Below, piece after piece: positions 1 to 64,000 of a stretch of DNA of 64,000 nucleotides. The position numbers and the translations under genes are program-made. The DNA is from Pseudomonadales bacterium (GTDB lineage Bacteria; Patescibacteriota; Microgenomatia; UBA1400; PJMF01): positions 534,846-598,845 of the forward strand of contig JACKFW010000001.1 of NCBI GenBank assembly GCA_020632265.1, written 5' to 3'. Under the pieces are notes generated by a model. The model worked only from the letters and a program-made list of their open reading frames with translations, did not search any database and was not told where the DNA came from. Position 1 is the stretch's first letter. Every line of letters begins with the position of its first letter.

Positions 1-1
1 T

Positions 2-307
2 CACATTCTTTCAGCTTTTCAAATTCTGGAAATGTTAAAAATTAAAGGTAATAAATATAATAAAACTAGTGTTTATAGAGCCTTAGAAAAATTATTAGTA
101 GAAGGAAAAATCTGCAAACAAAATTTTGGAAATGATGAATTCAAATATGAATTAAGAAAACAACATCATGATCACGCTATTTGTGACAAGTGTAAAAAAG
201 TAATTTCTGTAAAGTGTCACGACCGTTGGCCAAAAAAGGTATCGGGATTCACAATTGATCATCATCATTCAACTTTATATGGATTATGTAAAGATTGTTC
301 AAAATAA
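2..307 (+). CDS. Fur-family metal-responsive transcriptional regulator, C-terminal part (5' end lies outside the window)
   Basis: The frame is open from position 2. The HHDH motif followed by two CxxC pairs (CDKCKK ... CKDC) is typical of the Fur/Zur/PerR dimerisation and metal-binding domain. Confidence 0.55.
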   Translation, partial: HILSAFQILEMLKIKGNKYNKTSVYRALEKLLVEGKICKQNFGNDEFKYELRKQHHDHAICDKCKKVISVKCHDRWPKKVSGFTIDHHHSTLYGLCKDCSK

Positions 308-423
308 TCACTTATATAAAGATAGTATTAGAAATATTAGTTTGCATTGGTCAAAAAAAACTTTTTAAAAAAGTATATTTTTAGAAAGAATTGTAGGCAT
401 TAATAAAATTAGTGTAAAAATTT

Positions 424-1887
424 GTGAAAGATCAAAACACAATCATTAGATTTGAAAAAGTATCATTTGCTTTTTCTCATAACAAGCCAATTTTAAATGA
501 GGTTAGTTTTTCTGTGAGAAAAAATATGAAAGTTGCCCTGATGGGACAAAATGGCGCTGGCAAAAGTACCTTATTCAAATTATTAACTGGTGAAATTAAA
601 CCAAATTCTGGAGAGATTTCAGTTGATAAGAAAATGACAATTGCCACAGCCTTTCAGGTCATCTCCCCCTTAGATCTTTCGTTAACAATTCTTGAATACT
701 TTCAAAAATTTTGCCCACTAGAAATTCATGAAGTTAAAAAGAAAATGGCCGGAGTTCTAAATGCAATTGGAATGATAGCCCCCGATGATAAAATTCTTAA
801 CGATTTTTCCGGAGGTCAACAAGCTCGAATTTTATTAGCAGCGGCATTAATTCAAAACCCTGATTTATTACTTCTTGATGAACCAACCAACAATCTTGAC
901 TACAATGGTATTGCACACCTAACAGAATTTTTAGCAAATTACCAAAAAAGCGTTGTTGTGATTTCTCATGATGCAGAATTTTTAAATTCCTTCACAAAAG
1001 GGGTTTTATACTTAGATAGTTATACTCAGAAAATCGAACAATATGCTGGTGATTATTACGATGTTGTTGATGAAATTTCTGCTCGTATTGAAAAAGAAAA
1101 TCGTTTAAATGCACAAAAAGCCAAAGGAATTCAAGAAAACAAAGAAAAAGCTAATTTCTTTGCACACAAGGGTGGAAAAATGAGAAAAGTTGCCAAAAAA
1201 ATGAGAGAGAAAATTGAATTATATGAAAGTGAAAAAGTTGACGTTCGCAAAGAGGATAAGACTATTCGACCTTTTAAAATTCCAGTGCAAAAAGATTATC
1301 CAAATGATGTTTTAAAAATTACTTCATTTGAAATACTTCAAAACCATAAAAGAATTACAAAAACAACCGACATTATATTAATGAAAGGCAGACATTTGCA
1401 AATTATTGGACCAAACGGTATTGGTAAAAGCACTCTTATCGAATCAATGGCTAACGGAAACCAACCAGGATTAAAAATTCCAGATAATTTGCGTGTAGGT
1501 TATTACCGACAAGATTTTTCAACGCTGAATTTTGATAACACTGTTCATCAAGAACTAACTAAGGCCTTACTTAAATCCGGAGATGATAAAGGAGAAGAAT
1601 ATTTAAGATCAGTTGCTTCTGGATTTTTAATAAATTCAGAACTAATCAAATCAACAATTGGTAGTTTATCAGAAGGACAAAAGGGCTTAGTCTCTTTCGC
1701 ACGATTGGTTTTGCTTAGACCAGGACTATTAATTCTAGACGAACCGACAAACCACATTAACTTCCGCCATCTACCAATAATTGCCAAAGCGTTGAATGAT
1801 TTCGAAGGAGCAATGATCTTAGTTTCTCACGTTGATGAGTTCGTATGGCAAATACAAATTGATGATGTTTTAGACTTAGAAAATTAG
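424..1887 (+). CDS. ABC-F family ATPase (two tandem ABC nucleotide-binding domains, no TM domain)
   Basis: Two Walker A motifs (GQNGAGKST and GPNGIGKST) and two ABC signature motifs (FSGGQQ, LSEGQK). Walker B motifs are LLLLDEPTN and LILDEPTN. A charged linker separates the domains. GTG start. Confidence 0.8.
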   Translation: MKDQNTIIRFEKVSFAFSHNKPILNEVSFSVRKNMKVALMGQNGAGKSTLFKLLTGEIKPNSGEISVDKKMTIATAFQVISPLDLSLTILEYFQKFCPLEIHEVKKKMAGVLNAIGMIAPDDKILNDFSGGQQARILLAAALIQNPDLLLLDEPTNNLDYNGIAHLTEFLANYQKSVVVISHDAEFLNSFTKGVLYLDSYTQKIEQYAGDYYDVVDEISARIEKENRLNAQKAKGIQENKEKANFFAHKGGKMRKVAKKMREKIELYESEKVDVRKEDKTIRPFKIPVQKDYPNDVLKITSFEILQNHKRITKTTDIILMKGRHLQIIGPNGIGKSTLIESMANGNQPGLKIPDNLRVGYYRQDFSTLNFDNTVHQELTKALLKSGDDKGEEYLRSVASGFLINSELIKSTIGSLSEGQKGLVSFARLVLLRPGLLILDEPTNHINFRHLPIIAKALNDFEGAMILVSHVDEFVWQIQIDDVLDLEN

Positions 1888-1897
1888 ATTTCCAAAT

Positions 1898-2854
1898 TTA
1901 TTTCAGTAATCTAATCCTAGCTATCAGACCCGCAATACTTCCATAAATCACAAAAAAATCAGATGAAATTTGAAGTACAGGAAACCAAAGCATTACTCTT
2001 GATAAATGGGTATAATTCTTTAATATTGACCACAAAATATAACCTGTAATGAGAAGTGGTAGGAGCACATATAAAATCCAAAAGTTGAGATTTATAAAAC
2101 CATAAAATAATAATAAAAATCCAAATAAATACCTAATAAAAATAAGCAAAACCTTCGGACGAATAATACCCGCATAAACATCTCCGCGAGCAAATCTAAA
2201 AATCATCCTACAAAAATCTTTGAGATTTGAACACGGTATCCAATTTACTAAGGCTTTGCGAGCAAAAGCAATCGTGATTTTACTTGCTACAATTTTCTTG
2301 GCAAATACATAATCCTCATTGTCACCTAGCATTTCATCAAACCCCCCAACATTTTTCCAAATTTCCTTTTTTAACAATAGTGAACGAGTTGCTGGTAAAA
2401 ATTTATTTTCATTTAGATTCTTTGGCATCACCAAAACGTAAGGAACCACTGCTTCTTGAAAGGATGTGCCACTAAGTGCTTGATAATATCCGGCAATAAC
2501 TTTTGCTTGAGATCGAACTTGTTTTACAACCAGTTCTTTTAACCAATTCTTATCTAGAATACAGCCAGCATCTGTGATTGCAATCCATTCGTTCCTAGCT
2601 TTCATGATGGCGTAATTTCTACCCACACTTCTATTACCATTTTTACCAAAGACTTTAATTTCAAAATTGTTATTCCCTTGAATATTATTTTCCTGAATAA
2701 AATAATTAATTTTTGCAACGGTATGATCTTCTGATCCTCCGTCAACAATAATTACCTCATCGGGTTTTATAATTTGATCTGAAATACTTTTTAACAAATG
2801 ATCAATTGATTTTTCTTCATTTAAAACAGTGATAATCAAAGATACTTTTTTCAT
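1898..2854 (-). CDS. Family 2 glycosyltransferase with C-terminal transmembrane segment
   Basis: The N-terminus reads IITVLNEEKSI...IIVDGGSEDHT with a DxD-type GT-A fold signature. The C-terminus is hydrophobic. Confidence 0.7.
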   Translation of the reverse strand: MKKVSLIITVLNEEKSIDHLLKSISDQIIKPDEVIIVDGGSEDHTVAKINYFIQENNIQGNNNFEIKVFGKNGNRSVGRNYAIMKARNEWIAITDAGCILDKNWLKELVVKQVRSQAKVIAGYYQALSGTSFQEAVVPYVLVMPKNLNENKFLPATRSLLLKKEIWKNVGGFDEMLGDNEDYVFAKKIVASKITIAFARKALVNWIPCSNLKDFCRMIFRFARGDVYAGIIRPKVLLIFIRYLFGFLLLFYGFINLNFWILYVLLPLLITGYILWSILKNYTHLSRVMLWFPVLQISSDFFVIYGSIAGLIARIRLLK

Positions 2855-3996
2855 TTTAAGTAGCTTTTACTTTTTTTCCATAATTTTAAGTATATATTTA
2901 GAACCTTTTTCCAAGTTTGTTTTTGAGCAAAGTCTTTGGCATTTAATTCTGAGATTTTTTTAAATTTTGGTGATCCAAATAAATAGATAATTTTTCGATT
3001 CATCGATTCAATATTTTCAGCAATTAACATATATTTACTTCCAGGAAAATCCTCTAAATATGCTTTTTTTAGCTTATTAGAGTAAAATGCACATACCGTG
3101 TTTCCAGTTATTTGAGCCTCCAGAATAGATAAATATGAGGTGGCAAATATTAAGTCTTTCTTGACCAAATATCTGCTTACATTCTTTACAAATCCCGTTA
3201 CTTTGCCTAAATTAGCGCATTCTTCACTTAGTTCGCCCTCACCTACCCAAACTATATTGACTCTTTGTTCTTTAGCCCTAAATAACTTGACTAATTTTAT
3301 AAATTTTTCAACTTCATTATCTCTAGATAGTCTACCCAAAAAAGCAATGTTAATCTCATTTTTATTCCCATAAAGTTCGTTTTGATCTTCCTGAGATTCG
3401 TTGATTAAATTAGATTTTGTTAATCGTTTTGGGTTAATTGCTCCATAGGTAATATAGTCAGGCTTATCAAAATAGAATTTTTGAATATATGAACCCACAT
3501 GGATTGATCCAATTGCCAAGTTTGAATATACTAGTCTTTGAATCTTAGCAGATATTTCTACCGGAAATTTTGTCTCCCAACCATGAAAAGTTATAAATAC
3601 TTTATTTTTAATTAATTTGTAAATTGGTAATATCCACCAAAATACATCATGAACATGAATAATATCGGCACTTTCAAACAAATCCTTTAAATGTAAAAAG
3701 TATTTCCAAGTTTCAATTTTTTTTTCTGAACATGCGTGTGGAATTCTCATTACTATAACACCGTCACAATTTGCGGTCTCAGAAAGCTTTAAATCGTGTT
3801 GTTCAGTTATAACAATTACTTCATGACCCATTTTGACCAATAATGAATTTATCTCTTTTAAATGTATTTCAACTCCACCCAAGTGTGGAAGGTAATATTT
3901 TGCTAAGTGAATAATTTTCATTGAGTTAAAAATTAGCTTTGACTTTTGAGTATTTAATAAAGTCAATTTATTTGTAAGGTATTGAGTGCTATACAA
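2851..3996 (-). CDS. Family 4 (GT-B, group 1) glycosyltransferase
   Basis: GT4-like N-terminal Rossmann region (KIIHLAKYYLPHLGGVEIHL..GHEVIVIT) and a C-terminal E-x7-E-like region. It overlaps the upstream GT2 gene by 4 nt, consistent with an operon. Confidence 0.6.
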   Translation of the reverse strand: MYSTQYLTNKLTLLNTQKSKLIFNSMKIIHLAKYYLPHLGGVEIHLKEINSLLVKMGHEVIVITEQHDLKLSETANCDGVIVMRIPHACSEKKIETWKYFLHLKDLFESADIIHVHDVFWWILPIYKLIKNKVFITFHGWETKFPVEISAKIQRLVYSNLAIGSIHVGSYIQKFYFDKPDYITYGAINPKRLTKSNLINESQEDQNELYGNKNEINIAFLGRLSRDNEVEKFIKLVKLFRAKEQRVNIVWVGEGELSEECANLGKVTGFVKNVSRYLVKKDLIFATSYLSILEAQITGNTVCAFYSNKLKKAYLEDFPGSKYMLIAENIESMNRKIIYLFGSPKFKKISELNAKDFAQKQTWKKVLNIYLKLWKKSKSYLK

Positions 3997-5836
3997 ATTC
4001 TACTACATGAAACAATTTAAATGTAATCAAAGATATTCTATGAAAATTGTATTATTAATTACAATAAATTTATTTTTCATATATTTTACTGCGTTTAATA
4101 ATTTACCTATGGTTAGCGCACAAAGTATTGTTTTTGAGGATAATTTTACTAATGGATTTGAAAAGTGGGAATCAGTCAGAAACAATTTTGATATGTGGAG
4201 CATTATTGAAGACCAAGCAAATGTATTCATTCAAAGAGGCTCAACTTTAGCAGAGCTTGTACCCAAAGATTTGTATTGGAATCCAGAATGGAAAAACATT
4301 TCATATGAAGTTGACTATAAATATCTACAAGGAGCAGACAAAAATATTTCATTTGGATTTAAAGATATTTTCAACTGGTATGAAATTCATTTTGTGGAAA
4401 GGTCATACTTCTTATCTCACATAAAAAATGGACGAGTAGTTTGGGATCAAAGTGGTGTCGCCGATATCATTTATAACTTTACTCACCATATCAAAATCAG
4501 ACTTAATGAAGGATTGATCATTGTGACAATAGATGACAAAGAAATTATCAATGTTATTGATCCTACATTTGATAATGATTATGGAAAAATTGGTATTAAA
4601 GCAGGTACCGGTGCAGTTCATCCTACATGGGCAATCTATGACAACATTGTTGTAAAAATCTTTAACAATCTAAGCAAACTCGAATTACATCCCCAAAAAC
4701 AAACTGATCAATTATGGAAAAATGAAGAATATGATTCAGCAGGTAACTGGGCAAATTACAAAAATATTGAACAATGGGGATGCCTTATATCATCGCTTTC
4801 GATGGTGATGAATTATCATGGAATTACATTAATGCCCGATTCCAGTCCAGTAAACCCTAGCACTCTTAATAATTGGCTTAAATCTCAGCCAGATGGGTAT
4901 ATTGGCGAAGGACTAGTTAACTGGCTATCTGTAACAAGATTGTCAAAATTAATTAGTGATTTATATCAGACTCCAAAACTCGAATATAAAAGAATCAACT
5001 CAGAGAGTCTAGAAGAAGCGAATAATCAAATCCAAAAAAATAATCCAGTCATCCTACAAATTCCTGGTCATTTTTTTGTTGGCAATGGAATCATCGAAGA
5101 ATCTGATCAACCTGACTTATATATAATCGATCCATCATATAATTATGAAAAGTTTTCTCAACACAAAGAATTACTACTATCAACTAGAATTCTTGAACCA
5201 ACGTTTTCAGACCTAAGTTATATACATTTAAGTTTTCGCTCAGATCTTAATGTTTCTGTAACAAATGTTGCTGGCGAAGAAATTGAAAACATCCAATTTT
5301 TTGATGATTATTTAAGAGACTTTTTCTTGGATGAAAATGTAGTTGGCGGAGGATACACACAAAACAATTCACCAATAACCAATATTATTGAAATTGAAAA
5401 ACCAACAAGTGATATATATAAAATTGAAGTTTCACAAAATAAATTTGGCCCATTTAATTTATCGATATTCACTTACACAAAAAGTGGTGAGCTCACAAAC
5501 CTCACCTACTCAGGAATAGTCGGTATAAATAAATTGCAATTAAAGCTTATATATAACAATGAGGGAATTTCCATACTTGAAGAAGAGATAGACCTAAAAA
5601 CAATTGCAAATGATATTGAAGAATTATTTGATGAAAAAGAAATTATGAAACACTATGTATATTTAGAATTAAAAAAATATGTCAACTTAGCCATAAATAG
5701 TGGTGAAACAAATACTGAAAGATATTTAAATGCGTTAACTGATTTAATTAATTGGTATAGTCCCCAGATTACTGAAACAGGTTTTCAATATCTTATCCAT
5801 AGATCAAGTGAAATAAAAGGTATAATACAAAGGTGA
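3986..5836 (+). CDS. Secreted multidomain protein: LamG/DUF1080-like jelly-roll domain plus papain-fold C39-like cysteine peptidase domain
   Basis: A signal peptide starts at the internal Met near 4040 (MKIVLLITINLFFIYFTAFNNLPMVSA|QS). A C39-like Cys motif (EQWGCLISSLSMVMNYHG) is followed by a His (QIPGHFFVGNG) and an Asp (IIDPSY) that could complete a catalytic triad. The N-terminal W/F-rich beta domain looks like DUF1080 or concanavalin folds. Confidence 0.45.
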   Translation: MLYKFYYMKQFKCNQRYSMKIVLLITINLFFIYFTAFNNLPMVSAQSIVFEDNFTNGFEKWESVRNNFDMWSIIEDQANVFIQRGSTLAELVPKDLYWNPEWKNISYEVDYKYLQGADKNISFGFKDIFNWYEIHFVERSYFLSHIKNGRVVWDQSGVADIIYNFTHHIKIRLNEGLIIVTIDDKEIINVIDPTFDNDYGKIGIKAGTGAVHPTWAIYDNIVVKIFNNLSKLELHPQKQTDQLWKNEEYDSAGNWANYKNIEQWGCLISSLSMVMNYHGITLMPDSSPVNPSTLNNWLKSQPDGYIGEGLVNWLSVTRLSKLISDLYQTPKLEYKRINSESLEEANNQIQKNNPVILQIPGHFFVGNGIIEESDQPDLYIIDPSYNYEKFSQHKELLLSTRILEPTFSDLSYIHLSFRSDLNVSVTNVAGEEIENIQFFDDYLRDFFLDENVVGGGYTQNNSPITNIIEIEKPTSDIYKIEVSQNKFGPFNLSIFTYTKSGELTNLTYSGIVGINKLQLKLIYNNEGISILEEEIDLKTIANDIEELFDEKEIMKHYVYLELKKYVNLAINSGETNTERYLNALTDLINWYSPQITETGFQYLIHRSSEIKGIIQR

Positions 5837-5877
5837 AAAAAGTATCATACAGCAATTACATATCAAAATAAAATCAA

Positions 5878-6993
5878 ATGGCAGATGCAACTAATCATAA
5901 ACCAAATTCTGATAACTTCTGGTTAACAATTAATAAACCGATATTTGGTCTTGCTCCAATGGATGGGATCACTGATCAACCATATCGTCATATTCAAAAG
6001 AAATATGGAAATCCCGACGTATTATATACAGAATTTACAAATGTTGAAGGTGTTTGCCATGGAGCCATCATCTTGCTAAAAGATTTTGAATACGATGAAA
6101 CTCAAAGACCCATTGTTGCTCAAATCTATGGAAAAACGCCAAAATACTTTAGGCAAGTTGCAACAATTCTATGTCAACTTGGTTTTGATGGCATTGATAT
6201 AAATATGGGTTGTCCTGCAAAAAGTGTTGATCAATCTGGATCTGGAGCAGCCCTCATCAAAACTCCAGAACTTGCACAAGAAATAATTAAAGCTACTCAA
6301 CAAGGAGTCGAAGATTATTTAAATGGAATTAAAGCAAAAGATTGCGAAGATATCTCAAAAAAAGTTGCCAAAGAAATTGAAATCAGGCATGCAAAATTGC
6401 CTAAAAAATTTAGACAGGCTAGAAACATTCCAGTTAGTGTTAAAACTAGGATTGGTTACTCAAAACCAGAAGTAGATCAATGGATTCCAAAATTACTTGA
6501 AATGAAACCTGCACTGATCGCAATTCATGGCAGAACTTTGAAACAACAATATTCTGGGCAAGCAGATTGGGATGAAATCAAAAAGGCCGCTAGACTCTGT
6601 CATCAAACTAATACTCTCATTCTTGGAAATGGTGATATCAAAGATATGAGCAATGCAGAAGAAAAAATAAGATCTTATGAAGTCGATGGAGTTCTAATTG
6701 GACGACTTTCTTTTGGTAATCCCTTTATATTTCAAAAAGAATCTGAAAAACAAAATAAAGAATTGCTTGGGGTGAAAAACCAAAATATATTTGAAGTCGC
6801 GCTAGATCATTGTAGAGTTTATGAACAAACTTATTCATCTGACTCAAAATATCATTTTATGCCCATGAGAAAGCACTTAGGTTGGTATGTTAAAAGTATT
6901 CCAAATGCAAAAATTGTACGCGCAGATTTATTTAAAACTACTAACTCTGATGAAGTTGAAAGCGTATTCAAAAAGTTTGGACTTATAGAATAG
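5878..6993 (+). CDS. tRNA-dihydrouridine synthase (Dus family) with an internal insertion of about 45 aa
   Basis: Conserved Dus motifs: LAPMDGITDQPYR, NMGCPAKSV, catalytic-Cys region, TIM-barrel FMN-binding pattern. Confidence 0.8.
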   Translation: MADATNHKPNSDNFWLTINKPIFGLAPMDGITDQPYRHIQKKYGNPDVLYTEFTNVEGVCHGAIILLKDFEYDETQRPIVAQIYGKTPKYFRQVATILCQLGFDGIDINMGCPAKSVDQSGSGAALIKTPELAQEIIKATQQGVEDYLNGIKAKDCEDISKKVAKEIEIRHAKLPKKFRQARNIPVSVKTRIGYSKPEVDQWIPKLLEMKPALIAIHGRTLKQQYSGQADWDEIKKAARLCHQTNTLILGNGDIKDMSNAEEKIRSYEVDGVLIGRLSFGNPFIFQKESEKQNKELLGVKNQNIFEVALDHCRVYEQTYSSDSKYHFMPMRKHLGWYVKSIPNAKIVRADLFKTTNSDEVESVFKKFGLIE

Positions 6994-7019
6994 CAAACTT
7001 CAGATATAATATATTTGAA

Positions 7020-7093
7020 GGTCGTATAGCTCAGTTGGTTAGAGCGCACGATTCACATTCGTGAGGTCCCTGGTTCGAGTCCAGGTACGACCA
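7020..7093 (+). tRNA. tRNA-Val (anticodon CAC)
   Basis: Cloverleaf read by eye. Acceptor GGTCGTA/TACGACC, D-stem GCTC/GAGC, anticodon stem CACGA/TCGTG with loop TTCACAT. Variable loop is 5 nt, T-arm CCTGG-TTCGAGT-CCAGG, discriminator A. No encoded CCA. Confidence 0.85.
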
Positions 7094-7121
7094 CAACGCA
7101 ATTTAATGATAAACTTAGATC

Positions 7122-8894
7122 ATGTCATTTTCAAAACTAAAATTGATTGGATTATTAGTTTTTATAGGTTTTATAACCTATCTTTCATCTCTTAATAACA
7201 AATTTGTTTGGGATGATGAACAATTTATCTATAATAATGCATATGTTAAAAACTTTGAAATTGGTAAAATTTTTACTGAAAATACAATAGCTGGAGCTGG
7301 AGAAATAAGTAGCTACTACCGCCCTCTGACTACTTTATCATTTGCCATGGATTACCAGTTATGGGAACTAAATCCCTTAGGATTTCACATAACAAATACT
7401 TTTTTACATATACTCTCTGGAATTATTTTGTTTTTGTTTCTGATAAATTTAAGCATTTCAAAAATTAAATCATTTTGGATTAGTACTATTTTTTTGATAC
7501 ATCCATTACAAACTGAGGCTGTTGTTTACGCAAATTCCCGTGGTGATTCTATGTATGTCTTCTGGAGTTTGTTGGGACTTTTTGCATTTTCCATGCTTTG
7601 CTTAAAAAAATATCCTAAATTTCAAATTTACGATCTAAGTTTGAAATTAGGAAAGGTTCAATTGTTGATTCTCACAGTTATTAGTTACTTGCTAAGCATA
7701 TTGGGGAAAGAAATTGGCATTGCTTCATTAGGACTATTTTTTTTAACATTTATTTATATTAATAGAAATATATTTCTTTTTCATACTAAAAATATTTCAA
7801 ACGAATTAAAAAAAATTGGAATACAATCCAGCACATTGTTATTATTATCAATTATCGCAACTGTCTATTTGATATTTAGAAAATTTATTTTGAACATTTC
7901 AACGAGTGTAAACTTTTATAATCCAAATTCTCCTTATGGATCAAGTTTATTTGTAAGATTACATACATTTTCAAAAGCGCTATGGACTTATTTCAAACTT
8001 ATAATTTATCCAACTAATTTGCACATGGAAAGAACTCTAGACATTATTACTGATTCATATTCTATTTGGTTATTTGCTTCAATTTTTTTATTCGTAATAG
8101 TCTTTATTGTTGGATATTTTGAATTAATAAAGAAACATACGGCCCTAATTTGGTTTGGTTTTTTATGGTTTATTATTATGCTCGTACCAGTCTCGGGAAT
8201 CATACCAATTAATGGTTTGATCTATGAACATTGGCTTTATATGCCAATAATTGGATTTATAATATTTACAATTGGAATAATTGCATTTGTTTTTGACAAT
8301 AAACTCAATAAAATCATTAAATATTCACTTCCAATTTTAATCATTATTTATATTGGCTTAACGATTAAACAAAATTATATTTGGGCGGATCCAATTAGAT
8401 TTTATCAATACACTCTTAATTACGTTCAGACCGCAAGATTATCTAACAATTTGGCAATGGCATATGCTCAGTCAGGTCAAAACCAACTTGCTGTTGAAAC
8501 CTACAAAAAAGCAATCGAGCTTTCTAACTATTATCCCCAGACTCATCACAATTTGGGAAATACATATCTGGCTATGAATGAAATTGAACTTGCGGAAGAT
8601 TCATTTAAAAGTGCAATTAGAATGAATAATGGGTTTTTTCCCTCTTATGGACCATTAATTAATATTTTAATTGATAAAGAACAGTATGATGAAGCTTTGC
8701 CTTTAATCAATCAACTTTATAAACAAAAACCCAATGATTTTCAAACTGGACTGATTTATTTAAACGCACTTTATAAAACTAACAAGCTTAAAGATGCTGA
8801 AGAGCAGTTACAAAATTTAAAAGATAGATTCGGCAAAAACATTAGGGCCAATGATTTAATTGATAAAGTTGTGAATGATTATACACAAAAATAA
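7122..8894 (+). CDS. Polytopic membrane protein with C-terminal TPR repeats (TMTC/PMT-like putative glycosyltransferase, DUF1736-like)
   Basis: About 11 predicted TM helices. The conserved N-terminal motif WDDEQFIYNN...YYRPLTTLSFAMDYQLW is typical of TMTC-like proteins. The C-terminal third has TPR-like repeats (LAMAYAQSGQNQLAVETYKKAIEL...). Confidence 0.55.
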   Translation: MSFSKLKLIGLLVFIGFITYLSSLNNKFVWDDEQFIYNNAYVKNFEIGKIFTENTIAGAGEISSYYRPLTTLSFAMDYQLWELNPLGFHITNTFLHILSGIILFLFLINLSISKIKSFWISTIFLIHPLQTEAVVYANSRGDSMYVFWSLLGLFAFSMLCLKKYPKFQIYDLSLKLGKVQLLILTVISYLLSILGKEIGIASLGLFFLTFIYINRNIFLFHTKNISNELKKIGIQSSTLLLLSIIATVYLIFRKFILNISTSVNFYNPNSPYGSSLFVRLHTFSKALWTYFKLIIYPTNLHMERTLDIITDSYSIWLFASIFLFVIVFIVGYFELIKKHTALIWFGFLWFIIMLVPVSGIIPINGLIYEHWLYMPIIGFIIFTIGIIAFVFDNKLNKIIKYSLPILIIIYIGLTIKQNYIWADPIRFYQYTLNYVQTARLSNNLAMAYAQSGQNQLAVETYKKAIELSNYYPQTHHNLGNTYLAMNEIELAEDSFKSAIRMNNGFFPSYGPLINILIDKEQYDEALPLINQLYKQKPNDFQTGLIYLNALYKTNKLKDAEEQLQNLKDRFGKNIRANDLIDKVVNDYTQK

Positions 8895-8917
8895 ATTTTA
8901 TCTTGTTATTATGAGTT

Positions 8918-9613
8918 GTGCCTTTAATTTTTCCCATAATAATCAAAAGAGTTGTTACACTCATTGTAGATATTATTTTCCCTTGTTTCTGTGTAAATTG
9001 TAACAAAATAGACACTTTACTTTGTAATAAATGTTTTGAAGAAATAGAATTTTATCTAAATTATCCAACAATTTCAATTAAAGAGTTATATTTTGACGAA
9101 GTCATAATTGCTTGTAAGTATTCCTCTGTATCAAAGAAATTAATTCACGAATTTAAATATAAAAGTGTAGTTAATATCAAAAATGTGATCGCTCAAATAA
9201 TATATCGAAGTACAAATTTTCCAAATTTAGAAATTATTATTCCGGTTCCAATACACAAAAAAAAATATAACCAAAGAGGTTTTAATCAAACTGAAGAAAT
9301 CTCAATTGAATTAGCGAAATTATCACATATTCCCACCTACAATTTTTTATCAAAAACCAAAGAAACTCAAAGCCAAATGTCAATTCAAAATAGAGAGAAA
9401 AGACTCAGTAATTTATCCAAAACATTTAGCATAAATAAAAATGTTGAAAATAATCTTCGTGAACTATATGCTTCCAAAAATATCAGCTTTCCAAAAACTG
9501 CTATTTTGATAGATGATGTTTTGACAACTGGAAGCACTCTTAATGAATGTGCGAAAGTGCTAAAAAATTATGGTTTTGAGAAGGTAATCGGTATTGTTTT
9601 TGCCAGTAAATAA
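8918..9613 (+). CDS. comFC: ComF-family phosphoribosyltransferase-domain protein (ComFC-like)
   Basis: N-terminal Cys4 zinc-finger-like segment (CFCVNCNK...CNKC) and a C-terminal PRTase motif (ILIDDVLTTGSTLNE). Confidence 0.65.
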   Translation: MPLIFPIIIKRVVTLIVDIIFPCFCVNCNKIDTLLCNKCFEEIEFYLNYPTISIKELYFDEVIIACKYSSVSKKLIHEFKYKSVVNIKNVIAQIIYRSTNFPNLEIIIPVPIHKKKYNQRGFNQTEEISIELAKLSHIPTYNFLSKTKETQSQMSIQNREKRLSNLSKTFSINKNVENNLRELYASKNISFPKTAILIDDVLTTGSTLNECAKVLKNYGFEKVIGIVFASK

Positions 9614-10210
9614 AATCGTATAAATTGTTTTTTCTGATTACTCAATTGTACCCAAATAGATCAACTATCTTTGTATATTACTTCAAAAAAACTAAAGCCA
9701 TTAATTATCAATATGATGTAATTTTTCAATTAAAATCTAGATATTTAATAAAAAAAGTGTATAATCTGATGGACATGGGGATGTATTGCTTTGACGTGAT
9801 ATGTACTTTAACATTTGCAGACCATCTTTGACTAAGAAAGATGTAAAACAGAGTCAAAAAATAATTGCAGATACAATTGCAACTAATGTTAAAAGCATGC
9901 TTACAGAGGTTAAATCCAATGTTGCTAGCTACTTAACACCAAATTACGCTTTCGTAGCATAATTCGGCATCAATTTAAATAATTTCATTGGCGTTTTTAA
10001 ACTTGATGATTCAACTTAAGTCAATGTGACGGGTTAGCATTCGTTTGTTGATGCAAACTTTAAGTAAAAATTGACAAAGATTGTGAAAAAAAGGTTTGTT
10101 TATTTTCCCATTTCACAGTAACAAAAACAAACTAAGTCTGTAGATAATGTTAGCTTGCTATTGCGGACACGAGGTCATTCCTCGTCATCTCCACAGATAC
10201 CTACTTATTG

Positions 10211-11008
10211 TTACCAATTGGTAAAATACTTAGAGTTTGAATGATTATTAGCAGCAATAATCCATTCACCGTCAATCCATTCAACCCAAACATTATAAGT
10301 TAAATAGTTTTTACTACCAAAAGTTACTATTTCCCCAACCCTTGTTCTTGAATCTTTAGGATTATAATTCTTATATTCAACATTCGCATTTCTCAAAAAA
10401 GTAGGTTTAATTAGAACTTGCAAGATTTGATATAAATGACTTATATCAATAATATTATGCTCAAATAATATCTTCGCAGCTTCTTGTAATAATTGATTAA
10501 TTGCTTCAGCAAAAGTTTTTCTTTTGATCTCCAAATCATCATTTGGACCTGACAAGAATACTTCTAATGCACTAATACCAGCTCCAACTCCTAGATCTGT
10601 TGAATTATCAGGAGTTTGTAGTTGATTATTTCTAATTTCTTCGTTTCGAACTAGAATTTCTAATTGTTCTTCAATTCTAGCAACAAAAGTATTTATGCTA
10701 GCTCGTCCAGATTGACGATTGTTCTCTTCCTGCCAACCGTCTAACAAAATATAACTTTCGCGACCATCTCGGTGTGTCAAATAAAGCGTAATTAAATGAA
10801 AACTGGGAAGTGTCTGTCCTAAATCAATTACAAATTGACTATCTGTATCAGTTGAACTTGCTCCATTAACCGCACTATTTACCGATACTCTGACTATTCC
10901 CATATTAACAAATTTTGATCTTCTCCTCATCAAAGCAATGAACAAATTCCTCTTTGTAAAATCGTTTTCTAACCTTAATTGATGTTCTTCAAATTCAGTT
11001 CTAGCCAT
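10211..11008 (-). CDS. Hypothetical protein (265 aa), no recognisable domain
   Basis: Long ORF with its own upstream region carrying tandem repeats. It is locally GC-richer than its neighbours. No family could be assigned by eye. Confidence 0.5.
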   Translation of the reverse strand: MARTEFEEHQLRLENDFTKRNLFIALMRRRSKFVNMGIVRVSVNSAVNGASSTDTDSQFVIDLGQTLPSFHLITLYLTHRDGRESYILLDGWQEENNRQSGRASINTFVARIEEQLEILVRNEEIRNNQLQTPDNSTDLGVGAGISALEVFLSGPNDDLEIKRKTFAEAINQLLQEAAKILFEHNIIDISHLYQILQVLIKPTFLRNANVEYKNYNPKDSRTRVGEIVTFGSKNYLTYNVWVEWIDGEWIIAANNHSNSKYFTNW

Positions 11009-11063
11009 ATTGAATTTCCTTAATATATAATTCGTTGGTACTTAAGATTCTATTCTAATCTTT

Positions 11064-11105
11064 AGATTCTTTTTACCCAATTATAGATTCTTTTTACCCA
11101 ATTAT
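11064..11105. repeat. Perfect 21-bp direct repeat x2 (AGATTCTTTTTACCCAATTAT) upstream of the 265-aa gene. A TAGCTTCTT x3 microrepeat lies at about 11208-11236.
   Basis: Read directly from the sequence. Confidence 0.8.
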
Positions 11106-11313
11106 TCCAGATATTATACACTATTTTTTGCAATTTTCAAAAAAAATAAAATCACTGATACAACATCATCCACAATACAGAAAGAATTTGACAATTGATT
11201 TTAGTTAGTTTCTTTAGCTTCTTTAGCTTCTTTATCTATTAACTTCATTTATAACTATCCTTGATAAAAGATATTCAAATAATTAATTCAGATAACTGCC
11301 AATTATATATTAT

Positions 11314-12354
11314 TTAAACATTCTTATTGATTTGATTGTTTTTAAGTTTAGAAACAGTTTTGCTAGCAACCCATACTAGTGGAATCCAAGTAATTGAATA
11401 TACTAAAACCCAGATTCCAAAATATCCAACAACCCTTAATAATTCTTTAAGTGAAGTCCAAGCTCTTAGAATTTCTTCTTTGATGGTTGGTCTAGCAGAT
11501 GGATTAAAATATCTTTCGCTATCCGCAGCTGTAATCGAAATTGAGGAGTATTCAACCTGCTGTTCAACTTGATCAAGGCTTTTTTCAGCAGCTGTAATTT
11601 GTTTTGTCAACCTATCAATTTCAATTTGAAATCTTCTCTTTTCAACTTCAGTTTTAGCATCTAACAAAGCAGCTTCTTTTAATGATTTTTGATCTAATAG
11701 AGCCTGAACGGTTTCTGTCGTACCTACCAACCTCCCAGTAATGTCACTTGCATCAATATTTTCATTCACAACTTTATCAACATTTTCAGTTACTCTTGAA
11801 GTTGCTTCCTCAAACTTTGCAACAGGAACTTTTACATACAAGTCTCCACTATTGTAATCTCCATTAGAAGAAATACTTGAATTTAACACTTTTCCATCAA
11901 TGCTTAAAAAGTATTCTTTCATTCCTCTCAAATAGCTAGGAACATCGTTTACTACAACAGAATGATATGAGGATTTTTGATAGACTCTATCATTAAGATA
12001 TAAATAATCATCAGCAAAATACGGAATTGGCATTGATCCCGTTGTGATCGAATCATTCATTTTATCTATGAGCATTGGCTCTGGCATTGGCTCTACAGGA
12101 AACTCATCTGAAACAGGAAAATCAGGACTTGGATATTGCATATAAGCATCAGTATCCCGTGTAGACTGATCCATACCTTGCATATACGGCTCCATGTCTT
12201 GCATACTCACAGCATCTTGGCCTCGCATACGACTAAAAGATGGCAATATTTGAGAATTTTTTAAGAAAGAAAATCTCGAGTTCATTGCAAATACAATTAA
12301 ACTTGTTACTACACCTAAAAATACCACTACAAAAAAAGTTTGTTTATTTTTCAT
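11314..12354 (-). CDS. Membrane-anchored protein with Met/Asp/Pro-rich low-complexity region, coiled coil and C-terminal TM hairpin (DUF4349-like architecture)
   Basis: N-terminal signal anchor (FFVVVFLGVVTSLIVFAM). Central coiled coil (EVEKRRFQIEIDRLTKQITAAEKSLDQVEQQ). C-terminal hydrophobic hairpin (VVGYFGIWVLVYSITWIPLVWVA). Confidence 0.4.
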   Translation of the reverse strand: MKNKQTFFVVVFLGVVTSLIVFAMNSRFSFLKNSQILPSFSRMRGQDAVSMQDMEPYMQGMDQSTRDTDAYMQYPSPDFPVSDEFPVEPMPEPMLIDKMNDSITTGSMPIPYFADDYLYLNDRVYQKSSYHSVVVNDVPSYLRGMKEYFLSIDGKVLNSSISSNGDYNSGDLYVKVPVAKFEEATSRVTENVDKVVNENIDASDITGRLVGTTETVQALLDQKSLKEAALLDAKTEVEKRRFQIEIDRLTKQITAAEKSLDQVEQQVEYSSISITAADSERYFNPSARPTIKEEILRAWTSLKELLRVVGYFGIWVLVYSITWIPLVWVASKTVSKLKNNQINKNV

Positions 12355-12458
12355 ATACTAGAAATTATATCAGATTCGATAATTATCTCAAATTTTTTAT
12401 AGATTTATTTTCAACATCATAAATAATAATAGTTCTGGCATTTTTTTTGAAAAAATAT

Positions 12459-14711
12459 TTAATTTTCAACTTTAGAATTTCTTAAATATTCCATGATTTT
12501 TCCAGAATTAACTTCTCTTGGTTTACTTCCTTGAGCAGGACCAACCATCCCTGCATCATATATTTGATCAAGAATTCTGGCAGCTCGATTATAACCGACA
12601 GAATATTTTCTCTGGATACTGGAAGAAGATCCTTTGCCAGTTTGAGCAACATATTTAACTACTTCATCAAATAAATCATCTCTATCAGAACTAACGGATC
12701 CAGAGCTACCCTTTTCCCCTGAAGCTTTATATTTATCAGTAACATCCTCAGAGTATTCAGGTTTCTGACCCTGAGCCTTAATAAATTCAATCATACTTTT
12801 AATTTCAACTTCAGATACAAAAGTGCCCTGAATACGACTTGGTCTAGATTGATCCGGAGGTATATAAAGCATGTCTCCTTTTCCAAGTAGTTTTTCTGCA
12901 CCTGGAGTATCAAGCACCACGCGCGAATCAGTCATACTTGAAACGTTAAAAGCAATTCGGGTAGGAATATTGGCTTTAATCAAACCGGTAATCACATCAA
13001 CAGATGGTCTTTGGGTTGCCAATACCAAATGAATTCCTACTGCACGAGCCATTTGAGCTATTCTTGTAACACTCTCTTCGACCTCTGAAGGAGCGTAAAG
13101 CATAATATCAGCCAATTCATCGATCACAATAACAATGCTTGGCATTGCAGCATGACCTGCGAGCTCATTATATCCAGCAATATTTTTAACTCCCACCTCA
13201 GCAAGTTGACGATATCTTTTATCCATCTCATGAGTTGCCCACTTCAAAGCTGAAACAACTTTTTTAGGATCTACAATAACTGGAGTTAATAAATGAGGAA
13301 TATCATTATATGCAGTAAGCTCTACTCGCTTTGGATCAACAAGAATGAACTTTACTTCATCTGGACTAGCTCTGAAAAGTATAGAACAGATAAATGTATT
13401 CACACATACGGACTTACCTGACCCAGTGGATCCAGCAATAAGTATGTGTGGCATTTGAGCAATATCTACTACTAATGGTTTTCCAGATACGTTTATTCCC
13501 AAAGCTACGGCTAATTTTGAAGGATGCTTTTTAAGAATTGGACTGCTGAGCATTTTTCTTAAAGTAACATATTGCAAAGAATAGTTAGGAACTTCAACGC
13601 CAACCAAGGACCTACCGGCGATTGGAGCTTCGATCCTTACTTGACCTCCCTTTGCAGCCAAAGCTAGAGCTAGATCAGTAGATAAACCAGTTAGTTTAGA
13701 AAGTTTAGTACCCTTAGCAATTTCAAGAGCATATTGAGTAACTGAAGGCCCGTAATTAGCCTCTTTAACTTCAGCTCTGATTCCAAATGATTCCAATGTT
13801 TCCTCAATAATATCTGCATTTTTATTAACATCTCCTCTGTCGGCTTTACCACCTTCTGAATTTGATAATAATGAAAGTGGTGGATATTCCCAAATCTTTT
13901 GTGTATTATTTGGAGTCATCAAATTCTGATCTAAATCACTGTTCACATCATCTTTGCCAATAATTTTTTCATCGCCTGATAATGCTATACCACTTGATTC
14001 ATTATCAGAAAATGCACCACCATCAACTCCCCCACTATTGATACTAAAAGAATCATTCTTATTTTTTCCCAGACTAAGACCAAGTTTTGGCAGTTTAAAA
14101 CCACCACTTGTTTTAATTTCAGCTTTATCAAATGAGAAATTCGAATCTTCCTTAACCTTAGATTTTCTATTCAAATTTAACTGTGAAAAAAATTCAGCAA
14201 TTTCATGAATAGACATCTGCGTGATGATCAATATCCCAATCATCATCAGGGCAAAAAATACAACATACGTTCCCATTGGGGTAATCAATGCTGAAAAATT
14301 GGCCGAAGTATCAAAACCAATTTTACCAGTCTTAAAAAATCCCAACCAACCAAGCATTATTAACAAAGTTCCAAGCAAAACATGAGGTTTTGACCACATC
14401 CATTTTGTTCTGAACATGACCATTCCTGAAGAAATAAATACAAATGGTAAAAACAAAAGAGAAGTTCCAAAACTTCTAACTAGATATTTGTTGAGATTCG
14501 AAAGCAAAGCACCCTGACCTGTCATGGAAACAATCACAATTAAACCTATTGAAATTAGGATTATAGCCACAACCGAATGGATTGTCTCTGTTCTAATTTT
14601 TAGTTTTAGTGGTTTTCTTTTTCTGCTTCTGCCCATACTTTTTATAAAAAAACTCAACAGCAATAATACTTTATTTATTATAGGATACACTACATTCCTC
14701 TTTGTTGGCAA
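12459..14711 (-). CDS. ftsK: DNA translocase FtsK/SpoIIIE
   Basis: N-terminal TM segments, a linker, then an FtsK motor with Walker A (GSTGSGKSV), a Walker B region (IVIVIDELADIM) and a C-terminal gamma-like winged-helix domain. Confidence 0.9.
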   Translation of the reverse strand: MPTKRNVVYPIINKVLLLLSFFIKSMGRSRKRKPLKLKIRTETIHSVVAIILISIGLIVIVSMTGQGALLSNLNKYLVRSFGTSLLFLPFVFISSGMVMFRTKWMWSKPHVLLGTLLIMLGWLGFFKTGKIGFDTSANFSALITPMGTYVVFFALMMIGILIITQMSIHEIAEFFSQLNLNRKSKVKEDSNFSFDKAEIKTSGGFKLPKLGLSLGKNKNDSFSINSGGVDGGAFSDNESSGIALSGDEKIIGKDDVNSDLDQNLMTPNNTQKIWEYPPLSLLSNSEGGKADRGDVNKNADIIEETLESFGIRAEVKEANYGPSVTQYALEIAKGTKLSKLTGLSTDLALALAAKGGQVRIEAPIAGRSLVGVEVPNYSLQYVTLRKMLSSPILKKHPSKLAVALGINVSGKPLVVDIAQMPHILIAGSTGSGKSVCVNTFICSILFRASPDEVKFILVDPKRVELTAYNDIPHLLTPVIVDPKKVVSALKWATHEMDKRYRQLAEVGVKNIAGYNELAGHAAMPSIVIVIDELADIMLYAPSEVEESVTRIAQMARAVGIHLVLATQRPSVDVITGLIKANIPTRIAFNVSSMTDSRVVLDTPGAEKLLGKGDMLYIPPDQSRPSRIQGTFVSEVEIKSMIEFIKAQGQKPEYSEDVTDKYKASGEKGSSGSVSSDRDDLFDEVVKYVAQTGKGSSSSIQRKYSVGYNRAARILDQIYDAGMVGPAQGSKPREVNSGKIMEYLRNSKVEN

Positions 14712-14732
14712 GAGGGAATTCTTAAATATATA

Positions 14733-16397
14733 TTACACGTCCATAAAGACGCATACAATCATTGGTTCTCTTCTGATAATTTTATAAAGTCTTCTGGAAA
14801 TTCTTTTTTCGACCAAAATCTTTAGCATTTCAAGTTTGGTTTTTTTTCTTAATTCTTCTGAAACCACCCTTGCTGTTTCAGTTTTAATAAATTGAACAAC
14901 ATCTTCGGCTTCTTTCATAAAAACAAAACCGCTTGAAACAACTTCAATTTTTTTCAATTCCAGATTGCCTCTCACCCTTGGGATAATGATAGTAACTATA
15001 CCAGCCTGTCCTAAAGAACGCCTATCTTTTAACACTTTTGGTCCCACATCTCCAACACCCAAGCCATCAATAATTTGAGGTTTTAAATTGATTTCATCTA
15101 CAACTGAAAACTCACGGTTTTCAAATCCAAGAACCTCACCTGTATCTGGGATTAAAACATGATTCTCATCAAAACCTAATTTTGAAGCAACCAATTCAAA
15201 GAATTTGAATCTATGTCGATCATCTCCCCCAATTGGCATAACATATTTGGGTTTTATCAAACTTAAAAGTTCTTGTTGCTCTGGAGCACTAGCATGCCCT
15301 GACTTGTGTAAATCAGGCATAACAGCTGGATAAACAACATGAATTCTATTTCTACAAAGTTCGTTAATTGCCCCATAGAAAGTTAGTTGATTTCCTGGAA
15401 TGGCATCTGCTGAAAATACAACCGTATCGCTTTTTTTAATTCTTAATATTCTATGTTCGCCATATATTGCTCGAATCAATGAAGATCCTTCTTGTCCCTG
15501 ACTACCAGCAACAATAACGCATAATTTTTTGTCATCAATATCCTCAATATGCTTTTTATCAATCTGCATTCCTTCTGGGATTATTAATTTTCCTAACCTG
15601 GTGGCAACTTCAACATTTTGCTCTACTGATCTACCAATAAACACTACTTTACGTTGATATTTTTGAGCCGCATTGATAGTTTGTTGGATTCTATGAATAT
15701 GCGAACTCATTAAAGTCATTACCAACTTTCCTTGAGTTTCTGCCATCACTCTCTCGATTGCAGGACCTGTTAATGATTCAGATTCTACCCAATCTGGATA
15801 TTCAACTCTAAGGCAATCAATTAATAAACAAAGTACATTTTGATTGGCCAGCTGAGATATGTGTTCGAGATCGGACACTATTCCATCCACCGGGTTTGGA
15901 TCTAACTTGAAATCACTACCGTGATAGATTAATCCTTCTGGAGTTGAAATTAATATATGCCTGGTATCAGGAACTGAATGTGTAACAGGAAAAAATCTCA
16001 CTGAAAAATTATTGCCTATTCGAACCTCGTTTGTATCGTTAACAACTGTTACAAATCTGCCAATTTTGCCATCTCTCATTCTTTGTTCTGCAAAACCAGC
16101 CGTCAATGGTGATCCAAAAATTGGAAATTCAGGCAGGTCGGAAAGCAAATAAGGTAATGCCGCAATATGATCATCATGACCATGAGTTAAAACCATTCCA
16201 ACAATTTCCTTTCCCTCGTCAATCTTTTTTAGCAAATAAGAAATATCAGGAATTAATATATCAACACCTGGCATATAAGAATCTGGAAATCCAATTCCAC
16301 AATCCACAATCAGGATTTCATTTTCATATTCGTACAAAAACATATTTTGGGTTACTTGACCCATTCCACCTAGTGGAATAATTTTCAATTTAGACAT
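14733..16397 (-). CDS. rnj: Ribonuclease J (metallo-beta-lactamase/beta-CASP RNase)
   Basis: HGHDDHIAALPYL metal-binding motif, beta-CASP region and C-terminal domain. About 554 aa, typical for RNase J. Confidence 0.9.
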   Translation of the reverse strand: MSKLKIIPLGGMGQVTQNMFLYEYENEILIVDCGIGFPDSYMPGVDILIPDISYLLKKIDEGKEIVGMVLTHGHDDHIAALPYLLSDLPEFPIFGSPLTAGFAEQRMRDGKIGRFVTVVNDTNEVRIGNNFSVRFFPVTHSVPDTRHILISTPEGLIYHGSDFKLDPNPVDGIVSDLEHISQLANQNVLCLLIDCLRVEYPDWVESESLTGPAIERVMAETQGKLVMTLMSSHIHRIQQTINAAQKYQRKVVFIGRSVEQNVEVATRLGKLIIPEGMQIDKKHIEDIDDKKLCVIVAGSQGQEGSSLIRAIYGEHRILRIKKSDTVVFSADAIPGNQLTFYGAINELCRNRIHVVYPAVMPDLHKSGHASAPEQQELLSLIKPKYVMPIGGDDRHRFKFFELVASKLGFDENHVLIPDTGEVLGFENREFSVVDEINLKPQIIDGLGVGDVGPKVLKDRRSLGQAGIVTIIIPRVRGNLELKKIEVVSSGFVFMKEAEDVVQFIKTETARVVSEELRKKTKLEMLKILVEKRISRRLYKIIRREPMIVCVFMDV

Positions 16398-16430
16398 AAA
16401 ACTTTCTTTATAAATACTTTAGTTACAATT

Positions 16431-16480
16431 TATTGCCTTAGATATATTGCCTTAGATATATTGCCTTAGATATATTGCTT
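16431..16480. repeat. 14-bp tandem repeat TTGCCTTAGATATA x3 (plus a degenerate fourth copy) immediately upstream of rnj
   Basis: Read directly. Each unit carries -35-like TTGCCT and -10-like TAGATAT/TATATT hexamers. Confidence 0.8.
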
Positions 16481-16508
16481 TAATAATAAATTATTTTTTA
16501 ATAACAAT

Positions 16509-17348
16509 TTAATACCTACTATTCTTTAATTTACTTGATACTTTTGGCTTTGCAAATACATTGATAACTTTGTTATCACCCCAACCTACATGTAAGAAGA
16601 ATTCTCTTAAACGGTTGGTCTTTTCATTATTTTCAAATGTTGAACCTGCCACAACCGAAGCAATAAACGTTGCAAACATAAACCAATACATTCCATTTGA
16701 AATATTAAATTTTGGATCAAAAATAAAATAAATCACTATATGTACTAAAAGAAATAAAGCCAAAAATAGCTTCATTAGCCTCATAAAATTTCCTTGAAGC
16801 GCGTCAGAATTCCAAATTGCTAAAAATAATAAAATTCCAAACAAAAATCCAGAACCAAAAACTAGATAGAATTGAAATTTAGTTGCCGTCGCTAACTCAA
16901 GGGGAACTAAAACATTGACGACGGATAAAAATGTTCCCAAAACCATACCACCTCCCCAAATGATGATGTGAGTCCACCACAAATGAAAATATTCCGACAG
17001 ATGAAAAAGATCGAATTCGGGATCATGATGTCTCTTAATCCAAAAAGTTTTTGTTAAGGAATGAATTGAAATTGCAGCAAATACGATAAATGACATCACG
17101 CTAAAAATAGTATCCACAACAAATAAATCTGTCACAGAAAGACTCAATTCTAATTCATTTCTTAATATATAAAAAATGAATGATTTCATCCAAACAAACA
17201 TTGTTGGAGCAATTATAAATAAATAAACAAACTGGACTAAATCTAGTTTAAATATTTCCTTTTTGTTATTTTGAAATCTATAAATAAAAAAACCAAATAC
17301 AGAAGTAATTAAAGGGATGGCAAGTAAAAAAATTTTCATAATAAACAA
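16509..17348 (-). CDS. Polytopic integral membrane protein, unknown function
   Basis: Around 8 hydrophobic helices spread through the protein. No recognisable motifs. Confidence 0.5.
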   Translation of the reverse strand: MFIMKIFLLAIPLITSVFGFFIYRFQNNKKEIFKLDLVQFVYLFIIAPTMFVWMKSFIFYILRNELELSLSVTDLFVVDTIFSVMSFIVFAAISIHSLTKTFWIKRHHDPEFDLFHLSEYFHLWWTHIIIWGGGMVLGTFLSVVNVLVPLELATATKFQFYLVFGSGFLFGILLFLAIWNSDALQGNFMRLMKLFLALFLLVHIVIYFIFDPKFNISNGMYWFMFATFIASVVAGSTFENNEKTNRLREFFLHVGWGDNKVINVFAKPKVSSKLKNSRY

Positions 17349-17414
17349 TTATTCATTTTAACATATGTTGCCTGCTTAACTATTGATAGATTCTCTGTTA
17401 TAACTTTTAATAAT

Positions 17415-18074
17415 ATGCCGATTTCAATTCTCACAAACTCAGCACATGGAAAAATTGTTTCTAATAAGATTCATAAATCTTCAATTTTTGAACATATAAT
17501 TCATAAATGCATGATGAAAAAAGCTAGCGAATCTTACAATCACGTAAAGGATTTTATAAAAAAATCAGATAAAATCCTTGATGTTGGTTTGGGAAGTGGA
17601 ACTTTTTCCAGTTATCTTAAAAATAAGAATTACAAAATGTTTAGCGTAGATGTTGTCAATATGTCTCTTTACAAAGATATTCAACCAACTATTTATAACG
17701 GGAAAAAACTCCCATATAAAGACGATGAATTTGACATAGCTCTTTTAATCAGTGTGTTGCACCACTGTGGCAAAAATAAACAAAATTTAGAAGTTCTAAA
17801 AGAAACTATGAGAGTTTCTAAAAGAGTGATAATAATCGAAGATTCATTTAGAAATGAATTGGAAAGAAAAGTTGTATCTGCAATGGATCAATTTGCGAAC
17901 TGGGAATTTTGGAAGCATCCATATCTTACTAACAACCAGTGGTTTAAATTTATTAATAGAAATCATTGGCATACTGTCTTTGCAAAACAATATTCCCAAC
18001 TAGCTTTTGGAGTATTTTATACACATTATTGCATGTATGTTTTAGAAAAACATAATTCTAAAAATTCAAATTAG
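17415..18074 (+). CDS. Class I SAM-dependent methyltransferase
   Basis: Motif I (ILDVGLGSGTFSSYL), followed by an acidic motif-II region and a motif IV-like segment (LLISVLHH). Confidence 0.6.
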   Translation: MPISILTNSAHGKIVSNKIHKSSIFEHIIHKCMMKKASESYNHVKDFIKKSDKILDVGLGSGTFSSYLKNKNYKMFSVDVVNMSLYKDIQPTIYNGKKLPYKDDEFDIALLISVLHHCGKNKQNLEVLKETMRVSKRVIIIEDSFRNELERKVVSAMDQFANWEFWKHPYLTNNQWFKFINRNHWHTVFAKQYSQLAFGVFYTHYCMYVLEKHNSKNSN

Positions 18075-18758
18075 TCAAAATAATTGTTCAATTATTGAAT
18101 TTTGAATGTCATCAAATTGCGTTTGCTTTTCAATCCAATCAATAGCTTTTGGTATTTTTTTAAAATCATTAATAAACGCTTGTCTAACTGTTCCATTTCT
18201 CAAACCTGCGGCTGGGTGGTACATTGGTAAAATAAATAAATGATTATTGTTAAACCACTTCATCTTATAAAGCCTACCATGAACTTTTGATATCTTGGCA
18301 TCAAACAAAAATTTTGCCATTCCAAATCGACCCAAGGTAACCACCAGCTTTGGATTAACAATTTCAATTTCTCTATCTAAAACTTTTTTATATGCTTCAA
18401 TTTCTACTGGAAAAGGATCTCTATTTTCTGGAGGTCGAACTTTAACTATATTTGTTATATACACCTCTGATTCAAGAATACCTACTTGCACAAGAGTTTG
18501 ACGAAAAAACTTTCCAGAGCGACCTACAAATGGCCTACGCTCTACAGTTTCATAATAGCCAGGGGCCTCACCAATAAACAATATTTTTGCATCTTCAAAC
18601 CCTTCTCCAGGAATAATGTCAGATGGTTTTTCGGCAAGGGGAAATTTTTTATAATTATTGATCACATTTTGATATAAATCCAAAAGTAAATGTTTTTTGT
18701 GTTCTAAAACTGATAGATTTTTATCTAAAAGGGTCTTTGGCATACAAGATTTTATCAA
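18075..18758 (-). CDS. Uracil-DNA glycosylase, family 4 (UdgA type, Fe-S)
   Basis: Motif A (GEAPGYYE), RPFVGRSGK and the C-terminal HPAAGLR region typical of family-4 UDGs. Confidence 0.8.
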   Translation of the reverse strand: MIKSCMPKTLLDKNLSVLEHKKHLLLDLYQNVINNYKKFPLAEKPSDIIPGEGFEDAKILFIGEAPGYYETVERRPFVGRSGKFFRQTLVQVGILESEVYITNIVKVRPPENRDPFPVEIEAYKKVLDREIEIVNPKLVVTLGRFGMAKFLFDAKISKVHGRLYKMKWFNNNHLFILPMYHPAAGLRNGTVRQAFINDFKKIPKAIDWIEKQTQFDDIQNSIIEQLF

Positions 18759-18834
18759 AAAATATCTAAATAGTAATATTTAAGACACAGGTTTAATAAT
18801 AATATTTATTATACAAGTTGAATAACTTAAAAAT

Positions 18835-19896
18835 TTAATATTGAGGCAGAAAGATGTTTCTATTTTCTAAAGTAATTACTACTTCAGGATAACCTTTTTC
18901 AATAATTATTCTAGCGGCTTTTCTAACAGCACCCTGTAAAGTTCTTCCCAAAGTTCTAATTCCAGCATCGAATCCCAATGGTCTAGTAACAACTGGCCAG
19001 ACATCCTCATTAATAATAAATTGTTCGGGATTTAATCCAGCATCTTTAAGTAATCCTGGCAATATATATTTTTTTGCAATAACAATTTTTTCATGATCAG
19101 TATAAGAAGGCATAGAAATTCTTTCCATACGATCCATAACGGCTGTAGCAATTGCTGTAGTATTATTAGCTGTGGCTAAAAAAATTGCATGTGATAAATC
19201 GACTGGAAAATCAATATAGTTATCTCGAAAAGCATGATTTTGTTTGGGATCTAATAATTCTACCAAAACACCCATAATATCTTTATTTGCTTCCGAACTG
19301 CTTCTATCAATTTCGTCCAATAGAATGACTGGATTTCTAACCCCTGCCTCGCAAATTCCCTTAATGACTCTTCCTGGTTCAGAACCTAAAATCAACCTTG
19401 AATTACCTCTAAGCTCTGCAGCAGATCCCATTCCACCAAAAGGAATTCTTACCAGTTTTCTTCCTAATGCTTCCGATAAAGATACTGCAAATGTTGTTTT
19501 TCCAGTTCCAACAAGACCAACTAACAACAAAATTGGAGCTCTAAAATCATCAAGAGTATTTGGATTTTGACTTCTCAATTTTAAGACAGCCACATATTCT
19601 AAAAATCTATTTTTAACATCTTGCATACCAAAATGATGTTTTTCAAAAATAGCTTTAGTTTTTTCAAGATCTAATGTATCTTGGGTTTCGTTTTCCCAGG
19701 GAACTTGTAAAACCCACTCAATATATTTTGAAACCTTTTCATATTTTTCATCATAGCTACCTAAGGCCACGCTTCTTTCCAGTGACACAATATCTTTATC
19801 AACCTTACTTCTCATCTCTGCAGGAAGCTTGGATAAAGAAACTTTTGATTTGAGCTCATCAATTTCTTGCTCTAGTATTTGTTTATAATCTGTCAT
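18835..19896 (-). CDS. Lon-derived AAA+ ATPase lacking both the N-terminal substrate-binding domain and the C-terminal S16 protease domain
   Basis: Collinear with the central region of Lon. It has a coiled-coil/helical segment, then VLQVPWENE...KNRFLEYVAV and Walker A (LLLVGLVGTGKTT). LVRIPFGGMGSAAELRGNSRLILGSEPGRV resembles the Lon GGxxDxAEIRGHRRTYIGxxPG block. Walker B (ILLDEID), sensor-1 (ATAN) and MDRMERI follow. The ORF ends about 60 aa after the AAA+ lid. The flanking sequence contains no protease domain. Confidence 0.75.
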   Translation of the reverse strand: MTDYKQILEQEIDELKSKVSLSKLPAEMRSKVDKDIVSLERSVALGSYDEKYEKVSKYIEWVLQVPWENETQDTLDLEKTKAIFEKHHFGMQDVKNRFLEYVAVLKLRSQNPNTLDDFRAPILLLVGLVGTGKTTFAVSLSEALGRKLVRIPFGGMGSAAELRGNSRLILGSEPGRVIKGICEAGVRNPVILLDEIDRSSSEANKDIMGVLVELLDPKQNHAFRDNYIDFPVDLSHAIFLATANNTTAIATAVMDRMERISMPSYTDHEKIVIAKKYILPGLLKDAGLNPEQFIINEDVWPVVTRPLGFDAGIRTLGRTLQGAVRKAARIIIEKGYPEVVITLENRNIFLPQY

Positions 19897-19917
19897 TTAT
19901 TTTTCTTTTTTTCAATT

Positions 19918-20844
19918 CTAATTATGCACTTTTATCTGGTCTATTGTCAATAAACCCGGTTTAGCACCTACTTGTTGAATAACTGATACAGCATTTCTTT
20001 TACCCCACTGACAACATTCTTCAATATTTTTTTTCTTTAAATAAGCAGTGACATAGCCCACGGCAAATGCATCTCCTGCGCCAGTATCATCTAAAGATTC
20101 AACTTCTCCTGATATAAATTCAGTATTTATTTGGCCTTCAACATAAACTTTGCCACCTTTTTTACCATTTGTGACAATTATTTGTTTCACATTGGCAAAA
20201 ATCTCTTGATGATATTTTTCTACTAGTTTCCATTCTTCATAATTAACAAATAGTAGTTCACATGGTATGTCTGAAAAAATAAGTTTATTTTCGTTTATTA
20301 ATGTTAACTCTTTTTTTCCAGGATTCCATGAAATTTTTTTGTTAGCCAATTTGAGAACCGAAAAAATATATTTAAGTGTATTGAGTCTTCCGGAAATACT
20401 AGAAAGGTGAATCCAATCTGCTCTAGAAATTGTTTCTTTTGGAATATCTTCTGGATCTAACATCGCAGAAGCCCCTCTATGAACCATAACAGTCCGACCA
20501 CCATCCTTGCCAACCAAAATTATTGAACCACCAGTTTTTTCTTGTTTTTCACTAATAACAAGATTGGTTGAAACATATTCCTTCTTCAAATCGTCTAAAA
20601 TAATTTTGGCAAAAGTGTCTCTACCAATTTCAGTGATAATTCCAGTTCTATAGCCCATTCGCGAAAAACCAACGGCTGTGTTGCTGCCACCACCACCAGT
20701 TCGCAGTAAATATTCTTCTACATCAATCTTTGATCCATAGGAAAAGCATATCTGAACATTATTTTCTGAATTACTGAAATCAAAATTTTTTGATTTGATA
20801 AAACTATCAATCAAACTTGATCCAATTGTTATAACGTCATACAT
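19918..20844 (-). CDS. PfkB-family carbohydrate or nucleoside kinase (ribokinase-like fold)
   Basis: An N-terminal GG dipeptide region and the C-terminal DTGAGDAFAVGYV anion-hole motif. Confidence 0.8.
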   Translation of the reverse strand: MYDVITIGSSLIDSFIKSKNFDFSNSENNVQICFSYGSKIDVEEYLLRTGGGGSNTAVGFSRMGYRTGIITEIGRDTFAKIILDDLKKEYVSTNLVISEKQEKTGGSIILVGKDGGRTVMVHRGASAMLDPEDIPKETISRADWIHLSSISGRLNTLKYIFSVLKLANKKISWNPGKKELTLINENKLIFSDIPCELLFVNYEEWKLVEKYHQEIFANVKQIIVTNGKKGGKVYVEGQINTEFISGEVESLDDTGAGDAFAVGYVTAYLKKKNIEECCQWGKRNAVSVIQQVGAKPGLLTIDQIKVHN

Positions 20845-20871
20845 AGGCAGTAGTTATTATTCTAATATATT

Positions 20872-21501
20872 TTACGATTCTGATCGATGAGGTAAACCGC
20901 AACGATCATTCAACTCATTTTCAAATTCATTTAGTGCCTGAATAAGTTCTTCTTCATCTTTGACAATTTTATAAATTGACTTTTCTTTTTCACCTACCAT
21001 AAAATGATCAAAAATGACTCTCATCAAATCTTCCCAAAATTCTCCATAAAGAATAATTGGTTTGTGATTACCATAATATAGATGTGCCAGCAACCAAGCT
21101 GTGGCCCATTCACTTAGAGTGCCGGTACCACCCCTAAAACAAATAAATGCATCAGCATTATCCATTAATCCAAACATTCTTTCAACGTAATTTGCAGTTT
21201 TTATTTCTTTGTCCACATTATTTTCAAAGAATCTACCTTCAAACTCAGGCATATCTTTGGGATAAAAAGTTACGGCTAAGGTATCTCCTCCTGCAGACTG
21301 AGCTCCTTTTGTTGCTGCATCCATAACACCCGGACCACCTCCATCAATAACTACTTTGTCATGATAAGCTAAATATCTTGCAACTTTAAATGTTTCTTTA
21401 TAAAGTGGATGAAGTTCATCAACATCAGCGCTACCAAATATCGCTACATTTTTTATTGTACAATGCTGTCGTGGTGAAGGAATCCTTATTTGTGTTTTCA
21501 T
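20872..21501 (-). CDS. LOG-family protein (nucleoside 5'-monophosphate phosphoribohydrolase / Rossmann TIGR00730 type)
   Basis: VIDGGGPGVMDAATKGA and FRGGTGTLSEW correspond to the two LOG signature motifs (GGGxGxM...GA and PGGxGTxEE). Confidence 0.75.
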   Translation of the reverse strand: MKTQIRIPSPRQHCTIKNVAIFGSADVDELHPLYKETFKVARYLAYHDKVVIDGGGPGVMDAATKGAQSAGGDTLAVTFYPKDMPEFEGRFFENNVDKEIKTANYVERMFGLMDNADAFICFRGGTGTLSEWATAWLLAHLYYGNHKPIILYGEFWEDLMRVIFDHFMVGEKEKSIYKIVKDEEELIQALNEFENELNDRCGLPHRSES

Positions 21502-21533
21502 TTTTCAAAAAATGTTTTCTACTAGTTTTTATT

Positions 21534-22190
21534 CTAATCTAAATAGGCGCTATAAGTGCCATCAAAATCTTCTGAGTTCCATAATTCACTGCCAACAGTG
21601 ACTGAATCAACTCCATAACTTTCAATTTCAGAACTGTTATTAAGTTTTACACCACCATCAACCATAACTTCAATATTTAAATTTCTGTCTTGAATCTTAT
21701 TATTTAACTCGCTCACAACATCGAGCGAGGAAAGATGAAATTCTTGGCCTTGAAAACCTGCGCGGACTCCCATTATTTGGATAATATCAATATATTGCCA
21801 TGCATCTTTTTCAATTGCTTCAAGAGGTGTGTGAAGATTTAACGATAATCCAGCAAACCAGCCATTTTTTTTAACTTCCTGAAGAAAATTTACCTGAGAA
21901 GTCATTTGTTCGACCTGACCAATAATTCCTCTTACTGGTAGGAATTCTTTTGCGTCTACAATTTCATATACAAAGTCCATCGGCTCTTGAGTCATCAAAT
22001 GAAAATCAACGTTCAAATTACCAAAATCAATAAAGGTTAAATCTGATGGAAAAACAGTTACATTATCTGCAAAATAGCCATCAATTACATCGAATTGTAT
22101 TGTTTGAACCTGAGAATTATTTCTACATAAATCAACTTGCTCAGAGGCAACTTCAATTTCATCGGTTAAAATACTTGGATATATATTCAT
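21534..22190 (-). CDS. rpe: Ribulose-phosphate 3-epimerase
   Basis: PSIL, FDVIDGYFADN, VDFHLM, GFQGQEF and VDGGVK are collinear with the Rpe motifs PSILSADF, FDVMDGHFVPN, DVHLM, NPGFGGQ and VDGGV. Confidence 0.7.
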   Translation of the reverse strand: MNIYPSILTDEIEVASEQVDLCRNNSQVQTIQFDVIDGYFADNVTVFPSDLTFIDFGNLNVDFHLMTQEPMDFVYEIVDAKEFLPVRGIIGQVEQMTSQVNFLQEVKKNGWFAGLSLNLHTPLEAIEKDAWQYIDIIQIMGVRAGFQGQEFHLSSLDVVSELNNKIQDRNLNIEVMVDGGVKLNNSSEIESYGVDSVTVGSELWNSEDFDGTYSAYLD

Positions 22191-22212
22191 ATGTTTTATT
22201 TACTAAATAATA

Positions 22213-22749
22213 TTAATTTTCGTAACTTGAAATTTCTGCAATTCTTCTAATATGCCTTTGAGACTGCGAAAAAGATGTTGCTAAAAATGAACGTAGAATT
22301 TGCTTTTGTTCATTTTCATTTGTCCAATCAGCGGGAATTGATATTACATTCACATTATTATTTTCTTTTGCATGTATTGCACTTCTTATATCATAAGCAA
22401 CCTCCGCTCTGATACCTTTTACTTTATTGGCAGCAATAACCATCCCACCACCAGAGCGACAAGCTAAAATTCCTAGTGAGTTCTCGAGTGAAGCAACTTT
22501 TTTAGCGACCGCAAAAGCATACTTCGGATAATCATCATCAGGATCTAACTCACTAGCTCCCAAATCTTCAAACTCATAAGCCCATTCATTAAGCCAACCT
22601 TTTATTTTTTCTTTCAATTCAAAACCGCCGTGATCCGATCCAAGAAAAATTTTTTTATATGAATTGTCTAAAGAATTATTTAATGAATTGTGCAAATATT
22701 TGGTCGTAGAATTATTCATAAACCCTATCATTTTGATATTTATATTCAA
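22213..22749 (-). CDS. rpiB: Ribose-5-phosphate isomerase B (RpiB/LacAB family)
   Basis: The LGSDHGGFELKE motif, an N-terminal extension, and size consistent with RpiB. Confidence 0.85.
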   Translation of the reverse strand: MNINIKMIGFMNNSTTKYLHNSLNNSLDNSYKKIFLGSDHGGFELKEKIKGWLNEWAYEFEDLGASELDPDDDYPKYAFAVAKKVASLENSLGILACRSGGGMVIAANKVKGIRAEVAYDIRSAIHAKENNNVNVISIPADWTNENEQKQILRSFLATSFSQSQRHIRRIAEISSYEN

Positions 22750-22860
22750 ACTACTAATTTTTTAATTAATTGTGCAGATTGCTGTTTATAAAGAACAACA
22801 ATTATGACTCAAATTTCGAAACTCAAATCTTCTCTAGAGTCTGATTTCAGTGCTGGTTTG

Positions 22861-22957
22861 AAATCAATTTCACAGTGCTAATTTGAGATCAATTTCACAA
22901 CGCTAATTTGAGATCAATTTCACAACGCTAATTTGAAATCAATTTCACAGCGCTAAT
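22861..22957. repeat. Tandem direct repeat of about 25 bp (ATCAATTTCACAACGCTAATTTGAG) x about 4, flanked by near-identical CTAGAGTC(T/C)GAT(T/C)TCAG segments
   Basis: Read directly. Units differ at 1-2 positions and there are no unique spacers. Confidence 0.85.
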
Positions 22958-22959
22958 AT

Positions 22960-23292
22960 CTAGAGTCCGATCTCAGCACGAGCCTCTTCAGTCATCATAT
23001 CAGTTATCCAAGGTGGATCAAAGGTAAGTTCAACCTCAACATCTTTCTGAGCATCAACTCCTTCAATTTCTGAAAGTGAGTCTCTGACCATTTTATCAAA
23101 AACTCCAATTAATGGACAACCTGGAGTAGTAAGGGTCATGAGAATATGAATTTTATCTCTTTCTCCAGATTCAAGCTGAACTTTTCCAATTGTAACGTCA
23201 TAGATAAGTCCCATGCTAACAATATCTATATTTAGTTCAGGATCAATAACAGTTGAAAGACACTTGTAAATATTTTTTGTTGTTAAATCCAT
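22960..23292 (-). CDS. sufT: DUF59/MIP18-family Fe-S cluster assembly protein (SufT-like)
   Basis: N-terminal VIDPELNIDIVSMGLIYD and the conserved TPGCP motif of the DUF59 family. Confidence 0.7.
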   Translation of the reverse strand: MDLTTKNIYKCLSTVIDPELNIDIVSMGLIYDVTIGKVQLESGERDKIHILMTLTTPGCPLIGVFDKMVRDSLSEIEGVDAQKDVEVELTFDPPWITDMMTEEARAEIGL

Positions 23293-23396
23293 ATGTTGTG
23301 GTTAATAAATTTATTATGTGCAATAAACTTTTTATGACTAATAAACTTTTTGTTTGAATATAATAATTTAGATATTAAAGAATAGCAACTCACAAC

Positions 23397-23437
23397 AAAA
23401 AGCCCCTCGAGAATTTCTCGAGGGGCTTTCATTTTTA
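23397..23437. terminator. Bidirectional rho-independent terminator (GC-rich 11-bp stem AGCCCCTCGAG / CTCGAGGGGCT flanked by A-run and T-run)
   Basis: Perfect hairpin with AAAA before and TTTCATTTTT after. It serves the minus-strand small gene 23452..23667 and any plus-strand readthrough. It also lies inside, and so argues against, the 74-aa ORF 23283..23507. Confidence 0.8.
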
Positions 23438-23451
23438 ATCTTATAGAGAGA

Positions 23452-23667
23452 TTATTTTGACCTCTTAAGAACAGGCATATTTGTTCTCTTTGTTTCCATG
23501 ACTTCATAGCCAGCTGGAACTGCGCCTAATGCTTCTGGTCTAACATCTCTTGCGAAATAGTAGATTCTTTGAACTCTACCATTTTTAAGAGTTACCTCTT
23601 TGGTGTGCAAGTAATATACTTGACCCTTTGCATTTGTGTAGCTGAATGCTTTTGGTGCATCTGCCAT
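23452..23667 (-). CDS. Small basic conserved-looking protein (71 aa), unknown function
   Basis: Clean ORF with locally elevated GC, followed immediately by a strong intrinsic terminator. Sequence MADAPKAFSYTNAKGQVYYLHTKEVTLKNGRVQRIYYFARD... Confidence 0.5.
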   Translation of the reverse strand: MADAPKAFSYTNAKGQVYYLHTKEVTLKNGRVQRIYYFARDVRPEALGAVPAGYEVMETKRTNMPVLKRSK

Positions 23668-23832
23668 AGTTACTCCTTTTCTTGCCTTATTAATAGAAGG
23701 CTATTTTATTTTCTTTATACTAAGCCGACAACATTTATATATTATATTGATGCTTCGTTAATATGTTAAAGTTTTATTACTAGATTAAGCTTATCACACT
23801 CGGCGAAGTCATCAAGAAGCAAATTTAAAATA

Positions 23833-24408
23833 TTACTCTGCTTCCATTTCAACTGAATCTTCAGCTGAAATTACTCCTCTAAGAATAATGTTTTTTAGAA
23901 CATCCGATGCTTCTACTTCTTGGCTAACAATTACTTCAAATGGCAATAACTCTTCTGGTAATGATGCCGAACCGACATAACCACCTTTTCCTGAAACTAA
24001 AGAGAACACCTCTCTCATTGCAGTCCCATCAACCTCTTTTAGCCAAACATTATAATCTAAATCAGATTCTGGAAGATTGGCTACAACTGAAAAACGAACT
24101 TTTCCATCCTTAATTTCATATCTAATCACACCTTCTGAATCAACTATCATACTGTTTTCTTCAGAAATGTCTGAATCATCCATTTTTTCTGATTCTTGAG
24201 AACTAGACACTAGGTCAACAACTTTATAATCTCCAACTCCATTGACTGAATTTACCAACTCTTCTTCACTTAAGTTTTCAATTTCTACTCCTTCGGCGAA
24301 CATATCTTGCTCTAAACGTTGAGTTCGCATGTTATACCACCTAAAAACTAGGAGAAAAACAACACTTAAAACAACAAGTGGAAATATATACGGCGTGTAC
24401 TTTTTCAT
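23833..24408 (-). CDS. N-terminally membrane-anchored acidic protein, unknown function
   Basis: A single N-terminal TM helix, then a highly acidic extracytoplasmic region. Confidence 0.5.
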   Translation of the reverse strand: MKKYTPYIFPLVVLSVVFLLVFRWYNMRTQRLEQDMFAEGVEIENLSEEELVNSVNGVGDYKVVDLVSSSQESEKMDDSDISEENSMIVDSEGVIRYEIKDGKVRFSVVANLPESDLDYNVWLKEVDGTAMREVFSLVSGKGGYVGSASLPEELLPFEVIVSQEVEASDVLKNIILRGVISAEDSVEMEAE

Positions 24409-24444
24409 AATCTACCCTTCAATCCAGCCTTATAAGGCTAAAAT

Positions 24445-25206
24445 TTACTCATTACTAACTAATAATGACTCTACTGTTGTGTACAACTGAGGGGCAGATA
24501 CTTTAATTCCGTTAACATAAAAAGTTGGTGTTGAATTGACCCCCAGCTGATTGCCTACATTTGAGTCATTTGTTACCATTTCTATTACAGAATTATCTTC
24601 TATTCTCTCTAGGAATTGAGTTCTGTCAATATCCAACTTTTCTGCATATGTAACAAATGTGTCAGTTAATTCATCACGATCAGTGATACCTGACCATGTT
24701 TCTTGATTCTCAAAAAGAAGGTCGTGCATACCCCAAAATTTATCCCTATTTATTGAGGAAACAGCTTCGGCTGCAATTGCAGCTTTTCTAGCATTTGGAT
24801 GAATAGAATCAAGTGGAAAATAACGAAAAATTAACCTAACTTTTCCTGGAAAAGCATCAATAATTGACATTGCTACAGGAGCAGCATTTTTACATGCCGG
24901 ACACTGAAAATCTGAGAATTCAACAATTGTAACTACTTCTGAGTCAGGAATTAATTCACTTGATTCCGATGCCATTTGAGCAAGATTATTATTGGAATCT
25001 TGTACATTTAATTCTGAAGAGATTTCTAAATCTTGAGGATCAGAAAAAATAATTGAATTCCTTGCATCTCCAATTACAAGTGCAGAGTCAACTACTACTT
25101 GACCATCTTGAGCCGAATTAGAACTACCAGAAAACATGAAAGCAACTACCACAATTAGTAACAATGTTCCTACAATTGTAGCTATTAAGAGTGGAATGTT
25201 TTTCAT
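24445..25206 (-). CDS. Membrane-anchored thioredoxin-fold thiol:disulfide oxidoreductase (DsbA/BdbD-like)
   Basis: N-terminal TM anchor and CxxC active site in FSDFQCPACKNAAP. DsbA-like length and pattern (cis-Pro region VNSTPTFYVNG). Confidence 0.7.
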   Translation of the reverse strand: MKNIPLLIATIVGTLLLIVVVAFMFSGSSNSAQDGQVVVDSALVIGDARNSIIFSDPQDLEISSELNVQDSNNNLAQMASESSELIPDSEVVTIVEFSDFQCPACKNAAPVAMSIIDAFPGKVRLIFRYFPLDSIHPNARKAAIAAEAVSSINRDKFWGMHDLLFENQETWSGITDRDELTDTFVTYAEKLDIDRTQFLERIEDNSVIEMVTNDSNVGNQLGVNSTPTFYVNGIKVSAPQLYTTVESLLVSNE

Positions 25207-25319
25207 ATGGGTAATAGCATACCATATTTACTCAAGATGCAAAGAGCAATAGATCTGAAGTATATAACAACCTTGAATTTATAATCAAAAAAAAATATTA
25301 CATCAAATTTTGTCTGATC

Positions 25320-25592
25320 TTAACTTTTTGGCCAAACCTGCTCACCTGTCTCAGTATCAGTTACAATAATCGCATTAGTTGGACAACTTTGAGCAGCAAG
25401 CAATTTCTCCTCATCACTATTGCCATCTTGAGAAACTACAATTGCAATTCCCTCTTCATCCAATTCAAAAATTTTAGGTGCAATAGCTTCACAACTACCA
25501 GCACTAATACATTTATCTCTAATTACTTCTACCTTATATTTACCAATTTTTTTCTCTTGAACTACTGGCATATCATTTGTATCATCTGACAT
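25320..25592 (-). CDS. Small single-cluster [3Fe-4S]/[4Fe-4S] ferredoxin
   Basis: DKCISAGSCEAIAP ... AAQSCPTNAI cysteine pattern (CxxxxxC...CP) typical of mono-cluster ferredoxins. 90 aa. Confidence 0.7.
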   Translation of the reverse strand: MSDDTNDMPVVQEKKIGKYKVEVIRDKCISAGSCEAIAPKIFELDEEGIAIVVSQDGNSDEEKLLAAQSCPTNAIIVTDTETGEQVWPKS

Positions 25593-25619
25593 ATTGTTTC
25601 TCCTTAAAAAATTTATAAT

Positions 25620-26333
25620 TTAATTGAACTTTTCAAAATGAATATCTTCTTTGGATACTCCACGCTCTTGAATTAAAGCATTCACATCATCTATCATTTT
25701 TGCACTACCACAAAGATAATATCCTCCCTTAATTGGAACATCGTGAACTTGTAAACAATCAGTAACTCTACCTTTACACAATGGCCATTCTTCTATTGCC
25801 CTAGAAATGACTGGATGAAACTTGAAGTTTTCGTAATTTTCTACTAAATCTTGAAATTCATTTTCCCAAAATAAGTCTTCAACATATCTCAATCCCCAAT
25901 ATAATGTGATAGGACGCTTCTCTCCAACATCTTGCAGTAAATTTAAAATCATAGATCTAAATGGAGCAATCCCAGAACCTGTTGCCACAAACACCAATTC
26001 CTCACAATCATCTCCGTGAATTAAAGTAAATCTACCCAAAGGACCAAGAACATCGACCTCTTCACCGAATTTTAAATTCCTTAAAAAATTACTTCCAACA
26101 CCATCTGGTAAATGCTCAATTAGCAACTCAAAACTATGCTTTGTGTCAGAATTACTACATATAGAATATGATCTTCTATCTCCATGTTCGTCTACGGTTA
26201 TAGAAACATATTGTCCTGATTCAAATTCCATCTCATTAGGATGATCAAGTTCAAAAACGTATTTGGTAAATTTCTCATTAAAGTCTGTTTTATCTGTTAA
26301 TTTTGCGATAAATCTTTGTGGCTTCATAGACAT
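25620..26333 (-). CDS. Ferredoxin-NADP+ reductase-type FAD/NAD(P)-binding oxidoreductase (FNR-like, no Fe-S domain)
   Basis: FAD-binding RSYS motif (RRSYSICS) and NAD(P)-binding GSGIAPFRS with a C-terminal CGS motif (YLCGSAKM). Confidence 0.75.
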   Translation of the reverse strand: MSMKPQRFIAKLTDKTDFNEKFTKYVFELDHPNEMEFESGQYVSITVDEHGDRRSYSICSNSDTKHSFELLIEHLPDGVGSNFLRNLKFGEEVDVLGPLGRFTLIHGDDCEELVFVATGSGIAPFRSMILNLLQDVGEKRPITLYWGLRYVEDLFWENEFQDLVENYENFKFHPVISRAIEEWPLCKGRVTDCLQVHDVPIKGGYYLCGSAKMIDDVNALIQERGVSKEDIHFEKFN

Positions 26334-26342
26334 ATACTCCGA

Positions 26343-26918
26343 TTAATATTTAATATTATTCATCCAATTTCTACCATACCATAGTCCTAGTGCTAATTTG
26401 ATAATACCTTGATATTCCTCAGTTCTATCCACAAATCCTTGAGTAACAACACCTATCATACCTTGTTTTTTACGAACATCTGCCTCGCCAACAAGTTGAG
26501 CAATTATTGGACCCATTTCTCCGCCAGATCTAATCTTTTCTGCTACTACATCAGGAACCATAAATCTTGCTCCGTTGGCAAACTCCATAAATCCAGTTTT
26601 ATCAATCACGGCTGCCCAAACAGTAGACCACATCTGACCTTCCTCATCATCAAAAATTCCACCCTCCAAACCAACTCCCAAAATTTGATCATCTTTAAAA
26701 CTGAATCCATCTACTTCATATTTCTTCAATGCCTCATTCAAAGTTGCTTTAGCTCTATTTATCGCACCTGTTTTGGTAATTTTATCTCCAATTGGTTGCT
26801 CAGGAATATCACTTTTAACATCAAAACCCTCAACAATAACATCTGGCCAAGTCTCAATTGAAGCATTAAGGACTGAGTTAATTTTGACTGGGTTATGTGA
26901 ACCTACAAAAATATGCAT
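26343..26918 (-). CDS. Non-canonical purine NTP phosphatase (inosine/xanthosine triphosphatase, YjjX/DUF84 family)
   Basis: Collinear with E. coli YjjX. Start MHIFVGSxNPVKI matches MHQVVCATTNPAKI, and SDIPEQPIGDKITKTGAINRA matches [21 protein letters not shown]. Confidence 0.7.
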   Translation of the reverse strand: MHIFVGSHNPVKINSVLNASIETWPDVIVEGFDVKSDIPEQPIGDKITKTGAINRAKATLNEALKKYEVDGFSFKDDQILGVGLEGGIFDDEEGQMWSTVWAAVIDKTGFMEFANGARFMVPDVVAEKIRSGGEMGPIIAQLVGEADVRKKQGMIGVVTQGFVDRTEEYQGIIKLALGLWYGRNWMNNIKY

Positions 26919-27035
26919 AATAGGTGAAGTGTAACAAATCTGGAATTAAATGGGAATACTTATACATCTTTTTATAATAATTAATATATTTTAAAAATAT
27001 ACTTTAAAAATATATTTAAAAAATATACTTTAGAC

Positions 27036-27419
27036 TTATTTTGCTTCAAGTTTATTCAATAGTTTCCTTACAGCAGTCAATCCTAACAACAAACACTTGA
27101 TTCTACCAACTGAAATTTTATCTAAACCTAAATCTTGTAAGATTTCTTTTTGAGATAATTGCTGAATTTTGACAATTTCTGATCCTATAATTCTTTGAGA
27201 TAAAACGCTCATAGATGCTTGTGAAATCACACAGCCCTGACCCTTCCACTTAATGTCTTGAATCTTTTTTTTATCTTTAGACAATTTTACAGAAACAGTA
27301 ATAACGTCACCACAACTTGCGTTATAATTAGTTGATACAAAATCAGGAGTTTCCAAATCCCCAAAATTATTTGGGTTTCTGGCTTCATCCAACAGATCTA
27401 AATGATAAATATCGTTCAT
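27036..27419 (-). CDS. sufU: SUF-system sulfur-transfer/scaffold protein SufU (IscU/NifU-like)
   Basis: Three conserved Cys contexts: ASCGDVITV, GQGCVISQAS and RIKCLLLG. Confidence 0.85.
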   Translation of the reverse strand: MNDIYHLDLLDEARNPNNFGDLETPDFVSTNYNASCGDVITVSVKLSKDKKKIQDIKWKGQGCVISQASMSVLSQRIIGSEIVKIQQLSQKEILQDLGLDKISVGRIKCLLLGLTAVRKLLNKLEAK

Positions 27420-27424
27420 AAAAT

Positions 27425-28666
27425 TTAAAGTAAAATTTCGGCAACTTTTTCCAAACCCCTTGCTAATAAATCAACATCATCCTTGGAATTATAAATTTGA
27501 AAACTTGCTCTCGTGGTAGCTACCCAATTTTGAGAAGTGTGCAGAGGCATCGTGCAGTGATGTCCAGATCTGACGGCAATACCTTGACTATCCAAGACTT
27601 GAGCAACATCATGGGCGTGTACTCCTTGATAAAGAAATGCCACCGAACCAACCCTAGTTTCATCTTTTGGTCCCACAATTTCAATATTTTTAATTTTTGC
27701 CAACTTTTTAAGTGCATAAGCCACTAATTGCGAATCATGCTTATGAACATTCTCCATACCTAATTGACTCAGGTATCTAGACGCCTCAGCTAAACCAACA
27801 ATTGAAGCAACGTCTGGAGTTCCTGGAGTAAATCGCTCACTTAGATCATCCTGAAAATTTGTATGCGATTCATGCACCTGCGCAATCATACCTCCACCAA
27901 ATAACCATGGTCTCATTTCCCCAGTTTTTAAAATATTTTCTCGAACTAATAGACCTCCAATACCCATTGGACCCAACATTTTATGACCAGAGAACACAAA
28001 AAAATCTACATTCATTTTTTCAAAATTTATGGGCAAATGAGGTGCAGACTGTGCTCCATCAACCAAAATTCTAGATTTTGGTGTAAACTTTTGCACTTTT
28101 TGTACCAACTTTTTTAAATCTAGCTTGCTACCTAAAGCATTCGAGACGTGTGGAACTGCCACTAATTTCAATTTATGACCAAATTTCTGAAGTTTTTCAT
28201 CAAAATCATTAAAATCAAACTTACCATCTTTAGTAATTTTTATAAACACCAAATTAGCCTTCTTTCTTTTACAAAGTTCCTGCCAAACCACAATGTTAGA
28301 ATGATGATCTAAAATTGAAACTAAGATAAGATCGTCAGCAACTATATTTTGCTCACCCCAACCATAGGCCAAGCCATTAATTGCTTCGGTAGTATTTCTG
28401 ACAAAAATTACTTCGTCATTTTTAGCACCTAAAAAATTTGCGATAGTCGTCTTTGAAGTTTCAAATAAATTAGTACTTTCATCAGATAAAGTATGCACTC
28501 CTCGATGTACATTAGCATTACAATACGAATAGTAATTGGAAATTGCATCAATCACGCTTTGAGGCTTCTGACTTGTGGCGGCATTATCAAGATAAACTAA
28601 CTTTTTATGATTAATTTCGCGCGACAAAATTGGAAAATCTTTTTTTATAGCATGAACATCTAACAT
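27425..28666 (-). CDS. sufS: Cysteine desulfurase SufS (class V aminotransferase). The ORF is open to 28741, but the likely start is Met26 (MLDVHAIKKDFPIL).
   Basis: The PLP-Lys motif SGHKMLGPMGIGGL and the active-site Cys loop RSGHHCTMPL. The N-terminus aligns with the canonical SufS start from MLDV. Confidence 0.9.
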   Translation of the reverse strand: MLDVHAIKKDFPILSREINHKKLVYLDNAATSQKPQSVIDAISNYYSYCNANVHRGVHTLSDESTNLFETSKTTIANFLGAKNDEVIFVRNTTEAINGLAYGWGEQNIVADDLILVSILDHHSNIVVWQELCKRKKANLVFIKITKDGKFDFNDFDEKLQKFGHKLKLVAVPHVSNALGSKLDLKKLVQKVQKFTPKSRILVDGAQSAPHLPINFEKMNVDFFVFSGHKMLGPMGIGGLLVRENILKTGEMRPWLFGGGMIAQVHESHTNFQDDLSERFTPGTPDVASIVGLAEASRYLSQLGMENVHKHDSQLVAYALKKLAKIKNIEIVGPKDETRVGSVAFLYQGVHAHDVAQVLDSQGIAVRSGHHCTMPLHTSQNWVATTRASFQIYNSKDDVDLLARGLEKVAEILL

Positions 28667-28780
28667 AGAGATATATTGTAACATCTGGTTGTAAATTGTA
28701 ATATCTGGAGAAGGAAATTGTAATATCTGAGTGCAATACAATTATAAATCAATTTTTAATCCTATAATTATTGACTATAA

Positions 28781-29008
28781 ATGTTATTTAGTGCTATAAT
28801 TCCCAATCTTTTTGTAAAATTACAGACTCAACTTGTATTCAAATATAAAATTCAAATGGCAAACAAATTAAAAGAATCAGCGAAAAATATTTTGGGACTT
28901 AACTCAAGCGGTCCATTATTACAACGAACTGATTATGAGAATTTAATTAGTCTTTCAGATGCTACAAAAGAAGATCATGAACTAGCAATGAAAAACAACA
29001 AAGGTTAG
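28781..29008 (+). CDS. Small hypothetical protein (50-75 aa), convergent with sufS
   Basis: ORF only, no motifs. It may start at the internal Met (MANKLKESAK...). Confidence 0.3.
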   Translation: MLFSAIIPNLFVKLQTQLVFKYKIQMANKLKESAKNILGLNSSGPLLQRTDYENLISLSDATKEDHELAMKNNKG

Positions 29009-29024
29009 GATCGCTTTTGAAAAC

Positions 29025-29555
29025 ATGATCTCCAAACATACTAATGAAGATCAAAAAAAAGAAGATCAAAATACGATAAATACATACATTAATATACTTA
29101 CAGCACTATACAATTTAATTATTTCAAAAGAGAATGAAAATACTGTCTTAATCAATTTTGATGTGTTTTCAATAAATGATTGGAAGACATTCTATTTTGT
29201 TATGAGTGATTTCTTACATTATTTATACAACTCTGATTATAATGATCCTCAAACAGAAAATGCTACTGTTGCGGGATTTCCCACACTTCTTAAATACTTA
29301 AAAATCTTTGAAAAAATTTGCATGGCAATTACTCCAGAAGCAAAAAAAATAAGAGTTTATTGGATGGATTTTGAAGATGAACCAACAATTCAACAAAGAA
29401 CAAATAGTTTGAGATCTTATAACATACAAGAAACACTATATGCATTAATCGAAAATTACACAAATGATGATCTTAAGAGTTTAATTGAAGACAGCAACGG
29501 CCAGGATATGGAAGATGCTTGGGTATTTGTTGATTACATTAAACAGCAAAAGTAA
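29025..29555 (+). CDS. Hypothetical protein (176 aa)
   Basis: Clean ORF immediately after the previous small ORF. No recognisable domain. Confidence 0.45.
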   Translation: MISKHTNEDQKKEDQNTINTYINILTALYNLIISKENENTVLINFDVFSINDWKTFYFVMSDFLHYLYNSDYNDPQTENATVAGFPTLLKYLKIFEKICMAITPEAKKIRVYWMDFEDEPTIQQRTNSLRSYNIQETLYALIENYTNDDLKSLIEDSNGQDMEDAWVFVDYIKQQK

Positions 29556-29760
29556 AAACTTTACTTAGCCTAAAAAAATTGAGTAAAAACATAAAATTCT
29601 TGTAATAATTATTTTATTCACAGAAATAAAAAATCTAACTTAATTTTTTGTATATCCAAACATAGGTGGGATATGTACGGCATTATTAGCTATCTATTTT
29701 CTGTGGAAGCTCTGCATGGCTTTTCCTAAGATTGTTATAAAACTAATGTTGTCGGAAAAT

Positions 29761-30711
29761 TTATTCTTGAGCAATTGTGTCCAAATATTTATTTTCGTAT
29801 TCTAGAACAAGATTTAGCAAAGTACAACTAAGAAATAGAGCACGAAATTGCCTTGCTTCTTTTGGATCACTTGATAATAGTTTGAGTTGCCCATCGACAA
29901 AATCATGATAATTAAAAGATCGCTGAGATCTCTCGTTAGAATGATTGATTTGTAAAATCGATGAATTTGAATCACCATTTAATAATTTTTCAAATTCAGC
30001 TAAAGGATAAGAACCCGACTTATATTTTTTTTGACCATCTCCAGTCAAAGGATGTAAAGAAAATTTGACACCCTCAATAGGATCATAACTCAAGAGATAT
30101 GGTGCAAATGGACCTATTAATTCTTTTAATTTTATTTGCATTTCTTCAAATTTTCTAATCTGTTCAAGTACATCTTGTCTTAATGGATCATCATCAGGAT
30201 TGGGATAATCTGGTTCGCAATGTAATACAATATATTTTAGTGTACTGATTGCTTCGTATTGTCCAGGTTCAATATCGTAGGGATTGGGATTAAAACTAAT
30301 ATGAAACAAAATCGTACCATCTTCAGATTTTTTATCAAGATATGTAATAAAGCCAAAAAGAAAACCAAATAGAGAAAGATCTGTATATCCAGCTTTCAAT
30401 AAAAGTTCTTTAAGAGTAGATGTTAAAATTACACGTTCAACATCCCTACTACAATCAGAGCGAAGATTTTCACCAGTATTTAAATAATCCCATAATTTCC
30501 GCCTATTAGGTTCTAGTCCCTCTCTTCGTTTTTTTTCTTTTATGAAATGAATAATTTGGCCTGCTGATTGACTTTCAATAATTGTTGGTTCTTGAGCAAA
30601 AAATTTTCTACGAATATTAAGAAAATCTGGTTTTTTTTTAGCTAATATTTCTTTCATGGATATCAAATTATATATAAATATATCATAATTGTCAATATAA
30701 TTCAGCTTCAA
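29761..30711 (-). CDS. Hypothetical protein (316 aa), no recognisable domain
   Basis: Long ORF co-directional with the suf genes. No nucleotide-binding or catalytic motifs recognisable by eye. Confidence 0.55.
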   Translation of the reverse strand: MKLNYIDNYDIFIYNLISMKEILAKKKPDFLNIRRKFFAQEPTIIESQSAGQIIHFIKEKKRREGLEPNRRKLWDYLNTGENLRSDCSRDVERVILTSTLKELLLKAGYTDLSLFGFLFGFITYLDKKSEDGTILFHISFNPNPYDIEPGQYEAISTLKYIVLHCEPDYPNPDDDPLRQDVLEQIRKFEEMQIKLKELIGPFAPYLLSYDPIEGVKFSLHPLTGDGQKKYKSGSYPLAEFEKLLNGDSNSSILQINHSNERSQRSFNYHDFVDGQLKLLSSDPKEARQFRALFLSCTLLNLVLEYENKYLDTIAQE

Positions 30712-30927
30712 ACTTTAAAAAATCCTTCAACTATCAAGTCTTCAGTAGCTTTTTTAAAAATAACTCTTGATCGTAAATAAAAAAAGTAGCGATTCTAAAA
30801 TTTTACTAAAACTAGCCTTAATTAGCACCTCAGCTCTCGCACGCTCAACTCTTATGAATTTGCAGTAATGAAAAACAATTATAGCCACTCAAAGATTTTT
30901 TGCTTAAAAAAATCTAATATAAATAAC

Positions 30928-32160
30928 TCATTGTTTACTATCTATTTTTTTTGGATGAACAAGTAATGGATATTTATTTTGCAGATCACTACCTAATGTA
31001 ATAAGATTTGGCATATTATCTGGAACAGACAAAGCACTATGAGTTAATACTGCCCTTCCAAGTTTTTTTAGAAGAAATTCCTTATCATCATCACCAAACT
31101 TATCTCTAACCATTAGCATTAGTCTTCTAATTTCATTTTCATCGAAAATATCACTTATAACAGGTATTTCCCAACCATCATCTTCTTTATGAAGTATGTG
31201 AAAATTTTTTTCACTTAGAGTTAATTTTTTATAATTTTTATTTTGCAATCTCGCTCTTATTTCCTCAATTTTTTTCTCTAAGTTATCTGTAGCTTGCTGA
31301 GTGGCATAACCATAGCAAAACACAATATTTGTCTTATTATCAACTAAACCATAAGCTATTTGATATGCGTCATCTATGTGTCGAACTGCATTTGACTTAT
31401 CTGTACCACCTAAAGTCCAATCATCTCCAAAAACCACAGCCCCAATTTTATCTTGTTCATTCGGGGGCAGACCACTCCTCAAAAGAAATCGATAAACTGC
31501 CAATTGATTTATTTGTCTAAATTCACAAGTTAAAGCAATTCTCTGTTTTCCTCTTTCAAGAAGAAATAAAATAGGAGGAAAGCCTCTTTTATACCAATAA
31601 CGAGAGGCGTAGTTTTCATCTTTGTAAAGGAAGTCGACATTGACTCTGTATTTACCTTTATCAATCAATAAGGCTGGTAATTTTGAAAGAACAAAGGGAC
31701 CCATGTCCTTTATTTGTTTAACTAAATAATCATCTTTAAGAAAATCTGGATACAAAGGATCATTCTCAGGATTATATTCTTTAAAGCCTTTTCTCATCAA
31801 AAATTCTAAAAACATTTTAGTTACTTGAAAACCCGATGGTTCCCATTTTTTATTCCCTTCTACTATCTCTCCTGATGGATAATATTCTCTTGCTACTGTT
31901 GACCAATAAATATTATCCCCTCCGGCTAATTTGAGAATCTCCTCCCACCTTTTTTCCATCATTTCTTTAATTTCCCTTTCTGAAAGGTAATTTACTGCCA
32001 AAATTAGTCTTTTAACAAGACCGAGGTCATTTGCTGATGGTGAAAGTTTAGAAATCCATTCTTGAAATCTTCCAGGATTAATATGTCGAGAAATCAAATC
32101 AGAATGTGAAAGACCAATATCTATTTCTCCATTTCCTGTATTGACATCTATTTTTCTCAT
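30928..32160 (-). CDS. Hypothetical protein (410 aa), no recognisable domain
   Basis: Long ORF co-directional with the suf genes and immediately downstream of sufD. No Walker motifs. One conserved-looking block reads GAVVFGDDWTLGGTDKSNAVRHIDDAYQIAYGLVDNKTNIVFCYGYATQQ. Confidence 0.55.
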   Translation of the reverse strand: MRKIDVNTGNGEIDIGLSHSDLISRHINPGRFQEWISKLSPSANDLGLVKRLILAVNYLSEREIKEMMEKRWEEILKLAGGDNIYWSTVAREYYPSGEIVEGNKKWEPSGFQVTKMFLEFLMRKGFKEYNPENDPLYPDFLKDDYLVKQIKDMGPFVLSKLPALLIDKGKYRVNVDFLYKDENYASRYWYKRGFPPILFLLERGKQRIALTCEFRQINQLAVYRFLLRSGLPPNEQDKIGAVVFGDDWTLGGTDKSNAVRHIDDAYQIAYGLVDNKTNIVFCYGYATQQATDNLEKKIEEIRARLQNKNYKKLTLSEKNFHILHKEDDGWEIPVISDIFDENEIRRLMLMVRDKFGDDDKEFLLKKLGRAVLTHSALSVPDNMPNLITLGSDLQNKYPLLVHPKKIDSKQ

Positions 32161-32207
32161 TACAGAATATTATATCAAAATATTGAGGAAATATACTTTA
32201 ATATAGT

Positions 32208-32693
32208 TTAAATTTTCAAGAAACCTTGTATAATTAAATCTTCAGCTTGTTTCTTTTGAATACCTCTAGACATTAAATAGAATAGTTGTTCAGAAGGAAT
32301 TTCGCTAACACTAGCTGCGTGAGAACATTTCACATCGTCTGTCAAAATCTCCAATTCTGGTACTGCTTCCGCACTTGCTTGATTAGATAATAACAAAACT
32401 CTCTCAGTTAAAAACGAGTTACTTAAACCACAACCTTCATTAATGACAATTCTTCCAAATAATCTGATTCTGGATTGATCTCGAGCCACTCCTCTTAAAG
32501 TAGTATTAGCCAAAGTATTTTTGGCTTTATGATGAACAGTAACTTCAACATCAATAAAATCGTCATTTTGAGCCAAAAAACTTCCCAAAATTTCAACTTC
32601 AGCACCTTGACCAACTAAATCAATAAAATACTTACCTGATTTTCCAATCAAAATTGTTTTTTTCTGGTCCTTTTTAATTATATATTTTTGCAT
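32208..32693 (-). CDS. sufD: SufD-like Fe-S assembly protein, short form (161 aa; C-terminal SufB/SufD beta-helix core only)
   Basis: The C-terminal motif SHAASVSEIPSEQLFYLMSRGIQKKQAEDLIIQGFL matches the SufB/D family C-terminus. Compare SufB here: QHEATVSKIGDDQLFYLMSRGVSEEQARKMIVNGF. Confidence 0.65.
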   Translation of the reverse strand: MQKYIIKKDQKKTILIGKSGKYFIDLVGQGAEVEILGSFLAQNDDFIDVEVTVHHKAKNTLANTTLRGVARDQSRIRLFGRIVINEGCGLSNSFLTERVLLLSNQASAEAVPELEILTDDVKCSHAASVSEIPSEQLFYLMSRGIQKKQAEDLIIQGFLKI

Positions 32694-32819
32694 CTTATTT
32701 TTAATTTTTTTATATTCAGGTCAATTGCTAAGTTGTATTTAATAAATATTTCTTAATAAACGAACGATTAAAATCGAAGATTTGTGTGAGCGATTAAAAA
32801 ATATTTATTAAAAACTGAA

Positions 32820-34247
32820 TTATCCAATCGATCCCTCCATTTCATGATCTATTAACCGATTCATTTCAACTGCATACTCAAGCGGAAGTTTGCGAACTAA
32901 ATCATCAATAAATCCATTAACTATCATTTTTCTTGCCTGTTCTTCACTTACTCCACGACTCATTAAATAGAATAGTTGATCATCACCAATTTTAGAAACA
33001 GTTGCTTCGTGCTGGATCTCTACTTGATTATTAAAAATTTTATCAATAGGATATGTATCAGATCTAGAGTCTGGATCCAAAAGAAGAGCGTCACAAATTA
33101 CCGTATTTTTACTTCCATGTGCATTAGGACCCACATTTACAAGTCCGCGATAACTAGTTCTTCCACCACCCTTACTAATTGACTTAGAAACCACACTAGA
33201 ACTGGTATAAGGTGCCAAATGAATTGATTTGGTGCCAGTGTCTTGATGCTGATCAGTTCCCGCTAAAGCCATTGATAAAACCTCTCCACGAGCTCCTTTG
33301 CCAGCAAGAATAAACCCTGGATATTTCATAGTCACCTTTGAACCCATATTAAAATCAGTCCAAATCATTTCTGCTTCAGCTTCTACATACGCTCTTTTGG
33401 TCACCAAATTATAAATATTCTTGTACCAATTTTGCACCGTAGTGTATTGACATCTCGCACCCTTTTTAACGTAAATTTCCACAACTGCTGCATGCAAAGA
33501 ACCAGAAGAAAAACTAGGTGCTGTGCAACCTTCAATATAATGAACACTTGCTCCTTCATCAACAATAATTAAAGTTCTTTCAAACTGCCCAGCGTTAGGT
33601 GAGTTAATTCTAAAATAAGTTTGTAGCGGCATGCTTACATGAACACCTTTTGGGATATATACAAAAGATCCACCCGACCAAGTTGCGGTATTTAAGGCAG
33701 AAAATTTATTATCACCATAAGGAATAACTTTATTGAAATATTCTCTAACTAAATCTGGATACTGAGCTAATCCCTCATCCATTGATAAAAAAATCACTCC
33801 ATCCTTGGCCCAAATATTTTGAAGTGAGCCATAAACGACCTCGCTATCATACTGAGCTTTAACTCCCGCTAGAACTTCGCGCTCAGCTTTAGGAATTCCT
33901 AGTTTTTCGAAAGTCTCTTTTACCTCTGGAGGAACGTCATCCCAAGATTTTTCCTGCTTATCTGATGGACTTAAATAGTAACGAATCTTATCATAATTTA
34001 TTGCTGATAAATCTGCTCCCCAAATCGGCGTTTTTTTTGCCTCAAAAGCCTTGAAAGATTCAAGACGCAATTTTAACATCCACTCGGGTTCATTTTTAAT
34101 TGCAGATATTTCTCTAACTACGCTTTCATTTAAACCAGGTTTTAAAATATGAACATAATTTTTGGTAGAGTACGAGAAACCATGCTCATAGGCATCTGTG
34201 TTATCAGATTCGAAATCACCAGTTTTTTTTTGAGCAAATCGCGTCAT
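32820..34247 (-). CDS. sufB: Fe-S cluster assembly protein SufB
   Basis: 475 aa with conserved SufB blocks: the PIWGADLS region, a C-terminal beta-helix and the LFYLMSRG motif. Confidence 0.9.
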   Translation of the reverse strand: MTRFAQKKTGDFESDNTDAYEHGFSYSTKNYVHILKPGLNESVVREISAIKNEPEWMLKLRLESFKAFEAKKTPIWGADLSAINYDKIRYYLSPSDKQEKSWDDVPPEVKETFEKLGIPKAEREVLAGVKAQYDSEVVYGSLQNIWAKDGVIFLSMDEGLAQYPDLVREYFNKVIPYGDNKFSALNTATWSGGSFVYIPKGVHVSMPLQTYFRINSPNAGQFERTLIIVDEGASVHYIEGCTAPSFSSGSLHAAVVEIYVKKGARCQYTTVQNWYKNIYNLVTKRAYVEAEAEMIWTDFNMGSKVTMKYPGFILAGKGARGEVLSMALAGTDQHQDTGTKSIHLAPYTSSSVVSKSISKGGGRTSYRGLVNVGPNAHGSKNTVICDALLLDPDSRSDTYPIDKIFNNQVEIQHEATVSKIGDDQLFYLMSRGVSEEQARKMIVNGFIDDLVRKLPLEYAVEMNRLIDHEMEGSIG

Positions 34248-34304
34248 ATATCATTCAGAAATTATAAAATCTCTTTTCTTTTGTTTATTTAGCTATATTC
34301 TTGT

Positions 34305-34790
34305 TTATTTAGCTGTATTCTTAATTATGTCTGTTACAAACTTCCCTTTGTATCCACCAAAATCATATTGATCGAGTTCTCCAATAGAAATCCATTTATA
34401 ATCAATATGTTCGTGGCTCAAGACCACATTGTTAGGATCAAAGTCTGAACTCAAAATAACTTTCCAACCTAAAATAACAGCAAACACTTGTCGCTTTGCT
34501 TCAAAAAATGTAGAGAAATATACCAAATTGTCCTGGTCTAATTTATCAGGCGACAATTCTATACCTGTTTCTTCAAATACTTCTCTAGTGATGTCTTCTT
34601 TGTGCAAATCCTCAATATTTTCTTTAATTTCAGTCGGCCATTCAGAATTACCACCAGGCAAATCCCAACAAAGAGGTCTTGTATGAGAACTTTCGTCTCG
34701 TAATAAAATTAAAATCTTATCTTCATTAATTAATACAATTTTTTGAAGTAATTTAACATCATCAGTAAGCTGATGGGATCTTGTGCTCAT
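34305..34790 (-). CDS. NUDIX hydrolase
   Basis: Nudix box GGNSEWPTEIKENIEDLHKEDITREVFEETGIEL (GX5EX7REVxEEtGi). Confidence 0.7.
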   Translation of the reverse strand: MSTRSHQLTDDVKLLQKIVLINEDKILILLRDESSHTRPLCWDLPGGNSEWPTEIKENIEDLHKEDITREVFEETGIELSPDKLDQDNLVYFSTFFEAKRQVFAVILGWKVILSSDFDPNNVVLSHEHIDYKWISIGELDQYDFGGYKGKFVTDIIKNTAK

Positions 34791-34826
34791 ATGTTTTTAT
34801 TGAAGTTTTTTGCTAATTTAATTAAT

Positions 34827-35603
34827 CTACAAACCAGCATATCCTTTTTTTTCAAGTTTATTTACAATTGAAGAATCACCACTTTCAACAATTTTTCCAT
34901 TTATCATAACGTGAACAAAATCTGGCTTCAAATAGTCTAAAATTCTCTGATAATGCGTGATTAAAATTATACCAGTATTATATTTTTTTATGATGTTATT
35001 AACTCCCTGAGACACTTTCTTGATCGCATCAATATCCAATCCTGAATCTGTTTCATCTAAAATCGCAAATTTGGGTTCAAGCAATGTCATTTGCAAAATT
35101 TCGAGTTGCTTTTTTTCTCCACCACTAAAACCTTCATTCAAGCCTCTACTTAAAAACTCAACATTAATATTTAAGTCTTTGGCAATTTTTTGTAAATTTT
35201 TTCTAAAATCAATTGCCTTTTTAAATTGACGCTCTGGCCGATCTTTAAATCTCGATTCATAAGCCAACTTCAAAAAATTTTGTACTCTAACTCCTGGAAC
35301 TTCCACCGGATATTGAAAAGCCAAAAACAAACCTAAATTTGCTCTTTCGTCCGGTGACATCTCCAAAATATTTTCACTAAGTTCCACTTTTTTACCATTT
35401 TTGTTTTGTAAATAAACACTTCCGCTCAAGACATCATAATCTGGATGTCCTGCCAAGGTATTGGCTAAAGTTGATTTTCCAGATCCATTAGGACCCATAA
35501 TCGCATGGATTTCTCCAGGATTTACTATAAGGGAAAGCCCTTTAATAATCTTATTTTCAGCGATACTAACTTTCAAATTAGTGATTTGGAGTTGATTTAT
35601 CAT
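34827..35603 (-). CDS. sufC: Fe-S cluster assembly ATPase SufC
   Basis: Walker A (GPNGSGKST), ABC signature (FSGGEKK), Walker B (FAILDETDSGLD) and an H-loop. No TM domain. Confidence 0.9.
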   Translation of the reverse strand: MINQLQITNLKVSIAENKIIKGLSLIVNPGEIHAIMGPNGSGKSTLANTLAGHPDYDVLSGSVYLQNKNGKKVELSENILEMSPDERANLGLFLAFQYPVEVPGVRVQNFLKLAYESRFKDRPERQFKKAIDFRKNLQKIAKDLNINVEFLSRGLNEGFSGGEKKQLEILQMTLLEPKFAILDETDSGLDIDAIKKVSQGVNNIIKKYNTGIILITHYQRILDYLKPDFVHVMINGKIVESGDSSIVNKLEKKGYAGL

Positions 35604-35653
35604 ACGCTCGTATTATATCGAAAATCTACTATATGGCTAGGGAACGATGCAAA

Positions 35654-36265
35654 TTAATTAAATCCATGAATTTTGAAGCCAAGTTTGATTTCTTGTTTAA
35701 TTGATTCTTTAGTTTCAAGAGTTTCGATCTGCGACAAACTAAACCATGCTATACCATCAGTTTCCTTCTCATTTTGAGAAAATTCGACTCTATCAATAGG
35801 TTCTAACAAATAAAAAAAACCCACATGTTGTTCGCAACCTCTTTTCCAAATTTTTGTAGGAAATCTCTGATTTGGGAATTTAGATTTTAGCCTCAAATCA
35901 TAACTCTCTTTATTAACCCAATGCAAATTAGTTGAAATTGGATTTGGCACAAACTTCGATTCACCTGTCGAATCAAAAACTGAAAAATCCCTAAACATTT
36001 TACTAACCTTAAAAAAATCGATTGCTCTAACTTCAACCCCTGTTTCTTCATAAAATTCTCTTTGAGCAGCCTGATGGGGTAATTCTCCTTCATTAATGTG
36101 ACCACCGGGGTTGAGCCAAATACCAAGCTTTTTATGCTTAACCAACAGAACTTTGTCGTCATCAATTAACATACCTCCGGCCGTATAACAAACTTTTGGA
36201 GCTTCGACTCCCTGGAAATTATTTTGCTCAAGATTATCTTTCATATTCAAAATAGATACTAGCAT
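35654..36265 (-). CDS. NUDIX hydrolase
   Basis: Nudix box GGHINEGELPHQAAQREFYEETGVEV. Confidence 0.75.
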   Translation of the reverse strand: MLVSILNMKDNLEQNNFQGVEAPKVCYTAGGMLIDDDKVLLVKHKKLGIWLNPGGHINEGELPHQAAQREFYEETGVEVRAIDFFKVSKMFRDFSVFDSTGESKFVPNPISTNLHWVNKESYDLRLKSKFPNQRFPTKIWKRGCEQHVGFFYLLEPIDRVEFSQNEKETDGIAWFSLSQIETLETKESIKQEIKLGFKIHGFN

Positions 36266-36295
36266 AATTTTGCATCAAAGATTTGATAACATTGC

Positions 36296-36337
36296 GTGGG
36301 TTGATTTCAGTGGGCTGATTTTAGTGGGTTGATTTGT
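36296..36337. repeat. 13-bp tandem repeat AGTGGG(T/C)TGATTT x3 upstream of the NUDIX-sufC gene string
   Basis: Read directly from the sequence. Confidence 0.75.
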
Positions 36338-36989
36338 CTAGTACAATTTTACAGCAACAGATATCAATTCCGTCTCTTACATCTTTGCCTTTTTACCTTC
36401 TAGTTGCCCCATCAGCTCTCTCAGCATCGCACGAAGGTCCAGTTGTTTGATTATAATTTTGATAATCTCGACCTGATAAATGATAAGATTGATTATTGCC
36501 AGTTGTGATATTATCACCGGGTTCGGGAGTACCAAAAACTTCAGCTGAACCTCCCCAGCCGGCAAGTGCCAAGCTTGCAAGAGCAATCGTAGTGAGAAAA
36601 CTACTAGTTTTGCCCACAACTCCCGGGTCTTCGACTCTGTTCTCTATTCGAGTCAATAATAAGGCACACGATAAAAGAGTTAGAAATGTTTTAACATAAG
36701 GAGAAATTTTTTCGCTACCACTTTCCTTATGAACTTGATTTAAATAATAAATAGCTTCTAAAAAACCATTTTCTTTCCACAGAAAAAAAAAGAAGGAGAA
36801 ATCATTTCACCTCTTTGAGGTAGCATACAAGCTTTATATTCTATATATGCTTCCTCTAGAAATCGCTCACAAATATTCGAATGCATATATATATGTATTA
36901 TACTATATCACGCTCATTCTACCCACAATCATTTATCTCTTGAAATCCATACTCAAATTCATTTTAATTTTATTTAGTGAATTTTAGAA

Positions 36990-37074
36990 CTTCGCTAGAA
37001 ACACAACCAATTTTAAGACTTAGCTAGAAGCACAACCAATTTTAAGACTTAGCTAGAAGCACAACCAATTTGAG
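36990..37074. repeat. 29-bp tandem direct repeat x3 (CTTAGCTAGAAGCACAACCAATTTTAAGA) in an intergenic region. The units are contiguous, so this is not a CRISPR array.
   Basis: Read directly. Copies differ at 1-3 positions. Confidence 0.85.
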
Positions 37075-37108
37075 CGAGGATTTTTGTAATTTAGTTATAA
37101 ATGTATTT

Positions 37109-37693
37109 TTAGATCAAACTCATCTGTATTCCAGCATCTTTTTTTGGAGTAAAACTAAAATCTACTGAACACTCCACTAGTCGATTCCACTTATTTTTGA
37201 ACTTTACATAGCCAGTTTTCAAACCAAAGTCATAAACATCTCTGGTCACTTCTACATCCTGTAAACAATATTTTTTTAACTTATCCCATTCTCGATTTTG
37301 AAAGTATTTAATTGCATCAAGACCATTACCGCTCTTGCCAATGCCCAAAGTTTCCTGAGCCACGGCATCCAAACTAATTCTATGACCAGCGCTTTCTTTG
37401 ATTCTGGTCAAAACATCAAGCGTAGGAATTTTGGTAATATCAGCACTATAATAAGGAATAAATGTTTGCATATCAAAATTATCAACATTAAAACCAATTA
37501 CAACATCAGCTTTTTCTAACAAAGGAAATAATAATGGTAAATCTTTTTCAAAATAACTTTTCATTTCACCTTTACCACTCGAGCCTTCACGAACACAAAC
37601 TCCTACAAAAGAAATTCCCAATCTATCAGGAAAAAATCCTCCAACTTCGTCAAAGGTCTTTTTAGTTTCAACATCTAAAATTACTTGCAACAT
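37109..37693 (-). CDS. Stand-alone DEDDy-type 3'-5' exonuclease (DNA polymerase A proofreading-like / RNase D-like fold)
   Basis: Exo I (ILDVETKKTF), Exo II (IGFNVDNFDMQ) and Exo III (YCLQDVEVTRDVY) motifs, correctly spaced. Confidence 0.55.
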   Translation of the reverse strand: MLQVILDVETKKTFDEVGGFFPDRLGISFVGVCVREGSSGKGEMKSYFEKDLPLLFPLLEKADVVIGFNVDNFDMQTFIPYYSADITKIPTLDVLTRIKESAGHRISLDAVAQETLGIGKSGNGLDAIKYFQNREWDKLKKYCLQDVEVTRDVYDFGLKTGYVKFKNKWNRLVECSVDFSFTPKKDAGIQMSLI

Positions 37694-37814
37694 CTATTCT
37701 TTCTAATATAAATCAAAAAAATAATATCACTAAAAAAATAATATATAGTATTAATTAAAAAATATTAATTAATATATTAACAAAATTTACAGAAAAATTT
37801 AAAATTCTGAATTG

Positions 37815-38426
37815 TTAGCTTATCACTTCTGAATACCTTTTCTCAACCTCAGCCCAATTTACGACGTTCCAAAATGCTTTTGCGTAATCTGGTCTTCGAT
37901 TTTGGTAATTGAGATAATATGCATGCTCCCAAACATCCAAACCCAAAATAGGGGTTTTTCCTTGAGAAATTGGACAATCTTGATTGGCGGTAGACATAAC
38001 TTGTAAACCAGAGTCATTTTCGTAAGTAAGCCATGCCCATCCAGAACCAAATCTTGCTCCAGCAATTTTTTCAAATTCTGATTTAAATTCTTCTAAACTA
38101 CCAAATTTTAATACTATTGCTTCATTGAGTGCGCCAGTAGGTTCCATGCCACCATTTGGAGATAAAACGCTCCAAAATAAACTGTGATTAAAATAACCGC
38201 CACCATTATTAATGACTGTTTGACGGATTGATTCTGGTACAGAATCTAGATTGCTTAATATTTCTTCAATAGTCATTGCTAATAAATCTGTTTGATTCTC
38301 AAGAGCGGTATTTAGATTATTAATATAACCTTGATGATGTTTGGTATGATGAATTTCCATAGTTTTAGCGTCTATATATGGCTCTAAAGCATCATACTCA
38401 AAATTTAATTTTGGAAGTGTGAACAT
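37815..38426 (-). CDS. Fe/Mn-family superoxide dismutase
   Basis: [14 protein letters not shown] at the N-terminus and DVWEHAYYL at the C-terminus. About 203 aa. Confidence 0.9.
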
Positions 38427-38442
38427 ATGATTTTATCTCCTT

Positions 38443-38736
38443 TTATTTACTTTTTTTATTTAAAAAATCCAAAACGTCTTGTACTAAATAACTAACAAAA
38501 GCATACACAAAGATAGCAAATAAAGTTGTAAATTCCAAAATGAATTTACCGTTAACATTTGGCGAAGGAAATGCTAAAAGAAATGGTGAAAGTAAAGGAA
38601 TAGTATTTTGATATATAAAACTTACAAATTGAGATTGTGTATTAGCTCCAAATAATTTTAAAAGAAATCTAATGATTAAAGATACTTCCACTAAAGAAAA
38701 AACAAAGTTTGAAAGTTCTTTCAAATATTTATTCAT
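38443..38736 (-). CDS. Small two-TM membrane protein, YggT/Ycf19-like
   Basis: 97 aa with two hydrophobic helices and an IIRFLL motif reminiscent of YggT. Weak. Confidence 0.35.
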   Translation of the reverse strand: MNKYLKELSNFVFSLVEVSLIIRFLLKLFGANTQSQFVSFIYQNTIPLLSPFLLAFPSPNVNGKFILEFTTLFAIFVYAFVSYLVQDVLDFLNKKSK

Positions 38737-39587
38737 ATCGAATTTATTTCATTAGATATGCGAGTTGCTTCGATGATTTTATCTCTCATAATTGTTTTTA
38801 TGTATGTTTCAATTTTGTCACGATCCTGATGAGAGGATAACATTTTTTTTACATCTGATCCAAACCAAATTGGATCTCCTGCCATAAATCCTTTTGCTCC
38901 ACTTTCGACACAGATTCTTAAGTTTTGTTTAAATTCTTCATAACCAATGCCTCTACCATTATATATCCAAGGTATATCAAGCTCTGCAGTTATTGTTACT
39001 GCGGATAAAGAGTCTCCTAAAAATTCAAGAGAAATTAAATCACAACTTCTAGAAAATTCACTTATTGCCTGTAATTGAATTTCTAACATTAATTCATCTG
39101 TCACTTCTTCGGTTCCCGGATGATAAACCATCAGCTCCAATAAAAAGTCTATTCCCTCATAATCGCAATAATCGTTAATTTCGGCTACAAATTGCTTCTT
39201 TTTCATTGCTTCAGGCTCTTGTGGATGATAATAGAGTTCAAGTTTTGCTAATCCATAATTATTTCTAATTTGTTCTATTCCCCAATTTTCTGAAATTATT
39301 GGTATTGCAAGAGGATCTAAACTATCAGATTTTTTCTCAAGCGACATTACTAAACCAGTGCTACTGGATTTTCTGATAATATTGGCAAAGTCAAAATCAG
39401 GGTCAACAATTACTCCAGAAACTTCTGGAGAGATATATTCCATAATTTTCCCAGACATAAAATCTAAAGCATCTTTGTGTTCAAGATGATCAATATCTAA
39501 ACCCATTGATTCAGCTAAAGTAGAAATTCTTGAAAAATCTAAAAGGGAATAAACTCCGCTGGAATTTTGAATATTATGAAGCTTCAT
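38733..39587 (-). CDS. Class I aldolase of the LacD/tagatose-1,6-bisphosphate aldolase family
   Basis: Three blocks are collinear with LacD. VSGVIVDPDFDFANIIRKSSSTGLVMSLEKKS matches ASSILLDPEYGL...AGLLLAYEKTG. DFLLELMVYHPG matches PFFLEILTYDE. GAKGFMAGDPIW matches GAKFNGVLCGRATW. Confidence 0.6.
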   Translation of the reverse strand: MKLHNIQNSSGVYSLLDFSRISTLAESMGLDIDHLEHKDALDFMSGKIMEYISPEVSGVIVDPDFDFANIIRKSSSTGLVMSLEKKSDSLDPLAIPIISENWGIEQIRNNYGLAKLELYYHPQEPEAMKKKQFVAEINDYCDYEGIDFLLELMVYHPGTEEVTDELMLEIQLQAISEFSRSCDLISLEFLGDSLSAVTITAELDIPWIYNGRGIGYEEFKQNLRICVESGAKGFMAGDPIWFGSDVKKMLSSHQDRDKIETYIKTIMRDKIIEATRISNEINSI

Positions 39588-39609
39588 ACCTTTAAGTATG
39601 AAGCTTCAC
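39576..39609. promoter_or_regulatory. Perfect 14-bp inverted repeat ATGAAGCTTCATAC-N6-GTATGAAGCTTCAT overlapping the start codon of the LacD-like gene, 27 nt downstream of the pnp stop. Each arm is itself the 10-bp palindrome TGAAGCTTCA.
   Basis: Read directly. The left arm encodes M-K-L-H of the aldolase on the minus strand. Confidence 0.6.
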
Positions 39610-39635
39610 TAATTTGTTTTCAATAAGAGTTAGGT

Positions 39636-42008
39636 TTAACGGTCTTTTCTTTCAACTCTTGGGCGATCGTTGTTTCCGCCACTTCGATCGTTGTTTCCGC
39701 CACTTTGATCGTTGTTTCCGCCACTTCTGCGATCGGAATAACCTCCACCTCTTCGATCGGAATAACCACCACCTCTTCGATCATCGCGTTGATTTCCTCT
39801 ATCTCTACCACCTCTAAAAGCTGGTCTACTCGATCTAGATTCTCGTTTTGAATTAATTTCAGTTTGTTGTTCTGCTGTCAACATACTTAAGCCAATCTTG
39901 CCATCGTCTTTGATTTCACCAATTCTTACATGAACTTTATCTCCAACTTTTAGTAAATCGTTCGCATCTTTTACAAATTCAGTATTCATTGCAGAAACAT
40001 GAACTAAACCTTCTTTTCCACTTAAGTATTCAACAAAAGCACCATAACCCTCAACTCTGGTAACTATGCCATCAAATTCTTCACCTACTTCTACAACTCT
40101 CATCATATTAGTGATAATTTTCATGGCTGCATCAATATTAGCTTGTTCTGGAGAAGAAATATTAACTAAGCCAACTTCTTTTTCCTTGTCTTCATCAACA
40201 CTAATTTCAGCGCCAGTTTGTTCAATAATACTTTTGATCATCTTTCCGCCTGGACCAATTAGTTCACCAATTCTACTAATTGGAATGGTAACTTGTTCAA
40301 CCTTTGGAGCATACACTGAAAGTTCTTTTCTAGGCGTTTTTATTACCTTTAACATCTCACCCATAATGTGAATTCTACCTAAACGTGCCTGCTCTAATGC
40401 TTGCTCAAGAACATTTCTTGGAATTCCTTTGAGCTTGATATCCATTTGAATTGCAGTAATTCCCTCCGAAGTACCAGCAACTTTAAAATCCATATCACCC
40501 ACGTGATCTTCAAGACCTTGAATGTCAGAAAGAACAACGTATTGTTTTCCATCGCTCATCAAGCCCATGGCAATTCCAGCAACTGGACGCTTGATTGGAA
40601 CTCCTGCTGCCATTAGCGAGAGGGTTGAACCACACACTGATGCTTGAGAAGTTGATCCATTTGAACTCATAATTTCGGAAACTACATTAATTGTATATGG
40701 GAACTCTTCTTGACTTGGTAACATTGGTTTTAATGCTCTTTCAGCCAATGCTCCATGTCCAATTTCTCTACGTTTTGCAAAACCAAATCTGCCTGCTTCT
40801 CCAGAAGCATATGGAGGCATATTATAGTGGTGGAAATATTTTCGATCTTCTTCACCAGTAATGCTCTCAATCAATTGACCCCTAGAAGGATCGCCGAGTG
40901 TTGTGATAGTAGCAGCCTGAGTAGCACCTCTTTTGAACATAGCTGAGCCATGAGTTCTTGGAAAAATATCTAGTTCGCACCAAATTTGTCTAATTTCCTC
41001 AGTTTTTCTTCCGTCTGGTCTAATACCATCAATTAAAATTAATTCTCTAGCAGCTCGTTTGGTTAGGGAATAAAGTGCTGTAGAAATATCTTTTTCAGAA
41101 ATTTCCTCACCTTCTGCAACATCTTCATTTAATTCTAAAACCAATTTGGCTTTAAGTTCATCAAGGCCTGAATCACTAATCAAGAGTCCTTGTTTCTTAA
41201 CAATTTCTTTTAACTGTAAAATATTATTTGAATAAATTTGGTCTGCTAAAGCTTCAACTTTTGCCGTTGCATCTTTAGTTTCATCGTCAATCAATTCAAC
41301 TTTTTCTTTGCCAATTTCAGCTACTACTTCTTGAATTGCAAGACAAATTTTGCCCATTTCATCTTGTGCACGAACTAATGCTTCAACCATAACATCTTCG
41401 GTAACTTCATTAGCACCAGCTTCAACCATAACCACTGCATCTCCGGAACCAGCAACGATTAAATCAAGATCACTCGTGTCTCTCTGATCATGGGTTGGAT
41501 TGGTCATAAACTGACTTGTTTGCTTGTTATAACCAATTCTTAATCCTGCCATCGGACCATCGAAAGGGATTTCGGAAATTGCTAAACCAATTGCACTTCC
41601 TAAAAGCCCAAGCATGTCTGGATCGTTTTGCCCATCAAAAGAAAAAACAGTATTGATTACCTGAACTTCATTGGTGATTCCCTCAGGAAAAAGTGGTCTT
41701 AAAGAACGATCGATGACACGTGCTTTTAAAATCACATCATCTAAAGGTCTGCCGTCTCTTTTAACCCATCTAGAACCTTTAATTATTCCAGCTGAATATA
41801 GCTTTTCAGCAAACTCAACTGAAAGTGGGAAATATCCCAAATTTACTTTTCTTCCCAAAGCAACCGTGCTATGAACTACTGTTTCGCCACAAGTTACCAA
41901 CACTGCTGCAGATACTTGCTCTGAAAACTTACCGACTTCAATATTGACGGTTTTATCACCCACTTGAATGTCCTTCTTATAGGTGTTTGGATATTTAGGA
42001 TATGACAT
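39636..42008 (-). CDS. pnp: Polynucleotide phosphorylase with an Arg/Gly-rich (RGG-like) C-terminal tail
   Basis: Two RNase PH domains, KH and S1 domains (GKVHVRIGEIKDDGKIGLSM). The tail reads RGGRDRGNQRDDRRGGGYSDRRGGGYSDRRSGGNNDQSGGNNDRSGGNNDR and is encoded by 18-21-bp DNA repeats at 39640-39790. Confidence 0.95.
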   Translation of the reverse strand: MSYPKYPNTYKKDIQVGDKTVNIEVGKFSEQVSAAVLVTCGETVVHSTVALGRKVNLGYFPLSVEFAEKLYSAGIIKGSRWVKRDGRPLDDVILKARVIDRSLRPLFPEGITNEVQVINTVFSFDGQNDPDMLGLLGSAIGLAISEIPFDGPMAGLRIGYNKQTSQFMTNPTHDQRDTSDLDLIVAGSGDAVVMVEAGANEVTEDVMVEALVRAQDEMGKICLAIQEVVAEIGKEKVELIDDETKDATAKVEALADQIYSNNILQLKEIVKKQGLLISDSGLDELKAKLVLELNEDVAEGEEISEKDISTALYSLTKRAARELILIDGIRPDGRKTEEIRQIWCELDIFPRTHGSAMFKRGATQAATITTLGDPSRGQLIESITGEEDRKYFHHYNMPPYASGEAGRFGFAKRREIGHGALAERALKPMLPSQEEFPYTINVVSEIMSSNGSTSQASVCGSTLSLMAAGVPIKRPVAGIAMGLMSDGKQYVVLSDIQGLEDHVGDMDFKVAGTSEGITAIQMDIKLKGIPRNVLEQALEQARLGRIHIMGEMLKVIKTPRKELSVYAPKVEQVTIPISRIGELIGPGGKMIKSIIEQTGAEISVDEDKEKEVGLVNISSPEQANIDAAMKIITNMMRVVEVGEEFDGIVTRVEGYGAFVEYLSGKEGLVHVSAMNTEFVKDANDLLKVGDKVHVRIGEIKDDGKIGLSMLTAEQQTEINSKRESRSSRPAFRGGRDRGNQRDDRRGGGYSDRRGGGYSDRRSGGNNDQSGGNNDRSGGNNDRPRVERKDR

Positions 42009-42329
42009 CCTGTTCCTTTCTCTACCATTTATCCCGACTTAGATCTACAAACTTACAACAAAACCCCTTCTTATGAAAGTTCTGTAATTTGTTTTTGATT
42101 GATCTTAGTCATGATCAAATAGTTGGATATAAAAGCGCCTGTTTGTGAGTATTCCCTGAGAAAAGATAAGACTGTCTTAATTAGCAACGAACTAATTCTT
42201 CTTATCACCTCTCTTGAATCCTCAAGTGACTCTTTTATATCTTTGTGTGATCGACTTGATCACTTAATTGATATTTTTACTGGTGTTATTATAACATGCA
42301 TCAAACGCAAGATTGGCTCAAACAAGTAA

Positions 42330-43412
42330 TTATAAACTTGTTCCAGTTACGTAGAAGTTAAATGAATATTCATTATTAGACTCGTTTGACTCCGTGATGG
42401 TATTGTTATAATCTGCCTTGATATTTACATGTGCTGTGCCAGTTTTATAGACAATACAATGCAAGGATGTCTCAACTGATTGTCCTGGATCTAAATGAGG
42501 TAAACCAACTGAGCAAACTGTGTTTCCTCCCTGAGAATTTGTTATCGTTGCTTTGATATTTGATAAGAAAAAATATTTTGCTGTACCTTGGTTTTTAAGA
42601 TTTACCACAAGGTAATTCCAGTTTTGAGCTTGAACGGGATTATCAGTAAAATAAGCATTAGTGATTACTAAGTCAGGCAAAGATGCTGGTGGTAATGCAG
42701 TTGGCGTTGGCGTAGCTGTCGGCGTAGGTGTAGCTAGTGGAGTTGGTGTAGCTGTTGGCGTTGGCACAGGGGTTGGGTTAGAGGTTGATACCGGTGTAGG
42801 CGAAGGCGTTGATGTAGATGTAGGGCTAGATGTGGTTGTTGGGCTAGATGTGGTTGTTGGGCTAGATATTGGCGCTGTGGTTAGGTTTGAAGCTGATGTT
42901 GGCGAAGTTGAAGGTGTTGATGTGGATTGAGTTGATGAAAAAAATCCATTTTCTGAATTATTTCCTTCATTGTTCATAGAATCCTTACCTTGGTCACTGT
43001 TATTTGAGGTTTCTCCTGAATCTTCAGATAAATCAGAGTTTTTTATTGATAAAAAGCCATTATCCAGATTTCCATCTATTTTTTCTTGATCAAAATTATC
43101 AGAATTATAATCCAAAGCTACAACGCTATTTCCGATAGCGCTGTCCACCAATTTCTTTTTTTCATTTTCTTGTGCAGAAACTACCAAAGTTGTCACAATA
43201 AATAATATAAGAAATACTGAAAATGCTAAGTTTATCTTTTTCTTTTTTGAAAAGTCTTTAAACAAAGTGATAATTTTCTTGTACTCATTCTTAATAGTCT
43301 TAATATTTTTAATATTCTTAACATTCTTAATATCTTTTTTCGAGACTTTTTTGAATAAAACTAAAACCTTCTTATATTCATTATTTAAGTTAAATAAATT
43401 GCTTGTTTTCAT
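42330..43412 (-). CDS. Membrane-anchored surface protein with Pro/Thr/Ser-rich linker and C-terminal CARDB-like domain
   Basis: The N-terminal cytoplasmic region has an internal duplication (NEYKKVLVLFKKVSKK / NEYKKIITLFKDFSKKKK) and KNIKN repeats. A TM helix is followed by about 70 aa of PT/ST repeats and a C-terminal beta domain ending ESNESNNEYSFNF, which is CARDB-like. Confidence 0.55.
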   Translation of the reverse strand: MKTSNLFNLNNEYKKVLVLFKKVSKKDIKNVKNIKNIKTIKNEYKKIITLFKDFSKKKKINLAFSVFLILFIVTTLVVSAQENEKKKLVDSAIGNSVVALDYNSDNFDQEKIDGNLDNGFLSIKNSDLSEDSGETSNNSDQGKDSMNNEGNNSENGFFSSTQSTSTPSTSPTSASNLTTAPISSPTTTSSPTTTSSPTSTSTPSPTPVSTSNPTPVPTPTATPTPLATPTPTATPTPTALPPASLPDLVITNAYFTDNPVQAQNWNYLVVNLKNQGTAKYFFLSNIKATITNSQGGNTVCSVGLPHLDPGQSVETSLHCIVYKTGTAHVNIKADYNNTITESNESNNEYSFNFYVTGTSL

Positions 43413-43506
43413 ATCCTATAATTATATCATTCATTAATAATATAGTCAATAAATTCTAATTTATTTATGAAATAAACAATGTTTATAAGAAAAAGCTATT
43501 TACGAA

Positions 43507-44202
43507 TTATTTCGAACGCTTGATTAATTGGTTATAAAGAATCACAAAAGCAAGAGTTCCAATAGGAAGAGTAATCAATAAGCCCACAAAAAGAGCCATA
43601 ATCCCCGAGTACATAAGTATAATTACTGCTGACAAAAATCCAACTAAATCCCACTTTATTCCATCTGTTAACTTCCCACTGGCTTTTAGGGCTTCGATCG
43701 GACCAAGACCTTTATCGACTACAAAATAAGGTGTAAACATATATTTAATAGAAAAGATAATGCCAGGAATAATAAAAAGTAAAAAACCTCCAAGAATTAT
43801 TAACATCATTAATATTTGAGCCCCAAAATATTTCAAAGATTTTGGTAGCATTGATGTGAAAGTATCAACACTAACTTTTTTACCTCTAACAACCGAAAGA
43901 AGCGCATTAATCACACCCATACTCACGGTAATTTGAACTACAAAATATATAGCGTATAAAATTAAAAATAGTCCTGAACTTTGATTAAGTTCATTCGCAA
44001 GAATTGAGTAGATAAATCCAATCGTTAAAGGCAATGCATTAATTGCATATATTGTAATCCACTCTTGTTTAAAAATTTTCCAAGCTTTTTTAAAAGTTTC
44101 ACTTATAAAAAAACCTTCATTAAGAACCGAGACTTTATCTGACATTTTTTCCTTTAATTTCTTTGATAAAAAAATATTATTACGAACAATCAGATTATAC
44201 AT
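43507..44202 (-). CDS. Polytopic membrane protein (DUF975-like architecture), unknown function
   Basis: 5-6 TM helices. The pattern KAWKIFKQEW...YFGAQILMMLIIL...IIPGIIFSIKYMFTPYFVVD resembles the YciC/DUF975 family. Weak. Confidence 0.4.
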   Translation of the reverse strand: MYNLIVRNNIFLSKKLKEKMSDKVSVLNEGFFISETFKKAWKIFKQEWITIYAINALPLTIGFIYSILANELNQSSGLFLILYAIYFVVQITVSMGVINALLSVVRGKKVSVDTFTSMLPKSLKYFGAQILMMLIILGGFLLFIIPGIIFSIKYMFTPYFVVDKGLGPIEALKASGKLTDGIKWDLVGFLSAVIILMYSGIMALFVGLLITLPIGTLAFVILYNQLIKRSK

Positions 44203-44288
44203 TAATCTTATTTAGCCCGCTATATTCACTTTGTTTGGATCTCTAGAAATTAGCTTTGATTTGGTGTTGGGAAATTCACTAAAATAAA

Positions 44289-44558
44289 TTATTTACTTAA
44301 ATCTAATCTATCAAGAAGTTTTCTATATCTTTCCTCACTTCTAGACAATAAAAAATTTAATAGTCTTCTACGTTTAGCCACCTGTTTAAGTAAGCCTCTT
44401 CTGGAGTGGTTATCTTTTTTATGTGCTCCAAGATGCTTTGTTAACTCTTGAATTGAAGCAGTTAATAAAGCAATTTGAACTTCTGGAGAACCAGTGTCAC
44501 CTTCAAAAAGTGCGTAGTCTTTAATAATTTGAAGTTTTTGTGCTTTAACTAAAGCCAT
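44289..44558 (-). CDS. rpsO: 30S ribosomal protein S15
   Basis: 89 aa. The ...[20 protein letters not shown]... block is diagnostic. An AGGAAAG Shine-Dalgarno is preceded by the inverted repeat TGCTTCTT-AA-AGAAGCA in the leader. Confidence 0.9.
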
Positions 44559-44708
44559 GGTATTCTTTCCTGCTTCTTAAAGAAGCAAACCCTTACTCTC
44601 TCAGTCTTCTTTTAGGCAAAAACCAAATTCAAAAACCGACAGGTAAAGCAACCTTTTTACTAATATATCCTATTATATCATTGAAAATGAAGTTTTGCTC
44701 AAGTAATC

Positions 44709-46184
44709 TTATTCTTCTTCTTCAACCCTATAGGCAACAATAATATCACCAACTTTGAAATCTAATTTTTTATTTCTAAGCGTAATACCAAATTCATTCT
44801 TGGCTTTAACTTGAGAAATCTCTTCTTTACCATGCATCATATTTTTAACATTTATATCCGCAATAATTTCACCATCTCTTTTTAGATGAAATAAATCAGT
44901 TTTCTTAATTTCACCAGTTTTAACTTTACATCCAGCAATCTTCTCGCCCTTCATTTCAAAAAGTTGCAAAACCTCAGCTTCACCGACAACAATTTCATCT
45001 ATCGTTGGTTCCATTAACTTAAGCATACTTTTTTGTAAATCTTCGATCAATTTATAAATCACATCATAGGATTTGATCCTAACACCTGCATTTTTAGCCA
45101 AAGTTTTGATTTTTTTGGAAACTTTTGAATGAAAAGAAATAATTAGCGCATCACTAGTAATAGCCATTTCCAAATCACTTTCGTTAATACTTCCTACACC
45201 CGAGGATATTAAATTTGTGCTATCAGGATCAATAGTTTGCAAAATTGCCTCTAAAGTTCCCTCTACATCTGCTTTAATAATTAAATCCAATTTTGGTTTA
45301 GCTTCAACAAATTCTGAAAAATCAAAATCGGCCCATTCCTCTTCATTTTTTTCAAGATTTGATTTATCCAATTCATTTGTATCATCTTGTGAATATATGG
45401 CATTTGGATCTTTGACAATCGAACCAACAGCAGGAGCTTCTTTAAAACCTATAATTTCAGCTGCATATCCAGGTAAAACATTATCAAGATTTTCAGCAGT
45501 TGCACTAGCTAATTTTTTGACCCGTCCTAAAACTGAGTCTGCGTATATATCCTGTTTAACTTTAAGAGTTCCATTTTTAACAATAACCGTGGCAGAAACT
45601 CCCTTTTTAGCATCTTTAGAGCTCTCGATAACCACAGCCTCTAATGGAGCATCTGGATCAGCAGTAATTTCCTGTAATTCTGCAACCAAGTTTATTGTTT
45701 CAAGCAATTTGTCAATTCCTTTACCTTTAAGCGCAGAGATCTCAATCGCTTCAATGTCACCACCATAGTCAGTAACAACCAAACCGTGTTCAGCCAAACC
45801 AGCTTTCGCCATATCCGGATTCACATCTGGCAAATCTATTTTATTAATTGCCACAACCACAGGAACTTTTGAGTTTTTGATATGTCTAATTGATTCAACT
45901 GTTTGAGGTTTCACCCCATCGTTGGCTGCAACAACTAAAATGACGATATCAGTAATTTTGGCACCACGCTCTCTCATTTTGTTAAATGCTGCGTGACCCG
46001 GAGTGTCAATAAAAGTAATATCTCTATCTTTATAAGAAATGCTGTATGCACCAATATGCTGAGTAATTCCACCAGCTTCACCTGCTACAACATTAGATTT
46101 TCTCAAATAATCTAGCAAAGTTGTTTTACCATGGTCAACATGACCCATAATGGTAACAATTGCTGGTCTAGACTTTTGTGCCAT
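44709..46184 (-). CDS. infB: Translation initiation factor IF-2 (short form: G domain, domain II and C-terminal domains; no N-terminal extension)
   Basis: G1 (GHVDHGKTTLLD), G3 (DTPGH), G4 (NKID) and the C-terminal beta-barrel domains. Confidence 0.9.
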   Translation of the reverse strand: MAQKSRPAIVTIMGHVDHGKTTLLDYLRKSNVVAGEAGGITQHIGAYSISYKDRDITFIDTPGHAAFNKMRERGAKITDIVILVVAANDGVKPQTVESIRHIKNSKVPVVVAINKIDLPDVNPDMAKAGLAEHGLVVTDYGGDIEAIEISALKGKGIDKLLETINLVAELQEITADPDAPLEAVVIESSKDAKKGVSATVIVKNGTLKVKQDIYADSVLGRVKKLASATAENLDNVLPGYAAEIIGFKEAPAVGSIVKDPNAIYSQDDTNELDKSNLEKNEEEWADFDFSEFVEAKPKLDLIIKADVEGTLEAILQTIDPDSTNLISSGVGSINESDLEMAITSDALIISFHSKVSKKIKTLAKNAGVRIKSYDVIYKLIEDLQKSMLKLMEPTIDEIVVGEAEVLQLFEMKGEKIAGCKVKTGEIKKTDLFHLKRDGEIIADINVKNMMHGKEEISQVKAKNEFGITLRNKKLDFKVGDIIVAYRVEEEE

Positions 46185-46234
46185 ATTTTATCCAATTACT
46201 ATAATTTTATCCAATTACTCTAAATTTTATTCTA

Positions 46235-47521
46235 TTACTCTAAAAAAGATGATGAATCCTTTTGTGCCATTTCAGCTTCAAACTTCTCAACTCTATCTGC
46301 TAATATTTTTTCTTGTTCATCGCCTAATTCAGCTTCCAACCATTTATTTTTAAATCTTGATAAATCAGCAAGAGTTGTAAGTTTATTCATTACTAAAAAT
46401 TCTCTAGTATCATCAATTAACCCTTCGAAAGTATCGATTTCATATTCTTCTTTACCGGTTGCGCGAGATTCAATACTACCTTCGGATGACTTGATGGTGA
46501 TTTTATAACCAGTAAGCTTTGCAGCTAGTCTAACATTTTGTCCACCTCTGCCAATAGCCAATGATAACTGATCGTCAGGAGCAACTACTTCTGCAGACAT
46601 CTCATCTTTATTAACGGTAATTTTCAAACCTTCTGCTGGAGCCAAAGCGCCTTGAATAAGAAGTCGAGGATCCTCAGAAAATAAAATAATGTCTAGTTTC
46701 TCATTATTGAGTTCTCTGATCACTTCTTGAACACGAATACCTCGTTGACCTACACATGATCCAACTGGGTCAACTCCATCTTGGGTTGATCTAACAGCTA
46801 ATTTTGTTCTAACACCAGCTTCTCTAGCAATTAATGCAATTTCCACTGAACCTGCGGCAATTTCTGGAACTTCTCTTTCAAAAAGCTTGGCCACTAACTC
46901 TTTTGCAGCTCTTGAAGCAATAATTTTTCTTCCTCTTGGAGTTTCTCTTATTTCTTTGATGAAAACGGTAATTCTATTATTCATTTTATAAAATTCGCCA
47001 CGCATCTGTTCTTCTGGAGGCATGTATCCTTGACCCCTACCAAGATCTAGAATAACAGATCTGCCATCCATACGTAATATTTGTGCGGCAACTACTTCAC
47101 CAATTTTACCCTGGTAATCCTCGATAACTTTATCTCTCTCAGATTCGCGAATTTTTTGCAAAATTACTTGTTTAGCAGTTTGAGCTGCAATGCGACCAAA
47201 TCCAGCAGGAGTTACGTCTTGTGCCTTTTTTTCATCCCATTTTATAATTTCTCCAGTTTCTTCATCTTTTTCAATAACTGGACACTTAAAAATTGTTGAC
47301 TCACCACTATTTTCATTTAATTCAACAAAGTAATATGATTCATCTTCAAGATGACCAAACTGTTTTCGATATGCAGAAACCAAAGCTTGTCTAATAGCTT
47401 CGTAAATTGATGCTGGTTCGATATGTCTTTCATTTGCAATCTGATTGATTGCTGCTGCAAATTCAGTTCTCACTATCTTTGAACTTGGTGTTTTTGATGT
47501 TTTAGCCATATTTTTCTCCAA
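46235..47521 (-). CDS. nusA: Transcription termination/antitermination factor NusA
   Basis: NusA N-terminal domain, S1 and two KH domains (FGRIAAQTAKQVILQKIRESERD, GRGGQNVRLAAKLTGYKI) and a C-terminal acidic extension. Confidence 0.9.
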   Translation of the reverse strand: MEKNMAKTSKTPSSKIVRTEFAAAINQIANERHIEPASIYEAIRQALVSAYRKQFGHLEDESYYFVELNENSGESTIFKCPVIEKDEETGEIIKWDEKKAQDVTPAGFGRIAAQTAKQVILQKIRESERDKVIEDYQGKIGEVVAAQILRMDGRSVILDLGRGQGYMPPEEQMRGEFYKMNNRITVFIKEIRETPRGRKIIASRAAKELVAKLFEREVPEIAAGSVEIALIAREAGVRTKLAVRSTQDGVDPVGSCVGQRGIRVQEVIRELNNEKLDIILFSEDPRLLIQGALAPAEGLKITVNKDEMSAEVVAPDDQLSLAIGRGGQNVRLAAKLTGYKITIKSSEGSIESRATGKEEYEIDTFEGLIDDTREFLVMNKLTTLADLSRFKNKWLEAELGDEQEKILADRVEKFEAEMAQKDSSSFLE

Positions 47522-47667
47522 ATTTTTATTTTTTCTAAAATACTTAATTTAGTAAATTTAAATAAAAAAGAGCTCCTTATCTTGGGCCCTTCCTTAACAA
47601 ATCTATAATATTATACAAAATTAATCTGAAAATTGCAATCTTAAACCCAAGAAGAGTTACTGCTTAA

Positions 47668-48543
47668 TTATAACCCCAAACTTTGTAATTTTTCTAATTC
47701 ATTTCTTTGCTCACGACTAAGTTTTTCAGGAATATCAATAATAAAGCGTACATATAAATCCCCTTTGGCATTACTATTTATGTGGGGAACTCCCTCTCCT
47801 CGTAATCTCACCATAGTATGGGATTTTGTTCCTGGCCTTACTTTTAACTTCAAAACTTGATCAATGGTTTTAATATCTATTTGAGAACCCAAAATTGCAG
47901 TTGAAACTGAAATCTTTTGATCTACAAACAAATCGTAGCCATCACGCCTAAAAATTGGATGAGTTTTAACATTTATACTGATATCAAAGTCATTAAAACG
48001 AAGTCTAGTGCCATCATTAGCACCAGCGGGAACCTTAATTTTGTGCTTTTTACCCTCAATCTCAACTTCCTTAGTAACTCCCTTTATTGCTTCAATAAAT
48101 TCCACTGAAAGTGAGTATCTTTGTCTTCGTTGTGCTCTAGAAAAACCACCGCCAAAAAATTGCTCAAAAATATCAAATGGATCGCCAAAATCCATGTTTT
48201 CAAATGGATTTTGCCCACTAGTATATGTATAAGTTGTTTGACCTGAAAAAGGATTTCCACCTCCAAATGGATTACCTCCAGCAAATGGATTGCTTCCCAT
48301 ACCACTGGAAGGATCAAAGGCTGCATGACCAAATTGATCGTATGTTTTTCTTTTCTTATCATCAGAAATTACTTGATATGCCTCATTAATTTCCTTGAAT
48401 TTGGTTTCAGCTTCTTTTTTATTATTTTGATTTTTATCTGGATGCCATTTAAGAGCTGCTTTTCTGTATGCTGCTTTTATATCAGCTTTCGAAGCATCCT
48501 TCTTGACACCTAAAATATCGTAGTAGTCTCGTTTATTTACCAT
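47668..48543 (-). CDS. dnaJ: DnaJ-class co-chaperone lacking the zinc-finger domain (CbpA/type II-like)
   Basis: J domain (DYYDILGV...HPDKN), a G/F-rich region and C-terminal substrate-binding domains. No CxxCxGxG repeats. Confidence 0.8.
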
Positions 48544-48593
48544 AAGTTATGTATTTTAACAGATTCAACCTAAAAGTTTCGTAACACAAGTTA

Positions 48594-48688
48594 AACTCAT
48601 GGGGTTTGTGGCAAGTATAATGTGGCGTAGATTTAAAATATTTACTGAATCTGCGCAACTATACTTAACAAGCAAACCCCCATGAGTT
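48594..48688. other. Long imperfect stem-loop (about 95 nt; outer stem AACTCATGGGGTTTG / CAAACCCCCATGAGTT, inner GCGTAGATT / AATCTGCGC) in the 157-nt dnaK-dnaJ intergenic spacer
   Basis: Read directly. No canonical U-tract follows on the coding (minus) strand. Confidence 0.6.
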
Positions 48689-48700
48689 CTAATTTATTAA

Positions 48701-50677
48701 TTACTCGTTAACTACTTCACCCTCTTCTACATCAGATTTTTCTGAATCACTTGGCTTTGCATTTTTGATTGTATCAGCCGAATCAGTAGCATCTGCATTA
48801 TTAGCACCACCATTTCCTTGAGTTGCGCCATCTGCACCTTTGCTGGCTTGCTCTTTTTGCATTACTTCACCAATTTTTTGAGCAGACTTGAACATTTCAT
48901 CGGTAGCGCTATCAAGCTCTTCTTTAGTAACATCATCTTTTGCTGCTAACTCTTGAAGCTTTTTAACGTCTTCAGCAATCTTATCTTTATCTGCTGCTTC
49001 CAATTTGTCGCCATATTCTTCTAGCTGTTTCTCGATTTCAAAAGCAACGGAATTAGCATGATTTTTGGCTTCAATCAACTCTTTCTTTCTTTTGTCATCT
49101 TCAGCATGAATTTCAGCATCCTGTTTCATTTTCTCCACCTCATCGTCAGACAAATTGGTTGAGTTTTGAATCGTAATTTTTTGCTCTTTACCAGTATTTT
49201 TATCTTTAGCTGTAACATTTAAAATACCATTAGAATCAATATCAAAAGTAACTTCAATCTGTGGAACTCCTCTAGGTGCTGGTGGAATACCATCTAGAAC
49301 GAAGCGTCCTAAAGTTTTGTTATCAGCAGCCATTTCTCGCTCACCTTGTAACACATTAATTTCAACTTGTGTTTGGTTTGGAGCAGCAGTTGAAAAAACT
49401 TGAGACTTGCTAGTAGGAATTGTGGTATTTCTATCAATAAGAGGAGTTCTAATACCACCTAAAGTTTCTAGTCCCAAAGTTAATGGCGTAACATCTAATA
49501 AAACAACATCTGTAACATCTCCACCAATGATTCCTGCTTGAATTGCAGCACCTATAGCCACAACTTCATCAGGATTCACGCCTTGATGTGGTTTTTTACC
49601 AAAGAATTTTTCAACTTCAGAAACTACTTTCGGCATACGGGTCTGACCACCAACCAAAACAATTTCATCAATATCTTTGGCAGTAACGCCCGCATCCTTG
49701 AGAGCTTTTTCTACCGGCTTAAAAGTCTTTTTAATTAATTCATCAACTACTTCTTCAAGTTTTGCACGAGTCAAAGTCATGGTTAAATGTAAAGGCTGAC
49801 CATCATCGCCCTGAGTAATAAATGGTTGATTAATTTCTGTTGAAGCAGCACTTGAAAGCTCAATTTTGGCTTTTTCTGCACTATCTTTGACACGTTGTAA
49901 GGCCTGAGGATCTTTTGATAAATCTTTGCCGGTTTCTTTCTTAAACTCAGCAATAATCCATTCAATCACTTTGCTATCAAAATCATCGCCTCCCAAAAAA
50001 GTATCTCCATTAGTTGATTTAACTTCAAAAACGCCACCTCCAATTTCCAATATGGAAATATCAAATGTTCCACCGCCGAGATCGTAAACTGCGATTGTGC
50101 TTGTGCCTTTTTTATCTAAACCATATGCTAATGCAGCCGCGGTTGGTTCATTAACAATACGTTCTACTTTTAATCCAGCAATTTCACCAGCCTGTTTGGT
50201 TGCTTGTCTTTGAGCATCGTCAAAATAGGCAGGAACAGTGATCACTGCTCTTGTAACTTTTGAACCCAAATAACTCTCGGCATCAGCTTTGGCTTTTGCC
50301 AAAATTTTTGCAGAAATTTCTTGAGGGGTATATTCTTTGTTGTCAATCTTAACAACGGCCATGCCATCTTTGCCTCCCGTTACCTCATAGGCCACATGTT
50401 TAATTGAAGATTTAACATCTTTTGAACTAAACTTTCCACCCATAAATCTTTTAACAGAATTAACGGTCTTTTTTGGATTCAGAACCATTTGTCGCTTGGC
50501 GGTATCACCAACTGAAACATCTTTTCCCTTGAATGAAACAATCGATGGAAAAGTGTTTCTACCTTCTGCAGTAGAAATGATTTTTGGGGAACCACCTTCC
50601 ATTACAGCAACAGCTGAATTGGTAGTACCCAAATCAATTCCAATAATCTTACCTGAATTTTGTTTATTATCTGTCAT
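48701..50677 (-). CDS. dnaK: Molecular chaperone DnaK (Hsp70)
   Basis: [18 protein letters not shown] and the full NBD and SBD, with an acidic C-terminal tail. Confidence 0.95.
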
Positions 50678-50840
50678 ATTTTCCTTTATAATAAATTTTT
50701 TTATACTTTTTTTGCTAAATATTTAACCAATTATCTTTATTAAATTTGGACCATCTATTTAACTTAGTTAATTATTTTAGCAGACAATCAAATAGACTGC
50801 TAGTAGCAATTTGATTGAAAGACTGCTAATGGTTTGTGGC

Positions 50841-51533
50841 CTAATCCAAAATCACTTTTGCGTGTTGGATAACTTCGTCATTTAAAATGAAGCCTTCTTT
50901 AACAATTTTAACTACTTTGCTACCTTTTTTTCCTTTTTCAACAACTTCCATTGTTTCAATATCAAATGTTTTTCCCAAACAATCAATTTTTCTTAATCCA
51001 TTTTCTCCTAAAACGTTCCATAATTGAGTAGATACCATATTCAGTCCTGGATCTTTTATTTGTTCAGATGCTAAAGATAAGTGAGCTAAAGGTTGAATTA
51101 AACTTTCAATAAAATCTCTAGCCGCCATCTTAATCAGTCTAGCTCGCTCTTCTTTAGTTCTCCTTACTAAATTTTGATAATCTGCAAGAGCTCGTTGTTT
51201 TTCATTTCTTGCATCTTCCAACTGTGAAAACAAATTCAAAAGTTCGTCCTTGGATATTTTCATCATATTTTCATCTGCATTCATTGCTTCGGGCTCGTTA
51301 TCTGAAGTCATATTTTCCTCTCGCTGTTTAACATCTGTCTGATTTTCAACCCATTTATTATCATCTGTCGGATTTTCAACCCATTCATTATCATCTGTCG
51401 GATTTTCAACCCATTCATTATCATCTGTCGGATTTTCAACCCATTCATTATCATCTGTCGGATTTTTTTCAATAGGCGGTTTGGTTGTATTTACTTTATT
51501 TTTTTTCATTTGTACATCCTTATTTGAACGCAA
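50841..51533 (-). CDS. grpE: Nucleotide exchange factor GrpE with N-terminal 10-aa tandem repeats
   Basis: The C-terminal GrpE core (LEDARNEKQRALADYQNLVRR...) is present. The N-terminus contains NPTDDNEWVE x4.3, encoded by perfect 30-bp DNA repeats at about 51341-51470. Confidence 0.8.
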   Translation of the reverse strand: MRSNKDVQMKKNKVNTTKPPIEKNPTDDNEWVENPTDDNEWVENPTDDNEWVENPTDDNKWVENQTDVKQREENMTSDNEPEAMNADENMMKISKDELLNLFSQLEDARNEKQRALADYQNLVRRTKEERARLIKMAARDFIESLIQPLAHLSLASEQIKDPGLNMVSTQLWNVLGENGLRKIDCLGKTFDIETMEVVEKGKKGSKVVKIVKEGFILNDEVIQHAKVILD

Positions 51534-51572
51534 ACAATAATATAATTAAAAATAATTACGTTATTTATAAAT

Positions 51573-52295
51573 TTATTCAACAATTTCTTTAATCAATGTT
51601 CTAACGTATTTCATCATTGGAATAATATATGGGTAATCAAATCTGCTTGAACCTAAAACTCCAACGTGAATTACTTGATCATCTATATTGAAGGTCATAT
51701 GTATTATGCCAATCAAATCCAAATCCTTATTTCCTAATTCTGGACCATAAATAACTTGAACCAAATTCTCGCTTGTTCCAGATCTAAAAATTTCCTCTAA
51801 CATTGATTCTTCTTCAATTAATTGAAGTACATGCCTCATTACTTTGATATCATAAAATTCGGGCATTTGGAGTAAATTTGCATAACCGGCATGATAGAGT
51901 TGATCATCTTCGATTAAAGTTATGGCTAGCGCGCCAGATTTATCTGCCAAAACCTTGGTAATTTGATGAAACATTTTATCAATCTTACTACGGCTATTCC
52001 AAATTTTATCTTTGGCTGATACTTCATCAGCAACAGATAATTCTTTTTCTTTCATCAATTCATTTACATATAATTTCATGGCAACAGATGTGGGAATACG
52101 ACCAGCACTACTATGTGTTTTGGTTAAATAACCCTGATTTGTTAAATAAACCATTTCATTTCTAATAGTTGCTGGAGAAACACCAATGGCAAACTTTTTA
52201 TCAATTGTTTCAGACCCAACCGGCTGGGCTGTGGCAATAAACTCCTCAATTAGAGCTCTTAGTATTTGAACCTGTCTAGCAGTTAGATCAATCAT
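51573..52295 (-). CDS. hrcA: Heat-inducible transcription repressor HrcA (short, 240 aa)
   Basis: The N-terminal winged helix LTARQVQILRALIEEFIATAQPVGSETI...SPATIRNEMVYLTNQGYLTKTHSSAGRIPT matches the HrcA consensus. The operon order is hrcA-grpE-dnaK-dnaJ. Confidence 0.8.
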   Translation of the reverse strand: MIDLTARQVQILRALIEEFIATAQPVGSETIDKKFAIGVSPATIRNEMVYLTNQGYLTKTHSSAGRIPTSVAMKLYVNELMKEKELSVADEVSAKDKIWNSRSKIDKMFHQITKVLADKSGALAITLIEDDQLYHAGYANLLQMPEFYDIKVMRHVLQLIEEESMLEEIFRSGTSENLVQVIYGPELGNKDLDLIGIIHMTFNIDDQVIHVGVLGSSRFDYPYIIPMMKYVRTLIKEIVE

Positions 52296-52298
52296 ATA

Positions 52299-52326
52299 CT
52301 AGCAATCATATCTATTGGTTGCTAAG
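52299..52326. promoter_or_regulatory. CIRCE-like inverted repeat TTAGCAACC-N10-GATTGCTAG (half-sites TTAGCA / TGCTAG separated by 15 nt, the same spacing as the CIRCE consensus TTAGCACTC-N9-GAGTGCTAA), abutting the hrcA start codon
   Basis: Read directly on the minus strand, 4 nt upstream of the hrcA ATG. The position matches autoregulation of the hrcA-dnaK operon. Confidence 0.5.
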
Positions 52327-52432
52327 TTGTCAACTAACTAGTCTTTAGTGTAGACTTAAAGGAAGTATTTTTTTGATATTTTAATTTATAATTTTACTCG
52401 AGCTATCAACATATATCTTCAATATAAATCAA

Positions 52433-53845
52433 ATGTATATAAACAAAACCAAAAAAATTAAAATGATTGCTCAATTTCTGATTTTCTTGGTAATTTTGAT
52501 ATTTGTAATCATCTCGGCATTTCAGATTGATGTGGTTAGAGAATTTTTTGGTCAAGCTTCTGGAGAAAATTCCGATATCCATGTTTACACTAATGCTGTG
52601 CTTGGTGTCTACCACCGGCCGTGGAGAAATTTAGCTCAAGGAGGTGAAGACAAAAATTGGAGACTCGAACCAATAGTTCCTCAAATTAGAGCACTCAATC
52701 CCGAATACATTAGAATAGACCATATTTACGATTTTTATGATGTTGTTCAAGGAACATCTGGTAATTTAAGCTTTAACTTTTCCAAACTCGACCTAATTAT
52801 TAGCGATATTCTTTCAACGGGTGCAAAACCCTACATTGCTTTATCATATATGCCTTCTCAACTTGCAAATGGAGATATTATTGGACAACCAGAAAATTAT
52901 GCCGATTGGCAACTGGTAGTTCAAAGGACCATTGAACACATTAGTGGAACTAGAGGAATTGCAGATGTTTACTATGAGGTTTGGAACGAACCAGATCTTT
53001 TTGGTAGCTGGAAATATTACGGCAACAAAAATTATCTCAATCTTTATTTATATGCTTCTAGAGGAGCCCAAAATGCCAGAAATGTTCAAGCTTTTAAGCT
53101 CGGAGGTCCAGCAACCACTGCATTTTATAAAAATTGGATCGAAGCGCTAGCAAAATTTGTTATAAATAATAACTTAAAGCTCGATTTTATATCTTGGCAT
53201 CAATACAGCACTAATATCGATCAATATCGTATTGATATGATTGATGTCAGAAAATCCATGGAAAAATTTCCTCAATTAGAACCAACTGTAGAATTTAATC
53301 TAACTGAGTGGGGTCATGATAGTGATAATAATGCTGGCTATGACAATAATTTTTCAGCAGCACACACAGTAGCTGGTTCAATTGAAATGGTTGGAATTAT
53401 TCAAAAAGCTTTTTCATTTGAAATTCAGGATGGGAAAAATGGTGATAATAAAGAATACTGGGGTAGATGGGGATTATTTACTCATCAAGATTTCGGGAGT
53501 AATCCAAAACCAAGATATTTTGCGCTTAAAATGCTTGATAGAATCCCAAATCAAAGAGTTCAGTTACTCGGAAAAGGAAGTTGGGTCAAAGCATTGGCAG
53601 GTAAAAATTTGAATGACAATATTGAAATAGTTTTGGCGAACTATGATAGTCATAACTCACATGTAGAAAATGTACCAATTACATATGAAGATATTACCCC
53701 AGGAACTTTCAAAATTGTCAAGGAACTAAATAACGGTCAAAATTATATCGAAAATATTTCAACTACAGAAGCCAAGCTTAAAACTACTTTATTTATGCCA
53801 GCCAATACGGTCGGATACGTCACACTCCAGAGAATTTCTGAATAA
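52433..53845 (+). CDS. Membrane-anchored clan GH-A glycoside hydrolase (GH39/GH5-like)
   Basis: N-terminal TM anchor, a YYEVWNEPDL (NEP acid/base) motif and a later NLTEWG (nucleophile TE) motif with clan GH-A spacing. Confidence 0.55.
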   Translation: MYINKTKKIKMIAQFLIFLVILIFVIISAFQIDVVREFFGQASGENSDIHVYTNAVLGVYHRPWRNLAQGGEDKNWRLEPIVPQIRALNPEYIRIDHIYDFYDVVQGTSGNLSFNFSKLDLIISDILSTGAKPYIALSYMPSQLANGDIIGQPENYADWQLVVQRTIEHISGTRGIADVYYEVWNEPDLFGSWKYYGNKNYLNLYLYASRGAQNARNVQAFKLGGPATTAFYKNWIEALAKFVINNNLKLDFISWHQYSTNIDQYRIDMIDVRKSMEKFPQLEPTVEFNLTEWGHDSDNNAGYDNNFSAAHTVAGSIEMVGIIQKAFSFEIQDGKNGDNKEYWGRWGLFTHQDFGSNPKPRYFALKMLDRIPNQRVQLLGKGSWVKALAGKNLNDNIEIVLANYDSHNSHVENVPITYEDITPGTFKIVKELNNGQNYIENISTTEAKLKTTLFMPANTVGYVTLQRISE

Positions 53846-53928
53846 ATTATCCAAGTTTCTTTCTCAATATTTCTCACATTTGAACATAGTAAATTTAACA
53901 GATTTGTATCCCAAAAAGTAAATCACAT

Positions 53929-55101
53929 TTAATTAATTTTTGATTCAATAAACTTTAAAATTTCTTCTTTAAATCTTTCCTTACTAAACTTTAAAGAATA
54001 TTTGTAAATTTTGTTGCGATCAAATAAAGTTTTTTCAATCTTTTTAATTGCTTTGGCAAAATCAATAACAGTAAATTCAGTAAAAAATACGCCGTTTTCT
54101 CCTTCAATTACTGTTTCAAGTGGACCACCCGACTTATGTGCCACCACCGGTACTCCATGACCCATTGCTTCTATCGGAACCATGCCGAAATCTTCATCTT
54201 CCGCTGGATATAACAAGGCCTTTGCATTCTCATACAACTCACCCAACTCTTTATCATTTACCCCTCCCAAAAATTCAACATTAGGACCAGCAATTTCTTT
54301 AAGATAATCCAAACCTTTTCCGGTGCCAACAACTTTTAAATTAAATCCTTTTAAATTGGCTGTTTTAATAGCTAAATCGACATGCTTGCTCATAGCCAAA
54401 CGACCTACAAATAAATAATATTCTTCTTTTTTGTCTGAAATGGACATATTATTTGCATTCAAAAACTCACTATTTTTTGGAGCTGATTTACTCTTTTTTT
54501 CGATAAATTTTCTCCCTTTATCAATCTGAATAGGTGGATATATCACAGTAGAATCTATCTTATAAAATTTTTGGATTCTTTTGGCAGTTTCTTTGGAATT
54601 AGCAATGAAATAATCAACATTGTTTCTAGAAATATATAGATCCATTACTCTCAAGTAATGATTAATTAGATTTCCAAAAAACTTCATTAACGGATTTCTT
54701 TTCCAATCTGTCATGGTTGTATATCCGTACAAAGAACGAGCTGGAGTATGACAATAACAAATATGAATACCATTTTTTACTCTAACTGCTTTTGAAAAAT
54801 ATGCATTAGTTGATGAAATAACTAAATCATATTGAGATAAATCAAACTTAGAAAAATATTGAGGTGCAAAAATTCTCAAAGGTGAAAAGAGTTGCTTATA
54901 AAAAGGTATTTTAGTAAGCCAGCTTTGATAGATTCTCCAATCTGAAAATTTTTGCCAATGAATTCCCGTGACTAAAGAATCAGTAAAAGAAACATAAAGT
55001 GGTGCATCTGGAAATATTTCGTGAAGAGCTTCAACAACCCTCTCAGCACCTCCATACTCTCGCAAATAATCATGAACTAGGGCAACTCGTATTTTTTTCA
55101 T
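53929..55101 (-). CDS. Family 4 glycosyltransferase (GT-B)
   Basis: C-terminal EDEDFGMVPIEAMGHGVPVVAHKSGGPLE (E-x7-E GT4 signature). Confidence 0.8.
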   Translation of the reverse strand: MKKIRVALVHDYLREYGGAERVVEALHEIFPDAPLYVSFTDSLVTGIHWQKFSDWRIYQSWLTKIPFYKQLFSPLRIFAPQYFSKFDLSQYDLVISSTNAYFSKAVRVKNGIHICYCHTPARSLYGYTTMTDWKRNPLMKFFGNLINHYLRVMDLYISRNNVDYFIANSKETAKRIQKFYKIDSTVIYPPIQIDKGRKFIEKKSKSAPKNSEFLNANNMSISDKKEEYYLFVGRLAMSKHVDLAIKTANLKGFNLKVVGTGKGLDYLKEIAGPNVEFLGGVNDKELGELYENAKALLYPAEDEDFGMVPIEAMGHGVPVVAHKSGGPLETVIEGENGVFFTEFTVIDFAKAIKKIEKTLFDRNKIYKYSLKFSKERFKEEILKFIESKIN

Positions 55102-55238
55102 AGTGTGTGTCGCTCATTATACATTTTTATTTAATGTTGTTTGTTAGAATGCTTAAAAAAATAAATTTTAAAAGCGAACATTCAGGACTTGTTCCTGCGA
55201 GAGCTTTTACAAATTTATTTAAAACAATTCATCTTTAT

Positions 55239-56231
55239 TTAAAACAAAGCTTCCTGAACCGACGTTTCAAAGTCGTCCCTAGGCAACATTCTTTTTAATG
55301 AAACAAAGTCATATTTATCAAATAACTGAGCAACTTGATCTTTACTATAATCTTTTACTACACATTTTTTTAAAGAAAAATTAACAGGTGCATCTAAAAT
55401 AATTGTTGCAAGTTCTTTGCTCAGGAAAGCCATATCTCTTCCAGCAAGCATTTTTTTTATGATGGCACCTTTTAAAACTGGATGCACTGTTAAAGCAACC
55501 CCGGTGGCTATTCTATCAACTTCTTCATAAACTCTTTGCAAATTATCAAATTCTTGAATTAATTTTGTGGCAGTTTTTGCCCCAACTCCTTTAACGCCGG
55601 GAATATTATCTGAAGGATCGCCCATTAGAGCTTTAAGATCAACAATTTGATTGGCCCTTACGCCCATTTTATCAACTACTTCAGCTTCATCATATTCTCG
55701 ATCATGTGAAAATCTTCCTCTTCCGGGAATAAAAACATGAGTATTATCATCATCAACAAGTTGTAAAATATCTTTATCGCCTGTAACGATAGTGGTAAGA
55801 ATTTTTTGGGATTCTGGCAATTTGTTATTTGCTTTCGCCATCATTCTGGCAATAGTTCCCAAAATATCATCTGCTTCAAAACCTGATAGTTCGAATTGAG
55901 GAATATTAAAAACTTCAACAATATTCTTGATAATTGGTACCTGTGAAATTAAGTCTTCAGGCATCGGTTTTCTTTGAGCTTTATAAGCCTCAAATGAATC
56001 AACTCTTTTGGATTTACCATGCCTATGATCAAAGGCAACTGCAATATATTTTGGCTGAAAATCGTTGATTGATTTTAATAAAATTCGAGAAAAACCATAA
56101 ACTGCATTAGTTAATTGACCAGAAGAATCTGTTAAATCAGGAAAGGCGTGGTAAGCTCTATAAATTATGGCATGACCATCTAAGATCAAAAATCTATCTC
56201 TATCTTCAATTCTATTTTCAAGTTGCAACAT
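55239..56231 (-). CDS. Stand-alone Pol I-type 5'-3' exonuclease / FEN (ExoIX/YpcP-like)
   Basis: LILDGHAIIYRAYHAF, GFEADDILGT, TGDKDILQLV and the H3TH region (GVKGVGAKTATKLI). Confidence 0.85.
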   Translation of the reverse strand: MLQLENRIEDRDRFLILDGHAIIYRAYHAFPDLTDSSGQLTNAVYGFSRILLKSINDFQPKYIAVAFDHRHGKSKRVDSFEAYKAQRKPMPEDLISQVPIIKNIVEVFNIPQFELSGFEADDILGTIARMMAKANNKLPESQKILTTIVTGDKDILQLVDDDNTHVFIPGRGRFSHDREYDEAEVVDKMGVRANQIVDLKALMGDPSDNIPGVKGVGAKTATKLIQEFDNLQRVYEEVDRIATGVALTVHPVLKGAIIKKMLAGRDMAFLSKELATIILDAPVNFSLKKCVVKDYSKDQVAQLFDKYDFVSLKRMLPRDDFETSVQEALF

Positions 56232-56246
56232 GATGTAAGTGTATCA

Positions 56247-58289
56247 CTAGACCCTTACTTTTGCCTTAGGCACACCCATTAGTTTTTCAAACTCATCGCC
56301 ATCGAGGGATTCAACTTTGATCAGTTCTTGTGAAATTTCGTCTAACTGCTTGCGATATTTAATTAGAATCTCATCAGCTTTTTTTTGTCCTGCATCAATA
56401 ATTTTTTTAATTTCATTATCTACTTTTTCTTGTAAACTTTCAGAAATTTTATCTGACTCACCCCACATAGAATTATAACTTGCATCAGATTGTGGACTAA
56501 AATTCATTGGCCCAAGTGGACTCATACCATAATCATTAACCATTGCGCGAGCAATTCTTGTGGCTTTTTGGATATCACTGCTAGCACCAGCTGTAAGTTC
56601 ATTAAATACTAATTTTTCGGCCGATCTTCCACCCAATAAAACTGCGATGCTATCCATTAATTCTGATTTTGTTGTTTGTAATTTATCTTTTTCTGGTGGA
56701 GTAAGTGTAAAACCTAATGCTCTACCTCTTGAGAGAATGGATACTCTATGAACTGGATCTGCATTTGGCGAAACATGAGCAATAATTGAATGACCAATTT
56801 CATGATACGAAGTCATTTTTTTCTCCAAATCATCTTGCAGTCTCTTCTTACTTGGTCCTAGCTTAACTTTTAATGCTGCTTCTTCAATATCTTCCAAACT
56901 AATAATTTCTCTATTTGCTCGTACAACAGAAATAGCAGCTTCATTAAGCATATTTTCTATATCTGCTCCAGAAAAACCCACTGTTCTTTTGGCAACTTTT
57001 TCCCACTTTAATCCTTTCACAAAAGGTTTATTTTTTGCATGGATTTTAATAATAAACTTACGCTCTTCCAAATCCGGAAGTGCCACCAATACTCTTCGAT
57101 CAAAACGACCTGGTCTCACCAAAGCAGGGTCAAGCATGTCACCTCGATTTGTGGCCGCCATCACAATCACATTGTCATTCTGAGAAAAACCATCCATTTC
57201 TACTAATATTTGATTTAGTGTTTGCTCGCGCTCATCATGCCCGCCCATATTACCTCTGCCTCTAGCTCTACCAATAGCGTCGATTTCATCAATAAAAATG
57301 ATTGAAGGAGCTAATTTTTTAGCGGTTAAAAATAAATCTCGAGCTCTAGAAGCACCAACTCCCACAAGCATTTCCATAAATTCACTGCCGGCAATTGAAA
57401 GGAACTGCACACCTGCTTCGCCAGCAACAGCTCGGGCTAACAAAGTTTTCCCTGTGCCAGCAGGACCAACTAACAACACGCCCTTTGGAGTTCTAGCGCC
57501 AACTTTTGCATACTTCTTTGGATTTTTCAAAAAATCAACAATTTCTTCAAGTTCTTTTTTTGCTTCATCCATACCACCTACTGCAGAAAAGTTTGTATTT
57601 TGTTTGCCTTTTACAAAAAGCTTGGCTTTACTTTTACCGATGCCAAGAATACCATCTTGGCCACCTTTTGCTTGTCTAAAAATAAACAAGAAAACCACAA
57701 TCATTAACAATACTGGCAAAAATGAAAGTACTAATTTCCAAATCAATTCACTAGCAGCAACACTTTGAACTTCGAGATCAGTTTTTGCTAAATCAATTTC
57801 AGCTGCTTTAAAAATATCCACTAAATCTTGGCCGTCCTCTTTGAGCGCAATTTTTTCGGAACTGTCCTTGTATTCAGCTCTTAATTCGTTGCCAGTAATT
57901 TCAATTTTCTGAATTTTATCTTCTCTCACATCAGAAACAAGATTACTTAGAGAAATCTCATTACTGTTATCGGTTGTAAAAAGTGAAAGAATAAATGGTA
58001 AAAATAGCAATCCCAAAAAGATATACAAAAAACTTTTATTCAAGAGATTCTTTGGACTTAAATTTATTGTGTATGACTTAATAGCAACTTTTTTTGGCAA
58101 CACACTTTTGCTTTGTGAATTTTTTTCAGGTTGTAAATCGGGATTAACCACCGGATTTGTAGTAGAACTATTAGTTGGATTTGTAGCTGTACTAATAGTC
58201 GATTTTGTGACCGTAGTATTAGTTGGCTTTGTGACCACACTATTAGTAGTTGGCTTTTTAGAAGTTTTTTTTGTTTCTGTCATAATCAA
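56247..58289 (-). CDS. ftsH: ATP-dependent zinc metalloprotease FtsH with Thr/Asn/Ser-rich N-terminal extension
   Basis: Two TM helices, AAA+ domain ([19 protein letters not shown] region) and the HEIGH zinc-binding motif. About 60 extra low-complexity residues at the N-terminus. Confidence 0.9.
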
Positions 58290-58402
58290 TTTATAGCTAA
58301 TTTCTTGCAGAACTTTCTATTTTATTCCGGATTCATATTCAAAGATAATTATCGTCACATTGTAACATGTGAAATCAATTTTCATTATTATAAATTTAAA
58401 AA

Positions 58403-58735
58403 TTATCTTACAATTTCTCCTGGAATTAAATCGTATTCAGGCTTAAGCAAAACTGCCGTATCTTGACCTGCCGCAATAATCATTCCTTGACTAACTATCC
58501 CCTTAAGAGTTCTTGGAGCTAAATTTGCCAAATAGACAACTAATTTTCCTTCCAAATCTTGTGGAGAATACCACTCTTTAATCCCAGCTGCAACAATTCT
58601 TTCGCCTATTTCCTGCCCAACATCCAAAGTTATTTTCAACAATCGATCTGCTCCTTCAATTTCTTCTGCAGTAATAATTTTTGCAACTCTTAAATCCAGT
58701 TTAATAAAATCATCGTATTGAATTTCATCTTTCAT
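58403..58735 (-). CDS. tRNA-binding OB-fold protein (CsaA/Trbp111/EMAP-like)
   Basis: The FIKLDLRVAKIITAEEIEGADRLLKITLDVG pattern typical of the MetRS C-terminal/CsaA tRNA-binding domain. Confidence 0.75.
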   Translation of the reverse strand: MKDEIQYDDFIKLDLRVAKIITAEEIEGADRLLKITLDVGQEIGERIVAAGIKEWYSPQDLEGKLVVYLANLAPRTLKGIVSQGMIIAAGQDTAVLLKPEYDLIPGEIVR

Positions 58736-58759
58736 AATTACCTTTCAAAAAAATTTCCT

Positions 58760-59743
58760 TTAACTCAATCCCATTACTTGTTTAACTTCTAACAAGGTTT
58801 TTTGGGCAATTGATCTCGATTTTTCTGCACCTACCTTGATCATTTCGTCGATATATGCTGGATTTAATTCTAGCTGAGCACGCTTGACTTGGATCGGCTC
58901 AATTTCAACAAAAATTGCTTCTGCCAATTGTTTTTTTAAATCTCCATACCTAATGCCAGTTGAAGTATATAGATTTTCATAATGTTTTCTAGTTTCTGCA
59001 CCTTCAAATAATTCTACCAACTTTAATAAATTAGCCACACCACCTTCTTGAGGCACAGTTTCACCAAATCCCAAATCAGTTGGAGCTCTTTTTAATTTTT
59101 TAACAATCGTATCAATATCATCACTTAAATCAATCGAGCTACCCTCAACTGTTTTACTCATCTTACCCTCACCTAATAATGAAGGAACATACTCACCTTT
59201 TGTAGCAAATCTAGTTGGCTCAGGAAAATCCAGACCATACTTTTCATTCATTTTACGTGCCACTTCCCGAGCAATTTCTAGATGTGGTTCCTGATCAATG
59301 CCCACCGGAACTTTACTTGCCTTGTAAATTAAAATATCCGCCGCCATCAGCAACGGATAGTTTAGTAATGCCATAGTAACATCGTTTGGATATTGCTTGA
59401 CTTTATCTTTAAAAGTTGGCAAATGTTGCATTCTAGCAATAGAAATAACTGAAGAAAAATAGAAAGCTAACTCGGCGTGAAGCATTACATCAGATTGTAA
59501 AAACAAGGTGGATTTTTCTGGGTCAAGTCCTGCAGAAATGTAATTAATTAGAACTTCCCGACGATTAGTTTTTAGTTCCAGAACTGAGTACGGAGTAGTT
59601 ACCGCATGCATGTCAGCCACCATATACAACGTTTCGTAATCAGGGTTATCTTGCAACGCAAGCATACCTTTAACTCCACCCAGGTAATTCCCTAAATGCA
59701 ATTTTCCTGAAGCTCTCATGGCTGCTAAAACTCGTTTTTTCAT
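58760..59743 (-). CDS. trpS: Tryptophanyl-tRNA synthetase (likely start at MKKRVLAAMRASG; the ORF is open to 59764)
   Basis: HIGH-class motif (GKLHLGNYLG) and KMSKS (GKMSKTVEGS). TrpRS-like length. Confidence 0.9.
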   Translation of the reverse strand: MKKRVLAAMRASGKLHLGNYLGGVKGMLALQDNPDYETLYMVADMHAVTTPYSVLELKTNRREVLINYISAGLDPEKSTLFLQSDVMLHAELAFYFSSVISIARMQHLPTFKDKVKQYPNDVTMALLNYPLLMAADILIYKASKVPVGIDQEPHLEIAREVARKMNEKYGLDFPEPTRFATKGEYVPSLLGEGKMSKTVEGSSIDLSDDIDTIVKKLKRAPTDLGFGETVPQEGGVANLLKLVELFEGAETRKHYENLYTSTGIRYGDLKKQLAEAIFVEIEPIQVKRAQLELNPAYIDEMIKVGAEKSRSIAQKTLLEVKQVMGLS

Positions 59744-59793
59744 AATTTCTTTCTTGAAGAACATTTTATCATTCTTTTATAAATAATAATTTC

Positions 59794-60870
59794 CTACAAT
59801 AAATAATAATTTCCTACAATATCACTAATCTTTTTTATAAAAAACTTATTTGTAAATTCATCTCTAGGACTTACTCTAAAAAAAGCATTATTAAAACCTG
59901 AGAAATTTTTTCCTTCTACCAAAGAAATTCCAGCATTCATTAAATCTTTTTCGAAAGTCTTTTTATCAATTTTTTTCGGAATTTTTATAAATAAATTATT
60001 TGATCCAGATGGAAACACTTCAAAACCTAGAAGTTCCAATTGAGAAGTCATCTTTATTCGCTGAAATCTCATATTTTTTTTGGTATACTTTAAAAACTTT
60101 TCATCTTTTAATGCTACCACAGCTAATTTTTCGCTTATTTCACTTATAGGAAACGGCTGAGAAAAATCCGAAAGTTTTTCAATTATTTCCTCTGAAGCAA
60201 CACAAAAACCAATACGCAGTGAAGCTAGCCCAAAACCTTTTGAAAATGTTCTTAAAATTATTAATTGTTTAAACTGATTAATGCTTGATATTAAGGATTC
60301 GCCACCAAATTCAATGTTGGCCTCATCTATTACAACTAATATATTTTGAGGGACTGATTTCAAAAACCTCTCTATCTGAGATTTTTGTAGAATATTTCCT
60401 GTGGGATTATTAGGATTACAAATAAAAATAATTTTTGTTTTATTAGTGATATTTTTGCTAACTTCATCCAAAGAAATACTCAAATCCTGATTCATTTTTG
60501 CTTCGAGGACGGTCGCACGAGCCTGTTTTGCGGCAATGTTAAACATTGGGAAAGTTAGTTTGGGAATAATCACTTGATTGTCAGCTTGAAGAAACAACCT
60601 TGATAAATTAATGATAATTGCCTCAGAACCATTGGAAATAAAAAAGTTCTGCTCATTCAAATCAAATTTTTTCGCAAGTGCCTTCTTTATTGCTGACAAT
60701 CTTGCATCAGGATAATCATTAAGTTTCAAATTCATTATCTTAAACTCTTTCAAGACTAGCGGAGAACATCCCAAAGGATTCTCGCTTAAAGATAAATCTA
60801 TCAACGCTTTCTTTCCAAAGGCATAAAGATTTTTAAAGCTAATCTTATTGTTTTTATTAATTTTTTTCAT
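59794..60870 (-). CDS. PLP-dependent aminotransferase of the histidinol-phosphate aminotransferase (HisC) family
   Basis: LSLSENPLGCSP, ICNPNNPTGN and RTFSKGFGLASLRIGF (Lys-PLP) motifs. Confidence 0.7.
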   Translation of the reverse strand: MKKINKNNKISFKNLYAFGKKALIDLSLSENPLGCSPLVLKEFKIMNLKLNDYPDARLSAIKKALAKKFDLNEQNFFISNGSEAIIINLSRLFLQADNQVIIPKLTFPMFNIAAKQARATVLEAKMNQDLSISLDEVSKNITNKTKIIFICNPNNPTGNILQKSQIERFLKSVPQNILVVIDEANIEFGGESLISSINQFKQLIILRTFSKGFGLASLRIGFCVASEEIIEKLSDFSQPFPISEISEKLAVVALKDEKFLKYTKKNMRFQRIKMTSQLELLGFEVFPSGSNNLFIKIPKKIDKKTFEKDLMNAGISLVEGKNFSGFNNAFFRVSPRDEFTNKFFIKKISDIVGNYYLL

Positions 60871-60907
60871 ATTTTTTCCTTTTTTTTAATTTATTTGTAA
60901 TTTGAGG

Positions 60908-60938
60908 CACAAAAAAACCTCCATTTTTAGGAGGTTGT
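60908..60938 (-). terminator. Rho-independent terminator downstream of the recombinase gene (AACCTCC-N7-GGAGGTT followed by a U-run on the minus strand)
   Basis: Perfect 7-bp stem. The minus-strand read is AACCTCCTAAAAATGGAGGTTTTTTTTGTG. Confidence 0.7.
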
Positions 60939-61095
60939 AGTTATTGAATAATTAAATTGTTTTAAATACTAAATTATGCGTTAAAAAATAAACCTCCTTT
61001 TTGGGCTTTATAATGCCAACAATGGTTATTTGTACTTAAAGTACAAGTGTATTTATTTAACATAATTCTAATATCTTTATATCTTACAAAAAAAT

Positions 61096-61962
61096 TTAAA
61101 GTTCTTCAATTTGAATATTTGGTTCCATCTCAGGGGCTTCAATAAGCTTGAGATATTTTTCAGTTGTAGTAATTCTTTTATGACCAACTAGCTGAGAAAC
61201 ATAAACCAAAGGTGTACCAGCTTTAAGTTGCTCAACTATGAATGTGTGTCTTAAATCATTAACTTTTGCTTCTTTAATACCCGCAAGCCTAAAATATCTA
61301 TCAATGGCAGTTCTAATATTTCTAACTAAAAATGGTCTGCAAGTTTTTGTCAAAAACACAGTTTTTTCTCGGGCTCGTGGTCTAACTTGTAAATAGTCAG
61401 TTATTGCAGATTTTGCAGCTACGTTTAACGGAACTTTACGTGCCCCTCTTGAATTTTGAGCTTGGATAATAATTATATTACGTTCAAAATCGACATCAAT
61501 CATCTGTAAAGCGGCTAATTCACTAATTCTCATTCCAGTCTGAAGTAAAACCTCAACGACTGCTGACATACGAGCGTCACCTCTACAAGCATCTCTAAGA
61601 GCTCTGTACTCTATTTTTGAAAGCACTCTAGGAGGAGATTGCTCATATTTAGGATGAGTAATAATATCAGCAGGATTACTAGTAATTGAACCCTGAGATA
61701 CTAGGAATCTAAAAAAAGCTTTAATTGAATTAATTTTTCTTGAGATTGATTTGCCCGTATATCTTTGCTTATTTAACAAAGCCTTAAATTCATCAATATC
61801 ATCGGAAGTCACTTCATCAACCTCAGACTTACCTTTTTTGGTAACGAAAGCAACGAGTTGCTCAATATCTTTGCTGTAAGCTATAATGGTTGCATTAGCC
61901 TTACCAGACTCTTTAAGTTTTTCGGTAAACAATGCTTGCGCATCTAATAAAGTAACTTGCAT
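61096..61962 (-). CDS. Tyrosine site-specific recombinase, XerC/XerD family
   Basis: N-terminal core-binding (SAM-like) domain and a C-terminal catalytic domain with R...HxxR...Y residues (RISELAAL, LRHTFIV, LVGHKRITTTEKYL). Its size (288 aa) is typical of Xer rather than a phage integrase. Confidence 0.8.
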   Translation of the reverse strand: MQVTLLDAQALFTEKLKESGKANATIIAYSKDIEQLVAFVTKKGKSEVDEVTSDDIDEFKALLNKQRYTGKSISRKINSIKAFFRFLVSQGSITSNPADIITHPKYEQSPPRVLSKIEYRALRDACRGDARMSAVVEVLLQTGMRISELAALQMIDVDFERNIIIIQAQNSRGARKVPLNVAAKSAITDYLQVRPRAREKTVFLTKTCRPFLVRNIRTAIDRYFRLAGIKEAKVNDLRHTFIVEQLKAGTPLVYVSQLVGHKRITTTEKYLKLIEAPEMEPNIQIEEL

Positions 61963-62067
61963 AATGATTCAAATCTAGCTAATTATACTATGTTTATAAT
62001 TTTATTTATCAAGTATTTAATCTTGAACATCAATGTCTTATAATATCATGAAGATGGATTTTTATCA

Positions 62068-62424
62068 ATGACTAAGTTAATTTATCACCCTTTAATTGCA
62101 ATTTTGGTTACTATATTGGCAATTTTTACCGTTTTCTCTTTACTCAAACGTACTCAAAAAACTGAAGTGTCTACTCAAAATATCGAAAATTTGGAGAATG
62201 AAGTTAAAATTATGTCAGGAGAAGTCATGGATCTAGAAGAAAAGATCATTGAAACTGAATCAGAAGAATATAAAGAGAAAATTGTAAGAAATGAGTTATT
62301 ACTGCAAAAACCTGGAGAAATTGTAGTCCAATTGCCAGATGCCCAGACTGAAAAAGAGGTTATTATTGAAAAAAAAGATGAAAGCAAACCTATAGAACAA
62401 TGGATTAAACTATTTAATTTTTAA
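62068..62424 (+). CDS. Small TM plus coiled-coil protein, FtsB/DivIC-like septum-formation initiator
   Basis: One N-terminal TM helix, a coiled coil, then IVRNELLLQKPGEIVVQLPD, which resembles the FtsB signature ARNELGMVKPGETFYRL. Confidence 0.45.
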   Translation: MTKLIYHPLIAILVTILAIFTVFSLLKRTQKTEVSTQNIENLENEVKIMSGEVMDLEEKIIETESEEYKEKIVRNELLLQKPGEIVVQLPDAQTEKEVIIEKKDESKPIEQWIKLFNF

Positions 62425-62486
62425 GATTGATGTCTTGTAATAATATACAAATGAAGATTTTATGGAATTCTAGGCAAAAAATAGTG

Positions 62487-62560
62487 TAGCAAGGGAGAGA
62501 TTTGAACTCTCGACCTTCGGTTTATGAATCCGATGCTCTAACCAGCTGAGCTACCTTGCC
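62487..62560 (-). tRNA. tRNA with anticodon CAT (Met; or Ile2 if lysidinylated)
   Basis: Minus-strand cloverleaf GGCAAGG-TA-GCTC-AGCTGGTTA-GAGC-A-TCGGA-TTCATAA-ACCGA-AGGTC-GAGAG-TTCAAAT-CTCTC-CCTTGCT-A. It has a G1-U72 wobble. Confidence 0.8.
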
Positions 62561-62667
62561 TATTTGTAATTTTTTCTCGACCAAAACTACTTTAGGATCG
62601 CAGGTAATTATAACAGAACTTTGACTTTTATCTAGAAAGTAATTATAATACCGGTCTGTCACATAGA

Positions 62668-62736
62668 CATAAAAACGCGCGGGATAGTGTACGGTGCACG
62701 TGAGGCTCATAATCTCGCAGGCTGGGTTCGACTCCC
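62668..62736 (+). tRNA. Probable second CAT-anticodon tRNA (compact, 69 nt; C1xA72 mismatch)
   Basis: CGCGGGA-TA-[GTG-TACGGTG-CAC]-G-TGAGG-CTCATAA-TCTCG-CAGG-CTGGG-TTCGACT-CCCAG-TCCCGCA-A. The T-arm and acceptor are good. The D-arm is short and the anticodon stem has two G-U pairs. A strong terminator follows. Confidence 0.5.
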
Positions 62737-62748
62737 AGTCCCGCAAAT

Positions 62749-62771
62749 TAAATAAAATGACTCCCTCTGGG
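62749..62771 (+). terminator. Rho-independent terminator (ACTCCC-TCTG-GGGAGT followed by T7) immediately after the plus-strand tRNA
   Basis: Read directly from the sequence. Confidence 0.8.
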
Positions 62772-62825
62772 AGTTTTTTTATTTAAGTGTGTGGTTAACT
62801 TTGAGTTGTTTGTCGTAGACAAAAC

Positions 62826-63112
62826 GAATCTGACCGAAGCGTAAGCGAGGGAATGTCCGAAGTGGAGACGAAGGACCCAGTCCCGCAACAATTAATGAAG
62901 ATGGCGACATAAGTCGTCTTTTTAATAATTGATGTGACTGATTTTGATGTCATTAACAAAAGTTGATTTGAATCTTGACTGAATTCTATGAAGGAATTTC
63001 CGGATTATAAATGGAGGATTGACCGAATTTCTGCGAGGGAGTGTCTGAAGCATAGGAGGAGAACCCAGTCACGCAAAATTCAATATAGAAGACAACCATT
63101 AGGTTGTTTTTT
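62826..63112 (+). repeat. Two homologous degenerate tRNA-like units (about 62826-62890 and 63010-63078). Each ends in the tRNA 3'-end sequence CCCAGTC(C/A)CGCAA and each is followed by its own hairpin-plus-T-run terminator (about 62896-62925 and 63092-63112).
   Basis: The units are about 75% identical to each other. Each carries a 5' acceptor/D-like segment GCGAGGGA(A/G)TGTC (compare the tRNA 5' end CGCGGGATAGTGT) and a 13-nt segment that matches the 3' end of the adjacent tRNA exactly or with 1 mismatch. The anticodon and T-loop regions are missing. Confidence 0.6.
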
Positions 63113-63126
63113 AACTTAAAACAAAA

Positions 63127-63987
63127 CTAGAGTTCTCTAGCAACATATGAATTATGAGTCAAATCATATCCATTAAATGCAAATATCTCAGACAAAGAAA
63201 CTGGATCTTTATCCTCACAGTATGTTGATGTTAAATGCTTAATTGTCATTTGATAATTTGACATTGCCCCAGAAATTCCTGGTACCAATATTTTTTTATT
63301 GCCAGTTCTCCGCCCCACTTCTGCTATGGCATTTATAAACTTTTCACAAAATATTTCCATATCATAAGCACCCTCATTTGGTATGTTAATTGCTCTAACA
63401 AGTAAGGCCTTCTCACCTGATTTTAATTGAACCTGGAATACAAGTCCTGTACCAACTAACTCAGCAGGTTCCTTTGCTGTATCGATAAATTTATAGGGAG
63501 TAACTTTCCAATTGCGCAACATAGATTGTTCAAATGTATAACATGCATTAGCAACATATCCAGACATTTCTCCAATCAATCCTTTATCTGGGATCATATC
63601 AACACTTCGTTGTGAATTAAGATCAGTCTTCTCAATATTAGGAATATCTTCTTTTAATACACCAACTACACCAGCAAAAATCCCTTTTAATCTTTTTAAT
63701 TGTTTTTTTCTTTTTGTATTAGAGAAAAATTCTCTTGTCTTAACAGACCAGTACGGACTACTCTCCTCAGATCCAAAGTTTATGGCATGATGTTTAATAA
63801 GTTCGTCATACACATTAATTGTGGTTAATAAAGCCTTTGGATTCAACTCTGTTACAGCCGCCAAATTTTGATACTTATCTCGAAGAGGACCATTATTCAA
63901 AATTCTGGAGAAAACTAATCGTTGCACCAAAACCTCCCACTGTTCTGATTGTTGTTTGTCAGGGTCAAACATCCCTATTATCTGCAA
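63127..63987 (-). CDS. Hypothetical protein (at least 286 aa; may extend past the window edge)
   Basis: A long ORF ending at the window boundary. No motifs recognised. Confidence 0.45.
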   Translation of the reverse strand: MQIIGMFDPDKQQSEQWEVLVQRLVFSRILNNGPLRDKYQNLAAVTELNPKALLTTINVYDELIKHHAINFGSEESSPYWSVKTREFFSNTKRKKQLKRLKGIFAGVVGVLKEDIPNIEKTDLNSQRSVDMIPDKGLIGEMSGYVANACYTFEQSMLRNWKVTPYKFIDTAKEPAELVGTGLVFQVQLKSGEKALLVRAINIPNEGAYDMEIFCEKFINAIAEVGRRTGNKKILVPGISGAMSNYQMTIKHLTSTYCEDKDPVSLSEIFAFNGYDLTHNSYVAREL

Positions 63988-64000
63988 TGCATCATCTATT

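Follow-up and report, generated by a model that had tools for sequence, protein, structure and literature searches.

Units behind the initiator tRNA gene of a Patescibacteria bacterium share a conserved two-hairpin module and end in copies of the tRNA 3' end

Behind an initiator-type tRNA-Met gene (tRNA-iMet) of a candidate-phyla-radiation (Patescibacteria) bacterium, two short units follow each other on the same strand, and both terminate in a repeat of that tRNA's 3' end. The first-pass annotation of this DNA saw there either a scar of serial integrations, with a tyrosine recombinase encoded nearby, or a small family of tRNA-like RNAs, and proposed searching for further copies and comparing the locus in relatives. 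Are the units relics of integration, or do they encode something that is maintained? The locus was analysed within the 64 kb stretch that contains it (the window, to whose positions all coordinates refer) and compared with 746 kb from 80 related species; related loci are designated by L-numbers.

Layout of the locus and the repeated tRNA 3' end

ARAGORN, Rfam and Pfam place the recombinase gene, the pair of CAT tRNAs and the two units where they had first been annotated (Table 1). Read directly from the sequence, tRNA-iMet has a C1xA72 mismatch and does not encode CCA. The inverted repeat of terminator T1, which follows it, has 18-nt arms that are 89% complementary. A hairpin with a T-run follows each unit, as annotated; that of unit B is assigned its plus-strand terminator role by fold and T-run, the terminator scan listing it on the minus strand only. 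It is probably bidirectional, also terminating a convergent orphan gene (63127–63987), for which there is no Pfam, NCBIfam, PADLOC or PHROG match and no homologue in any related locus. Units A and B contain no open reading frames and, as had been noted, no cargo gene lies between the repeats within the window.

Table 1. Features of the locus, in window coordinates
Feature	Position	Strand	Evidence and remarks
Xer-like tyrosine recombinase gene, 288 aa	61096-61962	-	Pfam Phage_integrase and SAM-like N-terminal domain
DivIC/FtsB-like septum protein gene	62068-62424	+, divergent from xer	Pfam DivIC 5.7e-09; context only
Elongator-type tRNA(CAT), tRNA-Met	62486-62560	-	ARAGORN; Rfam tRNA 70.5 bits
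Sigma-70-like promoter, initiator tRNA	62621-62649	+	TTGACT-17-TATAAT, 11/12
Initiator-type tRNA-Met(CAT), tRNA-iMet, 69 nt	62678-62746	+	ARAGORN; Rfam tRNA 42.6 bits
Terminator T1, directly after tRNA-iMet	62748-62786	+	Long hairpin, A-tract / GC-stem / T-tract; scan site 62759-62775
Unit A, whole (142 nt)	62747-62888	+	
Unit A leader	62787-62829	+	TGTGGTTAACTTTGAGTTG and hairpin 62809-62823; kept in relatives; no sigma-70-like promoter
Module A, two-hairpin, GA-rich	62830-62876	+	R1 64 bits, E 7.8e-18 over 62827-62879; nhmmer 4e-11; covariation
Tail A	62876-62888	+	Exact copy of last 13 nt of tRNA-iMet (CCCAGTCCCGCAA)
Terminator after unit A	62903-62923	+	GGCGAC-ATAA-GTCGTC and T-run; scan site 62903-62918
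Unit B, whole (188 nt)	62889-63076	+	
Unit B leader	62924-62975	+	
Module B1, CU/AG variant of H1	62976-63018	+	R1 54.6 bits over 62972-63022
Module B2, more degenerate	63020-63064	+	R1 28.1 bits, E 7.4e-07 over 63023-63067
Tail B	63064-63076	+	12/13 nt copy of tRNA-iMet 3' end (CCCAGTCACGCAA)
Hairpin and T-run after unit B	63090-63113 (hairpin 63092-63107)	+	Plus-strand fold and following T-run

The 13-mer CCCAGTCCCGCAA that ends tRNA-iMet (62734–62746) recurs exactly at the end of unit A and with one mismatch at the end of unit B, giving the common form CCCAGTC(C/A)CGCAA at spacings of 142 and 188 nt. These three matches, already recognised in the first-pass annotation, compare with 0.22 expected and were reached in 0/100 shuffles. 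Identity between the units, put earlier at about 75%, is 72% over 64 ungapped nucleotides, and they share an 18-mer, GCGAGGGARTGTCYGAAG, that is confined to them (2 matches versus 0.02 expected). The tails follow the tRNA of their own genome. Among relatives, tail identity with the tRNA reaches 17 nt, in some running 1–4 nt past the tRNA end, and variants in the tail match those of the local tRNA (CCCAG versus CCTAG; GTCCC versus GTTCC, GCCCC or GATCC). On average, 12.2 of 14 tail positions are identical to the tRNA of the same genome, compared with 11.2 when tails are permuted among genomes, the observed identity being reached in 1/10000 permutations. The alignments and permutations show that lineage-specific changes in the local tRNA are matched in the tail.

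Outside the tails the units do not resemble tRNAs. ARAGORN finds only the two tRNAs of Table 1 at the locus, and the units give neither an ARAGORN call nor, even at E<=10, a match to the Rfam tRNA model. The acceptor/D-like stretch noted at first is a real similarity (GCGAGGGAATGT in the units and GCGGGATAGTGT in the tRNA, aligned by MAFFT, with 11/16 ungapped identities read by eye), but it forms the 3' strand of a conserved hairpin in a repeated module. The units are not decayed tRNAs; the internal part, which had been taken for degenerate tRNA, is the best-conserved part and covaries.

A two-hairpin module under selection for structure

The module is about 46 nt long and occurs once in unit A and twice in unit B. 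It folds into two hairpins, both with internal loops that are symmetric and purine-rich (G.A), and has the consensus 5'-UGA-CC-GA-GC[loop]GC-GA-GG-GAAU-GUCC-GRA-GY[NNNN]RC-GRA-GGAC. The first hairpin of module A, H1, is CCGA..GCGAGG, and the second, H2, is GUCC GAA GU-GGAG-AC GAA GGAC. Module B1 is orthologous to the first module of two-module units in two related loci (L002 and L107), while module B2 is mismatched at one position in the lower stem of H2. Across 34 distinct copies, 93.6% of the cells are paired, compared with 20–50% in slid controls, and 9 of the 11 pairs have compensatory changes altering both sides, a count reached in 0/500 shuffles. RNAalifold independently gives the identical two hairpins. 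Part of the alignment was supplied by a pattern scan that fixed 21 bases, so that conservation at those positions is inflated. A model built from the module copies, R1, recovers untrained copies in L107–L116 at 51–67 bits and, across the window, the three modules only, the next best match scoring 9 bits. The pattern of paired substitution shows that the module is under selection for structure.

The strand of the module can be read from several features. Pair counts contain 11 G:U cells versus about 5 A:C cells, the purine loops exist on the module's own strand only, and wherever a same-strand upstream gene is present, the module runs in the direction of that gene and its terminator. The conserved leader contains a covarying small hairpin and is complementary to the module start; from its sequence, it looks like part of the RNA. 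The tail could pair with the module as in an acceptor stem, 91% of the positions being pairable. Covariation of this helix is not above that of shuffles (186/500 shuffles), and the helix competes with hairpin H1, which does covary. Of the proposed small tRNA-like RNA family, a conserved, covarying module present in many relatives is therefore retained, while the tRNA-derived minihelix, with its tail pairing lacking covariation, is not.

The module is previously undescribed and matches no Rfam family: tRNA and tmRNA were the only families returned for the locus, searched in sensitive mode, and for the window and 14 related loci, searched in gathering mode. Several resemblances were considered and rejected or dropped. 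The sequence CUGAUGAG-stem-CGAA in L038 suggests a hammerhead ribozyme, but the consensus has CUGACCGAG instead, the A15.1-U16.1 pair would be inverted and ribozyme models give no match. For a likeness to fragments of 5S rRNA, the sarcin-ricin loop or SRP RNA, Rfam models give no support. A small open reading frame starting at the AUG in GGGAAUGUCC has inconsistent stops, B1-type modules lack the AUG, and substitutions come in pairs (GU..AC to GC..GC) instead of being synonymous. CsrA-type sites are not supported, as the apical loop of H2 does not conserve GGA, and a type III toxin-antitoxin (ToxI-like) array would call for a same-strand downstream toxin gene, which is absent.

Units, islands and the recombinase in related genomes

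The module recurs in dozens of related Patescibacteria and, in the 746 kb from 80 species, nearly all copies lie downstream of tRNA-iMet. A unit directly follows tRNA-iMet on the same strand in more than 15 related genomes. Where the tRNA is in view, only about one quarter to one third of the related species have a unit, which is therefore dispensable. In some lineages the module occurs without a tRNA-like tail, directly behind the terminators of genes such as tuf, ftsZ and HU or before promoters, so that the tail is not essential to it; the module itself may persist independently, as an element that is selfish or acts in cis.

Comparison of the locus among relatives reveals where units come and go. 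Between L044 and L055, one unit is present or absent as a clean 175-nt indel with CCTAGTCCCGCAAC at its boundaries, while L081 and L102 are identical downstream of GCAAC and different upstream, providing an empty-site comparison. As the first pair shows, units come and go as a whole, with the repeated tRNA 3' end as the exact boundary. In other relatives, genes for Fic, AbiEii/DUF6922, PIN and other accessory proteins stand between the tRNA and the unit block, which behind such islands is made up of a degenerate tRNA-3'-like remnant, a terminator and a unit. In L002, cassette-like blocks of gene(s), remnant, unit and tail are repeated.

Genomic islands commonly integrate at tRNA 3' ends, leaving attL/attR direct repeats, and some are cis-mobilisable elements without an integrase of their own. 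The locus resembles such islands in that tRNA 3'-end repeats bound the inserts, in its tandem accretion, in its empty-site variants (L044/L055 and L081/L102) and in having, in relatives, toxin-antitoxin (TA), Abi and Fic islands inserted at this junction. It differs in that the units are only 142–188 nt long, encode nothing and carry a conserved structured RNA motif instead of arbitrary cargo. Neither an element-encoded nor an element-specific integrase was found, and no integrase or recombinase is encoded in the islands examined (L002, L107–L116, L086, L096 and L102). The serial-integration scar proposed at first thus survives in part: the repeats are the boundaries of units and islands in relatives, and the module is not an inert scar, because it is too conserved, too structured and also present at sites without a tRNA.

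The neighbouring recombinase had been linked to the repeats, and this link was not borne out. The protein scores 162 with the NCBIfam XerC model (cut-off 335), 160 with XerD (cut-off 330) and 161 with archaeal XerA (cut-off 220); on the archaeal XerA / 'integron integrase' model it scores about as well as on XerC and XerD. With the equivalog cut-offs not reached, it is by these scores Xer-like and not assignable to a subfamily. The best 120 homologues listed are 76–100% identical and all about 288 residues long. The divergent xer-divIC arrangement is present in about 60 of 80 related genomes, there is one recombinase copy in the window, and the protein is equally conserved with or without units or a tRNA nearby. 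Being single-copy, core and syntenic with divIC, the Xer-like gene does not encode an island integrase; judged by this conservation it is an ordinary housekeeping gene. Within the xer-divIC spacer, conservation is confined to a promoter -10 motif, GTCTTATAATATCAT; a dif site in that spacer was rejected, and no dif-like palindrome was recognised at the repeats.

A read-through array and its alternatives

The reading we prefer, with a probability of about one half, is that the units are analogues of the E. coli tRNA-linked repeats (TLRs): they would be transcribed by read-through, trimmed at their tRNA-like tails and remodelled as an array by recombination. TLRs have been known since 1978, and most are without known function (Egan & Landy 1978; Stenum et al. 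2021, PMC8144298). They lie directly downstream of a stable-RNA gene, 1–5 per locus, and their last 18–19 bp are an exact repeat of the 3' terminus of the preceding tRNA or 5S gene; members are rttR/RtT at tyrT-tyrV and RrA/RrB/RrF after 5S genes, and rrA/B/F lie between two terminators, where they are transcribed by read-through and then processed (PMC8144298). At the E. coli tyrT locus, there are three 178-nt units that overlap the tRNA end.

The present units, two on the plus strand, are likewise non-coding, directly 3' of a stable-RNA gene in the same orientation and between terminators, and each ends in a copy of the upstream tRNA 3' end (13/13 nt in unit A and 12/13 nt in unit B). They form a tandem array of 142 and 188 nt (178 nt at tyrT), are rich in GGA/purine motifs and, like the E. 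coli repeats, which are transcribed by read-through, have no promoter of their own. Unlike in E. coli, the repeat measures 13–17 nt rather than 18–19 and, as CCA is not encoded by the tRNA gene, it is missing from the repeat too; a conserved, covarying two-hairpin module is common to the units and also found away from tRNA genes; and the units belong to another phylum, with expression and processing predicted. There is no match to the Rfam RtT model at E<=10, and R1 gives no hit at tyrT-rttR, so that the two systems are alike in layout and not related by descent.

The sigma-70-like promoter of tRNA-iMet is strong and has an equivalent in 11 of 15 related loci, and a site of this kind lies between tRNA and module in 1 of 15. 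None was found on the plus strand between 62750 and 63120, and a separate promoter in the conserved leader was rejected, as no sigma-70-like site is present there. The tRNA-iMet promoter would drive the units too, a fraction of its transcripts passing T1 and then the terminator after unit A; T1 being a good-looking terminator argues against much read-through. CCA-less pre-tRNAs are cut after the discriminator base by RNase Z-type 3' processing. Such a cut would free the trailer from the tRNA-iMet transcript. The tail could then pair with the GCGAGGG stretch of the module, forming an acceptor-like helix stacked on H2, and direct the same cut at each unit's end, giving predicted RNAs of about 142 nt (62747–62888) and 188 nt (62889–63076). 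How abundant they are would then reflect how much the initiator tRNA gene is transcribed. RrA/B/F bind Hfq and CsrA, and by this analogy the GA-loop hairpins would most likely be a protein-binding platform. Homologous or site-specific recombination between identical tRNA 3' ends would expand and contract the array, and the repeated ends would also be the entry point of the accessory islands seen in relatives. A precedent for a trailer-derived RNA is 3'ETS-leuZ, a small RNA produced from a tRNA 3' trailer by the tRNA-processing machinery (cited in PMC8144298). The proposed RNA would resemble it as a trailer whose abundance is tied to tRNA transcription, and differ in passing a terminator, in ending like a tRNA a second time and in containing a structured module that is repeated.

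An unlikely alternative is that the units are inert att scars, or cargo-less mini-islands, of elements that integrated site-specifically at the tRNA-iMet 3' end, their RNA being functionless. The terminator would then mark the left end, the module would lie in the arm beside the attachment core and the tails would be attR cores. This would account for the direct repeats that bound each unit, the identity running past the tRNA in some genomes, presence and absence exactly at the repeat, accessory genes in front of the remnant-terminator-unit block, the shared downstream sequence of L081 and L102, and L057, which has a 17-nt tRNA-end repeat without a module. It fits poorly with a module that is conserved across lineages whose Xer proteins are only 73–80% identical, keeps its hairpins by compensatory changes and its unpaired purines, and is also found far from any tRNA-like repeat. 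The missing integrase in islands and units also speaks against it, as do the 0 matches of the module pattern in a viral contig collection, which led us to reject a phage origin.

It is similarly improbable that the module is a selfish, dispersed repeat of the MITE/REP type with a preference for terminator T-runs, for which tRNA-iMet was a tolerated landing site, followed by duplication together with the tRNA end. REP/BIME and Correia/MITE-type elements are short intergenic repeats, and the module is like them short, structured, multi-copy, intergenic and often beside terminators. In some lineages there are three or more dispersed copies (contig Ga0075855_11 supplied three loci). Copies start 0–2 nt after terminator T-runs in L084, L092/098/101, L105 and L038b, and occupy differing positions in otherwise homologous promoter regions (L083/L090 versus L099/L104), while L107 and L109 encode the same Xer protein and carry different module types. 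Against this, the alignment shows neither terminal inverted repeats nor target-site duplications nor a consistent target sequence, genomes have very few copies, concentrated at one locus in most of them and almost only at tRNA-iMet (three at one locus in the 64 kb window; 746 kb from 80 species), and the conserved unpaired purines in non-palindromic loops, with strict orientation, are more typical of a functional RNA.

More speculatively, and with a low probability, tRNA 3' ends and GA-loop modules might together constitute a new cassette system, serving as both recombination and RNA-processing sites. As DNA, accessory genes lacking an integrase (TA, Abi, Fic) would be captured and shuffled, together with RNA cassettes, beside the single host Xer in the manner of integrons or IMEX (integrative mobile elements exploiting host Xer); jointly with this, at the RNA level, read-through would yield small RNAs with tRNA-like ends, possibly CCA-tagged. 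A purely DNA-level version, in which tRNA 3' ends and folded modules are sites for the host Xer in such an integron- or IMEX-like array, is very unlikely. The candidate substrate would be CC(C/T)AGTCCCGCAA(C). Islands without an integrase, a tyrosine recombinase within 0.7–5 kb in many genomes, its similar scores with the archaeal XerA / 'integron integrase' model and with XerC and XerD, and the repeated blocks of L002 would suit such a system. The closeness of xer and tRNA is, however, ordinary conserved gene order; Xer is as well conserved where units or a nearby tRNA are lacking, modules also occur at sites without repeat or island, no dif-like palindrome was recognised at the repeats, and the only motif conserved in the spacer between xer and divIC is a -10 region. 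Least probable and disfavoured are decaying tandem duplicates of tRNA-iMet and its terminator, functionless pseudogenes with internal deletions: MAFFT aligns the unit ends and terminators with the tRNA cassette and the module stretch GCGAGGGAATGTCCGG matches the tRNA 5' part (11/16 ungapped, by eye), but the internal part is not tRNA-like by ARAGORN or Rfam, is conserved and covarying across deep lineages, the opposite of decay, and occurs as the same module where the tRNA remnant is absent.

If the units are analogues of the E. coli repeats, the same layout (a stable-RNA gene, a terminator and a unit ending in the gene's own 3' end) is present in a very distant, genome-reduced phylum, which suggests that the layout itself is selected and not an enterobacterial accident. 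A compact motif of about 46 nt can now be defined for a search for its protein partner, and an unannotated RNA family is added for the Patescibacteria, whose non-coding RNA repertoire is poorly known. In these organisms, the 3' end of the initiator tRNA is a hotspot of toxin-antitoxin and defence gene exchange.

Layout of the initiator tRNA locus

The window derives from a low-GC Patescibacterium, of which the closest records are named Pacebacteria, Paceibacterota, Woesebacteria or Microgenomates. The initiator-type tRNA gene (tRNA-iMet) is followed by a terminator and by two repeat units, A and B, each closed by a tail that copies the tRNA 3' end. The tRNA-end repeats, the likeness of the two units and the hairpins with T-runs described in the first-pass annotation are all present: the 13-mer at the tRNA 3' end occurs three times (0.22 expected), the units share 72% identity over 64 nt, and a hairpin with a T-run lies 3' of both, although the terminator scan calls that of unit B on the minus strand only, its plus-strand reading coming from the fold. 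The hairpin of unit B is faced by a convergent orphan reading frame of 286 residues (63127-63987, minus strand). This frame is without matches in Pfam, NCBIfam, PADLOC or PHROG and without homologues among the related loci, consistent with a variable region 3' of tRNA-iMet. The tmRNA gene (9777-10196, plus strand, 76 bits) and tRNA-Val(CAC) (7020-7094, plus strand) are ordinary and unrelated to the units.

Features of the tRNA-iMet locus and of the island ends in related loci
Feature	Position	Strand
Xer-like tyrosine recombinase (xer)	61096-61962	-
DivIC-like gene, divergent from xer	62068-62424	+
tRNA-Met(CAT)	62486-62560	-
Strong sigma-70-like promoter, TTGACT-17-TATAAT	62621-62649	
Initiator-type tRNA(CAT), C1xA72 mismatch, CCA not encoded	62678-62746	+
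Terminator, long A-tract/stem/T-tract	after initiator tRNA	
Unit A	62747-62888	
Module A	62830-62876	
Unit A tail, last 13 nt of tRNA, exact	62876-62888	
Unit B	62889-63076	
Module B1	62976-63018	
Module B2	63020-63064	
Unit B tail, last 13 nt of tRNA, one mismatch	63064-63076	
Degenerate tRNA-3'-like sequence, locus L002	~6545-6570 and ~8640-8665	reverse complement
Degenerate tRNA-3'-like sequence, locus L107	3232-3262	

The two-hairpin module

Units A and B match no Rfam family at E<=10. With the recombinase as anchor, 80 related species were gathered, many of which contain a clearly homologous element 3' of their own initiator tRNA and terminator. Iterative nhmmer searches delimited a module of about 46 nt with the consensus 5'-UGA-CC-GA-GC[loop]GC-GA-GG-GAAU-GUCC-GRA-GY[NNNN]RC-GRA-GGAC, comprising two hairpins, H1 and H2. 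The units, earlier taken for degenerate tRNAs, are built from this conserved module instead, and ARAGORN and the Rfam tRNA model both detect nothing tRNA-like in them. The sequence described as an acceptor/D-like stretch (GCGAGGGAAUGU) does exist, but belongs to the H1 3' strand and the linker of the module.

In an alignment of 34 distinct modules, 93.6% of the cells are paired in the proposed two-hairpin structure and nine of the 11 pairs show changes on both sides; the observed pairing values are reached by none of 500 column shuffles. When the partners are slid by 1-3 columns, only 20-50% pairing is left, and RNAalifold independently gives the same H1 and H2 helices. Conservation at the sequence level is seen in the internal loops of H1 (GA/GA) and H2 (GRA/GRA) and in the GGGAAU linker. 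The excess of G:U over A:C cells (11 against about five) and the presence of the purine loops on the plus (unit) strand alone are consistent with an RNA (at minimum, a single strand) of unit polarity. Because 23 of the 34 modules come from a metagenome scan with a pattern of 21 fixed bases, conservation is inflated at those positions; the covarying positions in H1 and the H2 inner stem lie outside them.

A covariance model built from the aligned modules finds only three modules in the window (64, 54.6 and 28.1 bits, with the next match at 9 bits) and retrieves 23 of 25 pattern-scan matches, the two it refuses looking like chance matches. In the closest relatives it detects copies outside its training set at 51-67 bits. 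Judged from comparative sequence analysis, the element is an RNA module with conserved structure that had not been described before and is found also outside tRNA loci; a role as a platform for protein binding is suggested by its conserved purine loops.

Distribution, tails and islands

Across 746 kb of sequence from the 80 species, the modules are located almost exclusively 3' of tRNA-iMet. They are carried by about 9-12 of the ~35 species with tRNA-iMet in view, which makes the element widespread, though dispensable. The tRNA-linked modules are followed by a tail copying the local tRNA 3' end, the repeated core being CC(C/T)AGTCCCGCAA(C). This tail matches the lineage variants of the tRNA end (CCCAG versus CCTAG; GTCCC versus GTTCC, GCCCC or GATCC), and in some genomes the identity extends 1-4 nt past the discriminator. 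On average 12.2 of 14 tail positions are identical to the tRNA of the same genome, compared with 11.2 when tails are permuted among genomes; the observed mean is equalled in only one of 10000 permutations. In locus L057, the tRNA 3' end recurs as a 17-nt repeat 53 nt downstream of tRNA-iMet, with an unrelated 53-nt spacer and the module absent; the duplication of tRNA ends thus also occurs independently of the module.

In other lineages, tail-less modules start 0-2 nt past terminator T-runs (of tuf, ftsZ, an HU gene and others) or precede promoters (TTGCAA-17-TATAAT) of tRNA and glyS genes, and their position differs inside otherwise homologous regions; one 747-kb contig contains at least three copies. 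Since modules also occur without a tail, it is the module that forms the basic entity, with the tRNA-like tail a feature of the tRNA-linked setting. A selfish repeat of the MITE or REP type would account for the dispersed copies but leave unexplained why modules concentrate at one locus, keep strictly to one strand and lack terminal repeats, and we consider it unlikely. Upstream of the tRNA and glyS promoters, arrays of ~37-nt promoter-like repeats (TTGCATCTTTCGTACC...GGTCCGAAAT) are present (L082, 1563-1680; L090, 500-620; L099, 7380-7455), with the module inserted at varying points. Two orthologous copies that lack a tail and lie 5' of a trpB-like gene (L105, 3495-3515; L038, 6505-6522) are followed by CUCCUCC or CUCCUU, complementary to the H2 3' strand (GGAGGA or GAAGGA), which in these two cases could form an alternative pairing with H2.

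Between loci L044 and L055, one complete unit is cleanly present or missing, a 175-nt indel with CCTAGTCCCGCAAC at its boundaries. From GCAAC onwards (terminator, leader, module and tail), L081 and L102 do not differ; upstream of it, one has a real tRNA and the other the degenerate tRNA-3'-like end of foreign DNA. The closest relatives (L002 and L107-L116, recombinase 92% identical) contain cargo after tRNA-iMet, either a Fic gene or a DUF6922/AbiEii toxin-antitoxin pair with other genes, preceding a block of tRNA remnant, terminator, leader, two modules and tail; L002 has two such combinations of cargo and unit. The islands examined encode no recombinase. The indels and islands thus mark the 3' end of the initiator tRNA, and likewise its copies, as recombination hotspots. 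The lack of cargo between the repeats, noted earlier for the window, is confirmed and represents a cargo-free state of a site where relatives carry islands. Inert attachment scars or mini-islands would explain repeats and indels; they leave the deep conservation, the covariation and the copies away from tRNAs unaccounted for, and are an improbable reading of the units.

The degenerate sequence, itself conserved as GGTTC(G/T)GATATC(C/G)TCCCACATTC(G/T)C, forms the distal end of various accessory islands (Fic, AbiEii and others), immediately 5' of terminator and unit in L002, L086, L102 and L107, and overlaps with the beginning of a short, conserved reading frame on the minus strand (MWEDIRT...). 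In L107-L112 (~10494-12867), FtsH has 1072 residues, including an intein that carries a LAGLIDADG endonuclease, whereas FtsH of the window (56247-58289) has 680 residues and is intein-free; the same loci have an aminotransferase shortened to 134 residues and an additional PALP-enzyme gene.

The recombinase and the proposed working of the units

The recombinase, the sole copy in the 64-kb window, is made up of Phage_integrase and SAM-like domains. It is of Xer type without assignment to a finer class, as the XerC, XerD and archaeal XerA models each score it at ~160 bits, under their equivalog cut-offs. The 120 best homologues listed are 76-100% identical and all ~288 residues long. In about 60 related loci the gene is divergently paired with divIC, regardless of the DNA beyond. 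The motif GTCTTATAATATCAT in the xer-divIC spacer (62030-62050 in the window), strongly conserved in most loci, is not a dif-like palindrome but probably the divIC promoter's -10 region, and illustrates the appearance of promoters in this clade. By these comparisons the protein is a housekeeping Xer-type enzyme, close to the tRNA pair through conserved gene order; nothing links it to the repeats, as whose partner it had been proposed, and a role there is unlikely. An integron-like, Xer-dependent cassette system, for which the positive support consists of the adjoining xer gene and the islands without integrase, is quite improbable. Least credible is that the units are decaying tRNA duplicates, which the conservation pattern contradicts.

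In most related genomes (L003 and L009-L064 compared), the divergent tRNA-Met/tRNA-iMet pair is inverted relative to xer-divIC; only L001, L002, L057 and L107-L116 share the orientation of the window, indicating a small inversion polymorphism around the pair. The initiator tRNA of L040 is not called by ARAGORN; its 3' half, from the anticodon loop onward, follows unrelated sequence (reverse complement, ~7000-7105), and the gene may contain an intron.

The tRNA-linked repeats (TLRs) of E. coli comprise 22 sequences at ten loci, with 1-5 per locus, and their final 18-19 bp are identical to the 3' terminus of the tRNA or 5S gene that precedes them (PMC8144298). The units of the window match this layout, and K-12 tyrT-tyrV-rttR has the same tandem architecture, with units of 178 nt. 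In contrast, there is no homology to the E. coli repeats (Rfam RtT at E<=10; our covariance model at tyrT).

No sigma-70-like promoter is found on the plus strand of 62750-63120, and 15 leaders contain one weak site, whereas 11 of the 15 sequences that precede the tRNA have a site, always in the same position. The conserved leader, which forms a small covarying hairpin and is complementary to the module start, looks like part of the RNA. Given units without their own promoter and the TLR-like layout, we propose, as the likeliest account, a model of read-through and processing. Read-through from the tRNA-iMet promoter would produce a transcript reaching into the units. RNase Z cuts pre-tRNAs that lack CCA, and the tRNA 3'-end machinery would presumably cut just behind the discriminator, both in the tRNA and in every tail, releasing RNAs of ~142 and 188 nt. 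The tail may pair with GCGAGGG into an acceptor-like helix beside H2, a helix 91% pairable and with no covariation above shuffles. Array size would shift through recombination between the repeats. The tRNA-linked-repeat layout is known; new, as far as sequences tell, are its presence in a distant phylum and the undescribed conserved RNA module.
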